Part shown: positions 1 through 64,000 of the stretch, piece after piece
How positions within the stretch are numbered: position 1 is the stretch's first letter
Layout: each line of letters begins with the position of its first letter
Assembly (NCBI GenBank): GCA_021613535.1
Contig: CP075494.1
Span: 14,446,001 to 14,510,000 of the forward strand
DNA: 64,000 nucleotides
Source: Adineta vaga
Taxonomy: Eukaryota > Animalia > Rotifera
Direction: 5' to 3'
The notes under the pieces: generated by a model
The model's input: the letters and a program-made list of their open reading frames with translations, nothing else
Databases searched by the model: none
What the model was told of the DNA's origin: nothing
Translations under genes and position numbers: made by a program

Positions 1-362
1 TCTTCATGTAAAATTCATCATTATGTCACTAAAAAATATGCATGGAACATACAAAAGAGGTAAATGTATGACATTTTACGTAAGACTTTGTATTTTTTAA
101 TGATTTGACTATAGTCATCAAGGAATTGATTTGTAAAAAGTCATATATCGTTTTTGAAGAGTGTTTTATCTGAAATGACATTAGAAAAATAACGTGAAAA
201 TTTCGATACCTTATGAAATGAATTTTTTCCTGTTCTTTTTCATCGTTATTCTTTCGATGTCTCCCTCCGCCTCTCCTTCTCTCTCTCTCTCGTTCTCTCT
301 CTTCATTCTTCTTTATTTTTAGTCGTTTTCTTTCCAATAATGATATCATGCCCTCGTCATAC

Positions 363-406
363 GTCTGTCTTTCTATTATTTTCATAGTTTCTTGAGGAGT
401 ACTCAT
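363..406 (-). CDS. Possible first coding exon of a gene running off the left edge (MSTPQETMKIIERQ...)
   Basis: ATG at 406 followed by a GTATGA donor after 44 nt, with an AG acceptor upstream near 462. No recognisable homology. Confidence 0.2.
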
Positions 407-2835
407 GACATCGAACTTATTGATTCTTCACAAAATCGCATCGATCGATCAGTTGTTATTCTATAAAACAAATGTTAACAGTCTATCTAGTGATAAATCA
501 TAAACTATCCTTTTTATTCGACAAATACATAGCCATTCGTATATTTTCGTTCTTTGTAAAGAATATTACTAATATCTTAATCTCTTTCATCATTCTTCTG
601 TTGTTTTAGTCGGTGCGTGTGTTTTTTAATTTAATCACAAACAGACGAAATACAACGTATGCTAGCGTTAACCTTCATAGTTGATAATAGTAAACGGAGT
701 AAGCAAAAAACCAGCGGTAGAGTGCTGGATGGTGCAATGACAATGTAATAGAATGCAAGCTGTTTGTACTTGGAAAAAGATGCAGTAACAACAGCAACAT
801 TGAGGAAGGAGAGAACGTGAAAGAACTTTTTTTCTTTCTTTCTTTCTGTTGCATCGAGTCTCTTTTGTTCTGTTCGTGGAACGAATGGATCTGAATGTAT
901 TTCTCTTTCTCTCGATCGTATACACGCCATCGTTGTTGTTATGTGATGGCAGTGGCTCATTCATTCTCGTTTACAGGGCAATGCCTGCTGTGTAAGCGCG
1001 CGCTTACGCGCTTCTCCTGTTGAGTAAGTTGTTGTATTTCTTTTCCTTCGTTCTGTCGTTTTTGCGTTTTTTTCTTTTCTTCGTTTTTTTTACTATTTGC
1101 GTTACAAACTACCATGTATGAGAATGTGTGTATACGTAGTTGCAATAGCAGTATTAACCCGTTTTTGTTACAGAGCGCCCACTCAACAGCAACGACGAGA
1201 AGAAAACGTATATAATGCACGTAAGAATACGTACGAAGAAACGACAGTCGATTCGATAACTACTGTGCGATTGGATCTTTATCACAACGTCAGTAGCAGC
1301 AACAGCAAGAACAACAACAACAACAACTATATTTCAACAAGTAATACAAGAAGATTTAAATTCTATACGTATGTATATGTATATATGAATTAAACAATTG
1401 AATCGTAGGGAAAGAAGATTTTTGCAATCACGTTTATTACATTATTGACTTTCTATATGATACCATAGCAGGAAAAAAAAGGTTATCATCATCATCAACT
1501 GAACAAGCAGCATGTCTTAACTCTATACTATTGTAAAGGTTAACTCTGATCTGTTACGGCATACCATTGATTCATTTATTGATCGAAAGTCAATCACAAT
1601 ACATATATACAGAGATATATGGATATACGACGCACTCATCTCAATTACATTGCTCTCTATTATCCTATACTTAACGAAATATAATCACATGATAATATTT
1701 CGTTCTTTTGTAGATCCTTTTTTCTTCGTTTTTTTTCTTCATCTATCGTTAACTTTCATTTACCTGATGGTCGTGATGATGATAGACCGATAAAACGACC
1801 GGTAGAAAGAGAGAGAGAGAGAGACGAAGTATAGCAAAGCTTAGATAAAATTGCAGCTGACGCATGTGCTTGCAATGGCCTTGTATCGTTTGGATTTTTT
1901 CTTTGCATGATCATCACATCAAATTCGTTTTTCGTCATCATCATTCACTCCCTTTTTTTTCATTCTGTACTCGAATAATCATTGTCGATTCTCATTTCTT
2001 TGCTTTGGTCGACACACATACACACATAGAGGACTGCTTCGTTTCTCTCTATTCGCTTCGTTTCTCTTCTATTTTTTTTTATTATTATTATTCTCCTTGC
2101 TCTATCGGTAACGACCCGACAACATCGTCGTTTTTATCTCGACTCTTAGTGAAGGTAGACGATTTTAAGGGGCTTGATGAGATGGCATACGAGAACGCAT
2201 ATATATATATATATACATATACATATTGATAAAGGACATCGCCATCCATCATATTAAATAAAAGGAAAAAAGCAGTTGATGAGCAATAGTCCTTCGATTC
2301 TTTCGTTGCTTTGGCGCCAGTCGAAACTAATCGAATCAATCTGGACACAACGGCAAGCTTATTGAAATTTGGTAAAGTATATGTATGAAGAATGAAAACC
2401 GATTTGTCGTCTTGAATCTGACTAGTTTTGCAATCTGCTCGATAATAAAGTGCAGATGCTGGCTTTTCAGATACCTAACGCAAATCGGAAACGACGATTA
2501 AATCAAACTAATCTTCAATATTTTATTTTATTTTATTTTTTTTATTTCTTTCATATATTGTATTTTGATTTTCAAATAAATTATATTCATTAAAAAACCA
2601 AAGAATTTCTTCAATTGAGACTACAAATTTCATCAAACGACAAGTGTCGCCATCATCGTCGCTCGGTTGAAATTGATTTTGATTGAGAGAAAAAACTTTG
2701 AAAAAGAAAGACGAATGACGTTCGTTCGATAAGCAAATCAATTAGTTTCATCATCGCGACTCTTTTTTTTATTGCCACGATTGACTTCACTGTCATTTTT
2801 CATGTCGATTAGTTTTTGATTGATTTGCTGTAACC

Positions 2836-5090
2836 ATGGTCTTTCTGATTTCAGTACTTGAAAGTTATTTTTCATTTATTGATCGAATTGAACCCAAGAT
2901 TCTATTCTATGGATTATTATCATTCACATGGATCCTTTCCATTTGGGAACACTATCTTTCCTATCGACAAGTATGTTTGATTCGATACTTCTTCTTTCGA
3001 TTGAGGTTCTAAATATATTTAGTATCGTAATTATAAACGTCATCAAACTGTACCAACAGAACTGGCTGATGTAATGACAAATGAACAATTGGAAAAATCT
3101 CGGCGATATGCAATGGATAAAATACGTTTCAATGAAATTCGGTCAATATACGGTGAAATCGAAGGAACAATTTTATTGTTAATTGGTATTTTACCATGGT
3201 TATGGTCAATATCAGGAAGTATCTTATCGAAATACGGTTATTACGACTATGAAATTCTACAATCTATTGTGTTTGTTACTCTAATGATGTTTTACTCTAC
3301 CATCGCTGGAATTCCGTGGTCATATTATTATCATTTTGTTCTCGAAGAGAAACATGGATTCAATAAACAAGTAAAAAAGTTTAGATTTTCAAATGAAATT
3401 TTATTTAAATGATTGAATTTATTTAGACACGTAGTTTTTTCTTTAAAGATACAATAAAAAAATTATTAGTTTCATTTGCTTTAACTGTGCCGATCTTCTG
3501 TCTTCTATTAAAAATAATTCAAATTGGTGGTGATTACTTTTTCATCTATGCTTGGGCATTTTTAGCGACGATGTCATTAGTAAGATTTTCTTTGATACAA
3601 CGAAATGATTTGTCTATCTATGAGATAGGCCATTGCTGTTATTTATCCAAATTATATTGCACCATTGTTTGATCATTATGAACCATTACGTGAAGGAGAG
3701 TTACGAAAAAGTATTGAACAATTAGCTGATAAAATCAATTTTCCATTAGCAAAAATCTTTGTAGTTGAAGGTAAGTTGTTACTTAGCAATATTTCGAAAG
3801 AAATTGTGATATTTCACTTTATTGTTTAATTAAATATAATTTTTTATAAACTTTAAGGATCGGCTCGATCTGCGCATTCAAATGCTTATTTCTATGGATT
3901 CTTCAAAACAAAACGTATTGTTCTCTATGATACACTTATCAAAGGATACCGTATTCAAAAAGACAATGATAATGCCGTTAATAAAGAAGAGAAATCCAAA
4001 GATGAGACAGACGATGATCAAGTAACAAAGAAAAAAATTGATAAAGGCTGTGAATCAGATGAAGTTCTTGCTGTTCTATGTCATGAATTTGGACACTGGT
4101 CACTTAGTCATAATATTATCAATCTTACGATTTCATTTGTACGTATAGTACTTTCTTCATGAAAAATGTTTCGTTAATATCCGTTGAGAGAAATTCTGAA
4201 GTATAGGAGCTATACATTAAATCATAAATAGTTATCTTTTTAGTAACCATGAATGAGAGTATACCTTGAAAAAGTATCGTTCGTATAATCATCGACCGTG
4301 ATAGATTGAAGTACGAAGGTTGAAACTGATTATGAATATTTGACAACTAATGAAAAAGATTTCTATTAGAATATCAAAAATATGCTTCTTAAATTGTCCT
4401 GGACAGATGATGAGTAACGCAAAAAACAAATGATAATTAGTGATACACGTGTCATAAGGATGAAATTTAATATCGATCATTTCACGGTTGATGCTCGAAA
4501 ATATCCATAATAATATTGATTTAATTTGACATCTATTTTTAATATCCATCACACTTAAAAAGTATGATAATGACGTCATTCATATCATAGGTTGACTAAC
4601 AAAAATACTGATTTACGTTGATTGAAGGTTTTTTCTCGTATTTAACTTTCCTATTTCTAGATCAACTTATTTCTGATCTTTACTATCTTTGCTGCACTCT
4701 CCAAACGTACGGGTCTTTATGATGCATTTGGTTTTACACATATTCGACCAATTCTAATTGGTCTGTTAGTTATTTTTCAATATGTTTTATCACCTTATTC
4801 CGCAGTAAGTAACAACAAAAATTATCAATTTTATTTCTCTTTTTTCTTTCTCTCTACATTTATAGATTCTTTCATTGGCTTTAACGGTTTTATCTCGTCG
4901 TTTTGAATTTCAAGCTGATCATTTTGCTTTTAAACTCGCTCATGGTGAACCATTAAGTCGTGCATTGAAAAAACTCGAAATGGATAATATGACATATCCA
5001 TATTCCGATTATCTCTATGCTAAATATCATTATTCTCATCCAACTGTTCTCGAACGTCTCAAAGCAATTAAATCAACGAAACAAGATTAA
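2836..5090 (+). CDS. ZMPSTE24: CAAX prenyl protease 1 / zinc metalloprotease STE24 (M48), multi-exon
   Basis: Spliced translation gives MVFLISV...WEHYLSYRQ, FVLEEKHGFNKQ, VVEGSARSAHSNAYFYGF, the HExxH motif LCHEFGHW (~4077-4100), SRRFEFQAD and YHYSHPTVLERL. Introns are GT-AG, including one of ~520 bp (4140-4660). Confidence 0.95.
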
Positions 5091-5358
5091 TAATAATAAA
5101 AGAACTTCTCATCGTTTTTACTAAACAATACTTTCCTTTTCATTTGATGAATATGTCAATTAAATATTTATAATATTTGATAATCATTTTCAATAAATAA
5201 ATCCATATGAAATCTTACACATGTTTCATTGCAGTAGATTCTCTATAACGAGACATATCTGTTATAAATGAGAGTAAATGACAACTGATGTATCTGGAAG
5301 ATATGAATAATGTTGTGAATGAAAAGATAAGTAATAAATTTGTGTTTTAGATTGATAA

Positions 5359-6245
5359 ATGTATTCAGATGATGAAATCGACGGTTGTAAGAACAATCGA
5401 AATACTTCAGCATTTAAATTAGAAAGATTTCTTGATCGATCACATTTTTATTTGGAACGTTTACCTATAGTCAAAATAGAACTGAAAAATATCAATCATA
5501 TTGATCAATCCGATTTATATATTGAAAAATTGAGTAAGTCTCATCAGCGAAATTTGATATATCATATTTCTCTTTCTCTCTTTTTGTTGTTGTTAATTTA
5601 GATGAAATTAACAAACTTGTTCATGATTTAGCAGATAGTATTCGTAATATTGAAGAATTACAATCTCAATTAGATGAAAATGAACGTTTAACTCTTGATC
5701 ATCAAATTTATCGTCTTCGTAATGAAACTGACCGTGAAATGAATGAATTTCATCGACTTCGTGAACAATTTAGTTTGTCATCTCTTCCAATCGATGAATC
5801 GACTAGTAGTTATACTGAAGAAAATGATCTTCGACAACGACATACAACAATCAATCGTGTGAATAATTCATATGATTTATTAGAACAAGATTTAGCAACA
5901 TTACGTGAAACAATTGATGAAGTTGCTACACTTGTTAATCAACAAGAAGAAATTATCACAAGAACACAACAATTAAGAAATATCGCACAAGTTCGTGTTC
6001 ACAATGTCTCATCATTTTTCCACAAAGCTATTCATAATCGATATTTGACAATAGCATCAGGTGCTTTACTTGGTGCTAGTCTTGGTGGACCAGTCGGTTT
6101 TATGATGGGTGTTAAAGTTGGTTCATTAGTAGCATTAACTGGTTCCGCTGTTGGTGCTTTTTCAATGGATATTATGAGGCAAAGAATAGAAGAAAATAAC
6201 AAATCTCAGAATACAGCGACAGCTTATAATCAAGCAATGCTTTGA
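5359..6245 (+). CDS. STX17: Syntaxin-17-like SNARE (2 exons, intron 5534-5601)
   Basis: Helical N-terminus and SNARE-like coil (LLEQDLATLRETIDEVATLVNQQEE). The C-terminal Gly-zipper hydrophobic hairpin GALLGASLGGPVGFMMGVKVGSLVAL is characteristic of STX17. Confidence 0.75.
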
Positions 6246-7251
6246 TTTAAAAGCTTTTTTGTTTCCTTTCAGTTAATCATGAGTTTTTCGATTCATTTAT
6301 TTTTATGGTATTGTTTCTTTTAAATACATACACATCGTATGAATACATATAGTTTTACAAAGAAAGAAATATAGAGTTGCAATACAACTATTTATCATTG
6401 GCCGAAATTATGTATTTCAAAAGACTCTTTTTTCTCTCTCGTTCTATTTCGTGTCGTAGTCTCGTAGACAAGTATATTTATTGACATAAATAATTCTTCT
6501 TTTATCAGTCAATCAAACCATCTAATGCCTATGTGTTCTGATTGTTAATCTAGTGATCTCATTATTTCGAGAAGAAATTCTGTTCGTCATTATTCACTAT
6601 TTTACATATGGATGTGTTCAGTAGCTGGATCGTTAAGGATGAGAAGAAAAAGAAACATTACAAGAGAATAGGGAGAGAGAGAGAGAGAGAAAGACAAGCA
6701 ACATGCCTCTGTTTCTGTTTGTTGCCATCGTGAGCGCAGCAACCGAACAAACATCTAGAATATATATATATATATTCTGTTGCCGGCCACATCGTCGTCT
6801 CCTCGGTGATTCTCTTTGCGCTTTTTCTCTTCTTCACTCTCTCTCTCTCTCACATTAGTCACGTCCGTTCGTCTGCTGTTTTTCCTGCTGCTGCGATGGT
6901 GATGTGATATGTGTGTGTGTGCACATAGTCTCTCGTTTTTTTTTTCGTTTCAGCCGTCGTTGCCGACGTCGTCTAACAACGCATACACACATAACACAAC
7001 ACACTCTTTTCAGTTGCATCCACTTCATCTTTTCTCTCGTTTTCTCTTTTCTTCTCGCTTGCTATTTAAAAGGAGAAACTCAGTTCAAAATTGCCTCTTA
7101 TTCTTCGCTGTAGACGTACAAATTCGCTCGTCGTCGTCGTCGTTAACACATATCCATACACTCTCTTTGAACATTAATTAAAACTAAATCAAAGTAAAAT
7201 TATTTGCTAGAAAATAATATCAATACGAAATCTATTCCGTATGATGTTTAG

Positions 7252-9226
<1,975 letters not shown>

Positions 9227-9415
9227 TAAACGAAAGATCTCGATTAAATTCAATGTAATTCTTTCTTTTTTTCTCTTATTTTCGTCTGTTCTGTGCTCTA
9301 CCTTGTAACAACAACTCAAAAAATAAGAACTTAATAAATAAATGATGCACTTTATCCAACATACAATCATTTTTATTGCAAAAACCAACAAAATAGAAGA
9401 ACATATTAAGATCAA

Positions 9416-11266
<1,851 letters not shown>

Positions 11267-12009
11267 TCATTCAATAAATGAACAATTAAAATCAAATTAA
11301 TAATCATTCAGAAAAAATATATTTTGTATTCATTTATAAAATAATTAAGATATTTCTTAGGAGAGTTTAAAAATTATAATCAAACGTTAAAAAAAACTGA
11401 ATCTTATTAGAAATTTATTCAATGTAGAAATTATTTAGCGCTTTAACATTTGTTTTTTATGGTCTCTATTTGAGGTTTGTTTTAAAATAAATAAAAATAA
11501 CTTTCATTTTCAACTTTTTTTCCAGATGTTATTGCATAAAACCACCCTTGACCAATTTTGTTTGTTTTTATTATTATCCAAGATGTTCATTTTTGTCCAT
11601 TCAAAGTTTAAATGTATAGGTGTAACCGTGATCCTTTTTATTAGTAAAAAACCTTGAATCTACATTTGTAGGAAAAAAGAAAAATCTGACAATATAATTA
11701 GTGTAACGAAAAGTGTATCATAACAAAAAAAACGTTCACTAATGGCTGTTCCATAATCAACGACGAAAGACTAAGTGCTTCTTTCAAAAAATGAATATCA
11801 TATATATTTTCATCATCACTGCAAATGATGTTATCTAAATAGACAACATAATAAAAATATTTTCGTATCAAACAAAGACGTAATCTCTTACTGATTTCCA
11901 TTATAATTTTCTTATTCGAATTTTCTTGCAATTGCTGTCCAATTACTTTCAAATCTTTTTCATTAATACACACCATAATTTTTGGACCTTGTACAATGTC
12001 ATCAGCCAG

Positions 12010-12287
12010 CCCAGGACGATGGTTCCTGGAAGCAGTATTCCACTTATTTCCGGTGAAAACCTGCAGGACACCTATGTTTTCCGCGTCGGATACCATGGGA
12101 AAATGCCTGGAATCCTGCTGAGGGAACCGGTGATCGTATCAGACTATCGGTTATGGCAGGTTCTTGTCGGTTCCCGATAAAATCGGATTAATCCGATCAC
12201 CGGATTCGATCACCGAAATACTGCTTCCATGAGATCTTCGGAAGGTCCTAGAACTAGACGGTTCCGGACCGGACTGTTTGACATGGG
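12010..12287. mobile_element. Short non-autonomous DNA transposon (MITE), CCCAG-terminus family
   Basis: Left end CCCAGGACGA, degenerate right end TTTGACATGGG. Shares the internal motif GGAAGCAGTATTCC and its reverse complement with the adjacent element, in inverted orientation. Confidence 0.55.
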
Positions 12288-12370
12288 ATACACTGTTCAA
12301 CAACAGATATAACATTTGAATCATTAATAAATGTCTTAATAAAAGATCCAATCTTTTTTAATTGCACATC

Positions 12371-13597
12371 CCCAGGTCGAACAATCCGGCGCGGAACTGG
12401 CCGGATCCAGAACATTCCGCCTATTACATGGAAGCAGGATTCCAGGCCGGAATCTTTCGGACCAAATCCGTTGATTTCCGTTCATATCCGCACGTAAAAT
12501 CTCGGAAACTGACGGAAAAAAACCGAAACATTCCGACCAGGAACCGCATATGCGGCATCCCATAGGAAACCAATAGATCCTACAGGAACATTCTGACGGT
12601 CGGAAACCCAAATTTTCCGTGATATTACCGCTTCTTTCCTTCCTCGTCGCATTCCTTCACTAATACCGCGTAACCCCCAAACGTGTAGTTTAATTCATCC
12701 ATCACCTTCAACAAACCTGCATGCCCAAACAACACCGCCTAAGACTGGCCTCTCGTCTGGATTTTAGAGCCGACTAACATCGGATTCTTAATCCAATCGT
12801 GGACACACGAAAAACAACCCTGGTGATGCGTCTGTTCGTTATATTTTGAGCCGATTTTAATCCTCTCAAAAATCCTATCACGAACTGACCAAAATAAGTT
12901 TTGAGAATTTTTCCAAAGTCATTCGTATATGGGAAGATGGAGTTGAGATATGATCTCATACAGTTTTGGACTATTTCAATAGTCAAAATAGGTTAATAAG
13001 GTGATATTAGTTGGACAAATAGAGAGGTATGATTTATTTCGTATTATAATAATATTATGATATAATTTTTTTAGAAGATATATTATTCATGAATTAGCGT
13101 GATGTGGGTAAGTCATGATTTTTTATGCGTTATATTTGAATAGTCTTCTTGTCTTTTATGTTGTAGGGTGTTATTTAGAACTTCACGGAAAGTATTTCGT
13201 TAGGTAAGTGCGTAGATGTTGCTGATTTTGATTGTTAACTTTGTTAACTGATGTTTGGATTTTATTTAGGTACATCGTCTCTCGATCTGTGAATTTTGTT
13301 TTAGTAAGTTAAAATTATATTGTGATTTACTCCGGCTTTTGTCGTAGGGGAATAATTTTTATGAAGTTTCGATCGGTCGGTTCCGGCTGGTTCCATTGAG
13401 AACCGTGTCCATGGCTTTACCCGGAATGAGACGGTTCCAGTTCCGAGAAATTCCGGTCTGGAATACTGCTTCCATTTTCCGGTCCTTTTCCTTTCGGCTC
13501 CTTTGGGATCTGGTCGGAACTGGACGGAATGAGGCAGAAAAGAGGTGCTTTCCTGCGGGTTCCGATCGGTTCCGGAGGCCGGAACGTTCGTCCTGGG
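12371..13597. mobile_element. 1.23-kb non-autonomous DNA transposon with imperfect TIRs and 2-bp TSD (CMC/EnSpm-like)
   Basis: Begins CCCAGGTCGAAC and ends GTTCGTCCTGGG, flanked by TC on both sides (12369-70 and 13598-99). GC-rich CCGG/TCCGG subterminal repeats surround an AT-rich core. Confidence 0.75.
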
Positions 13598-13704
13598 TCT
13601 CGCATCGTCAATTGTTCAGCTTCCACCGTACGAATTATCTAAAATATGAATGAACGTTGATGACATTTCTGACATTAAATATAGTGGAAAAGAAAACGAA
13701 AAAA

Positions 13705-13925
13705 CTATCGGATCTTATCGAATCCGCTGGGGAATTCGCCGGAAGTTACCGGAATCTTGGCAACAGGATTCCGACAAAAAAGGCATCGGATGTCGAAATA
13801 ACTAGGATCCTGTCGAAACCTCTGAGAATCTGACACTTTCCGACATCCGGGACCGCATATCGAAATCCTGTTGCCAGGATTCCGGCGAATTCACATCGGA
13901 TCCGACAGGGTGAGTTCGACCTGGG
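13705..13925. mobile_element. Truncated copy of the CCCAG-terminus element family
   Basis: Ends GTTCGACCTGGG. Internal inverted repeat GGAATCTTGGCAACAGGATT / AATCCTGTTGCCAGGATTCC. Another terminus fragment lies at 14241. Confidence 0.55.
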
Positions 13926-14701
13926 TACATATCCAATGAATTAAAAATGAACTATCCGATTTCATTGACTTTGTTATGAGAATAGGTCACTTACAACGTT
14001 TAATTCACATACGTTTTTTCAGTCTATTTCCGGTCTAATACGTGGTGATAATAAGAAACAAGTAACGCTCATCCGCAGGATTCGCTGACCCCTCCCTGAA
14101 AGAACTATAGTGATGATGAACGCATCGATATTCTTTAAAAAACTCTCTTAAAGAGAAGAAACACTCGTCAAAATTTCTTTTCTTGATTTTGAGATTTGTC
14201 AAAAAATATGCCCAGAAATCGAGATTTATTTAGACCCTAACCCAGGTCGACCGATCGGTACTAGTCGAACATTAAAAATACGTAAATTTGATAAATATAT
14301 AATATTATTAATTGTTTCTATCTATTCTTTGAAAGAAAAAAAGGAGTTTTACAAAACCTTTTTGGGTTCTGCAACATCTCCAGAACCAGAAAAAGTTCTG
14401 TTTTATTTATTTTGAACCAAAAGGGTTCTGCCCAAAAATACCCAGTTTGAAAGGGTTCGGTCTTATAATATGGAATCATAGAGATTTTTTTCTTCGACGT
14501 TACTAAATGTAAAGTTTCTTCTCTAAAATTCGCAACCTGATATAGCTGCCCCAGTTAATGTTGGAGTATCGTAAGTTTCCTCAACTGAAGAAGAGAGTCA
14601 CACACTCAAAAAATGTATATACGTTCGTTTGTTCATGCAAGTCAACAACAATTTAACAACTTTCTTTTCTCTTTTGAGTTTTGTCATAACAAAAAACGGA
14701 A

Positions 14702-14970
14702 ATGTTTTCGCCATTTCAAGTTGTCAATAACGATCTTAGGTATGAACTGAACAACTTAATGTTTTGCATCGACGATGATGAGAATCCAGTATCAGTATAT
14801 GATTATTCCAAGCAATTTTTCAGTCATCCAAATCTGAGGGAGGTTTTTCTCTTATTACTTACATGTAACAAAATCATGTTCAGGCCAGTTACAAGTTAAC
14901 AGAGAACGAATCTAATATAGCTCAAACTAACTTATATGTTATGTCCACAATAGAGGGTAGGAGTTGATCA
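14702..14970 (+). pseudogene. Probable hAT transposase C-terminal (dimerisation domain) remnant
   Basis: HPNLREVFLLLLT...PVTS resembles the hAT motif [FY]PNLxxLxxxxLTxPV[TS]S. The frame is disrupted immediately afterwards. Confidence 0.4.
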
Positions 14971-15529
14971 GCTCAAGTCCATGAACTCTGATGAAATGAA
15001 CTAAAGAACTATGCAAAAGTTTATCATTTCACCGAGCTCAATCTTTTAAAAATATTCTTTAAAAATAAAATGATCTTTTTCAGCGGTTTCTCTATTCGAT
15101 TATGTAGAGATATCACGCAGTCATCAACTGATAGTATGTAGGGTTATTTGTATACCCTTGAGCATAGAAGATATCTTTATATAATGAGACTAGCAGACAG
15201 GGACGGGCCGAGGATTTTATAATATCCGAAAATTTAACTTCAAAGCATGGGTCCCGCATGAAACTTATGAAAGATGATAAGTGACCCAAATGGTGACTTT
15301 TTACCAAAAACATTTTGTGATTGAAGTTTGTGAAAAAAAATTTTTTTAACTGCTACACCCAACTTTTGTTTTTGGTTTAAGCAGTACTCAGATTCTTAGA
15401 ATGTTATCGGAATCTACATCGAATTTCATCCACAGATTTCAAGTCTTTCAGAAGCTATCAAGAGATATATTCAATACGACTTGTTCAATCCCTCTTTCTA
15501 TTCGGACAGCTTTCGAAACTAAATATCAT

Positions 15530-15880
15530 ATGAAATATTTCTTATTGTTGTATAGGTATATATCGATATCTGATTAAGAGTAAGTAATATTTCAAATACG
15601 AAATGAAACATTCTCTATTATCATTTAGGTTTGTATAGATATGTGGGTAAAAATGAGTTATTTTCAAACAATATGTTAAATATTTATTGTTATCATTTCG
15701 GTTCATAGCCATATCTGATTAAAGTTCAGTGATATTTTGAATTTTAGATTAAATATTTTCTATTGTCATTTAGGTTCAGGTCGAAGTCTAACGAAATGTG
15801 AGTTATATTTTATATAGAAAACTAAATATTTTCTTCTTTTATATTTAGACCGATCTATATTGCAGAGAAATGGTAAGTGG
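15530..15880 (+). repeat. Degenerate ~73-bp tandem repeat, 5 units, each shaped as acceptor + 24-nt exon + donor
   Basis: 24-nt segments start at 15556, 15629, 15701, 15774 and 15849. They are bounded by AG and GTAAGT/GTGAGT in units 1, 4 and 5, while the sites are mutated in units 2 and 3. Confidence 0.6.
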
Positions 15881-15901
15881 GATATTAGAAACAAAATAAG
15901 T

Positions 15902-16173
15902 AGAATGATTTTCTTTTTATATCTATAGGTTGATTTGTACACGTATTCAAGTACTGCAAGTGCGTCTGTTTATATTACAAGGTCAAAAACAGACTGAGAA
16001 AGTGAATTAGGTTAGGGCTGAATTGAGCCAATCGGCAGCAAGCAAAAAGCGTGATTCGACTCTAGCTTAATTCACTTTTTCGGTCTATTTGAGAGCTTAA
16101 CATGAACAGACGCACTTGCAACACTGGAATATGTGTACAAATCAACCTAGATATAAAGAGAAAATAATTTTCT
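15902..16173. repeat. ~270-bp fold-back (palindromic MITE-like) element
   Basis: TAGGTTGATTTGTACAC...TGCAAGTGCGTCTGTT...AAAGTGAATTAG is mirrored by TAATTCACTTT...AACAGACGCACTTGCA...GTGTACAAATCAACCTA. Confidence 0.8.
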
Positions 16174-18996
16174 GAAAAACCATTTAACACACCTTTTATG
16201 TCAGACTGAACCTTATTTTTGTATAGAATAATGAAGAGTTCTGTTAGGTTTTAACAGAACCCTCTATGAGCCAGAACCTTTTTGTGGGTTCTGAATTTTA
16301 CCAGCGGGCCGAACCCCTAAAAAGGTTCTGGAAAACTCCTTTTTTATTTTCGGATTTGAATTTATAAGATGCATATGTCAAATTAATCAACATCATGTCA
16401 TATAAATTTGGTTGTGTAGGACCATATTGACGTAATAAATTTGCTGATAAATAACGAAATTATGGAACACACGATAATAAACAAATCAATTGATTACAAT
16501 ATATTGAATTATCAACGAGTATAAATATTCCATTGAGCTATATGAGAAAGTCGTAATGTATTGTGTATATTTCGGAAAGTATAGAAGCAATTGATCTCAA
16601 ATTGTGTCGAAGGAAAATAATATGAAAGTGTTCCACAACAGATTTTTAATGTTGAGAGAATCTGAAATAAAACATAGTTTCTCGTAATATTAACGTAAGA
16701 TACGATCAAATGAGAATTACATAGGTTTCGAAAAAAACAGTCGAGTATTCCAGAAGGTCTTCTATTGTAAAACTAGATTTACATAAGTGAATAGACAACA
16801 TTATTCTATAGAAGAATAAAATAATAGGGATCTATCGAAAGACGATAATGAGAAGGATATATCACATGATGCTTTAAACAAATATTACCTTCAAAGACAA
16901 TGATCAAAAAAGATTAGAACACTTATGATAATTAAATGAAAATAGAGTTGCTCTAGTAAATTACTGCTTGTCTATAAATAAGAAACAAAATGAGTAGAAA
17001 TATATATGAGATTTACGGAATATTCATTTTGAATTTTGTTCTCATTTCGTAAGTCTAAATATGGAAGTTTTTTTTATCTCTTTTGCCATGAAAGTAGAAA
17101 AGAAAAACTTCTTCTACGCAAGACATCAACATTATTATTTGTTTTCATTAGAATTTAAAACATTGAAAAAAGAACGAACAATCATATACTCTATAATTTT
17201 GGTCAAAATGTATATGTTTTCTGATAGAAGAGAAAGCTTTTATCTGGCAACATCAAGTATTAAAAAATGAAGAAAAAGAGTTTATTGAATTTTTTGTATG
17301 GATTCAATAGTTATTTACCTAATTATGACAACGGATAATATCCGTTTACAATCGATTATTTTAAAATTTACAAGCTCGTCTTTGAATGACGTTTGATAAT
17401 GTCTTCATTTTTATCTTGGTTATGATGCAACACTCGTTTGAATTCTCATTGTTTGGATGCTGTGAAATTGTGCAAAGGTTACACGTAACTATTATATGAA
17501 TTCGATATTTTTTACAAATATATTTAGAGCATTGCAATCAAAATTGATTAAATCAAACCAAACAAAGTTTATCATTAATTTTGTTATCTCTTTTCGATTA
17601 ATGTTAGATATTATTTGTTAATTCACGTCAGATATAATCCTATCTTTGTTAAAATATCAATATTATATGAAAGAAAATTTCCATTCAGTGTAAATATGAT
17701 AATTATATACTTCATCAATATATTCATAGTCAAAAAGTCAGTGATCAATATGCTATTGGTTCAATGAAACAAATGTCATGATACATGCGTCGATGGTGTA
17801 TTTTAGAAGAATGTTCAGGACAATCGATGAATTCAGAAAGGCGGTTCACATTGATTTCTCAAATAAACAAAATCGTCAAATTAGATAAAGAAACTATTTT
17901 GGATGTACATTCAACAACTAAACGTTCATTACCATGTGTAATTATTTGAATGCACAGCATGAAAAGCTTCGATAGATCTAGTATAGTCGGTTTCATCGAC
18001 ACCGATGATGAATATATTCAAAAAGAAATATGTGTAAACTTAAGACAGAACGACTTTACCACTCGCGAATTAATCATACTCTTGTAATTCTCAGAATGAT
18101 AATGAATAGGAAAGGGAATATAAGTACGGGTCACTATGTAAACATGAAACACTCTTTGTGTTTACAAATGCATTTCGCCGTCTTTCATTGAAGTTCGAAT
18201 ATATCGGAAGTTGGATCCAGATGCGATTTATATCCTAAATTGTGTCTCTACACATTTGTTAGTTGAGACTGAGATACACTCTTTTCTCTAAAACTTTCTT
18301 TTTTTATCTTGAAAGATGTACGAATACAAAATATCTTTCTATCATTAGACATCAAACGTCAAATAAAAGATGCAACTAAATAAAGTTGTCAAACTCGTCA
18401 TCCACTTTATCTTGACGTCAACCCCAACTCTCTAACGTTACAAATATAGTAACGATTTGTGAGACACTCAGACTTTAAACTAAACTCTCTATTATGAGAA
18501 ATATTCAAAATAAAGTTCGAAAGAATATTTTGCTACGTTTTCATGCACAACAGAATGTTTAATAAATGATTTTCCAGTCGTTCCCAATAGATCAGCGATG
18601 GGAATAAGTCCAGCGGACTCATTAAAAGGCTCATAAGACGCATCGACGGTCGTCCTTCTTCTTCATAACATTTCCACTATTGAAAATTTTTCAGAAGACA
18701 TTATATTAAGAGTAGACAGTTTCACAAAATATCGTATGATACCCATCAAACTTCACCTAATAAATTATAGTGCATTTCAAACACGGGATTTCGCTATTTC
18801 GGACATACACAAATCATCAACTTAGATGACGAACACATCTCACACGGTCGGGAATCGAGAGCTTGAAACAAAACACGTTATTGTACGATAAATACGACTT
18901 CGAAGCACAATGTATATTCATTTCTCACCACATCGGTTTCCTCTAAAATAATTCTCCAGCAAAGAGCACTAAAAAACAATGTCCCTCGAGTCCAAA

Positions 18997-21442
18997 CTAC
19001 CACGTCAACCTATTTCCAAAAGTATTTCGGAGATAGCTTCTTTCTCGAGCACCGATTCCATTGATCCCGAGATTTAGTGTGGTGAGTGTCTACAGAGGAG
19101 AGATAGTACGGATGTGTCAATTAGGACAAGAGCGAATGAGTATTACCGTGTTTATTCGCAAGGCATCACCAATATGTTGTGCTCCTTGATGGCCGATTCG
19201 ATTGCACCGGAGATCTAGTGTGGTGAGTGTCTATAAACGAGAGAATATGGATGTGTCAATTAGGACAAGAGTGAATGAGTATTACTGTGTTTATTCGCAA
19301 GGCATCAAAAATATGTTGTGCTCCTTGATCACCGATTTGATTGCCCCCGATATCTAGTGTGGTGAGTGTCTATAGAGGAGAGAGAGCATGGATGTGTCAA
19401 TCCGGACAAGAGCGAATGAGTATTACTGTGTTTATTCGCAAGGCATCACCAATATGTTGTGCTCCTTGATCACCGATTTTATTGTACCCGATATGTAGTG
19501 CGGTGAGTGTCTATAGAGGAGAGAGAGCATGGATGTGTCAATCCGGACAAGAGCGAATGAGTATTACTGTGTTTATTCGCAAGGCATCAAACATATGTTG
19601 TGCTCCTTGATCACCGATTTCATTGTTCTCGAGATTAAGCGTGGTGAGTGTCTATAGAGGAGAGAGAGCATGGATGTGTCAATCAGGAGAAGAGCGAATG
19701 AGTATTACTGTGTTTATTCGCAAGGCATCACCAATATGTTGTGCTCCTTGATCACCGATTTTATTGTACCCGATATGTAGTGCGGTGAGTGTCTATAGAG
19801 GAGAGAGAGCATGGATGTGTCAATCCGGACAAGAGCGAATGAGTATTACTGTGTTTATTCGCAAGGCATCACAAATATGTTGTGCTCCTTGATCACCGAT
19901 TTTATTGTACCCGATATCTAGTGCGGTGAGTGTCTATAGACGAGAGAGAGCATGGATGTGTCAATCAGGAGAAGAGCGAATGAGTATTACTGTGTTTATT
20001 CGCAAGGCATCACAAATATGTCGTGCTCCTTGATCGCTGATTTCATTGTTCTCGAGATTAAGCGTGGTGAGTGTCTATAGACGAGAGAGAGCATGGATGT
20101 GTCAATCAGGAGAAGAGCGAATGAGTGTTACTGTGTTTATTCCCAAGGCATCAAAAATATGTTGTGCTCCTTGATCACCGATTTGATTGCCCCCGATATC
20201 TAGTGTGGTGAGTGTCTATAGAGGAGAGAGAGCATGGATGTGTCAATCCGGACAAGAGCGAATGAGTATTACTGTGTTTATTCGCAAGGCATCACCAATA
20301 TGTTGTGCTCCTTGATCACCGATTTTATTGTACCCGATATGTAGTGCGGTGAGTGTCTATAGAGGAGAGAGAGCATGGATGTGTCAATCAGGAGAAGAGC
20401 GAATGAGTATTACTGTGTTTATTCGCAAGGCATCACAAATATGTTGTGCTCCTTGATCACCGATTTGACTGTACCAGAGATTTAGTGTGGTGAGTGTCTA
20501 TAAACGAGAGAATATGGATGTGTCAATCAGGAGAAGAGCGAATGAGTATTACCGTGTTTATTCGCAAGGCATCACCAATATGTTGTGCTCCTTGATGGCC
20601 GATTTGATTGTACCCGAGATCTAGCGTGGTGAGTGTCTATATAGAGAATATTTCTTTCGAGAATGTGGGTAAAGCAATCGGAACTTTAGAGTAATGTTTT
20701 TCAATTAGATATAGCATTATACAAGAGGTGTTGCGGTAGTGTGTGAAAGTGTTCGATCTGGGTTCATGGAGTGAAAAGAGAAATCGTTGCTTGTCTGATG
20801 ATTCCTGAGGTAATGTGCGAATCGTAGGATGATTAGAGTGAGTAGTGTACTGAAGGTAGTGATACTTGTTTATTTCGAATGGTGTTGGATTGTTATTTTT
20901 AGATTTGGTTTGCGAAAGATCATATTGAATCGGGGCAGAATATAAAACAATTCACTTTATTTTATTCGGTGGGTTCATAGATAGCTGTTGCATTGTTTAA
21001 TAGTTGCATGGAGACATTTGTTTGAAACGGGAAAGGTGTTTTTATGCGGCGGTTTTATTCTTGTGTGGCGCATGAGTGCGCGCTGAATAAGATATATATT
21101 ATATGTGCATAGATAGAAAAGAACAGGTGAGAGGAAGTGTGGTTTTAATAGCATGAGTCAATATTGTGTTTGGTTGACTCATGGAAATTGCTTCGGAATT
21201 GTGAAATTTGTTTTTTCTTTAAGTGAACTGATTAAGTTAGATATTGCGAGGCTCATATGTGCTTGAACGGATGAGAAAATAGGTAAAGCACTTTGCAAAC
21301 TTACTTGATATGGATGATAAATATTCAGAATTTGATTAAAACGTTGGCAAACATTTTGCATTGAGCAAAATAGTGTAAAAGCAGACAGATGATCCAAAAT
21401 TCGATAGACGAGTTCAATCGGTAATGTTGAAAATGTGTACAT
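18997..21442 (-). CDS. F-box + ribonuclease-inhibitor/NLRC3-type LRR protein (~384 aa), one LRR per exon
   Basis: Exon 1 (21442-21305) reads MYTFSTLPIELVYRILDHL...VCQRFNQILNIYHPYQ (F-box) then GTAAGT. Eleven 84-nt phase-0 exons follow (20636-20553, 20497-20414, 20356-20273, 20215-20132, 20074-19991, 19933-19850, 19792-19709, 19651-19568, 19510-19427, 19369-19286, 19230-19147), with consensus TLTxLxLxxNxIGDQGAQHIxDALRINT. The terminal exon 19089-18997 reads TLTTLNLGINGIGARERSYLRNTFGNRLTW*. All are stop-free with canonical GT-AG. Confidence 0.88.
19050..20640. repeat. Tandem array of 139-141-bp units (84-nt LRR exon + 55/57-nt intron), 11 full units plus a partial one
   Basis: Directly visible periodic recurrence of TGTTTATTCGCAAGGCATCA...GTGCTCCTTGAT...GGTGAGTGTCTAT...GGATGTGTCAAT. 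Confidence 0.98.
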
Positions 21443-22637
21443 ATTCGCTTTAAATTCCACAGAAGTTTGTTGAGAATACAAGCTATTGAAATATATTTTG
21501 TTTGTTATGAAAAGAAATTCGCTTTACTGATAGTATTGTATTTCTGTTATTCGAAAAAGATAATGAAATTTGACGATTTCAACAAAAGCGAATAGCTCGT
21601 TTATGCAGAAAGATGGCGTTAACGTATGTACTGAGTGTAGTTTTGTCTAACGTGTGTGATTATCAGTGTCAGTATACACTCAAGATACGTATTTTTCATT
21701 AGTAATTTTTTGAGTTTTACAAAAGAGTTTGTTTTAAGAAAGGATATTTTTGCATGTGATATTCAACAAAAGTTCAATCAGAAAAGGAAATCTTTGCGTG
21801 TAGATACGGATAGTCTCTACTTTTCACGCTCACGCTCCATACCCTCATAAACCATAATTTCATTCTCTTAGTTCGACGTAAGGCAATTTTTATTTCAAAC
21901 ACGTCTATCCTTAAAGATCTTAACAAGAAAATTATTTGAATTAAAGAAAACAAAGCCGGTTCATCTTATCGTGATGTGCGAGATAAATGTTTTGTATGAA
22001 CAACTGGTGGTGTATCAAATATTCTCAAAAGAAAAAGAAAACACATGAAAATATAAACTAAGTTCGAGTCTGACTGTCGTCACCGAGTTAACTGAGACTG
22101 TTTCATGTCTATGCCATCGTATCTCTAAGATGTTCTTATATGATTTGCTTATTCCCCTACGTTTTTCATTGATTCCAATAGTGTTCAAACTAGACAAATT
22201 TTACTGTACTGTATTTTTCTCAAACCTGCTACGAGTTCGATTCTACCTATGTGTTCATTTATTGAATTATCATCTCTAGAATGATCAATAGTTTCTATTT
22301 CAATATTACTAAACTTTTAATGATTGTATGAATAACTAACGACCGACTGATTGTAATCTCATATTATATCTATCGAAATCGCGTACTTAACTCGTACTGA
22401 AGGGTAGCGCAATATTTTGATCTTGTGCAGCCTTTAACTTTTAACCCTTGATCCTATCCTTACTCTATTCTCGGTTTCCGATGTTTGAGACAGTCTTGAA
22501 GAAAATGGTTTTTTGACCTTTGACACTGACACAAAGCGCACAGAAACTTTTTTTCCATATGACGCTCCTTTCTGTAGAAGGAATAAGGTGTGGGTGTAAG
22601 TGTTCCTTGATAGAGTACGCACATACATACATCCACA

Positions 22638-22768
22638 CAAGGGGAAAAGGCGGATCCGGGACCCTCATAGTTTCTGCGATCACATAGTTCATGATGACCA
22701 ATGATAACCCATGAGGGTCCGAAAGTTTTATAGGATTTGGGTATCCAGGATCCGCTTTTTCCCCCTTG
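22638..22768. mobile_element. 131-bp MITE with CAAGGGG(G)AAAA-type TIRs
   Basis: CAAGGGGAAAAGGCGGATCC ... GGATCCGCTTTTTCCCCCTTG, flanked by CA/CA. It lies inside a further GGTGTGGGT/ACCCACACC inverted pair. Confidence 0.65.
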
Positions 22769-24116
22769 CAGACCCACACCCTCAACTTTTGCTGAAAAAA
22801 CATTTGTTCAATTAACCCAGTAGCTTTATTAAATAATTCACAGTCAGAATTTTTTCTTTTATGCTTAATAACAGGTTATTTTCAGTTTCGCAATAATTAT
22901 AATAATTGATTAGAATTATGAAAAGCTAACATGAGATTTGAAACCCTCGACTTCGATTACTTTTGGATAAATCATTTACAGATGATTATTAGTAAATTTT
23001 CATGAATTTTTATATTGTTGCCATCTGACTGGATTAGACAAATAAGAAATAACAATTAATTAATTCTATCGAAAATTTCTGAAAAAAAGAAATAAAAAAA
23101 ATAAGAATGAATCATATCTTTTCGATATCTTAACCAATCAAAGAATGGATTAATACTGGAAATTTTATTTGCGTAAAAAATATATCAGTTAGACTAAATT
23201 AGATTTGAATATTTATTTCGTTTACGAAAGTAATAAATCATCATTGTTCGAAATTTTAAAAAATCGTTTTTTAGTTCATAATTCTCATGCAGAATCGTTT
23301 TTGAAAGAAAAATTTCCAACTAGTTTTGTATTATTTGATTGAAAATCTTTCCCATATTTTTGTTCAAGTTGATTTCAACTTCAGAAAGCTTAGGCTTGGA
23401 TCACATATGAAAAGAAAACGAACAAGACGACATCAAGTCAAAGGTTTATTCCAGAAACAAATGATCAAAGAAAGAGCAAACGAACCATGAAGATGATTGT
23501 TGCTGAGGAATTTTGTATTTTTCGGTGATCTGCTCGACCATTTCACGAAGACAACCAGCATTATTGTTACGCAATTGTTCTTCATTCTAGAAAGCATAAA
23601 CGGTGTTGTAAATATCGAATAAATTTTCAACAAACTAATGATACGACAGTAGTTTACAAATAGTAGACAGGCATCAGTACAATCCGGCCGACTATGTAGA
23701 GAATAATTTTACCGTTTATTGCTCAAATCAGCATCAACTAAAAGAATCCATACCCAGTTCGACTGGCACTGGATGCATGTCTGGCATATAGTTATCTCAA
23801 TCGAATTTTCTTCTCGGCGATCAAACGGTCAAACTATATAGTGAATAAATAATTTGAATCGAATGAAAAACATGAATAGGTCATAAATAGATTAAATACA
23901 ATAAAGGTTTTATTTCTTTGAGATAATTCACTATCTTTAGAAAAGAATTGAGAGCCGTCAGAGAATACACTACGCTCTCAAATGATCATTACGCTTCAGG
24001 AAAATGAAAATTTTTCCTGTCAACTTTTCGGCCACATTGAATAAGAATGTTTGTGTATGATTATTAGAGTTCGTCATCAGATTTCGTACTTAATCATACA
24101 GTAACTGTTTTGATCA

Positions 24117-24390
24117 ACCTGGAGAATCGGAGTGGAAGTCGAAAATAATTTTTTTGCGGTCGAACTCGAAATCACGTAATTAATGTAGCAATATTTGTTC
24201 TCACTCCAACACGGTGTCAGTAATGGTTTTGCATACTAAATGACACAAAATACTTGCCTTATTGTCAGTTAGGATCATAGATCGAGCTCCGAAACCCACC
24301 TCTGACGGAGTCGAAGTGGAATGCAAAAGCAAATTTTTTGCGCAGTAAAAGTCGAGTTTCAGAATCACAAAAATCGACTCCGAGAGGCTT
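24117..24390. mobile_element. Degenerate MITE with GGAGTCG-type subterminal repeats (hAT-like)
   Basis: Repeated GGAGT(G/C)GAAGT motifs and an inverted CGACTCCG near 24376. Confidence 0.35.
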
Positions 24391-24720
24391 TATCTTTTAA
24401 ATAATGTTTGTGAAGTCGTCGTTATAAATACAATTCATTTTTATTTATTTGTTTGGAAAGCAATGCATATTATATTGTATATGACTTATTTATATAGCAA
24501 AATATTATTTTCATTGTTTCCTTCGATAATATACGATCATTTAGGGTCATTAATCGACAGATACTTCAGAAGCTTTTTTATTTAGCGATAAAAAGAATAT
24601 AATGACTGAGAAAAACGAGATTGCGGCTACATGTATGTAATGTAATGAAGATAATTTTTTGCGAGATTATATAATTCACTTATAATACTTGAATTAAATG
24701 TTACTGTGGTATATGGATAT

Positions 24721-26124
24721 TTAATGTTTACAATGGACCGGAGTTTTTTCACAGCTCGTGGAAAATTCGATGTATTGTGAATCTATTTCATTGGTATGTT
24801 TAATTGTCTCTTTGATTGTTACACCAGCAACTGTTGGTGCTTGAGCTCGTTCCAGTTCCTTTTCATCCATATCTTCGGAGTGTTTCATACCAGTGTGTGT
24901 TTCAGTCTCAATACACGAAGACTCTGGCATAATCATGTCACCATGGCCATTTTGTTCGAAATCTTCTAAACAAGTGTCAAATGGATAAGGTTTAAACATT
25001 GGACAAGACATTTTTTCGTGTTGAATACATAGACCAGTCTTGACTGGTGCACCAAAACCTTAAAGGAAAAATAACGTTTAGTAAATCAAAATTATTACAT
25101 CATTTCATAATTCCATTATGACCTAGTTCTGCATGGATTGCTCGAAGAGTCGGAAACAATGGGAGATACTGATAGCTTGACTTACCTGTTAATTTATTTC
25201 GTTTATTTTCATCTTTTGATTTCGAAACAGATTGAATTTTGAGGACCATCTGTTTAAATGCGTCTTCAACAGTGATGCTGTTTTTGACCGAAACTTCTAT
25301 CAAGGAAATATTCAACTCGGCAGCATATATCTGAAATGAAAGTCGCATAAATTTCTTTCTTTTTTAAACAAATTCAATTTACTTTTGCTGTTTCGAAATC
25401 AACAGCTTTTTCTGTTATCAGATCACATTTGTTTCCGACAAGGAATTTCGTAACATTTTCACTTCCATATTTACGAATATCGTCCAACCATCCTTTCAGA
25501 TTGTTAAATGATCGCTAAAGTAAATTATAATTTCAAATCAAGAATTACAAATCATATCATATCCATACTTCATTGGTTACATTGTAAACAATAAAAATTC
25601 CATCTACACATTTGTAGAAACTTCCTAAATATAAGAATGAAGAAGCTTTTCATTGAGAAATCAAGAGTTTTACTTATGGTCCCACGAAAACCTTCTGCGT
25701 TGCTACTGTCGTACTAGGAAATAAAACAAAATGGTTTTGTAGTTTGTTAATTGTGTGATAAAATGAAAGGCTTACCGTACGAAGTTTGATACGTTTATTA
25801 TCAAGGTCCAATATTTGTTGTTTCTAAACAAATCCATATTTCAGATGAATAGTTTCGAAACGAACTTACGCAGTCGAAGCCAAACAAATCAATCATTAAT
25901 ACTTTTGAAACGGAAATCTAATATAAATAACTCGAGTAACAAATAAAAGAAGATTTTTCTGGTATACCTACATCGTTTACTGACGAAAAACACGATTTCC
26001 CAACTTTAGAATCACCAAGAACCAATAGATTGTACGAATAAACACCATCAGAACTCTTTGTTTGAATGTCACCTTCTCGATTAAATAAATTTGCTATCCA
26101 TCGTCGAAATTTTGAGCATGCCAT
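24721..26124 (-). CDS. Divergent Rab1-like small GTPase with altered switch motifs and long C-terminal extension
   Basis: Spliced: [120 protein letters not shown]. The last exon ends TPVHCKH*. Confidence 0.8.
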
Positions 26125-26196
26125 TATAATTTTTGTGGAGTTTGTCTGCAAGACAAATACGCATAGACAATAAGAGCTTTGAGCGAGGCACCAGCA

Positions 26197-26331
26197 CAAG
26201 GGGGAAAAGCGAGACTTCAGGAATGAAATACTTGACGTAACTTCATGCGGTAATTCACTTGTACTTCATCGTACTTCACCCATACTTCAAAATACTATCT
26301 AAGGTATTTGAAGTCTCGCTGTTCCCCCTTG
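26197..26331. mobile_element. 135-bp MITE with 23-bp TIRs and GCA target-site duplication
   Basis: CAAGGGGGAAAAGCGAGACTTCA vs TGAAGTCTCGCTGTTCCCCCTTG (22/23 match). GCA lies on both flanks (26194-96, 26332-34), with internal ACTTCA repeats. Confidence 0.85.
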
Positions 26332-27419
26332 GCACGGAGCAATAATAGACGCAAGTAATTGATGAGTTTCTGGACCAATCCCGTTTGCTGAATAGTATAG
26401 ATGGAGAGAGAGCTAGTCGATTTTGTTTAGTGTCTTTTGAAATTTACAACTCGGTAAATAATGGAGCATCTTTACTTTACAGACAGAAATTGTAATACAA
26501 GAACATCAGTGGGTGTATTCACTAAATGAAATAATATAAAAATGAGCAGTAAGAAAGAAACGAAAAAGGAGAGAAGATGAAAGAAACAAAACTGACTATA
26601 ATGGGCGATGATTGTTACTTCGTCGTCATACCAATATTCGATATTTTAGAATTTCTCGGTGCTTTTATTTCGTATAAAATCTATTCCTATTAATCTATTC
26701 GAAAGTTGCTAAAGTTTCTTGATTACTTCAGGAGCAAAATCGTACACGTCGTGAAGAGGAAGATAGTATTTTCTTTCTCATATGCTGACGTCACATTCCT
26801 ATAACAACAGAACTTTCAATAAAGAAGAATAAATAGACCATTAGTGTAACCAAGATGAAGTCAAATCAGTAAATATTCTTCAATTCAAAGAAAACATAAT
26901 GTCCGCTACAAAAATTATTTCATTTGTATATAAAGCTTCTAGAATATACTGTTTGTTAAGACCGGACAAGTTGAAGGAAAAAAATAGAGAAGTGAAGGTA
27001 ATAGTTGACACGATAGAATGAAAAAACATGATTGAAGAAACCGTTTTCAATTCGAAGGAGAGCAAAGCGTTATCAGAATGATTTACAGTGACATCTTATA
27101 TTTTATTTCAATGATGTATAATGGATATACAGAATTAAAAAAGAAAATCTTCGCAAATATCTTACATTCCCTTCTAATATCTGGTGATGGACTTCTACTA
27201 ATGGTGATATCAGCTAATCAGATGCAAATTTTTCATAGGAATTTGCAATTTTGTAGAAAAAAAAGAGACGCCTCATGCAACATTCAGTTCTCTCTTATGG
27301 AAGTAGAAAACACAAGTCTAGAGTGTGGATGTACAAGAAATTCATAATTACATCGTCTGAATCTGAACAAGAATTATCCGCACAAGATCAAAGATTTCTG
27401 TTGATATTCATATATATAT

Positions 27420-28199
27420 TTACTTTATATATTTTATTTTAAAGTATATTGAAACAAATAAAACAACATCAATTTTCCAACATCCAACTACACCTTTTTG
27501 GATTTCTTTTTCTAAATGTTGTTGAGTAAAACAATCCTTTACTAATTCTGTCTGTTTTAATAATTGTCCGAGACGTTCAATTCGATCTCGATGTCGAGGT
27601 ACTATTTTTGTTTCCCAAATTTCTTTTGTCAGATCAATTTTTAGATGCATATGTGCATGTTTTCGAAATGTTCCATGATTGATAGCCAGTAGAGGATAAT
27701 TCAGTTCACTGATTTGATCACATTCTCGATCAATTACTTCAACTGTATCTCGCCAAAATGCTTCCATTTCATCATTGTCATCGTTCAATTCAGATAAACG
27801 TTCGACATGTCGTTTTGGTGTTAGAATAAGTTTCGATCGATTACGAAAGTCAAGCCATGCATACGTATGTTTCTGTTCAGATAATAATGTTGTTCGACTT
27901 AATTCATGTCCTATATCACATGAACTACAAATAGAAACAGGTTCTGGTTCATGTTCGACTTGATCATCACCATAGAATACAAAGACGTTGAATTGATTAG
28001 TTTTCGTTCGATGGTGTTGAATTTTTAGATGAAAGTTAATTAAATTATAATCTTGTTCCACAATTTTTAAAAGTTGACGAAAGAACGCAGCAGCTTGGTT
28101 CATAGATACAAGATTACGAAGACTTATTGAACATTGAAATTTCCATCCATTCGGCATTTTATGTGGAATAATCCATTCATCAGGAATTACTAAAGTCAT
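27420..28199 (-). CDS. Intronless protein with HIT (histidine triad)-like domain
   Basis: CSSC, LILTPKRHVERLSEL and AINHGTFRKHAHMHLKI match the HIT-fold pattern CxxC...PKxH...NxG...HxHxH. The exact 3' end is uncertain. Confidence 0.7.
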   Translation of the reverse strand: MTLVIPDEWIIPHKMPNGWKFQCSISLRNLVSMNQAAAFFRQLLKIVEQDYNLINFHLKIQHHRTKTNQFNVFVFYGDDQVEHEPEPVSICSSCDIGHELSRTTLLSEQKHTYAWLDFRNRSKLILTPKRHVERLSELNDDNDEMEAFWRDTVEVIDRECDQISELNYPLLAINHGTFRKHAHMHLKIDLTKEIWETKIVPRHRDRIERLGQLLKQTELVKDCFTQQHLEKEIQKGVVGCWKIDVVLFVSIYFKIKYIK

Positions 28200-29099
28200 T
28201 CTTTCTATTCCTTAGAAAAAAAAATGTATATCAGATTTATTTTGTTTATCTCTTATATAGTGTATTATATAGTCAGTTCCACAATTTCTACGACATTCTT
28301 TCTTTCAATGCAATGACGTAAGAATGGTTGGAAACAACAAAAAACAGTAACGAATGAAAAATTTACGTTCTATCAAGACACATGATTCATATATGTTTTT
28401 CGGTGAAAAGTGACGATACAGTATTTACTATTGATAATGAATATTATACCTTCCAAGTCATATAGATCATAAATTTAAAGAAAAAGATGAAAATATGCTC
28501 TACAATAAATCATAAATTTAATTCAATTATTCAAGAAATTTTAGTGTATGTTAAATTTGGAGAAAAATGAATAATAGAAAGACTCGTGTGTCTGTTTCTA
28601 ATGCTTGATAAACATGGAATAATAAAATGAACATAAGTTCTTGATGATGTTAGTTTCCATAATAATAAATACAACATAACTCAATAAGGTTACAATCATG
28701 AAACATATTGGACGAGTATATTTTCGTTTGACTGAAACTCAGGCAATAGCCATCGAAGAGGGAGTGACAGTTAGACCGTACATTATCATAATTAATCCTG
28801 AAAAGACATTAAAGAATGAACAAGAAATTATGAATAATATTCAACATCAATAATACAAGTTATGAAACTCTACAAAAAAAAGAGAGTGATTACCGATTAA
28901 ACTATCTTATAATTGACATTAGTAAATGATCTCATAAAGAATATTTGTGATACCAATATCCAAGTGGAAATATGATAAAAATGTATAGGTTGAATCAATG
29001 TTTTTAATGTTGATGATGAAAATTCTATTGATTTTTGTCATATACTTTTGGAATGATACGCTTTATTAAAAAAATCATCATATAACATGTTAAAATATT

Positions 29100-29340
29100 T
29101 TATATGAATTCTTGTTTATTGGAATCATTATTTGGTTATATGGATCATTCTAGTTTATGTTGTTATGGCTTTTAGTGTGAATTTTGTTTATTTGGTTCAA
29201 ATACAAATAAGATCGATGGTAATAATTGTATTGGTTAATACATTTTATAAAATGAAGAAGTCTTCGAAATCGACTTCATTTATGTGAAAATCTAAGTTGT
29301 GGTCCATGTGCTCATTATCAAGAAGCTTGTTTTTCTTAAA
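29100..29340 (+). pseudogene. PLAC8/cornifelin-like Cys-rich protein pseudogene
   Basis: Fragments SLFGYMDHSSLCCYGF*CEFC, LFGSNTNKIDGNNCIG and RSLRNRLHLCENLSCGPCAHYQEA resemble PLAC8 motifs (CC..C, CxxCAxxQE) but contain stops and frameshifts. Confidence 0.6.
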
Positions 29341-29806
29341 TGACAAGGTAATTCTTGAGAAATAAATTAAATATTATTCTATATCATTTTCTATTTAGGT
29401 AAGAGAAAAGTCTTCGTCGCCTTATATGTCATTCAAGCAATTGCTTCTATTGAAAAATGCCAATCATTTCTTTTTTTGTAACACATTGTTTACAATGTAA
29501 TCGCAATTTGAAAAGACTGAAAAAATTTACATAGTCATCTGTGAAAGAAAAGATTTTGTACTACATTGAATACAGTGATATCTTCATGATGATGAGAATG
29601 CAAATGAGATCATTGTCTACAACCTCGCCGTATGTCCACACGTTTCGACAGAATTTTTATTTAATTTTTTATTTAATAAACTTTATTCTTATATAACCGA
29701 TTGTTTTCAACATCTGTCAAAAAACTCACAAAAAAGAAGATATTTTTGATGGTTCAAAAGATAGAAAATAGACAGATGGAAAATTTGAAAATACTTAAAA
29801 AAATTT

Positions 29807-30150
29807 TTAGTATTTTAATTTTTTGTTGTTTGATTCTAGCTCTGTTGGTTTGATATCAGCTTTTTCCTCAGCTTCTTTGATTTCCTTGTTGAGATCTTTT
29901 ATATCAACTTCAATAGAATCTGCTATTTTATTTTGCATAGCAGCTTCTTCATTATTCTTAGCATTTTCACCTTTTTCTAACGCTTTGTCCAATTCTTTTT
30001 CGAGAACTTCTTTTTCCTTTTTCAGTTCGACAATCTAAACAATGCGAATCATCTTTTAATTTTTAAGCATTTACCAGGAAAAACGATTAAGATTACCTGT
30101 TCTTTTGCTTCTTCTTTTTCCTGTTGTTTCACTTGGGCTGCGCAAGACAT
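29807..30150 (-). CDS. Small (93 aa) Lys/Glu-rich coiled-coil protein, 2 exons
   Basis: MSCAAQVKQQEKKEAKEQ (30150-30097), a GT-AG intron, then IVELKKEKEVLEKELDKALEKGE...NNKKLKY* (30034-29807). Confidence 0.75.
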
Positions 30151-30555
30151 TAGACTAATACAGTAACAATCACGTAACATCGCATACTTCTCTCTTCTCT
30201 CTCTTTTAATTACATTTTTATACAAATTTAGTTATCCTCTTTTATCTATCTGTTTATGAGTTAGACATCGAGAAGCAATACTCATACATATATATAAGAA
30301 GGTAGATATTGATTGTATTTCAAGATAAAGGTCGAAATCACGGTGACAAACTAAAATATAGCTGTACTAATCAGTCTCAACACATGTTCATTCTCTTACA
30401 GAAGCTGATAAACACTTTAACGCAGCTCGATATGATGCAATTATGTTCACACAATTAGTAAGCTTTATGTGAATAATGTATTCATAATCATAAAGTTCTC
30501 TTCGCAGCGAACAAGATTATTGATCGTTACTTTATGACATTTTGACAACAAAATT

Positions 30556-32211
30556 TTATTTATAAGAAGGGAGATACATATAGAAATCTTTAGAATGTAC
30601 CATTGATTTATCAAAAATTAAACGTTCGATTTTGTTACAGTTAAGACGTGTGGCATCACGAGTAAAATTCTCTGTGACAATTTCTAAAGGTTCATAATCA
30701 ATCTTCAGCTCAACCAGACGTGGTAAACGTGTGTTTGTATCGACAAGGAATTGTTCAACATAATCAATACATTCGGAATAAATGTTAAGATTAGTTAGAT
30801 TAGAAAATTTCACAAGTGATGAAATCTGATCATTTTTGTTTAATTGACTTAATCGTTTGTATTTTTGTGGAATTCTATTGAAAAAAAATAGATCAGTGAG
30901 TAGAGGAAAGGAAGAAGCAATCTGGATGAAGAAGTCATGTTCGAAAGCATAATAGATATCCACTATTGATATATTATGGACATGCATAAATAAACCTCCA
31001 GGAAAGCTGCTGCTTATGGTATATAAATCATTTAATGTATAGGAAATCGAATAAATATGAGATCGAGCTTTGCCACGTGGATATTGATCAATGTAGCAAA
31101 TACATTGATGAGATTTTCCATTGTAGAACGTGTGTTGAATATTATCAAGCTTCATCCAGTTTGTTTCATTGATAACTGTAGTATAAGTCATAATATTAAA
31201 CGTCAACGTTTGACGTCGTGGCAAGTATAGAAGAATTTCATTATTTAAATGAGTATTGTCGATGAATGCCGATCGATTTCCAACAGTCAGACGTAACATT
31301 AAATCTTCAAGATATATCATTCGACGAAGAAGCGATATCACTTCACTGTCATACTCTTTTGTTTCACTATGTGACGTAAGCGAAAAACTTCTGATAGTAT
31401 TTATTACCATATCACTGGGTATCAATTTAGTAGTACAAATATTAGAAATTTGAATGACGAGTCGATGTAAATAGGTGAGACGACCATCAAGTAAACACAA
31501 ACAATCATCAAACGTATCTACACTAATACGTAAATGAACAATACTTGATGAAAAACAAATTGTTGAAGGTAAATCAGCTATTTTCAATCGTGCAGGATAT
31601 CGTCGATCGCCTGGTGAACCAAAATCTAATTCAATTAAACTTTTGAACATAGAAAATATAGGAGCAAATACAGTCGTGCTTAGATCAATCAATGATTGCG
31701 TTTTTTCAGGATCATTAATTGAGAGTGTCAAGTAAGTGATTTGTTGTTTGAAAATTTGTACAAAAGGTGATTCATCTAAATAGATTTAAAGAATATTATT
31801 AAAGTGAAATATCATACAAATCTTTATACCGATAAAGTGTCGTATTACAAATTCTGGTTCGACTTTCATGACTGTGAGCTTCTGTAAACGAGGATAATGA
31901 CCAGCAGAGAGAATCCGATCCATTGAAATTGATTCAAAAGTTAAACATTCAACAAGTTCATGTATTTGAGGTAATATATTCAAACAGAATCGATCAAGTA
32001 TCGGATAAGTTAATGAACAATTATTAGGGTGATTGTTTGATTCTACCAATTCGATGGAACGAGTATAAGTCATATTACAGACCAATTTATTAAATCTTTT
32101 ATTAACACCCATAAATGAATAGAGTACATCGATTTTATTTAATTTATTCCAAATATTATAGATCATTTCATTTGGAAGATCCATTATGCTTGTAGCATTG
32201 TAATGATGCAT
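30556..32211 (-). CDS. F-box protein with degenerate LRR-like C-terminal region (2 exons)
   Basis: SIMDLPNEMIYNIWNKLNKIDVLYSFMGVNKRFNKL F-box. An intron at ~31776-31829 joins it to the 391-aa ORF (DCLCLLDGRL, FPLLTDL, TRLPRLVELKIDYE). This architecture is typical of an expanded rotifer F-box family. Confidence 0.85.
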
Positions 32212-32465
32212 GTTCAGTTCAATTCGAAAAGACAATTGTGAATGAATCGAACGATGTATTGTTCTTATATAACAATAAAACAAAAGATAGTGTGATACGC
32301 GAGTCATCTGCATATTTCCTTTTAATAAAGACGACATCTAACTTAAATAGAAAAATTGAAAAGACTTATTTGAGAAAATAATTATAAAGAGTATTTCATA
32401 AGTTTCGAGCTCCTTTTTTTGCTTTTTCATATTCCATTGTAGACTGATTTTCAGCAGAGATTATT

Positions 32466-33100
32466 AAAGGGTAACAACACTTAAGCTTCCAAATGAAAAA
32501 ATAATTGATTCTAATAGCATTAGTTTTACGAGAAAAGCACATCCATTTTCTACTTTTTGTATATTAAAATTTGCGATAAAACAGCTTTATACTACTTCAT
32601 AAGGTCCGAAGTATTATACTGTCATAACTGATCCAATGGGAAATTAAAAGCTGGAGAGATTATCATACACTGAGCTATTCTCTTTATGTAAAGGAACCAT
32701 ATCACGACGCCCTTTTGAAAAAAACAAGAACGTCAAGATCCATTGAAAATATTGAACACATTAACCAAAGACATTATCAACAAGCACGAAATTCTAGTCA
32801 ACGATCTACGACAGTCGGATTAGGAACGTCTTTAGCAAGTGTTAATCGTAGTATTAAAACTGATCTTAAAATGAAACTATTTTGCAAATTTAAATCAACC
32901 AAATTGACTGATGATAACGCTAAAAATAGAATGAAAAGTACTTTGTTATTAACTCAAATTATTCCAGTCAGATTGGATTGACTGCCGTGTATAATATGAG
33001 AAATAACATCGTATATGATGTCATTCGTGAGCAAATACCACGTGCACTTTTAGAAGCATTTGTGAAAAAAATTACGAAAGGTTTTATTATGTGGGAAGCA
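32466..33100 (+). mobile_element. Tc1/mariner-like transposase remnant
   Basis: RTSRSIENIEHI...SQRSTTVGLGTSLASVNRSIKTDLKMKLF resembles the second HTH of Tc1/mariner transposases. The catalytic region is deleted or disrupted. Confidence 0.65.
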
Positions 33101-33379
33101 ATCAATATAGTCTTGAATGATTCTCAGTGAATGACAAGAGATATATTGATTTATTCAATTTCAATGATTCAAATGAAACAATTCGATGTTTGATTTTTAC
33201 CGTAATCATAAATAATTTTCGAAAGAAAGAAAATCGTAAAAACATTTTCAAATGCATTAGAGAAACGAACAACTGTTGATTTAACATTGAATTTTGCAGT
33301 TTGCTATTAGAAAATGAAAACAATCTGAGGACAATTTCTTTTGCTTCACACATGACAAACGATTAGATCATTGACGTTC

Positions 33380-34922
33380 ATGGCATCGATTTCACATTCT
33401 CTATCACATTATATCGTCTTTTCATATCATAGAAATCATCAAGAACTTGTTTTAAAGATTTATCAATATTTGAAAATCCAAAATCTTCCTGTTTGGATTG
33501 ATATTCTAGATGGAATCAATAAAGACCAATATAACAGGTAATCTTGAAAGTAAAACAATTCCTGTTTTATTTATTATACGAATAGTGTTCGAGAAAAGAT
33601 CAGTGGTTTGGTATGTTTCATGACACCCATGTATGAATCTTCAAAACATTGTCAACAAGATATTCTATTTGCAAAAACTGAAGGTATACCGATCATTGCT
33701 TGTCGACTCTTACCTAATTGGAAACCTTCTGGTTGGCTGAGTAAGTATGTCTTGTAAACTTTTCTACTAAAGAATTTGATTTCGATGAATAGATAAAGTT
33801 ACAAGTGATCTATTAATAATCGATTTACAAGATATTAATCAAAAGAATTTCGAAGATAAAATTAAAAAATTACAAGAAAAATTAAATTGGCTTTTGGATA
33901 ATGGAAGAAATTCTCCAAGAATACCTCAATCATCTAATTTAATCGGTAATTGTGTACTTAAAATTTCACTATTTTTCTTAATTAAATAATCATTTTCAAA
34001 AGATTCTCTGACGATTTCTACAACTAATAATCCCGATATTACTTATGATAGAAAACAACCCATTAAATATCGCATACTTCCAACTAATTGTCGTCTATAT
34101 CTTTCAAATCTAATGATTTGTAGTAATGAATATATTCTAATCAATGCAAACAATCATTTACATTTATTTGATAAAAATCTTCGATTAATTCGATCGAATA
34201 ATGATATTCGAATAACTGAAAGTAACCTTCAAGATTTATGTTGGTGTACCGATGCGAATAGTTTCATTATTTTAACTCGAAAACACATTTATTTAATGAA
34301 TCCATTAACATGTAAATTATCTTCAATTGAAAATATCAAATCAAGTGATCATTTAGAAGAATTTCTATCCTGTACATGCACAAATGAGAAACTATTTCTT
34401 CTTACATGTCAATTGAATACAAATATGTTCTTCTATCATGAATATAATTTATCAACATTTCGATTTTGTCAAAAATTACGTATTCGAGATTTAATTGGTA
34501 CATCTCTATTGATACAGAATGGATTATTTGATAAATATGATATACAAGAAATGATATCTATTCGATATTTTCAACAGAAAATAGCAATGATTATGAGAAT
34601 AGGAACAAATTGGTTTATTTATATATTTAGCTTACATGAACAACCGATATTATTGAAAGAAATTCAATTAGGTGGAAGAAGTCGAATGACAATTTTAAAT
34701 CCAATGAATCAATGGATTCTATTTCGAGATTATTTATCAAATGAATTTATTCGAATTAATATTGATTTGCATAGGAACTCGCAAATGAATGAAACAGACC
34801 TATGTGTCGATTTTGTAAAAGGTTTTATTGATTTCGGTGGACAATTACGTAGTGTTGCACTTTTTGGAACATCAACTCTAGTTTTTCTTATTGATAATAC
34901 TCTTGTTCTTTATAAACTATAA
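33380..34922 (+). CDS. N-terminal TIR-domain protein with beta-rich C-terminal domain, multi-exon
   Basis: Spliced: HYIVFSYHRNHQELVLKIYQYLKIQNLPVWIDILDG...GLVCFMTPMYESSKHCQQDILFAKTEGIPIIACRLLPNWKPSGWL (TIR_2-type pattern), joined to the 269-aa ORF 34113-34922. Confidence 0.8.
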
Positions 34923-35162
34923 ATCTTTTCTTTTTCATATCATTTCAATACATTCTCTAGTGACATCTATTGAGATTCATATTTTTATTAGTCAATCTTA
35001 TCTTGGTATATCGTGGAGAAGCATTGTGCATGCGCATGCGCTTAGCATACTTTCGAAACAGAACCTTTTCGATCCCAAAAAATCTTGTCCTTTGATCTTA
35101 TGATGATTCAAATGAAATTTTTGTTTAAGATATTTATCTATTTACTGTGAAATTTTGCATAA

Positions 35163-36133
<971 letters not shown>

Positions 36134-36347
36134 ACAATTGACTTCTTGCTTTGTACATAGGTTTCTTGTGCATCATCTTTTGTTCTTCAAACATGTCTAG
36201 TCAAGCGAAAAGTTTTCTTGCCTGAACTATTTATCTATACATTGTAATTTATTTTGCCTAAACAATCGTATCTACACATTTTTTTTACATCGATAAAACA
36301 ATACAGAAATCGAGAACGTGAGGGTTTTTTATTTTTGTCTTGCAGAT

Positions 36348-39333
36348 ATGGAGGATGATAATTTATTATTGAATATTACGAGTGAACCATTACCGACGAA
36401 ATCGAAATTCTCAGAAAAAAATACAATTGTATGTGAAAAGAGAGAACTTTTAGTTGTATGAAATGAATTGTTTTTTTTTGTATATTTTTATAGAAACGTA
36501 AACATGACGGTGTGGAAGAAAATATTTCTGAGAATGTCGAATCAATATCAAAGAAAAAACGAAATGAACGTACCAAACTTGATTTATGTCAAGGAAAAGA
36601 AATGAAATCAACAAAACGATCATCTCTATTTGCAAATAATCCGACTATACCAGAAATTGACGAGTATGTTGACGAAAGATATAGAAAACAAACGAATTTT
36701 TGTTTTCTGTTTAGGAAAGTTGTTGAAACTGCAAAGGAAGAAATATTTGGTTCAGCATTATCACTTGATCAAGTACCCGTACATCCTCATATCGTAAGTG
36801 TTCAAATAACAATCAGACTGTACTTTTTTAATAACATATATTCTCTCCTAGATTTCATGTTTAAAACAAAAATTTAATATCACTCGTTTAACAAATGTTC
36901 AAGAAAAATCTATTCCAGCTATTCTCACTGGTGAAGATGTTATAGTTAAATCTCAAACGGGCAGTGGTTTGTTAAAATAGCTAATCTATTTCTTTCATTT
37001 GTGAAATCTTTAGGTAAAACACTTGCATATGTTATTCCATTGATTCATCTCATACAATCTCTCGAACCAGCGGTACGACGAGAAACTGGTCCTATTGCTA
37101 TCGTACTTGTTCCAACAAAAGAAGTAAAAAAATCATCGATCAACTATATTTTTTCTGAATCCGGTTTGTTTTTTTAGCTTGTTCAACAGATCTATGAAGT
37201 ATTTCAAAAAGTGTTAACATCATTCGTTCGTATTGTTTGTTCACCGTTAGTTGGTGGTTCAAATCGAAATCATGAGAAGAAAAGGTAAATATCGAGTCGA
37301 AATAGAATTTTACTAATTATTTATTTAGACTTCGTCGTGGTTTAAATATTTTAATCTCAACACCGGGTCGTCTATGTGATCATATCGATAATACACAATC
37401 ATTATCGTTGAAAAACATTCAATATTTAATCTTTGATGAAGCTGACAAGTAGAAATACATCTTTCTCTACATGAATTTTTAGTTTATGAGAATTGTTTTT
37501 ATAATTTCAGAATGCTTGATATGGGTTTTGCTGATGCTATTAAGAAAATTATTGAGACAATAAATAAACAAATTGAATCAGATAAACATTTCCAACGTGT
37601 TCTTCTTTCAGCAACTCCAACGACAGGTTTTATTTATAAGAATTTGGTTTTTTTCATCATTTCGCGTCTTTTTTTCTTTAGCATTGAGTCATTTTGTTGA
37701 TATTAATTTGAATAAGAAAGCTCTTCGAGTTGATATTTCCGAAGAATTCAATGAAGAAAGTGTCATTACTGTACCGAAAACATTGCAACAAATGTTTATG
37801 ATTGTACCAAGTAAATTACGATTTGTAACGTTAATGGCATTTCTTTTGAAAATCTTTAATAATAAAGTAAATTGATTTCACTCGAATTTCGTTTAAGAAA
37901 TTTTCGTTTATAAAGGGAAAATCATCAGAAGCAAAAGTTCTTATATTTTTGGCAACAAATGATCTCGGTAATTTTCATTATGAAATATTAAATACAATGT
38001 TAAATGGTGATAAAGATGAAGATATGGATGAACAAGGTGATTTACAATTTGGCCATTTATTAGATCAACCAGTGAAATTATTAAGATTACAAGGCGATAT
38101 GACTCATCATGTATGATTGTCGAGGTTTTTTTTTTTCATTAATGTGAAATTTTATTTCTAGGAACGAACAAGTGTGTTTAGTGAATTTTCAAAATTAACT
38201 CGAGGAATTTTATTATGTACAAATGTTGCTGCACGTGGTTTAGATTTACCAAGTGTAACATGGATTATACAATATCATCCAACAAGTCCAATTGATTATA
38301 TTCATCGAATTGGTCGAACTGCTCGACTTGGTTTGTTCTTTAGTCTATTTTTAGAAAATATTGTAGAGAATATTGTTGTTTAGGTTCAATTGGTCAAGCA
38401 TTGATATTTCTTTTACCAAATGAAGCTGAATATGTAACAACATTGCAAGATAAATATAAAATGAGGTAATGAATTCTTTCTCAATGGTAAATAGGAAATA
38501 TTTGCTTCTTTTAGTTTAAAAAATATTTCACCTGATGATGTTCTTGAAACGTTAATGTACAGCTGTGAGAAATTAAAACAACATTTCGAAACTCGAGTAA
38601 GTTCTATATTGTTTACATATTAAATTCTGCATTGTTCTCTTTTGAAAATTCTTAGACTGTCGTTCCAAGAACAGCTGAACAATGTGCAAGTTCATTACAT
38701 CATCATTTTGAAGAGTATGTCAATGGATCTGCTGTTCGTGTTGAACAAGCTCGACAAGGTTTTTTTCCTCTCATTTCCTCATTGTCTATATAAACGAGTT
38801 TTGTTTATTTTAGCTTATCTTTCATTCATTCGATATTATGCATCATTTTCTCGTGAATGGAAATATTTATTTCATGTTAAAAATCTACATCGTGGTCATG
38901 TAGCAAAAAGTTTCGGTTTGAAAGACTTACCGGATGAATCAAATAATCATACACTCAAAGAACGTAAGGAAACGTTTGGATCAAAACCAAAATTCATCAG
39001 ACCAACGAAACTAGACGAGTCAGTAGTTCGCAAAATTCATTCGATCAATTCGTATTGTTTTTTGTTTGTTTTAGTGAGGAAAGCAATGATGAACCAATGC
39101 CAACACCTGTGCCAGTGAATCCAGAGAAAAAGAGTCTGTTTGATCGTTTACCGTTGACAAACAGGCCTAGTGGTCGACCACGTTATCGCAATTTTAGTCA
39201 TATATCCGAATTTGGTAGTGGTTTAGAAGTAACCACTAAATCCAATAAGAAAAAAGACAAAATTGGTGAATTTCTGGAGAAGAAACGTGAACGAAATACC
39301 AGTAAACGTTTATTTGGTCGTAAACAGACTTGA
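36348..39333 (+). CDS. DDX31: DEAD-box RNA helicase DDX31/Dbp7-like, many exons
   Basis: [10 protein letters not shown] start, [39 protein letters not shown] and C-terminal [17 protein letters not shown]. Confidence 0.88.
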
Positions 39334-39914
39334 GAAAAGAAGTGAAACAAAAATTTTGTTTTTGTTATTTGAAATCAAATTAAAACAAAAAAAGAAGAAT
39401 ATAAAAAAAATTATACTTTTCCTAAATGGATAGAACCATCTTCGGGATGTGGGTGAGAGTATGAATACTACATTTTACTAGTTTCTTGATCTCTTTAGAC
39501 ATAACTTCGACCTGCTGTCGTCTTTGTCTAATATAGTATAATCGGAGCTTACTTTCTTACGAGAAGTGCTGTTCATTCTACTTTTAAGGCCACGAATGTG
39601 TAGAGTATAGAGTTTTGTTTCGATACGAATCGATCATTATTTAATAGAATGGGTTTGTATTCAAAACAAACGTGCTAAGAACAATATCATATTGATGTAA
39701 TTCTATCCACATATGAAATTTGACTATATACTTCAACAATGTGTATAATAGAACATGTATAATCTTATGTAATCCATGATATGAACAAATCTTTCAATAT
39801 TTTGTCATTTGTCATTTTCAGTTCAAGTAGAGATGAAAAAATATCTCTTTGAAGTTAACTAAAATCGTTCTTTTTATTTATTATTCGAGAAGAAAAACAA
39901 ATAGATCATTAGTT

Positions 39915-40969
39915 TTATTCATTTTCAATTGAATTATCATCCTCAATAGTAGGTTGAGTAGATAAATCTTCATATTCATAAACATATTCATATTGTTCGA
40001 CATATGAATTAACTAAAGGCATAAATGAATAATCTTTATATGTATTTCTTAATACAAATTTATTTGCTTTTATTCCATATATCCAACTTTGTTTACATGT
40101 AGGCAATGACCAAACAATTCGAACAGATGTTTGCTTTTCATTTGCGTACGTTTTCACACGTTCAAATAATCTTTGACAGATATAATCACTTACATTATAA
40201 ATATAATCATCAAATTTGGAATTTAATTGACATAATTGTACCATAAATACCGTTGTATCTTCAGTATTCAAAATTTGTACACATATTGATGCAACAGGAA
40301 CGTTTCCATTTGAATAAATAATATAACGTTCGATTTCATCATGTGCTTTATTCATATGATCGAAAATTTTCTGTTTCTCACGTTCAAGTAATGTTTGATA
40401 ACGAATCGATGCACCAGAAATTAGAATAATAAAAAATCCAATCGTACGAATAAGTGAAACAGTATAAGAATAATCATAATTATTCATTTGATACTCAATA
40501 ATAAATAATGTTGCAAAAAATAACCAACCATTTTTAAATGGAATATCAACAATAGATGGAAAGATAGTTTTTGTATCATCATCAAGAAGATATTTCCAAT
40601 CGGTTTCGAATTTATCTATTGATTCAGTTCGATTATTTGATCTTATGAAGTAAAAAGAAAAACAACAACGAGAAATTATAAAAATTGAGAAGAAACAAAC
40701 TTTGTTGTTGCTGATTCCCATGTTAAATCTTCATTAAGAATTTTTTCATCTGGTTTTTTATTCTTTAAACGAGCATTTAACCACAAACGTTGAAAATAAC
40801 CTGTGATCTTCGATAAACAAAATGCCGAACAAAAAAATGTTATCAATGTGTTAAAACCAAACCATGTATTAAAAACTCGCGATAGCATTGAATACAACGT
40901 AATATTCAAAGCAGATCGAGAAACTGTTCGTATAGCCGCAAATAAAACTTGAAAAATTGGAACAAGCAT
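39915..40969 (-). CDS. Uncharacterised membrane protein (2 exons), possibly with a degenerate GNAT-like C-terminus
   Basis: Two long ORFs joinable by a short GT-AG intron (~40642-40699), with hydrophobic segments. No family confidently recognised. Confidence 0.6.
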
Positions 40970-41316
40970 TTTTTGTTAATAACTCTAAATATAAAAAACT
41001 AACAAAGTCAGAGAGTTTAGATATCACACAATGAAGCGAAGGACTAATTATGAATCGCTTGATCGGTTTTGTTCTATACATTCGAACGTCATTTCATCTC
41101 ATTCATATATATATATATAGAGAACAGAATGAAAAAAAAATGTGTTGATATCACATCGTGCGCACATTGTTTGATTCATATATGAAGACAATATCAAGCC
41201 CGAGAAGAATAGCAGCTGTATTTGAAGAAATACAAAAAGAAAACGGACAAACGAATATGAAACTAAGTAAGAAAAATGAAAAAGGAAGCCAAATAAAACA
41301 GTTAGTAATAGTCAAA

Positions 41317-44300
41317 TTATGGTTTGCAAAATGTTCGAAGATGATGTTGAACATTGATGAGAATCAAAAGAGGACATAGTAAACAAAAGCTACCAAATAT
41401 ATAAGTTGTCTTTTCACCAATTGACCAATATGCTAGAATGATTAAAAATCAGTTATTCAAAACAAAAAGCTTATGAATCGTCTTACCAAATGATGCAATT
41501 AATGGACCAATAGCTCGAGCAAGTGCTTGTAAACTTCGAAAGATACCTAAAATAGCACCTTTTTCATTCTGCAAACCTACACATACATAAATAAATCAAT
41601 GAAAATTTCAATTAGATTAGAAAATTCTCTCAACCATATTTGGATGCAAAACTATTGATGACATTGATCACCAAACTTGATGCTAAATAATTCGAAATAT
41701 AGAATGATAAATTTTTAAGAAAAAAAACGATTCATTTACCAAAAGAGAACAGAATTAAACCAACCCATAAGATCAGTTTTGTTTGAGCAACAGCTAATAT
41801 CAGAAACGATGGAATTAAGATGGAAATTCCCTATAAAAAAAATAACAGTTTATGTACTTATAGATTACAGACTTTGACTGCAAACAAAAGTTAAATGACG
41901 TAAAATTACATATGCAAAAAGTAGATAGAGAAAAAGAAAGAAAACGATAAAGATAGGTAACCTATTGCCACGACGTTTTTTTTCTCTTATCTCTCACATC
42001 CTTTCACAGCAAACAACAAAGTAACGGATCAGTTTTTTTTCTAAATATTTTTCTCATCTATTCGACACGAACAAGAGAATGTTTCAAACGTCTTTGTTCA
42101 TCTTCTTTCTTTCTTTTACAATCATATCTTCAATCCCATGTCCACCAGAATGTATCTGTAAACCAATCAGTATACCAGATTTAGATGTTAATCGAATGTC
42201 TTATGAAATGGATTGTGATATTTCAAAAAGTGGCAAACTTGTTTATCGAGCTGAAGAATGGGCAATTGAAAGTGATACAATTCCCGAAGATAATGAAGAT
42301 GCTGATGAAAAGAGTGATTATGGTCTTTCGATTAATTTATCTAATTCACCATTACTGAAAAAATTTACTAATCAAACTATTGATTTAACTGGTTTTTCAT
42401 TTTTTATTTACACTCTTTCCTTAACAACTCAAGACGATAAATTTCTTCTCACACCGAATTCTTTCTATTCAAGTATTTATGAAGATTTACAAATATTAAA
42501 TTTATCTTCATGTTGTAACAAACAAATACCAAAACAATGTGCTGAACTCTTTCGACCACTTACAAAACTTAAAATACTTGATTTAAGTGGATCGAATATG
42601 TATAAAACATGTTTAAATACTCCAGGTATGTTATTTTTCAAATTCTATTATCGATTTAGTAACATCATAAAGAGAGAAAAATAGAAAGGTTAGATATTTA
42701 TCGATTTATGATAACCTTTTTTTTCCTTTATCAATGATATTTCAATACAAAGTATAACTAAATCTTTGTTTATTATTTAGATACGATTTCCTCATCACTT
42801 CGTGATCTTATCTTACGTAATAATATTTATGATAGTACAACATTTACTTCCTCAAGTCAATTATTCAATGGTGTTAAAAAATTGACCGGTACACTTGATT
42901 TACAAAATTCACGCTTTCAAACCAATGCAGATTCAATAGAAAATTGTCTATTCGATCTATTTTCATCAATTACAAAATTAGATTTATCAAATATTCAATT
43001 TGAACCACCATCAAATGACACATATGCATATTTAGAACGTTTACTTAAATGTAGAAAAATCTCAAATAGTAAACACTTGAATGAATTATCTTTACGTTAT
43101 TTAAAACTTCAACATTTACCCGAATGGTTTACAGATGAACAATTTCCCGATTTGAAACAACTTGATTTATCTAATAACTATTTTCATTCAATTGATATTC
43201 AAACATTTAGCAAACTTCATCAAGTCTCATTAGCTTATAATCCAATTGAATTCAATCAAATTATTTGGCGTAATGATACAATTTATAAATCAATCGATTT
43301 ATCTTCAACAGTTCGTTATTCAAAATTCGATTTAAAACATCATTTATCAAGATTATTTCAATTAACTAAAGTTATTAATTACAATGGCAATCAAGGTGAA
43401 GATCTAATTGATATAAATCAAATTCCTATTGAAGTAGATTATCTAACCGATGAATTTACTTTGAATATTTCTCGAACGAATATTAAATCATTTGAAGTTA
43501 GTTTTAATGATATACGTCGATTGGATATAAGTTGGAATTTATTAACTGAACTTAATCTATATGCACAAGATCAATTATATTATTTAGATTGTTCAAATCA
43601 ATATCTTAAAAATGTAACTTTAAATCCAAATCTATCGACATTGAAAGAATTACGTTGTTCGAATAATAGTTTAACAACAGTTGGAAATTTTTCTGCAGTG
43701 AAAAAGGAATATTTGGAGATTATTGATTTATCGAATAATTCAATTACATCATTGAATGATTTCTTTTCGAAATGTAACAGTCGATATTTACGTAAAGTCA
43801 ATTTTCGATCAAATTCTCTAACTATTATTCGATCATTTATATTTCATGATGATTTTATTCAACTAGTTGAAATCGATCTATCATGGAATAAAATTTGGAA
43901 AATCGATCGAAATGCATTTCAAGCACCTAATCTTCAAATTCTTGATTTAACCGGTAATCCGTTAAAAACAATCGAACCAAAAGCAATATTTACTGCATCA
44001 TTACGATACATGACCATTTTCAATACGAATAAAGAATTAACTGATCGTTGTTCACAAGTGAAAACAAAAGATTCTCTATTATCAATGTATATCAATTGGT
44101 ATACACAAAATGGAACTTATATAAAACAAAAACAAATTAAATTTGATAAATGTTTGAAAAGTTATGTACCGGAAACGAAAGCCAATCGGTTTATCAAGAA
44201 TACGAAATATGTATTTGGTTCCTATGCTTTATTTATTGTTCTTGGTGTATGTGTAAGCGGAATTATCTTAGGTGGAGTGTATGTTTATCGTAAAAATAAC

Positions 44301-45974
44301 TTTCCATTTTTGGAAAGATTTCGACGATATAAAAAAATAGATCGAGATAATTTAGTAGAAAATGAAGTCGCAATGGATGAACGTAATCGAGAAGATGATG
44401 AAGTTGTTATGAATAGGGAAGAACCACCTTTTAATAAATATAGTGGTATTCCGACAGATGTTTAATTCGATTTTCTTTTCTTCATTTTTAATAAAAAGAT
44501 TATTTTTGATTTAATGCGCGAAGGATTCTATTCGGTTGTACAATAAACTAAAGTTTTTCTTACGGTTATTGCTGCTGTAATTTCTTTTCCATGTGGTATA
44601 CGTCGGACATAACCACCTTGTACTAAAGCCATACATAAACCCATTATAAAAAACATTTTCCCTTGTTGCATACTATTTCAATAGAAAGATTTCTGGAACA
44701 AAACTGAATTGACTTTCTTTCTCGTACCTATTCCAATTAAATCGATTATAAACGAGAAAAGTGATCGTAAATTCTAAGCCAGCAAATACAATCATGTAGG
44801 CAAAACTTGCCAAACCAAGTCGACGTAAGATAAGAATATCTAATTTATATTTTAAAAAAAAGTAGATTCAAATTGGAGACTGTATTCTTTACATACCATG
44901 ATTTGATTTAGTTTTATGAATAGCACTAAATTGAAATAAACGCCATGGAATTATTGCATTAAAAACATCATTAATCGTTGTTTTTCTTCCATTCTATCAT
45001 AAATATTGTTTAGATATTGAATACATCAAGTAAAGTAAAACGTTATAAAGTCATACTCGTTTTGAAATTGGTAATGTTTCTGGACAACATCGATAAATAA
45101 ATCCAATGTTAATCAATGATAAAACTAATGAAACACATGCAGGAACGATAAAAAAGCTAACTGAAGAGGATGACCAATACATCACACCTAATTGACTACA
45201 AAGTGCACCAAGTAATGGTCCAAAAATAAAACCAAGTGAGAATGCTGCACCTATCCATGCCTTTCAAAAACAAACGATCTAGTTTTTCTTTCATACGTAA
45301 AAGAAAATCTTTCTCTTGTTACTTTACCATTGCACGATTTCGTTCAGTTTCTGTTGTTGTATCTGATACAATAGCTAATGTAATTGCAACATTAGCTTTT
45401 GATAATCCACTAACAATACGTGCAATCATAAAAATTGTTAAATTAAATGATATACACCATAGACCATATGATAAAGATATACCAATCTAGAAGCAATGGA
45501 AAACTAGTTGTATCAAATTTATATTTGTGTTTACCATAGAGATAAGAAGGACAGGTTTTCGACCATAACGATCAGATGCAATGCCACATAATGTAGATGA
45601 AAAAAATTGAAGAAGAGAAAAGAGTGAACCAATAATACCTATAGAAGAATTATCTTTATTGTCAAAAATATCTAGTATTTTGCTGGACATACCACCAAAT
45701 AAAACGGAATTCCATTTGGCATCATTAGGTGCTCCAGTTAAATCTTGAATGAATTGAACAAATGACATTGTTTTCTTGTATAATGTATCCTTTTACAGAA
45801 ACAATATTGAAATATAGAAAAGATCGTATTCTTTTATCTTACATGATTAGAATCAGTTTCACTACCATAATAAGTTAAAATTTTAGGTAATAATGGTAAA
45901 ATTATAGTAAATTCCAAAAAATCAATAAGAATAGAAATAAACAATATGTTGATTATATTCGATTTGACTCCCAT
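41317..45974 (-). CDS. MFSD10: Major facilitator superfamily transporter MFSD10 (TETRAN)-like
   Basis: LIDFLEFTIILPLLP, GIASDRYGRKPVLL, AWIGAAFSLGFIFGP, FAGLEFTITFL, QQGKMFF, GYVRRIPHGKE | 2.7-kb intron | GISILIPSFLIL, EKGAILGIFRSLQALARAIGP, ...RTFCKP*. Confidence 0.88.
42079..44465 (+). CDS. Type I membrane LRR protein (signal peptide, LRRNT, many LRRs, TM, short tail), nested antisense in the MFSD10 intron
   Basis: MFQTSLFIFFLSFTIISS signal, CPPECIC, and LRRs such as LKQLDLSNNYF, LEIIDLSNNSI and LQILDLTGNPL. TM is ALFIVLGVCVSGIILGGVYVY. One intron at 42626-42780. Confidence 0.9.
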
Positions 45975-46293
45975 GATTATAGAAATCTTTCTTTTCTTTC
46001 TAAGTTATATATCGATATATGTCATTAGATTGTAAGCGAAATATATCATGATATCCATAGAAATCGATTGGTTTAGTGATGTTGTTTTCTTTTAGTTCTC
46101 CTTCGAACGAAAGACATATGTTTTTAGTACTTAACTACTACTACTACCATCTGTTTCGATATATTTCGAAGTCTCGCGTTTTATTTGATAAAAACATATT
46201 TTGAAATGAATGATTAAAATAACTGTTCATGAAATGGGCTATGTATATATACACACACACACACATGAAAAGAATTATTTGCATGTCGTCAAT

Positions 46294-48329
46294 CTACACT
46301 GGTGTAGATATTTTTGAATTATTTAAGGCCATAGTTGCTAATGAATTGGAATGCGAACTTTTTGGTCGAGGTGGTGGTAAAGGTGGAGATGTTGTATTAG
46401 ATTCTGTTGTTTGTTTTCGTCGTGGTAATGGATCTGTACTTCCTATTAAATTCATTTCATTGAAAATATCTTTTGATCGGATATTTGTCACTGATGGTAT
46501 GGATTGTATAGATGTATTCTCAGTGGATTTATTTACTGATATGACCGATTTATCTTTTCGTTGTGTGAGTGATTTTTTTGGTAAAACAGGTTGTTGTTGG
46601 CTTTGTTCATATAAATGAGCTAATCGTTGACGTTTTCGATGTTCAAAAATAATGACACATACACGATAAAGTTGTAAAACAACGACGAGTAGATTTTTCG
46701 TAGTAAAGAATACATTTGATTGTGAAATAATTTTATAATGAATAATTAAACCAAGTCGAAGACAAAGAAATGGACCGTCTTGAAGAAGAATCGTACTGGA
46801 AAGTGCCTAAATAAAGAAGAAAGTCTATTTAACAAAACACAGAGTCGATTGTTTTACCCATAATTCTGTTTCCCAAAATAATTGACAACTAAAACATTTT
46901 TCTATTTCTTTTCTCGCATCTGTTTTCTTTCGTGTTTTTGTCGATGTTACTACAAGTGTAAATTGCATTAAACTTATTGACCATGCAGCTAAGATTAAAT
47001 GAATAATAGTTAAGTTTCGTTGTACACCAGGTTCTTTAAATGCTTCAAATAATTCAATGATATCCGCTAAGAAATAGATTCAAATTATTAATAAAACATA
47101 TGAGGAGAGAATAATTGTTTATCTTACCAGCTGTACCGATATAAACAAGTAATAATTGAGAAAGTTGATCACGTGTCATTGTCTTTCCAACAGGTAATAA
47201 CCAACGTCCAATAATGAGCACAAGAAGAAGTGTTTGTTCGACGATTTGTGTCCACATCTCTGCTGGAATTTTCCATGGAACAAGCTAAATATGACGAATA
47301 AATGTTTGACAATTTCTCCAAAGTTTCATTACCGGTAATGAATCTTCAATATCACTATTTATTGCGACTTGACCGGCTGGAACAAATCCTAATGCTTGTG
47401 TAACATTGAAATTCAATCGTCTTTCAGCAAGATCAAGTTCAAGAAACCATACACTTGGTATAACAGTACCCAAATAAAAAAATACAGACGGACAAAACCT
47501 GAAAAATGATGAATGATGTAATTCTCGATAGATTAAAAGAAATATAGTATGAAATTTATTTACCATTTCCATTCATGACCATTATTCATATACAATGTGA
47601 CAAAAAATTCAACTGGAATACCAAATAATCTGCCGAGAGAGAGAGAAGTTCAAATTTAGATTTGAAGAGAAAATCTACGTAGAGATAAATACGTTATTGC
47701 TTGAAACCAATATTTATTTTGTTTATAAACAAGAGCAACTCGCCAAATTGCAGCAATACCATGTACAGCAAAGATAATTCGAGCAGCAGCTGCAGCCGTA
47801 ACAGCAAGAAATTCAGACATAAACCACTAAGTAAAAACAAAAGATACGATGATTCATTCTTAGAATACTGATTGAATTACAAAAATAATAAAATTACTTG
47901 AAAGCAGAAGAGACTTACATCGATTAGTTGACAAGATGAATGTTACTTACTTGAATTTGTTGTATACGAGAATATCTTTGTGATTGATATGGAAAAGGAT
48001 ACTTAAATTATCAGAAAATATATCGGAATCTGATATTGGTAAGTAGAAAGATGGATTCACAGCAGGTTATTGAATGAATCTTACTATCTATGATTTTAAT
48101 CATAAGAACTACGAAACACATGGGAAATCTATTCTTGGCAGAAAACAAATTGCCTTTTTTCTAGCATCGATAGTGTTGATTAATTAAGTCAATTGGAAGA
48201 TCGACAGAAGTATTTACGTACCGTAACACGTGTTAGAAATGATTTATCTTGTGAATTTGATGGTGGATTTGTGAAGTGATTTCCTTCATCAGATATTGGT
48301 TCATGTATAACATATTTTCGTCGTGGCAT
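46294..48329 (-). CDS. TMEM26: Transmembrane protein 26-like
   Basis: FCPSVFFYLGTVIPSVWFLEL, EQTLLLVLIIGRWLLP, TRDQLSQLLLVYIGTAADIIELF, QDGPFLCLRL and FFTTKNLLVVVLQLYR are TMEM26 motifs. The start codon is tentative. Confidence 0.85.
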
Positions 48330-49818
48330 TTTTATCAATATTGATTAACTAGCACATAGTGTATCTATTCTTTTTGTTATTTTGCACTTGTTAGCATACA
48401 AAAGATTAACTGATTTCAGTCGAGCATATCTAGATCGCGCAATGTTTCTTTTAACAACGAGTGTCAAGAACGACATACATATATTCTCTCATATTTATTC
48501 TCTATCTTTCTCTCTTTCTATTCTCAGATTAACTCTGTTACATACTCAATCGATTGGTAGTATCCAACAAGTTGCACTCACTATCCTGACTATACAGTTA
48601 ACATTCGATGATTATTGACAAAAGAAAAGACAAAATTATTAGGCAACAAGTCAATTTCTTTATTGCTTTTCTATTTATTTTTCTAAAGATTACTGAACAT
48701 ATTGTCACATATGTTCTTTTGAACAGATGGGAAACAAAATAACTTACTGACAATTGATATTCTTGTTTATCATTGGGTACATTGTCATTAACAGATTTTA
48801 ATAATGTTCCTCGACGCAATCGCATTTGGTCCAGGTATTGATAGCAATTAAAAACGAACGATTGATATACAAATATGTCTTTAACTTCTGTTCTATTCTC
48901 AAATAGTACATTATTGTTCGTCCATATAGGAAAAGGCAGAAATGGATCGCACGTACATTCATTGATGTAATAACAAAAGAAAATAGCATACGATCTAATG
49001 TCATTCTTAGCATTTTTTTTAGGTCGCGTATAAATAAAGAGCAAATGATTGACTTGATAAGAAAACGTGATCTGACTACGAGAATTAGTGATTGATTGAA
49101 TCAGTTTAATGGTTGAGGCAAGAGTTTGCATTTACTTAATTACCCTTCGGAATATCGCATTCCTTAGTTGATGTACATGTTTGACTGATTTCTCACATAA
49201 GATTATCAAGAGATATGCAAATCAAATTGAATATTTGAAAATATAGAATATTGTTATAAATTGTCTATTCCTACTCGTTTTCCATAAGTCCCATGAATTA
49301 GTTTTATGCTTTCAAACCTTTGAGATAACAGTTAACTATATTTATACAATTCTCTAATTGAAAATTGAGATGTCAAAAAATGAATTCATCGAGTATTTTC
49401 TATAATAAAACTTTTCCAGATGCTTATCATGACACATGGCAGTCGTTGATGTCTCATAATGTAATTCAATCGTCGTATATTTTTGACAGAATTATTGATC
49501 ACCTTCATTGATAACATTTATCATTAACTATCGATGATGATTCGAAATGAAAGAAAATTAACTTCCATTGCTCATGGTTATATTTCTGTTATTTAATCTT
49601 CTGAAGTGTTGTTTTTCTTTTTGTTCAAATAATAATAAAAAAAAGAAGTCAAATCTTTCGATGTCGAAAGTATATAATTAATATTTACAAGTACATAAAT
49701 CACTTCATACTCTCATTCTCTATAAGATCGATAGGTGACAGTTTTTTTTCTGTTTTGACAACGACTATGAATTTTGTACTGAATCAATAAGTATTCAAAG
49801 AAAAAACGATCGATTTAG

Positions 49819-50799
49819 TTAAGTTAAAGTTTTGCTCCAATTAATTGGATCATCAGCTAGAATAACTCGTTCAACATGCCATTGATGACGACGATTCCAT
49901 CTATCATGTGCCCATTTATTTTCCATTAACTAGAAAAGAGAAGAAAAACAATAACAAAAAAAAATTTCAATAGAATTATACTCTGACTTACTTCTTTATT
50001 TCTCGAAGTAAATTGTAATAAAAATTTTGCTCGTTGTTGTTGTTTTTGCTTGTATTGTTCTAAATCATGTCGATCTTTTTCAATAATTGATTGACATTCA
50101 TTATTCTTTCTTTCTTGTTCTTTTTTATCTGATTGAATTTTATCTTTAATTTGTTCTTTCAATGTTGTTCGAATGTGTTTACTTAATATAAATAATAGAC
50201 AAATTCTTTGCTAAAAAACAATATTCATACACATACTTATATGATTCACGTTCGGCGATTTGAGAATATGGATAGACTGTATATTGAATATGATCTTTAT
50301 TCCATTGCTTTTGTTGCATAGCTTGAGTCCGACGATAATTATGAAAATGTCTTTCTTGTGTTTCAAATCTTGATGACATTCGATAGGGTTCATCAGGACG
50401 ACTAGCAGTAATTCGTTGAGGTGGAACAAAATGATCGTATTGATGACGAATATCTTCACGTTGTAAAGGTTCCCAGAGATAATCATAATCGGGTGGTTCA
50501 CGAATTAATGGTTTCCATATTGAATTATGTGCTTGAACAGCAGCAGATTTTGGCGTTGGTAAATGTTTCAATTTTTCATCAGATCGTGGAAAAATTTTGA
50601 TTTTTGGTGTTTGAAGACGTGTGGAGGAAATTGAAATACGCCGTTTAGGTGATGATAATCGTATGGAATCGATTGATTGTTGACATGATGGAAGATTTGT
50701 TTCAGGTAGACGTTGTCGCGATTGTCCTCGTGATGATAGAGATGTATCAATTGAATGTACAGGTGTCGCTTTTATGTCAAGAAATGGTAAAACAGTCAT
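49819..50799 (-). CDS. Uncharacterised protein with C-terminal coiled coil (3 exons)
   Basis: The 206-aa and 78-aa ORFs are joinable by short introns. The final exon ends HQWHVERVILADDPINWSKTLT*. Confidence 0.7.
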
Positions 50800-51229
50800 A
50801 TCGTATGCTCATGGAAGTATGTAGTAAAAGAAAATTAAAAATCACCAAAAAATATGCTGAGTAATTTTTTTTTCCTTCAATTATTTTTTCAAATAGTAAC
50901 AAAAGCAAGGATAGAAAAGTGTTTTGTTTGTTATACAAATAGATGTTGTTCATGTAGGTTCGGTTAAAAAAGTAAAAAAGATGTATGAAGGGTTTCACTT
51001 GTTGCCAATCGTATTCTTCAAAGTCAAACATGAAAATTCTTGTTGTTTTGAACAAAAGAATAACAACCATGCCAGGTGTCAAGATAGTACTTTTATTTTG
51101 ATAATTATTGAACGATTAAAAAAAAAAGAGGTTTACACACGATTTTTTTTTCAAAGAATTATTAATAGAAAAAAAAGTCACTGTTGATGAAGAAAAGAAT
51201 ACGTAGACAATAATGATATTTGTATTTGT

Positions 51230-52024
51230 TTAGCCTGTCATTAATTTGTAAAATTCTATTTAAACGAGAAAGAAAAAAAATAAGAAGAAGTTGAAACAAT
51301 AAGTGAATTGTTTTTTGTTACCTTCATAATCGACAGTGCCTGAACCATCTTCATCGACTTCGGAGATAATTTGTTCGACTTCATCATCTGGCATGTCGGG
51401 ATCGAGTGCCTTAAAGATCATCTTCAAATCGGCAACCTAAATTGTTTTGTTTTTAAAGGGAAAAAAAACAACATTAATCATAATCAATAATTATTTTCAA
51501 TAGAGTTCTCTTACATCAATAACACCACGACTATTTTTATCGAAGACACGAAATACTTCACGTAATTCTCGTTCATCTTCGGCTTCCTTAGTTTTCTTTG
51601 CCATTAAAGCAAGAAATTCATCCTAAACAATAAAAGAATAGAACATTGTTTCATCTCTTGCCTTTTGTTTATACATACAAAATCGACTGTACCACTTCCT
51701 ATAAAACAAAAACAATTTCTTTAGTTTTGTTTTTTTCTTGTAAGGAAAAAGATGGATTCGAAGAACTTACCATCACCATCAACGGCTTCGATACAATCAG
51801 CTAATTGATCAGGTTTAAGATTATGTCCTAGATTTTTCATGACTGTACCAAGAATTGATGTTGGAATTTCACCTTTTCTTTCTTTGTCATACATATTAAA
51901 TGCATCTCGAGCTTCTGCGATTTGGTCTTCAGTCAATTGAAATTCTTGTTCTTCTTCGGCCTAAAAAAAAACTCATATTTTTTTCTGTAACTCTTGCAAT
52001 ATATAACCAATCTTTACTCACCAT
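51230..52024 (-). CDS. Troponin C (invertebrate type)
   Basis: M|AEEEQEFQLTEDQIAEARDAFNMYDK..., canonical EF2 DGDGSGTVDFDE (uses a 20-nt microexon 51679-51698) and EF4 DEDGSGTVDYEE. EF1 and EF3 are degenerate. It ends FYKLMTG*. Confidence 0.85.
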
Positions 52025-53527
52025 CTTCGGATATGTGTATGTATTGTTTGGTTATCGGAAAAGAACGTATTCCTTCGCAAATATCTCCTGATGCTTTTCT
52101 GAAGTGCAATTTCTCTAAACAAACCGAAAAGGAAAAAGAAAGAAAAATGGATATAGAAAGAGAGAAAGAAAGATAGGCGGCACTACGTTGTTTGTTTCCT
52201 ATAAATAATAATACGAGAAAATTCTCCTTATGTATATCTTCCTTCTAGTACCAAATCTATACGGCGAACAAGCAAATAACTAACTGTACAATTGTCGAGA
52301 AAAGAGGAGAGAAAAAAAAGAAAGAAGTAGATGTTGTCGGAAAAACAAGAGAAATGTTTCTGCGCACATCATGTTAGGACATATATACATAAACGGATAT
52401 CAACGAGTTGAATAAACCGCTACTACCATCATATAGTAATGTTATGTTAGTTGAAGAACAACTAGGGAACGTCTTTTTCTCGTCGATACGAACAACAAAG
52501 AAAAAGAAAATCGGATAGAGAAAGCGTAGGATATGCCTACATAGGACGATGAATGGTGATATATAGTCCGCCATTGATAACGATGACAAAAATAGATTCC
52601 TAGCAAGACATATCCTGGGATCTACTTAGATAAACAGATATTTCGGCTTTTTTTTCAATTAATATATTTAACTATAAAGAAAGTTTTTGTTTTCAGTCAT
52701 AAAACATCTTTTAAATATGATATGGACATGAGAAAAGATCGTTTTCTCCGAACACGAAGAATAATATCAACAAACATCGGAACAGATTTTATTTCTTCTT
52801 TTCCTTCCTTTTTTTTGTTTGTTTCTCAGATTTCCATTGTACATATACTACGATGTAACTTCAACACCTTAAACATAAGACTATCTTATTAACGCAATTA
52901 GAAAGTCACTTAAATACACATTTAATCACTATGGCGAGTTCTTTATTCTAACAATACAATAGAACAACAGCCTAATAAAGACCATCTCGTATTCGATAGA
53001 TATATCTAAGTATATGGAGAAAAAAAAGAAGAATTGTTATGTCGTGGCTGTTGTCTATGTTAGAATGATGAGAGTAGACTTGTGTTCGCTATCCTTTGAG
53101 TTCTGATAATCGTCGTCTTATGTGCCAATGCAGATGCATTCAACAAATTTCTGCTCTTTGCTTCTGATATTTGGTTGCAAAAGGATTGAGACGCATATTA
53201 ATATAACTAAAGCAAAAGAAAGACGGATAAATATAGAGAAATATATCCAACAAGAAAATATCTCTGTCAGAACGAAATCAAGCGTATTTAGAGAGAATCG
53301 ACCAATATAAAAAAACACATAGAATATCATCCAAAGATTTGGCCGAAACAGCTGGTTAAAGAAATATATTTTTCTCTTCGTTTCTGTTTCATTGTCTCAA
53401 CAGCGATCGTGTGACAAATCTAATTTCTTGTTTGTCCTTTTCCTTCTTCTTCTTCTTCTTCTTCTTGTTGCATTCATTTATTCATGTTCGATATTGTTAT
53501 TGTCTACGATTCTTATCACGGTTACTG

Positions 53528-54332
53528 ATGACAATGCGTGCAAATTCTGTTTCAATCGAGCAAGACAATCGTATGTATTTTCTACAACAAAAACAACAAC
53601 AATAACAGATTCTTTTTTTGAACAAAAAAAAACAATTTTCGTTCTATCTTTGTTTTAGAATTGAAAGAAGCATTTGCTCTATTTGATCGTGTCGGTGGTG
53701 GTGTGATTCGGACAAAAGATCTCGAACATGTTATGAAATCAATTGGTTATCAAACGACACCAAATGAATTGAAGCAGATGATACAAGAAGTTGATATTGA
53801 TGGTCCGTCAAAAGAATAGTATTTATATGTCAGAATAATGATTTATCTTTTCATGTTTTTAGGTGATGGTCTCATCAATTTTAATGAATTCAAGTTAATG
53901 ATGAATCATGAAGGTGAAAATCGATTAGAAATATTCAATGATGAACTTGTTAATGAAGCATTTCGGATTTTTGATAAAGAAGGTAATGGATTTATTACAG
54001 AAAAAGGACTTCGGGCTGTCATGAATAATCTGGGTAATATAAAATTTAAATCATTTGAACATTATTTTTTGAGTTTTAATTGTGATTTTATAGGTGAACA
54101 ATTGACTGATGATGAACTTCATGATATGATTCGAGAAGCTGATTTAGATGGAAATCATCGAGTTGATTATGCAGAATTTTCTGCCTTAGTTCGTCGGCTT
54201 CTTCAAGTAGAAAATCTTTCAACAACTTTCACACCAATTACAAGTGCAGGAGCTTACGAAGGACGAGGTATAATTCCATTTATTGATGATGATCCCGAAG
54301 AAGATTCAATGATGAATAAGAATAACAAATAA
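53528..54332 (+). CDS. Calmodulin-like EF-hand protein with C-terminal extension
   Basis: [74 protein letters not shown]. Short GT-AG introns. Confidence 0.85.
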
Positions 54333-54652
54333 CAAACGACTTTTATACAATAATATGTCTGATGATGGAAAAACAAGCGCAAGGAGAAGCTCAGTATTTT
54401 TAGTTTTAGTTTTTTTCTTCTTCTATTAACAAGACAAAAACAAACCTATGCGCTTAAAATGATTATTTTTGATAAGAAAGATGTTTTGTTTTTCTTGTTT
54501 AACACCCACACGAACTTTGCTCAGATATGACATTGATTAATCGAATGGCTATATTTGTTTGTATCTAACTAATTATGTTTAATTTATTTGAAAAAAAAAG
54601 ATAGAACGAACGAATGAAAAAAAAATCATTTTATACATAACAGAATAAATAT

Positions 54653-56992
54653 TTAGAAAGGTAATCTTTTTAAAAGCACATCGGTATCAATATTCATTGG
54701 TAAATCACCAAAGATTGAACCTCGATTAGGTCCAAGACGTGATGCACAAAAAGCATCGCTAACACTTGGTGGTAGACGACGAACAAGTAGGGCACCTTGA
54801 AGACATAAAGCTAATTGTGTTGCTAATGTTCGAGCGTGACGTTCAAGCATATTAACTGAAAGATCTTTCGATAATAAATGTTTTTCAACATGTTCAACGG
54901 CGGCATCTAAATGTTTATTTGAACCTTTTGTTTCGTGAATAAATGATAAATAAGCTTGTAAAGATGCTGGCGATTTTTTCATTGAACGAAGTATATCTAA
55001 GCAAATAACATTACCACTACCTTCCCTAAAACACGAAAAATCATAACATAGAAACGAATAGAGATATAGAAATTTAAATCTTTTACCAAATACTATTTAA
55101 TGGTGCTTCACGATAGATACGTGGCATCATAGATTCTTCAACATAACCAGCTCCACCAAGACATTCTAATGCTTCATAAGTTGTTTCAGGTGTTCGTTTA
55201 CATATCCAAAATTTAGCCAATGCGGTAGCTATACGAGCTAATGCTACGATTTCACCAGTATTATTCGAATGAATATTATTGTAAGTTGCATCGAAAAGTG
55301 TGGCTAGATACATAACAAGTGCTGTGGCCGCTTCGGATTCAAGTAATAAATCAACTAATACTTGTTTCATCAACGGTTGATCAATCAATAACTGACCAAA
55401 TGCTTTACGATGACGTGCGTGCCAAGTTGCCTAAGATAAAACCAGATGCATCGACATGTTTATATGTGAAAACAACTTTTTTACTTGAACTAATGCTTGC
55501 CGCATTAATGCAGCACTTGATGTTGCACTGTCTAATCGTGTTCCATTAATCATTTCTAGGATAACTTTCACGCCATCGTGTTCTTTGCCCAATAACCACT
55601 ACGATAAATCTCATCGGTAAGAATTTGTTGAGATACAATTTGGAATCTACTTACACCTTGAGTATTATTGAATTCAATTTCACTTGATGCATTGGAACGA
55701 TTGCCAAGTTTATCTTTTAATCGTTGTATATAGAATGGATTGCGTTCACCATTAGGTAACCAACGTGGAACAAAAAAACAAGATGGAATGTTAGTAGATG
55801 ATGATTTAGGATTGTTATCATTATGAATTTGAGCAAGTACGAGAAAACCATCACTCATCGGTGCAGAACAGAACCATCTAATAAAACAAAAAGGACGATG
55901 ATAATATTCGATTGAAGTTTAGCGATATGACATTCTCGAAAAGTGATCAATTGATATAACTATAAAAGATCACTTTAGTTTTTACATACTTGTGACCAAC
56001 AAGAACATAACGTTTTTCTTCTGCATTATCACAATAAGCTTTCGTCGTATTTGCTCGTACATCACTACCGCCTTGTTTTTCTGTTAATGCCATACCTAAA
56101 TAAAAATATTCTCACAAATCAGAAAACATATTTCGATCGAGATGAATCTTACCGATAGTTAATCCAGTTTTAATATTCGCTGGTAAACATCGTGAATCGT
56201 ATTTTCGCGATAAAATTTTATCCAATGGAAAGCTATTCGTCAGTTTTTTACTTGTACAATGAAGATAACGATGAAGAACTGGATAACCAGAATAAGTCAT
56301 TGACAATGGACAACAAACACCTGCTTCTACTTGTGTCAAAATATATAATCCTGCCTTGAAATATACAATGAAATAATTTCACATTTACGTATATATTGCA
56401 TTCAAATATGTACCGTATGTTGTAAATGACCATGTGGATTGAAACTTGTTGTCGAGCCTGGTAATGATTCCCAAGCAACGGAATGAACCTAAAGAATAAA
56501 AAGGATATAGAATTTATTTCCAATCGTATGTGTTCAACTGACTCCATATCTCATTCCAACTTGCATTAGATCATGATAAACAGGATGAAAATGAACTTCG
56601 TCAATACGTTGTCCATAACGATCAAATTGACTTAATGTTGGTGGATATCGATTAGCTGTTTGACCTTGTTCAAGCCAATGAAATGTACCCAATTCAACTC
56701 CCATATCTTTGATTTGTCCTTTATTTTCTTTTGTAACAAATTCTCGTAATGTTAAATCAGTTTTATATAGATCATTATATTCAAGTGGTGGAACTTGATT
56801 TGTAACTTGATGAGTGAATTGATGAGTTACTGGTCGTCGTGGTGGAGTATTTGAACTAACTGATGACTCATTGTCATTCTTTTGATCTTGTTGCTCAGTT
56901 TTATTATCATTAGTTATAGAAACTCTTGCTTGAGTTACTACAGTTCGTTGTAATAACTGATGATTAAGAAATGAAAGACGAGGTCGTAACAT
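54653..56992 (-). CDS. aidB: AidB-like acyl-CoA dehydrogenase family flavoprotein, 7 exons
   Basis: THQVTNQVPPL, FDRYGQRIDEVHFHPVYH, EAGVCCPLSMT, GMALTEKQGGSDVRANTT, GHKWFCSAPMSDGFLVLAQ, LKDKLGNRSNASSEIEF, EALECLGGAGYVEE and YREAPLNSIWEGSGNVICLD are motifs of bacterial AidB. Six GT-AG introns. Confidence 0.88.
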
Positions 56993-58474
56993 AAGTGCGT
57001 CGTTTCTGAAAACAAGTAAATTAAAGATTATATGAGAGATTTTATTCGAAAAACACTAGCTTATGATCAGCTTCATTTTACAATTTGTGAAATATTTAAA
57101 AGTAGAAGGCAACTAGTTCGATTAACCTGAAAGAGCGAAAGAAAAAGTTTCCTCTCTCGTGATAGGAAGGGAATGATAAACTAGACCGATATATTCTCTC
57201 TCTCTCTATCTCTCTCATTCTCCATATATCGTAATAGGGTGTCAAGTTATTTTCGTTTTGTACATTCATTTTAGAAAGATAAATATAAGGGAAAGTACAG
57301 TCACAAGTCACACCTATTCCTTTCAATTTCACTCGAACGATGCATACAGTTCTGATTAGTATTTCAGAAATATCCATCCATATTAGTACATAGTTCATTA
57401 ATAGATGTCATACAATGACGGACATAAGTTTTTTGAACACATCGAGATAAATTACTAATTCTTCTTCAATAATGAAATCAATTTTAGCAAAAGTTTTTGA
57501 CACGTATTTGGTTCTTTTTTTATTTCATATGTTCAAATGAATTCTTCTAAGAACAATTGAAAAACTATTGAATATTCTTTAAATAAAACATATTCAACCG
57601 ATAAGATTTAATCATCTGTCATTTTCCGAAAAAGAAACATTCATTTACGTATAGGTATTTTCTATTTTTTTTTCAAGTCTTAATTATCAATTATAGAAAA
57701 ACGAAAGGAGAATTTTCAGAAACAAAAAGTAAGAGGCCTGTTATGTAAATAAACGTTACAACAGATAACACAGATACAGTTAACATACGCGAAATGACAT
57801 TTATATTGTTGTTATCGTCGTCGTTTTCTTTCCGACTACTGTTCGTTTACCTCACTTGAATTACACAAATACACACGGTACAACAGAAGAACAATCCCGA
57901 TGTGAAAATTTAAAGGATGGATACAAAGCAAATAGTCATTCGATCATTTGGTCGTTTACATTGAAAAAGAAAAACAAATACAAGTTGAAAAAGCAAAAAA
58001 AAACAAACAACTAACATATATATATATATGTATATAACTGTTCTTTCTCGTTCTAAATGAACATACACGCACGGGTTATAGGAACTAAGAAATTTCTTTT
58101 GTTTTGTTTTTTTTTCTGAAAAATATGTAATCAACACAAAAGCTTATATGTATATCTATATATAGGTAAAAAGAAAATGAAAAGAGATCATAGATAGAAG
58201 AGACTGTTCATCAGATTCATCAACACGTGTACTCTAACGCAAGCGAAACGCAAGAAAAAGACTGTTCTGTGTTTGTTTCGGTTGACTAATAGAATAAAAG
58301 AGAAGAGCAACCAACCGGGAACACACAAGAGACAGTAAAAAATAGAAATAACCCGAATAAAAGACACGAAAAAAGAAAGGGTAATGAATAATTAAGGATG
58401 CAAAATAATTTAAAGAAAATACACACGACAAATGTAAAGAGAGACAATGGTATCTGAATAAACAAAAACAAAAC

Positions 58475-61342
58475 TCAAGTTTGCTCGTTGGATACTTGTT
58501 CATTATCTTCCACAAGATCAATTTCGTCATCATCATCATCATCTTCTATACCTGCATCATTTTGTTCATCAAGGATTTCTGCATAGGATGAATAATCATC
58601 GGTCATTAAATCCTCATTATCATCGATAGAATAATCACTTTTCATATCATTGGTTGATTTTCGATTAGATACATTCGAATTCGTATGTTGTTGTTGCTGT
58701 TGTTGTTTGAAAACGGCTAGAATTTGTGGATTATGTTCACAACGACGCATATGTTTTTCTAATGTGCTTGCCACAGAAAATGGCATAGAACAATAACGAC
58801 AATGAAATGCTTCATTGCCACCACGACCATGAGTTTTCATATGACGTGTTAATTTTGATGATTGAGCACATGCATATGCACATAGTTCACATTTATATGG
58901 TTTTTCTCCTAAGAAAGAAATCAATGGAGATTGAAAGATTTCAAAGAAGGTTAAATATCTGAACCACTTACCTGTATGACTTCGACGATGTACAGTTAGA
59001 TTTGAACAATTTTTAAAGACTTTTCCACAAAATTCACATGTATCATTTCGCCGATCACGTTTCACAAATCGTTGTGAAGCAGGACTAGATACACGACCAT
59101 TATTCGAATTTGATTGATTTAGTGCTCGAGATTGATGTGAAGAATTTTCGTCAGGTGACAGTTGAGAATGATCCATCAGATTTTGATCACCGGTATTATT
59201 ATTTCCACTTGTTATTGATAGATTGAGTGCAGCTGTTGTACTTGGAGATGTACCTGATAATGATGGAGATGAACGTGTAGAAATTAAACCACCACCACCA
59301 CCACTATCAATAATTGAATCTAAACGAACAGATTATTCATATTTAGTGAAAATATTATTCTCATAGTTTACTTGACTGTGGCGATGATGAATTTTGTTGT
59401 AGTGTTAAATCAACATCTGTTGATGGTACCACCGATCGAAATGCTTGATGTAACCATTGAAAATTCTCATTAGTTGAAGTTTCACTTGTTATTGAATCTA
59501 ATTCTGATTTTTTCCTTGATATTGATTGATTATCATCCGCATTGGATGATTCATTTTTAATAGATATATTCAATTGTTGTTGCGTGACACCATTTGATAA
59601 ACGAGTTGGTTTACGCTGATGACGTTTTCGTTGCGATTGAGATAATGGTTGCTGTACGGATGTTTCAATAATATTTGATTTTGCTGTATTTTGATGTATC
59701 GATGTTCCTCGTTCATCTTCAGATGAAGATAAGTAAAGAGACCGCGTTGGAGAACCTGACGGATGACGAGAAGAATTCGCTGATGCTGGAACAGGTCGTT
59801 TACGTTCCAATTCATCATTATTACCAGAATCAGTTGGTCGTCGTCGTTTTTGATGTCGTGTATTGTGACTGATATCTATATGTCGAGAAAACGAAGTGAA
59901 AAGTTCAATTTCACAAGAAATATTTTACCTTCACGATTATGTACATTTTTGTCTGAATCAGTTGGAGTCTAGAATGACGAGGAGAAAAAAAAATAATGAA
60001 ACGAATAGTTAGTTCAATTGAAGAGAAAAATTTCTTACACGCATGGTTTTTGGTGTAACAAACTGTGGATCTGTTAACGATATTGTATCATTTTTAGTTT
60101 TATCTTTTCCACATGTTTGACATGAATGATGTTTTGCTACTTCAGTAAGCAATTTAGCAATCGAACTTGATTGATGAGCAACTTCTTGTAATAAACTTGG
60201 ATATGAAGAAGGTGGAATTGATGAAACTAATGTTGATAATGGTCCATTAACCTTCGAATGGATACCTGACGGATGAGAATTACCATCCTTTGCTGATCGA
60301 AACGATAATAATTGTTGTTGTTGCTGCTGCTGTTGTACTGATCGAGCAGCATTAGCTGCTGCAATCAATTGATTCGAAGCGAATGTTGTTGATGATGTGA
60401 GTGATCGATTTGACGATGTGACATCTTTTAATGCAGTTTCAAGTAGAGTAAGATCTATATTTGATAATGATGAACCAGTTGATAATGAACCATTAGCTAT
60501 TAACCCTGTTGAATGGGTATTAATTGAAGGATTTTCATTGAGACATGTACTATACATTTTTATACCATGTAAACGTTGATAATGTTGAATGAGATACCAT
60601 GCTATAAGCAAATAAAAAAAGAAAGATAAAAATTAGATGAATATTATGGTTCATTTTTTTACCTGTACTATATACATCACCACATTGACTGCATTCAAAA
60701 TTATAAGGTTCAGCTATAAGAAAATTAACGAGAAAAAAAAGAAATACATTATATTACAGAATGGTCGATAGATAAAGATATACCTGTATTATTTGATGTA
60801 TTGGCATTAGTATCAGCGAGTACCTTAGACAGATTTGATTGTTTTTGTGATGTCTGTTGTCGATGAATTCGGTGTATAGCATGTTCAGGTTCATTTCCAC
60901 ATAATTGAATTTTCTTTTCACTATCTTCTTCATCGCCATCACCTTCATCGTCATCTTCATCATTATCACCTTCTCGTTGTCGTTGTTGGGATACAAAATA
61001 GGGAATTTGACGTTTATTTTCTTTATTACCACACACAGCTTTATGTTCAATAAATTTAACAATATCCGATAATTGAAAATCTTGTTGACATGAGCCGCAT
61101 ACGAGCATATCGATGAATTTTATACGATTGTCGGTAATTTGTGAGGAACTGTTCGTATTAGTACTGTTCATTGAAAGCATCATTTCTGCTGTTGATAATG
61201 ATGATGATGATTTCATTGTCGAGCGTTTCGATGATCTATCATTTGTATTAGTGTCATTGCCACCATTGGTCTTCATCATTGATAATAATCGATTACTACT
61301 GCTGGTCATGGTCAGCAGTGGCTCAACAGTACCGTTGAGCAT
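58475..61342 (-). CDS. BCL11: BCL11/CTIP-like zinc-finger transcription factor
   Basis: CCHC finger [53 protein letters not shown], and C-terminal triplet [51 protein letters not shown]...[18 protein letters not shown]. Confidence 0.9.
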
Positions 61343-61649
61343 TCACTCTACAAATAATCACTTAATGGATTACGTAAATATATTATCAATAATAATGGAA
61401 AGAATAGATATGTCAGATATTGCGAAATACGCATCTCTTCCATCTACACAGAATAATACAACGATTCAAGATTAGAAGAGAAAATGAGAGAGGGATCTCG
61501 TAACTTGTTTAGTTTTATCAAATACAAAAACAACTTTGTTTTACTCTAATAAAGTCTGTTGCATACTAGATGTAATTATATATTGTGTTACTTAGTGATA
61601 AAATGAATGGGAACAGACCGATAAAAAGGCTGAGAAGGACATAAGTTCA

Positions 61650-64000
61650 ATGTATTGGATAATAGCTAGTGAATAAGTGTTCTGTCACACACACGCACAC
61701 CCCTATATACATATATATATATATAGATGCGCAAGCGCATGCACACATACAGTGCATGCATACACAGGAGAAATAGCCTTGTCCTTCGCATTGGATTAGA
61801 TGATGGTTGTGCGAAGAAAGAATGGAGAAGGAGGACAAGAACGAATGCTACACAGTCGTAGTCGCCATGACGTAAATTAGACATGCAATCATCTTTTACT
61901 CGCATTCTCTCTCTCTCTTGCGCGCGCGCTCTTTCCCGCCCGTCGTCGACATCGTCGTCTCTCGTCTCGGACTTTTGTGTCCGCCATATGGAAGAAAAAA
62001 AAGAAAAGGAAAAAAAGGAGGACGACGAGAACAGGAACAAGAAGAGGATGAAGAGTAGTAGACGAAGAGAGTGTGAGAAAGAAAGAAAATCGTTCGGGCG
62101 TTGGTATTCAACACAACATTGCCATCAACATCATTCGTTGCAATAGTTGCTTGTTGATGAAATGGGAGTCCGCAGGCATGCTACCCATCCGGCCTAAACC
62201 ATCTTTCATGCATTATTTTCTTCTTTTTTTTCTTCTCGTCGGTTCTTCGTATACTAAAGAATATAGGAAAACATTGGTATTTGAATGGGTCAGGCTATAT
62301 CTCACTTAGAAAATTAGCAAAATACGAACCGATCAAATGTCAACTCAATTAAAACACATCTATTATATCAATCGAAAGAAAACGAACAGATGATTTATAT
62401 GATTGCTGACGAGACATAGTATCTATGTTATCGGGTCAGATGTTGATGTGACTTAGCGAGACAGAAATTGTATATTACATACTTAAAACACATTTATTTG
62501 AATAATGCAATCGTAGTCGTTGTCGGCAATGAAATATATATGTATATATATAAATATTATATGTGTATATTTGATGGGTGAAGTGACCGTTAATGACGAC
62601 GTTCTTTCTTTTATACTCTCTTGTCCTCTACTCTCTTATTTTGTTATGTCCTTGCACACTGATTGTGTGCGTGTGTATGCATGTGCGCGGAAAGAGAGAG
62701 AGAGACAAAGACAGAGCGCGAGCCGAGAGCAGCGAACGGGCGAAGACGAAGTGAGGGGCAAGCAAGCGCGAGCGAGAAAGAGAGTAAAAAGGACAGGACA
62801 GCACAAGGATAGAAAGAACGAGAGAAAAAAAATGCATTACAATGAAACGGACGATTATTTGATGTTTTACCGTTGGTCGTTGTTCGAGTGTTAGTTGGTG
62901 ATGGTGACGACGTTCTCTTCTTCCTTTCTCGCATTACATTTGTTTCTCTCGCTCTCTTTCTCTTTCTTTTTTGCGTTGCATGCAACATCTGGTTTGTCCA
63001 GCCACATGATGTTGCCTGTTCTTCTTACTAGCACTCGATTTTTTTTCTGCTGTTCTTCTTTTTCTCTTATGAAAAGACCAACGACAGCGACACACAATGT
63101 AACAACAACCTATTTTCCTTCATCATCATCATCATCATCATTGTCGTCAGAGGATTTTCGAGAGCAGTATAACACGTCCATCTCTAACGTGCCATGTGTG
63201 CACTATTAAATATGTACTTTATATCTAGGACGTTCCTATACAAGTTTTTGATATTGTTTTCTGAAAGAATTTTTTTAATGATGCTGTCGCCAATGTCAAA
63301 ATGACCAGCAAAATCATAGCGAAAAAATTGCTTTTGCAATATTCAATTCAAGAGTACCATCGATGATTATTGGGAAAAGAAATGACGAAGAAAAACGCTT
63401 CAACGAACGGACATAATAATAATGATGATGAAAGAGAAATTACCTTCTCCTTCGATTTATTGTTTGATTGGCCTTGTTGCCCGATCTTGTTGGCCTTTTG
63501 TATATGCAACTCGTGCTCTTTTTCTTCTTATTCTCATTCTTTCCTTTTTGCTTCAACCATGCCGATGGTCGATAGTAATGGTGAAGTAATCCATGTAGAT
63601 TAAATCAACATGAGTCGAGCGAGCGAACGAAGGAACGCGTGAGTGAGAGAGAGAGGGAGAGGGAGAAAAAAAAGAAGACTCGACCAACACAAGCGAAGAA
63701 AGATAGAGAGAAAGAGAAATATCAAGACCGAGCAATGTAACTAAGCGCGTGTGCACGACGGGGGACACCTTCTATAGCCTTGCTTTGCATGTCTGTCTCG
63801 GTTTTCTCTTCTTTCTTTTTTTTTTCTTACTTTACCCAATGCCTTTCGGTCTTCGATGACGACGACAACATACACATAACACATCACAGTCGCCCAGTGT
63901 CTTGAACGCAATAAGAGTCTAAGCAGTGGCGGACGAGCGAAACTTTTTTTCTCTCGGTTTTTTCTTTTCATACTGATCTACTCGTCCGACGTTGACACAC
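61650..64000. promoter_or_regulatory. Extended non-coding region upstream of BCL11-like, rich in (GA)n/(TA)n/(CA)n and CG-containing tracts
   Basis: No credible ORF. The composition resembles the GA-rich region upstream of alpha-tubulin (6650-7150) and the 250-2300 region. A regulatory or UTR role is inferred. Confidence 0.4.

What the first reader, a model, noticed from the sequence alone, without database searches (positions are those of the whole stretch)
19050..20636. Variation is focused on ligand-face codons while introns are almost homogeneous
Seen: residues 4-11 of the cassettes read TLDLGYNQ, TLNLWYSQ, ALHIGYNK, TLDIGGNQ, TLNLENNE, ALDIGYNK, ALHIGYNK, TLNLENNE, ALHIGYNK, TLDIGGNQ, TLDLRCNR, TLNLGING. 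Positions 6 (D/N/H), 8 (G/W/E/R), 9 (Y/G/N/C/I) and 11 (Q/K/E/R/G) change mainly at first and second codon bases with fixed third bases. The helix (QGAQHI.DALRINT) and most introns differ at only a few nucleotides. Established: the x positions of LxxLxLxxNxL are solvent-exposed on the concave face. Inference: diversifying selection, or targeted conversion from donor cassettes, acting against a background of concerted homogenisation.
Basis: partly seen in the sequence, partly recalled or inferred. Interest (0 to 1): 0.78.

Follow-up and report, generated by a model that had tools for sequence, protein, structure and literature searches.

The report
Rotifer F-box gene shuffles binding cassettes
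A bdelloid rotifer gene joins an F-box to twelve near-identical one-exon leucine-rich repeats whose four predicted binding-face positions change about five times faster than introns and silent sites, likely because selection keeps varying what the protein grabs while copying between repeats keeps the rest uniform.

Summary
All 12 cassette peptides and the fixed third bases are as stated. The array is the 3' part of an intact 384-codon minus-strand gene: an F-box exon, a 668-bp intron, then 12 ribonuclease-inhibitor-type LRR exons (eleven of 84 bp, a longer last one) with 55-57-bp phase-0 introns. Nearest named relatives are Adineta vaga proteins. Codons 6, 8, 9 and 11 carry 13 amino-acid changes on 9.9 sites and no silent ones, against 0.22 per site in introns plus silent sites. 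This survives a calibrated gene-conversion null and fixed-site codon tests. A blind site test is borderline (p 0.04-0.10), and helix codon 21 is also fast. Introns are no more uniform than the helix. Units are recombinant mosaics. No evidence for targeted donor conversion. The pattern is known from brown-algal ROCO, Tetrahymena LRR and Podospora HNWD genes; ten paper searches found no such description for bdelloids. An immune ubiquitin-ligase role is inferred, untested. The scan's earlier notes held nothing on this array.

The parts
21305..21442 (-). F-box exon, 46 codons, starting at ATG
   Evidence: Pfam PF00646 26.3 bits, cut-off 20.5; translation
20637..21304 (-). 668-bp phase-0 intron, GT..AG
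   Evidence: joint 20636-21305 in runs X16 and X18, RNA by guess; ends
20553..20636 (-). LRR exon 1 (x = D,G,Y,Q)
   Evidence: Pfam LRR_6 23.0 bits
20414..20497 (-). LRR exon 2 (N,W,Y,Q)
   Evidence: joint 20497-20553 in X18
20273..20356 (-). LRR exon 3 (H,G,Y,K), identical to exons 7 and 9
20132..20215 (-). LRR exon 4 (D,G,G,Q), 1 nt from exon 10
19991..20074 (-). LRR exon 5 (N,E,N,E)
   Evidence: Pfam LRR_6 23.7 bits
19850..19933 (-). LRR exon 6 (D,G,Y,K)
19709..19792 (-). LRR exon 7 (H,G,Y,K)
19568..19651 (-). LRR exon 8 (N,E,N,E), 5 nt from exon 5
19427..19510 (-). LRR exon 9 (H,G,Y,K)
19286..19369 (-). LRR exon 10 (D,G,G,Q)
19147..19230 (-). LRR exon 11 (D,R,C,R)
18997..19089 (-). terminal exon 12: LRR strand (N,G,I,G), C-terminal cap and TAG stop
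   Evidence: similar cap in A. vaga P0005
19090..20552 (-). span of the eleven 55-57-bp phase-0 GT..AG introns between LRR exons; with each exon they form the 139-141-bp repeat unit

Best explanation
This is an intact bdelloid F-box gene with twelve one-exon LRR cassettes, likely an SCF ubiquitin-ligase substrate receptor whose exon-plus-intron units are likely kept alike by unequal crossing-over and gene conversion while selection likely favours new residues at the four predicted binding positions. Shown: gene anatomy, F-box-to-LRR splice joint in RNA-like runs, recombinant mosaic units, excess amino-acid change at codons 6, 8, 9, 11, and a large family of related cassettes. Inferred: because every intron is phase 0, any gain, loss or swap of a whole unit keeps the frame and rewrites one rung of the binding surface; the F-box would dock on Skp1 and the bound target, most likely a pathogen or other foreign protein, would be tagged for degradation. 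Confidence in selection plus homogenisation alone is about 0.75; in the immune-ligase role about 0.5.
For: Minimum changes: codons 6,8,9,11 13 N on 9.9 sites, 0 S on 2.1; the wider motif set 3,4,6,8,9,11 14 N on 13.9; neutral 16 on 73.1 (12 on 53 intron, 4 on 20.1 silent); binomial p 1e-5 and 8e-5. Fixed-site omega 2.7-5.9, p 0.006-0.0004. Rate-matched neutral conversion model: 0 of 4000 draws reach 11 at those 8 columns; best four codons chosen afterwards p 0.001-0.011. Positions equally tolerant across bdelloid relatives but off that face (14,15,22,25,26,28) show 2 changes on 14.0 sites against 11 on 10.0 (p 0.002). Within-protein variation is higher at 6/8/9/11 than at exposed helix/loop sites in 37 of 45 bdelloid arrays. 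83 of 153 site pairs are four-gamete incompatible; identical exons carry different introns. DNA runs lay 3061, 3681, 431 and 1107 contigs on the gene; of the 10 unmatched inserts listed for run X2, the 4 in exons all cover codon 8. 29 of 53 bdelloid-named relatives carry a like F-box. Models of relatives give F-box helices plus beta/alpha repeats matching NOD2 and ribonuclease inhibitor. F-box genes selected in the substrate-binding part are described for C. elegans (PMC4334554, passage).
Against: One array, few events, about eight distinct cassettes. Blind M1a/M2a-like test is only p 0.10 and 0.04 (which supersedes the 0.04 and 0.019). N at x codons against S inside the same block 4-11 is p 0.05-0.12. 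A first simulation with too high a rate and all three bases counted gave best-four p 0.06-0.27; with the neutral rate doubled the best-four p is 0.10-0.22. Helix codon 21 scores as selected (posterior 0.99), so variation is not confined to one face. Other codons show omega 0.6-0.9, weak purifying signal. Tree-based tests are distorted by recombination. 8 of 45 relatives do not show the x-site excess. The F-box has Pro where the five closest relatives have Arg near its end.
Confidence: 0.62

Rival explanations
1. The variable blocks are old, diverged alleles or imports from paralogous arrays, retained while flanks and introns are homogenised; the excess reflects deeper local ancestry or ectopic conversion more than new selected mutations.
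For: The N,E,N,E block carries two linked silent changes at codons 4 and 5. Within-block N versus S is only p 0.05-0.12. Hundreds to thousands of related contigs exist as possible donors. Intergenic exchange is reported for ROCO (PMC3341825 section 15) and suggested for HNWD (PMC13449251 passages).
Against: Third bases of codons 6-11 are fixed in all 12 exons, whereas paralogous inserts differ at third bases too (read by hand, table 5c; those rows are selected for divergence). Residue triplets are shared with 262 bdelloid repeats at chance level (6 vs 4.2, p 0.24); an earlier p 0.023 on 73 repeats did not hold. Retention of only these blocks would still need selection.
Confidence: 0.2
2. Neutral or relaxed evolution: a young tandem expansion drifts, x positions merely tolerate change, and short introns and silent sites are constrained by splicing so that the neutral rate is underestimated.
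For: Non-x codons change at about the neutral rate (0.18 vs 0.22 per site). With a doubled neutral rate post-hoc clustering is not significant. No run on record as RNA holds the gene (see Tried and rejected).
Against: Even at doubled rate the fixed columns reach 11 in at most 0.2% of draws, and 5 or fewer third-base changes then has p about 0.03. Equally tolerant positions 14,15,22,25,26,28 are quiet. Intron (0.23) and silent (0.20) rates agree. No stop or frameshift in 12 of 12 exons.
Confidence: 0.12
3. A targeted diversifier (programmed cassette conversion, retroelement-style adenine mutagenesis, or regulated exon skipping) writes the variable block.
For: Changes at bases 1-2 with fixed third bases recall DGR variable regions (recalled). 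12 of 14 variable columns in codons 4-13 include A (hand count). RNA-like joints 19089-19286 and 19230-20273 do not match the plain exon order.
Against: Eight third-position adenines are invariant; A/G-rich codons are expected for polar residues; no separate template copy in the window; no reverse-transcriptase ORF noticed by eye among 85 ORFs (not scanned). The odd joints have 21-36 letters a side among near-identical paralogues and cannot be assigned.
Confidence: 0.06

Closest known systems
Brown-algal ROCO LRR exon arrays (Ectocarpus, Saccharina; PMC3341825 abstract and sections 15, 22, 27; PMC11378527 passages)
   Same: One LRR per exon, uniform exon length and phase, exon shuffling, four positively selected sites on the concave side, proposed immune receptors.
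   Different: Here 84-bp phase-0 exons of the 28-residue RI class behind an F-box, no ROC-COR; tiny introns copied with the exon; no stray or inverted cassettes found in the window; animal host.
Tetrahymena 90-bp-exon LRR genes (PMC6564038 passages)
   Same: Intragenic exon+intron tandem units detectable at DNA level, about 10 exons, clonal expansions, unequal crossing-over proposed.
   Different: 90 bp phase 2 versus 84 bp phase 0; REP retrotransposon link not seen here; 'positive selection' does not occur in that main text. That paper says it knows no other eukaryote with such uniform exon-intron repeats.
Podospora HNWD NLRs with high internal conservation (PMC13449251 passages and section 12)
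   Same: Repeats 80-100% identical, four hypervariable positions under diversifying selection, concerted evolution by unequal crossing-over, possible intergenic exchange.
   Different: WD40 with NACHT, non-self recognition shown; here LRR with F-box, an intron in each unit, no nucleotide-binding domain, function untested.
Nematode F-box expansions (PMC4334554 passage citing earlier work) and FBXL-type SCF receptors (recalled)
   Same: F-box plus variable substrate-binding region, large family, proposed defence by degrading foreign proteins.
   Different: Diversity here is built inside the gene from exon cassettes rather than only by gene birth and death.
PRDM9 zinc-finger array (search listing and abstract starts)
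   Same: Coding minisatellite with positive selection at recognition residues.
   Different: DNA-binding; no introns in the unit (recalled).

Membership tests
F-box/LRR (FBXL-type) protein | N-terminal F-box | tested here: met
   PF00646 26.3 bits, cut-off 20.5
F-box/LRR (FBXL-type) protein | LRR domain in the same transcript | tested here: met
   joint 20636-21305 in two RNA-guess runs, 29-30 letters a side; same architecture in P0005 and others
F-box/LRR (FBXL-type) protein | Binds Skp1 and recruits substrates to SCF | not tested
   no complex job or assay
RI-like / NLRC3-like LRR | 28-residue beta/alpha repeat LxxLxLxxNxI plus helix | tested here: met
   sequence; LRR_6 23.0 and 23.7 bits, cut-off 23.4, for 2 of 3 exons scanned, exon 12 no hit; models and fold match are of relatives
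NLR (NACHT/NB-ARC) | Nucleotide-binding domain before the repeats | tested here: not met
   F-box exon splices straight onto LRR exon 1; 384 codons in all
ROCO-type LRR exon array | One LRR per exon, uniform phase | tested here: met
   84-bp exons, phase 0; ROCO has 72 bp, phase 2
ROCO-type LRR exon array | ROC-COR GTPase domain | tested here: not met
   stop follows the LRR cap
ROCO-type LRR exon array | Alternative splicing of LRR exons | tested here: inconclusive
   out-of-order joints cannot be told from paralogues
High-internal-conservation hypervariable repeat sensors (HNWD-like) | Repeats 80-100% identical with a few hypervariable positions under diversifying selection | tested here: met
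   0-15 differences of 84 nt among exons 1-11; selection tests, borderline
High-internal-conservation hypervariable repeat sensors (HNWD-like) | Repeat-number polymorphism among strains and intergenic exchange | not testable with these tools
   no genome held; short contigs do not span the array
Diversity-generating retroelement | Template repeat, reverse transcriptase, adenine-specific change | tested here: not met
   no second copy in window and 8 invariant third-position adenines; RT looked for by eye only

The most novel reading that the evidence does not exclude
Bdelloids keep a genome-wide pool of hundreds of interchangeable in-frame LRR cassettes that are swapped within and between arrays without meiosis (by conversion during DNA repair, or by exon skipping), giving an asexual animal a combinatorial intracellular immune repertoire wired to F-box, ADP-ribosyltransferase and caspase effectors.
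Probability: 0.15. Interest if true: 0.85.

Novelty: new variant of a known kind. Interest (0 to 1): 0.55.

Why it matters
How long-term asexual bdelloids keep pace with parasites is an open question (recalled). A large family of F-box/LRR genes built from frame-preserving cassettes, with selection on a few binding positions, would be a concrete route to new recognition surfaces without sex, and it can be tested with long-read genomes of clonal lines and existing infection transcriptomes. It also shows that uniform exon-plus-intron LRR arrays are not confined to ciliates and brown algae. The evolutionary logic itself is already known.

Tried and rejected
No genome held, so no search for identical blocks in other arrays. 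Metagenome pattern scan returned 123 stretches; none of the 121 loci stored matched an LRR exon by tblastn. Pattern scans of viral and prokaryote contigs: 0 hits; protein scans gave one short F-box contig, L122, with no LRR exon seen. No RNA holder listed on record; the four runs laid are RNA by guess and also hold unspliced intron pieces. Contig depth was not used as copy number. Cross-species block sharing fell to chance with more data. One search's blind site test was under-optimised and redone; its fixed-site tests were confirmed. One search's simulation was mis-calibrated and redone. P0016 was dropped from the sharing test as a near duplicate of P0009; exon 12 was used only for codons 1-13, and left out. 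No flanking direct repeats of 20 nt or more within either flank searched separately near the gene; the two flanks were not compared with each other. No complex prediction run. Paper searches found no description of these arrays; PMC3846280 passages mention LRR family expansion in A. vaga and a possible defence role; PMC11258130 main text has no hit for leucine, LRR, F-box, NLR or ubiquitin; PMC12220480 has one table row. No supplements were read; genome-paper supplements and subscription papers may cover this family. Earlier-findings look-ups by sequence, words and relatives were empty.

Full report
Observation. The minus strand of 19050-20636 is a tandem array of period 141. Splitting it at the AG/GT sites gives eleven 84-bp exons, a twelfth terminal exon and eleven phase-0 introns of 55-57 bp. 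Codons 6, 8, 9 and 11 vary only at bases 1 and 2, and hold all 5 three-letter columns of the exon. The introns are not special: pi is 0.073 (0.034 for units 2-9) against 0.047 for framework codons.

What it is. 668 bp upstream lies a 46-codon F-box exon. Two runs that are RNA by guess show it joined to LRR exon 1, and one shows an exon 1-2 joint. The spliced frame is open for 384 codons. The closest named proteins are Adineta vaga P0002 (93% over the F-box) and P0005, an F-box with LRRs and a similar cap; window genes and two earlier notes on this genome fit a bdelloid. The family is large: 431 to 3681 contigs per DNA run lay on the gene at 85% or better, and 10-26 contigs per run carry another letter at one F-box position, which suggests tens of paralogues but is no copy number. 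29 of 53 bdelloid-named relatives from Adineta and Rotaria have a like F-box. Models of two relatives, not of this protein, put repeat positions 4-6 or 4-8 in the strand, 9-11 in the following loop and 14-26 in the helix (mean pLDDT 54, repeats 60-86, mean 77, repeats 86-98); the first matches NOD2 and ribonuclease inhibitor folds. That strand and loop form the usual ligand surface of this class is recalled knowledge.

Is it more than chance? Counting each distinct allele once, codons 6/8/9/11 have 13 amino-acid changes on 9.9 sites and none silent; the wider motif set 3,4,6,8,9,11 has 14 on 13.9; introns have 12 on 53 and silent sites 4 on 20.1 (p 1e-5 and 8e-5; with exon 12 left out 1.5e-4 and 7e-4). 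Correcting for choosing the best four codons afterwards gives p 0.006-0.017. A forward gene-conversion model matched to the intron rate reached the observed count at those columns in 0 of 4000 draws, and for the best four codons in 0.1-1.1%. Fixed-site codon models give omega 2.7-5.9. Positions just as tolerant across 262 bdelloid repeats but off that face are quiet here (2 on 14.0 against 11 on 10.0, p 0.002). The same four positions are more variable than exposed helix and loop sites in 37 of 45 bdelloid arrays, and 9, 8, 6 and 11 lead in the 20 most internally conserved of 158 RI-like arrays of mixed origin.

Against. The blind site test gives p 0.10 and 0.04. N against S inside block 4-11 gives p 0.05-0.12. 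A mis-calibrated first simulation gave best-four p 0.06-0.27, and doubling the neutral rate gives 0.10-0.22. Helix codon 21 (G/C/F) scores as selected, perhaps from recombination. Other codons show omega 0.6-0.9. About eight distinct cassettes carry the signal.

Mechanism. Exons 3, 7 and 9 are identical yet exon 7 has a different intron; 83 of 153 informative pairs are four-gamete incompatible; end units have the most distinct introns. This is what unequal crossing-over and conversion between units would leave (inference). With phase-0 introns every unit is a frame-safe module. Selection then likely keeps new residues at the binding rim while the rest is overwritten. Inserts in paralogous contigs that do not match this gene fall in introns (6 of 10 rows listed for X2) or over codon 8 and its neighbours (4 of 10), never in the helix alone (25 further rows were not shown), so the variable block is family-wide and introns differ between arrays. 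Donor-directed conversion could not be tested without the genome; nothing found requires it. The SCF-receptor and anti-pathogen steps rest on domain architecture and the nematode precedent and are untested.

Known systems. Brown-algal ROCO genes have one LRR per 72-bp exon, shuffling and four selected concave sites. Tetrahymena has 90-bp phase-2 exon-intron LRR arrays. Podospora HNWD genes have near-identical repeats with four hypervariable positions. This gene works like these in its evolution but is not an NLR or ROCO. LRR family expansion in A. vaga is noted in print; ten searches found no account of the cassette architecture, the F-box link or selection on it.

Verdict. Real, correctly read, and best explained by diversifying selection on a recombining cassette array. 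A new variant of a known kind, of moderate interest, rising if shuffling proves active in clonal lines.

Noticed in passing
proteins P0078, P0210, P0223, P0279, P0189, P0187, P0270: The same 28-residue LRR arrays occur in bdelloid gene models with ADP-ribosyltransferase, caspase or B-box domains, suggesting one sensor module on several effectors; gene-model fusions not excluded.
   Followed up: partly
window 30556-32337, minus strand: A second, unrelated F-box-like gene (weak PF00646 hit, E 0.008) with a long second ORF and no Pfam hit.
   Followed up: partly
window 12200-13900 and 15500-16350: GC-richer palindromic and short tandem repeats resembling non-autonomous transposon relics.
   Followed up: no
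window 42025-44465, plus strand: A conventional long-exon LRR protein with a likely transmembrane segment, unrelated to the array.
   Followed up: no
codon 21 of each LRR exon, e.g. 20574-20576: Helix position that is mostly Ala/Gly/Ser in relatives (224 of 262 repeats) reads G, C or F here; may alter packing between repeats.
   Followed up: partly
window 19090-19285 and 20498-20552: Introns 1 and 10 share a 2-bp shorter form and introns 10 and 11 share other variants; exons 1 and 11 differ by only 4 nt, hinting at exchange between the two ends of the array.
   Followed up: partly

What the first reader, a model, noticed from the sequence alone, without database searches (positions are those of the whole stretch)
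18997..21442. F-box gene built from a cassette array of single-LRR, phase-0 exons: candidate modular intracellular recognition system
Seen: an F-box exon is followed by 11 tandem exon+intron units and a terminal unit. Each 84-nt exon encodes exactly one 28-aa LRR, all junctions are phase 0 and all splice sites are intact. The array is invisible to the ORF track and looks like satellite DNA. Established: F-box proteins are SCF E3 ligase substrate adaptors and LRR solenoids bind via the concave beta-sheet. Inference: any cassette can be skipped, duplicated, deleted or swapped without frameshift. Unequal crossover, gene conversion or exon skipping could therefore yield many binding surfaces coupled directly to ubiquitination, a VLR/Dscam-like logic for targeting pathogen or transposon proteins, possibly in an asexual animal.
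Basis: partly seen in the sequence, partly recalled or inferred. Interest (0 to 1): 0.88.

Follow-up and report, generated by a model that had tools for sequence, protein, structure and literature searches.

The report
Transposon-borne rotifer F-box LRR-cassette gene
This is a real, spliced gene of the asexual rotifer Adineta vaga that joins a ubiquitin-ligase docking module (F-box) to eleven one-exon leucine-rich repeats. It is one of at least 40 fast-diversifying copies that were spread around the chromosome ends on a 9-kb transposon-like element, and its targets are unknown.

Summary
On the minus strand there is an F-box exon (21442-21305), a 668-nt intron, eleven 84-nt phase-0 exons that each encode one 28-aa RI-type LRR, separated by 55-57-nt GT..AG introns, and a 93-nt terminal exon ending at 18997. 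RNA contigs show four of the predicted junctions.

The gene is not unique. The genome (Adineta vaga) holds about 40 close copies and at least 150 related F-box exons. In 21 copies analysed, repeat number runs from 1 to 23, and 255 of 256 cassette exons are intact against about 53 stops expected under neutrality. Predicted binding-face codons diverge three times faster than introns, while scaffold codons and the F-box are under purifying selection.

The window copy lacks about 220 nt at its 5' end.

Modular cassettes and germline diversification fit the data. VLR- or Dscam-like somatic or isoform diversity has no support, and Skp1 binding and targets are untested.

This scan had already flagged paralogues of this gene on other DNA of the same genome, and their follow-ups reached similar conclusions.

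The parts
21305..21442 (-). Exon 1: start codon and F-box (46 codons), donor GTAAGT, phase 0
   Evidence: Pfam PF00646 at 26.3 bits, above the 20.5 cut-off. The splice joint 20636>21305 is present in two RNA runs. dN/dS is 0.22 among 21 copies.
20637..21304 (-). Intron 1, 668 nt, far longer than the cassette introns. Its length is kept in paralogues (666-670 nt) and is similar in two other Adineta species (734 and 753 nt), but its sequence is not conserved between species.
   Evidence: RNA contigs also lie colinear with the genome over 20607-21042, which is unexplained.
19147..20636 (-). Eleven cassettes. The 84-nt exons are 20636-20553, 20497-20414, 20356-20273, 20215-20132, 20074-19991, 19933-19850, 19792-19709, 19651-19568, 19510-19427, 19369-19286 and 19230-19147. 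Each encodes one 28-aa RI-type LRR. The introns are 55 or 57 nt.
   Evidence: Pfam LRR_6 scores 18.9-27.5 bits per single exon, and 8 of 11 reach the 23.4 cut-off. Three intron joints are seen in RNA.
18997..19089 (-). Terminal exon: a partial twelfth LRR plus a short C-terminal tail, with stop TAG at 18999-18997
   Evidence: The tail motif is shared by paralogues.
18860..18996 (-). 3' untranslated region (approximate end)
   Evidence: RNA contigs reach 18860-18880, and depth is zero in 18500-18850.
14047..23065 (-). Carrier element, 9.0 kb in this copy: 1.62 kb upstream of the ATG, the gene, and 4.95 kb downstream. It is 93-99% identical to 20 or more dispersed copies. This copy lacks the first 217-220 nt that the others have.
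14047..14100 (-). 3' terminus of the carrier element: a 16-nt stretch inverse-complementary to the family's 5' end, then about 31 nt with a small stem-loop. Homology to all copies stops here.
   Evidence: Six copies end at the same base and continue into unrelated DNA. The 24-nt core motif occurs 55 times in the genome and 0 times in the reversed control, with variation concentrated in the loop. The same end is found in A. ricciae.

Best explanation
The locus is an expressed member of an Adineta vaga family of FBXL-like genes. A conserved N-terminal F-box, presumed to dock on Skp1 in an SCF ubiquitin ligase, is spliced directly to a ribonuclease-inhibitor-type LRR solenoid that presumably binds the substrate. 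Each LRR is one 84-nt phase-0 exon inside a 141-bp exon-plus-intron unit. Unequal recombination and gene conversion between units therefore add, remove and reshuffle repeats in frame over germline (clonal-lineage) time. Selection keeps the scaffold and splice sites and favours change at the exposed strand and loop residues. Copy number grew because the whole gene, with 1.6-1.8 kb upstream and about 5 kb downstream, lies within a non-autonomous transposon-like element that has inserted 20 or more times, mostly in distal chromosome regions. Shown: gene structure, splicing, family size, cassette turnover, the selection pattern, and the sharp shared element ends. Inferred: SCF function, a varied and antagonistic target set, and actual transposition.
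For: Structure and splicing.

Family: 302 unit matches at 25 or more loci. 150 F-box exon matches out of 234 candidates, about 40 of them at 85% or more.

In the window gene plus 20 fetched paralogues, every copy has the same exon 1 and donor, an intron 1 of 666-670 nt in 20 of the 21, and 1-23 cassettes; 255 of 256 exons are intact. Neutral simulation at the intron rate predicts 53 stops and 77 splice-site losses.

Divergence from consensus:
- intron interior: 0.087
- third codon positions: 0.079
- positions 1+2 of the a priori face codons (3, 4, 6, 8, 9, 11): 0.260
- positions 1+2 of the other codons: 0.040
Mann-Whitney p = 3e-4.

For the eight codons picked as most variable (3, 4, 6, 8, 9, 11, 14, 26), dN/dS is about 2.0; for the remaining 20 it is 0.29. 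For the F-box it is 0.22.

There are 205 distinct units among 256. Units 3 and 9 of this gene are identical, yet no unit is colinear with the nearest paralogue, whose flanks are 97-99% identical.

An AlphaFold model of a relative places strands at unit positions 4-8 and helices at 13-26, with pLDDT 85-95.

The same exon architecture is found in A. ricciae and A. steineri, and the same domain pair in Rotaria.

Carrier element.
Against: - No experiment or prediction here shows Skp1 binding or any substrate.
- The dN/dS of about 2 was measured on codons picked after seeing which varied most. Only the divergence comparison used a set fixed beforehand from the LRR motif.
- Repeat units share a tangled history of conversion, so pairwise statistics are not independent.
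- RNA evidence comes from short k-mer contigs. With 40 paralogues some contigs could stem from other copies, although the 668-nt joint and a 436-nt exact contig fit this copy.
- The element's class is unresolved. No autonomous partner, target-site duplication or empty site was found, so transposition is inferred from its ends alone.
Confidence: 0.65

Rival explanations
1. Selfish cargo: the F-box-LRR protein serves the transposon that carries it. It might, for example, direct host silencing or defence proteins to the proteasome, as viral and bacterial F-box mimics do, and it would diversify in an arms race with the host.
For: Every close copy analysed lies inside the same element with sharp ends. 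The coding sequence is kept intact in all copies. The flanks carry no other long ORF. The best solved-structure match of a relative's LRRs is a chain named GALA protein; from my own knowledge, GALA proteins are bacterial F-box-LRR effectors.
Against: In A. ricciae an 880-bp element with the same ends lies beside, not around, an F-box-LRR gene. The gene family therefore exists apart from the element and is older than this capture. F-box-LRR genes of this type occur across bdelloids. Nothing identifies a host target.
Confidence: 0.15
2. Within-animal diversity generator: exon skipping, mutually exclusive splicing or somatic rearrangement of cassettes yields many receptors from one locus.
For: Every cassette is phase 0 and 84 nt, so any subset would stay in frame. 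Two RNA joints link the terminal exon to exon 10 or exon 1 instead of exon 11.
Against: Those two joints rest on 21 letters that are identical in several exons and in paralogues. The three informative cassette joints all link neighbouring exons. The germline gene is complete. The DNA run laid shows no joint of that kind in the array; its one irregular record lies between 19625 and 19210 at low depth and was not followed up. Diversity is already encoded in 40 or more germline copies.
Confidence: 0.05
3. An LRR protein whose F-box is vestigial: the solenoid acts as a binder or inhibitor, like ribonuclease inhibitor, without ubiquitin-ligase coupling.
For: The LRRs are of the RI type, and relatives match ribonuclease inhibitor, LRRC34 and NLR LRRs. 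The F-box exon alone finds no solved F-box chain with significance.
Against: The F-box exon passes Pfam's curated threshold. It is the most conserved part of the gene (96% identity, dN/dS 0.22) and is kept in Adineta and Rotaria relatives.
Confidence: 0.08
4. Non-functional repeat: a decaying pseudogene or satellite that only looks like exons.
For: It looks like satellite DNA to ORF and repeat finders and is part of a multicopy element.
Against: It is spliced in RNA. One broken exon in 256 is seen against about 53 expected. Scaffold codons are under purifying selection. The architecture is conserved across species.
Confidence: 0.02

Closest known systems
FBXL-type F-box proteins (Skp2, FBXL2, yeast Grr1, plant TIR1/COI1): SCF substrate receptors
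   Same: An N-terminal F-box followed by an LRR solenoid, with the presumed logic of docking on Skp1 and binding the substrate on the LRRs.
   Different: From my own knowledge, the classical FBXL repeats are of a different, cysteine-containing LRR subtype. Here the repeats are 28-aa RI-type, start right after the 46-residue F-box exon with no linker, are near-identical to one another, and number 1-23 among paralogues.
Expanded, positively selected F-box families of Caenorhabditis (PMC8120010) and F-box genes shaped by transposons (PMC12062965)
   Same: A large lineage-specific F-box expansion whose substrate-binding part evolves fast, proposed to face pathogens or other antagonists, with an association with transposable elements.
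   Different: From my own knowledge the nematode families use FTH/FBA or, per PMC12062965, HTH domains rather than LRR cassettes. There the transposons donate a protein domain or nearby regulatory sites. Here a whole intact gene appears to ride inside the element.
Exonic modularity of RI-type LRRs in vertebrate NLRs such as NLRP3 (PMC6642158)
   Same: RI-type LRRs are encoded by uniform in-frame exons. [quoted passage not shown]
   Different: NLRP3 exons are 171 bp and hold two repeats with the border inside the strand. Here each exon is 84 bp and holds one repeat with the border just before the strand. The introns are 55-57 nt and are homogenised together with the exons. There is no NACHT domain.
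Lamprey VLR and insect Dscam diversity systems
   Same: LRR (VLR) or cassette (Dscam) modules that could be combined in many ways.
   Different: VLRs are assembled somatically from flanking cassettes into an incomplete germline gene. Dscam uses mutually exclusive exon clusters. Neither feature is seen here: the gene is complete and neighbouring exons are joined.
Helitron-like elements of group 2 (Helitron2/Helentron), known for carrying host genes (PMC11417382)
   Same: There is no target-site duplication. A T lies at both junctions. A 16-nt stretch at the 5' end is inverse-complementary to a stretch just before a small 3' stem-loop. Non-autonomous relatives of different sizes share the ends.
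   Different: No RepHel gene with these ends was found. The stem-loop is weak (about -2.6 kcal/mol). The exact 5' base is uncertain. Membership is therefore open.

Membership tests
F-box domain (Pfam PF00646) | Sequence match to the F-box profile above the curated threshold | tested here: met
   Exon 1 scores 26.3 bits against a cut-off of 20.5, residues 4-41. UniProt names the relatives 'F-box domain-containing protein'.
F-box domain (functional) | Binds Skp1 and assembles into an SCF ligase | not testable with these tools
   This needs a binding assay. Skp1 genes are present in the genome.
RI-type leucine-rich repeat (Pfam LRR_6, PF13516) | A 28-29-residue period with the LxxLxLxxNxL strand motif followed by a helix | tested here: met
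   All 11 exons match LRR_6, and 8 reach the 23.4-bit cut-off on their own. The model of a relative shows a strand/helix period of 28. PDB relatives include ribonuclease inhibitor.
FBXL architecture | F-box and LRRs in one polypeptide | tested here: met
   An RNA joint links exon 1 to the first LRR exon in phase 0. Annotated relatives carry the same junction.
NLR (NACHT-LRR) receptors | A NACHT/NB-ARC nucleotide-binding domain upstream of the LRRs | tested here: not met
   The only coding exon upstream of the LRRs is the 46-codon F-box exon.
VLR-like somatic assembly | An incomplete germline gene completed from flanking LRR cassettes | tested here: not met
   The germline gene is complete and intact. 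The flanks hold no free cassettes.
Dscam-like mutually exclusive splicing | Only one exon of a cluster is included per transcript | tested here: not met
   RNA joints link exons 1-2, 2-3 and 4-5.
Helitron-like element, group 2 | Sharp ends shared by dispersed copies, with no target-site duplication | tested here: met
   For four copies both flanks were read and showed no duplication.
Helitron-like element, group 2 | Short terminal inverted repeat plus a 3' stem-loop, and insertion between T and T | tested here: inconclusive
   14 of 16 bases are complementary, but the 3' arm is subterminal. The stem-loop is weak. T lies at both junctions in all copies but could belong to the element.
Helitron-like element, group 2 | An autonomous RepHel-encoding partner with the same ends | tested here: inconclusive
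   There are 24 Helitron_like_N matches in the genome. Only one lies within 9 kb of a 3'-end motif (C2:81295 against C2:89484).

The most novel reading that the evidence does not exclude
A mobile, self-amplifying library of ubiquitin-ligase receptors. A transposon carries a complete F-box-LRR gene whose one-exon cassettes recombine and diversify after each insertion. Either an asexual animal gains a spreading germline repertoire of intracellular recognition proteins, or the element carries its own counter-defence against host silencing.
Probability: 0.2. Interest if true: 0.85.

Novelty: new variant of a known kind. Interest (0 to 1): 0.6.

Why it matters
Bdelloid rotifers have persisted without conventional sex, and how they keep pace with pathogens and transposons is an open question. 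Here is a family of 40 or more intact, expressed F-box-LRR genes. Its binding-face residues change three times faster than neutral sites. Its repeat arrays turn over faster than their flanks. It was multiplied by a mobile element. That makes it a concrete, testable candidate for germline-encoded variable recognition coupled to protein degradation. It also gives a clean natural example of concerted evolution and diversifying selection acting on the same 141-bp unit. The library searched holds no description of the family beyond a table entry, 'Leucine rich repeat protein', in a 2010 paper (PMC2861651).

Tried and rejected
- Complex prediction with the F-box exon and the largest Skp1 exon of this genome (L065:1336-1611) returned 'no answer' (score 0.30, mark 0.34). 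It counts neither for nor against binding.
- phmmer of the F-box exon against solved structures gave only a non-significant hit (E = 0.88).
- The look-up of encoding contigs for an A. vaga protein found nothing.
- Rfam found nothing in 13500-23600.
- The bacterial promoter and terminator scan is uninformative for a eukaryote.
- No LTR or full-length terminal inverted repeat was found, although that call scanned the two flanks separately. The two ends were compared only by eye.
- Flank ORFs of 40-45 aa or more were listed but not searched against protein families.
- Intron 1 shows no cross-species sequence conservation.
- P0003, a 1246-aa 'hit' with 16 F-box-like stretches, is a translated tandem repeat and was discarded.
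- The exon-skipping joints were rejected as evidence because their 21-letter anchors are not unique.
- The joined, spliced protein of this gene was deliberately not built or searched. Exons were searched one by one by reference, and natural relatives from the databases stood in for the whole protein.
Full report
**What is there**

Tandem Repeats Finder reports a single array at 19050-20641: period 141, 11.3 copies, 91% matches.

On the minus strand every unit splits into two parts:
- an 84-nt exon, preceded by AG and followed by GTAA(T/C)A;
- a 55- or 57-nt intron ending in a pyrimidine run and TATAG.

The eleven exons all translate without stops to 28-residue repeats of the form TLTxLxLxxNxIGxQGAQHIxDALRINT. 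A twelfth, terminal exon (19089-18997) starts like a repeat and then runs into a short tail and a TAG stop.

Upstream, an ATG at 21442 opens a 46-codon exon that ends in a GTAAGT donor at 21305/21304. Pfam calls it an F-box at 26.3 bits against a cut-off of 20.5. Each LRR exon matches Pfam LRR_6, and eight of the eleven pass the family threshold as single 28-residue pieces. All junctions are phase 0. No ORF of 60 aa or more covers the array. The one addition is a 668-nt intron between the F-box exon and the first cassette.

**Is it expressed and spliced?**

I laid three runs that behave as RNA and one DNA run on 18500-22000. The RNA-like runs have zero depth in both flanks (18500-18850 and 21425-22000).

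They carry joints with CT..AC ends (GT..AG on the minus strand) that skip exactly:
- 668 nt (20636>21305);
- 55 nt (20497>20553);
- 57 nt (20356>20414);
- 57 nt (20074>20132).

The DNA run has none of these. These are k-mer contigs, so they cannot give isoform structure or expression level.

Two further joints link the terminal exon to the end of exon 10 or exon 1. They rest on 21 letters shared by several exons and by paralogues, so I do not count them as exon skipping.

RNA contigs also run colinear with the genome over 20607-21042, the 3' two thirds of intron 1. I cannot explain this. The frame is closed by the TAG of the acceptor, so such a transcript would not encode the repeats.

**Whose genome, and how many copies**

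The assembly has six contigs and 100.8 Mb, and the window is C5:14446001-14510000. A database protein labelled Adineta vaga lies on a contig of exactly the length of C4.

- The 141-bp unit gives 302 matches at 25 or more loci.
- The F-box exon gives 150 scored matches out of 234 candidates, about 40 of them at 85% or more.
- The DNA run piles 10-100 times more summed contig depth on the array than on the flanks.

I fetched 20 paralogues. All have the same exon 1 and donor. All but one have an intron 1 of 666-670 nt; the exception is 1089 nt. Each then carries 1 to 23 cassettes. Of 256 cassette exons, 255 have intact AG/GT and open frames.

**Selection**

Across 199 units in register, amino-acid diversity varies sharply by position:

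| Position | Diversity |
|---|---|
| 9 | 0.83 |
| 8 | 0.80 |
| 11 | 0.66 |
| 6 | 0.55 |
| 14 | 0.52 |
| Scaffold residues (L2, L5, N10, I12, A17, I20, L24, N27) | 0.06 or less |

I fixed a class of codons beforehand from the LxxLxLxxNxL motif (codons 3, 4, 6, 8, 9, 11). Divergence from the consensus is then:

| Site class | Divergence |
|---|---|
| Positions 1+2 of the a priori face codons | 0.260 |
| Intron interiors | 0.087 |
| Third codon positions | 0.079 |
| Positions 1+2 of all other codons | 0.040 |

Nei-Gojobori estimates give dN/dS of about 2.0 at the eight most variable codons (3, 4, 6, 8, 9, 11, 14 and 26, picked after inspecting the variation) and 0.29 at the other 20. For the F-box exon the value is 0.22.

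Mutating the consensus exon at the intron rate predicts about 53 stops and 77 splice-site losses in 256 exons. One of each is seen, both in the same unit.

Introns are not specially homogeneous. They vary like synonymous sites, and both are kept similar by concerted evolution.

An AlphaFold model of a natural A. ricciae relative (F-box plus six repeats) folds the repeats with pLDDT 85-95. Strands fall at unit positions 4-8 and helices at 13-26. Positions 6 and 8 therefore point out of the concave sheet, and positions 9 and 11 sit in the loop that follows. This is the usual LRR ligand face (established knowledge of LRR structure).

**Cassette turnover**

- The nearest paralogue, 242 kb away, is 97-99% identical in the upstream region, intron 1 and 4.7 kb of 3' flank.
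- It nevertheless has 10 units rather than 11, and no unit-by-unit colinearity: best matches are 89-98% and off the diagonal.
- Within this gene, units 3 and 9 are identical and units 6 and 7 are 99% like them.
- Among 256 units there are 205 distinct protein sequences and 103 combinations at positions 6, 8, 9 and 11. None of this gene's eleven units recurs in the other 20 genes.

Arrays are thus remodelled much faster than their surroundings, in frame. This is what unequal exchange between phase-0 units predicts.

**The carrier element**

Homology among copies does not stop at the gene.
- It runs 1.62 kb upstream of the ATG, to window 23065.
- It runs 4.95 kb downstream of the stop, to window 14047, at 93-99% identity.

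At the 3' end, the window copy and five others finish on the same bases and continue into unrelated sequence. At the 5' end, eleven other copies share a further 217-220 nt and then diverge from one another. The window copy lacks that piece and abuts unique DNA.

Sixteen complete elements measure 8.4-11.4 kb, according to their cassette number.

The first 16-18 nt of the element are inverse-complementary (14 of 16) to a stretch about 31 nt before the 3' end. The tail after that stretch holds a small stem-loop.

The 24-nt core of that tail occurs 55 times in the genome and never in the reversed control. The loop reads TAC in the F-box copies and AAA or AGA in most of the others. Coordinates suggest shorter elements of about 1.4 and 3.8 kb with the same ends. 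An 880-bp one lies next to an F-box-LRR gene in A. ricciae.

The flanks hold no long ORF, no LTR and no Rfam family. Thirty-two of the 41 best F-box hits lie in the distal fifth of a chromosome arm (p = 8e-7).

I read this as a non-autonomous transposon that captured a complete F-box-LRR gene. Its features recall group-2 Helitron-like elements as described in PMC11417382, but I found no RepHel partner and no empty site. The class, and transposition itself, therefore remain inferences.

**Relatives and literature**

Annotated proteins of A. ricciae, A. steineri and Rotaria magnacalcarata, named only 'F-box domain-containing protein', have the same F-box spliced straight onto RI-type repeats.

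| Species | F-box exon | Intron 1 | Cassette exon | Cassette intron |
|---|---|---|---|---|
| A. ricciae | 138 nt | 734 nt | 84 nt | 57 nt |
| A. steineri | 141 nt | 753 nt | 84 nt | 58 nt |

The exon plan therefore predates these species.

One A. vaga member was deposited in 2010 as 'leucine rich repeat containing protein', with intron 1 read through. The paper mentions it only as the neighbourhood of a Hebe retrotransposon (PMC2861651). Full-text searches for bdelloid or Adineta vaga together with F-box found no study of the family.

Known parallels:
- positively selected F-box expansions in Caenorhabditis (PMC8120010);
- transposon contributions to F-box genes (PMC12062965);
- the strict exon modularity of RI-type LRRs in NLRs, which that paper links to alternative splicing and to VLRs (PMC6642158).

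**Verdict**

The gene is real, expressed and under selection. The cassette design demonstrably allows in-frame gain, loss and shuffling over evolutionary time.

The idea of a recognition family coupled to ubiquitination is the best reading, but it rests on domain identity and selection pattern, not on any binding data. Nothing supports diversity generated within an animal.

The transposon-like carrier is the most unexpected element. It opens a second reading in which the gene serves the element rather than the host.

Earlier follow-ups in this scan, on paralogues elsewhere in the genome, reached the same main conclusions. I saw them after my own tests.

The spliced protein of this locus was not assembled or searched as a whole. 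Exons were used one by one, by reference.

Noticed in passing
window 20607-21042: Two RNA-like runs have contigs exactly colinear with the genome from LRR exon 1 into the 3' two thirds of intron 1, stopping near 21040. There is no depth over 21074-21190. This could be an internal start, partial intron retention, an antisense RNA or a k-mer break; a DNA contig also ends at 21040.
   Followed up: partly
window 19089>19286 and 19089>20553 (joints): RNA contigs join the terminal exon to an exon ending in ...ACACA (exons 2-10) or to exon 1. This could be cassette skipping, but the 21-letter anchors are shared by several exons and by paralogues.
   Followed up: partly
window 15902-16173 and 15521-15849: Inside the element's 3' flank there is a nested 270-bp palindrome (arms of 76 and 45 nt) and three degenerate direct repeats of about 111 nt. 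Both are conserved in other copies.
   Followed up: no
window 12371-13597: A 1.2-kb stretch just outside the element is 100% identical to C4:15039432-15040658. It is either another very recent mobile element or a duplication.
   Followed up: no
L063:4015-4894 (Adineta ricciae): An 880-bp element with the same 5' and 3' ends as the A. vaga carrier lies between two tandem F-box-LRR genes. The end sequences are therefore older than the species split and exist without the gene as cargo.
   Followed up: partly
L064:6001-11563 (Adineta steineri, P0134) and P0153 (A. vaga ADD91459): Public gene models of relatives look wrong. P0134 fuses the F-box-LRR gene to PDZ exons across a 3.1-kb 'intron', and P0153 reads through intron 1.
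   Followed up: partly
G000 C2:81295 and C2:89484: One Helitron-like Rep match lies 8 kb upstream of a diverged copy of the element's 3' motif, on the same strand. It is a candidate autonomous relative, or a chance neighbour in a subtelomeric region.
   Followed up: no
RI-type LRR arrays of bdelloids are also fused to other domains (ADP-ribosyltransferase, GPCR, B-box). Close LRR matches include Legionellaceae and Rickettsiales proteins and a solved 'GALA protein'.
   Followed up: no
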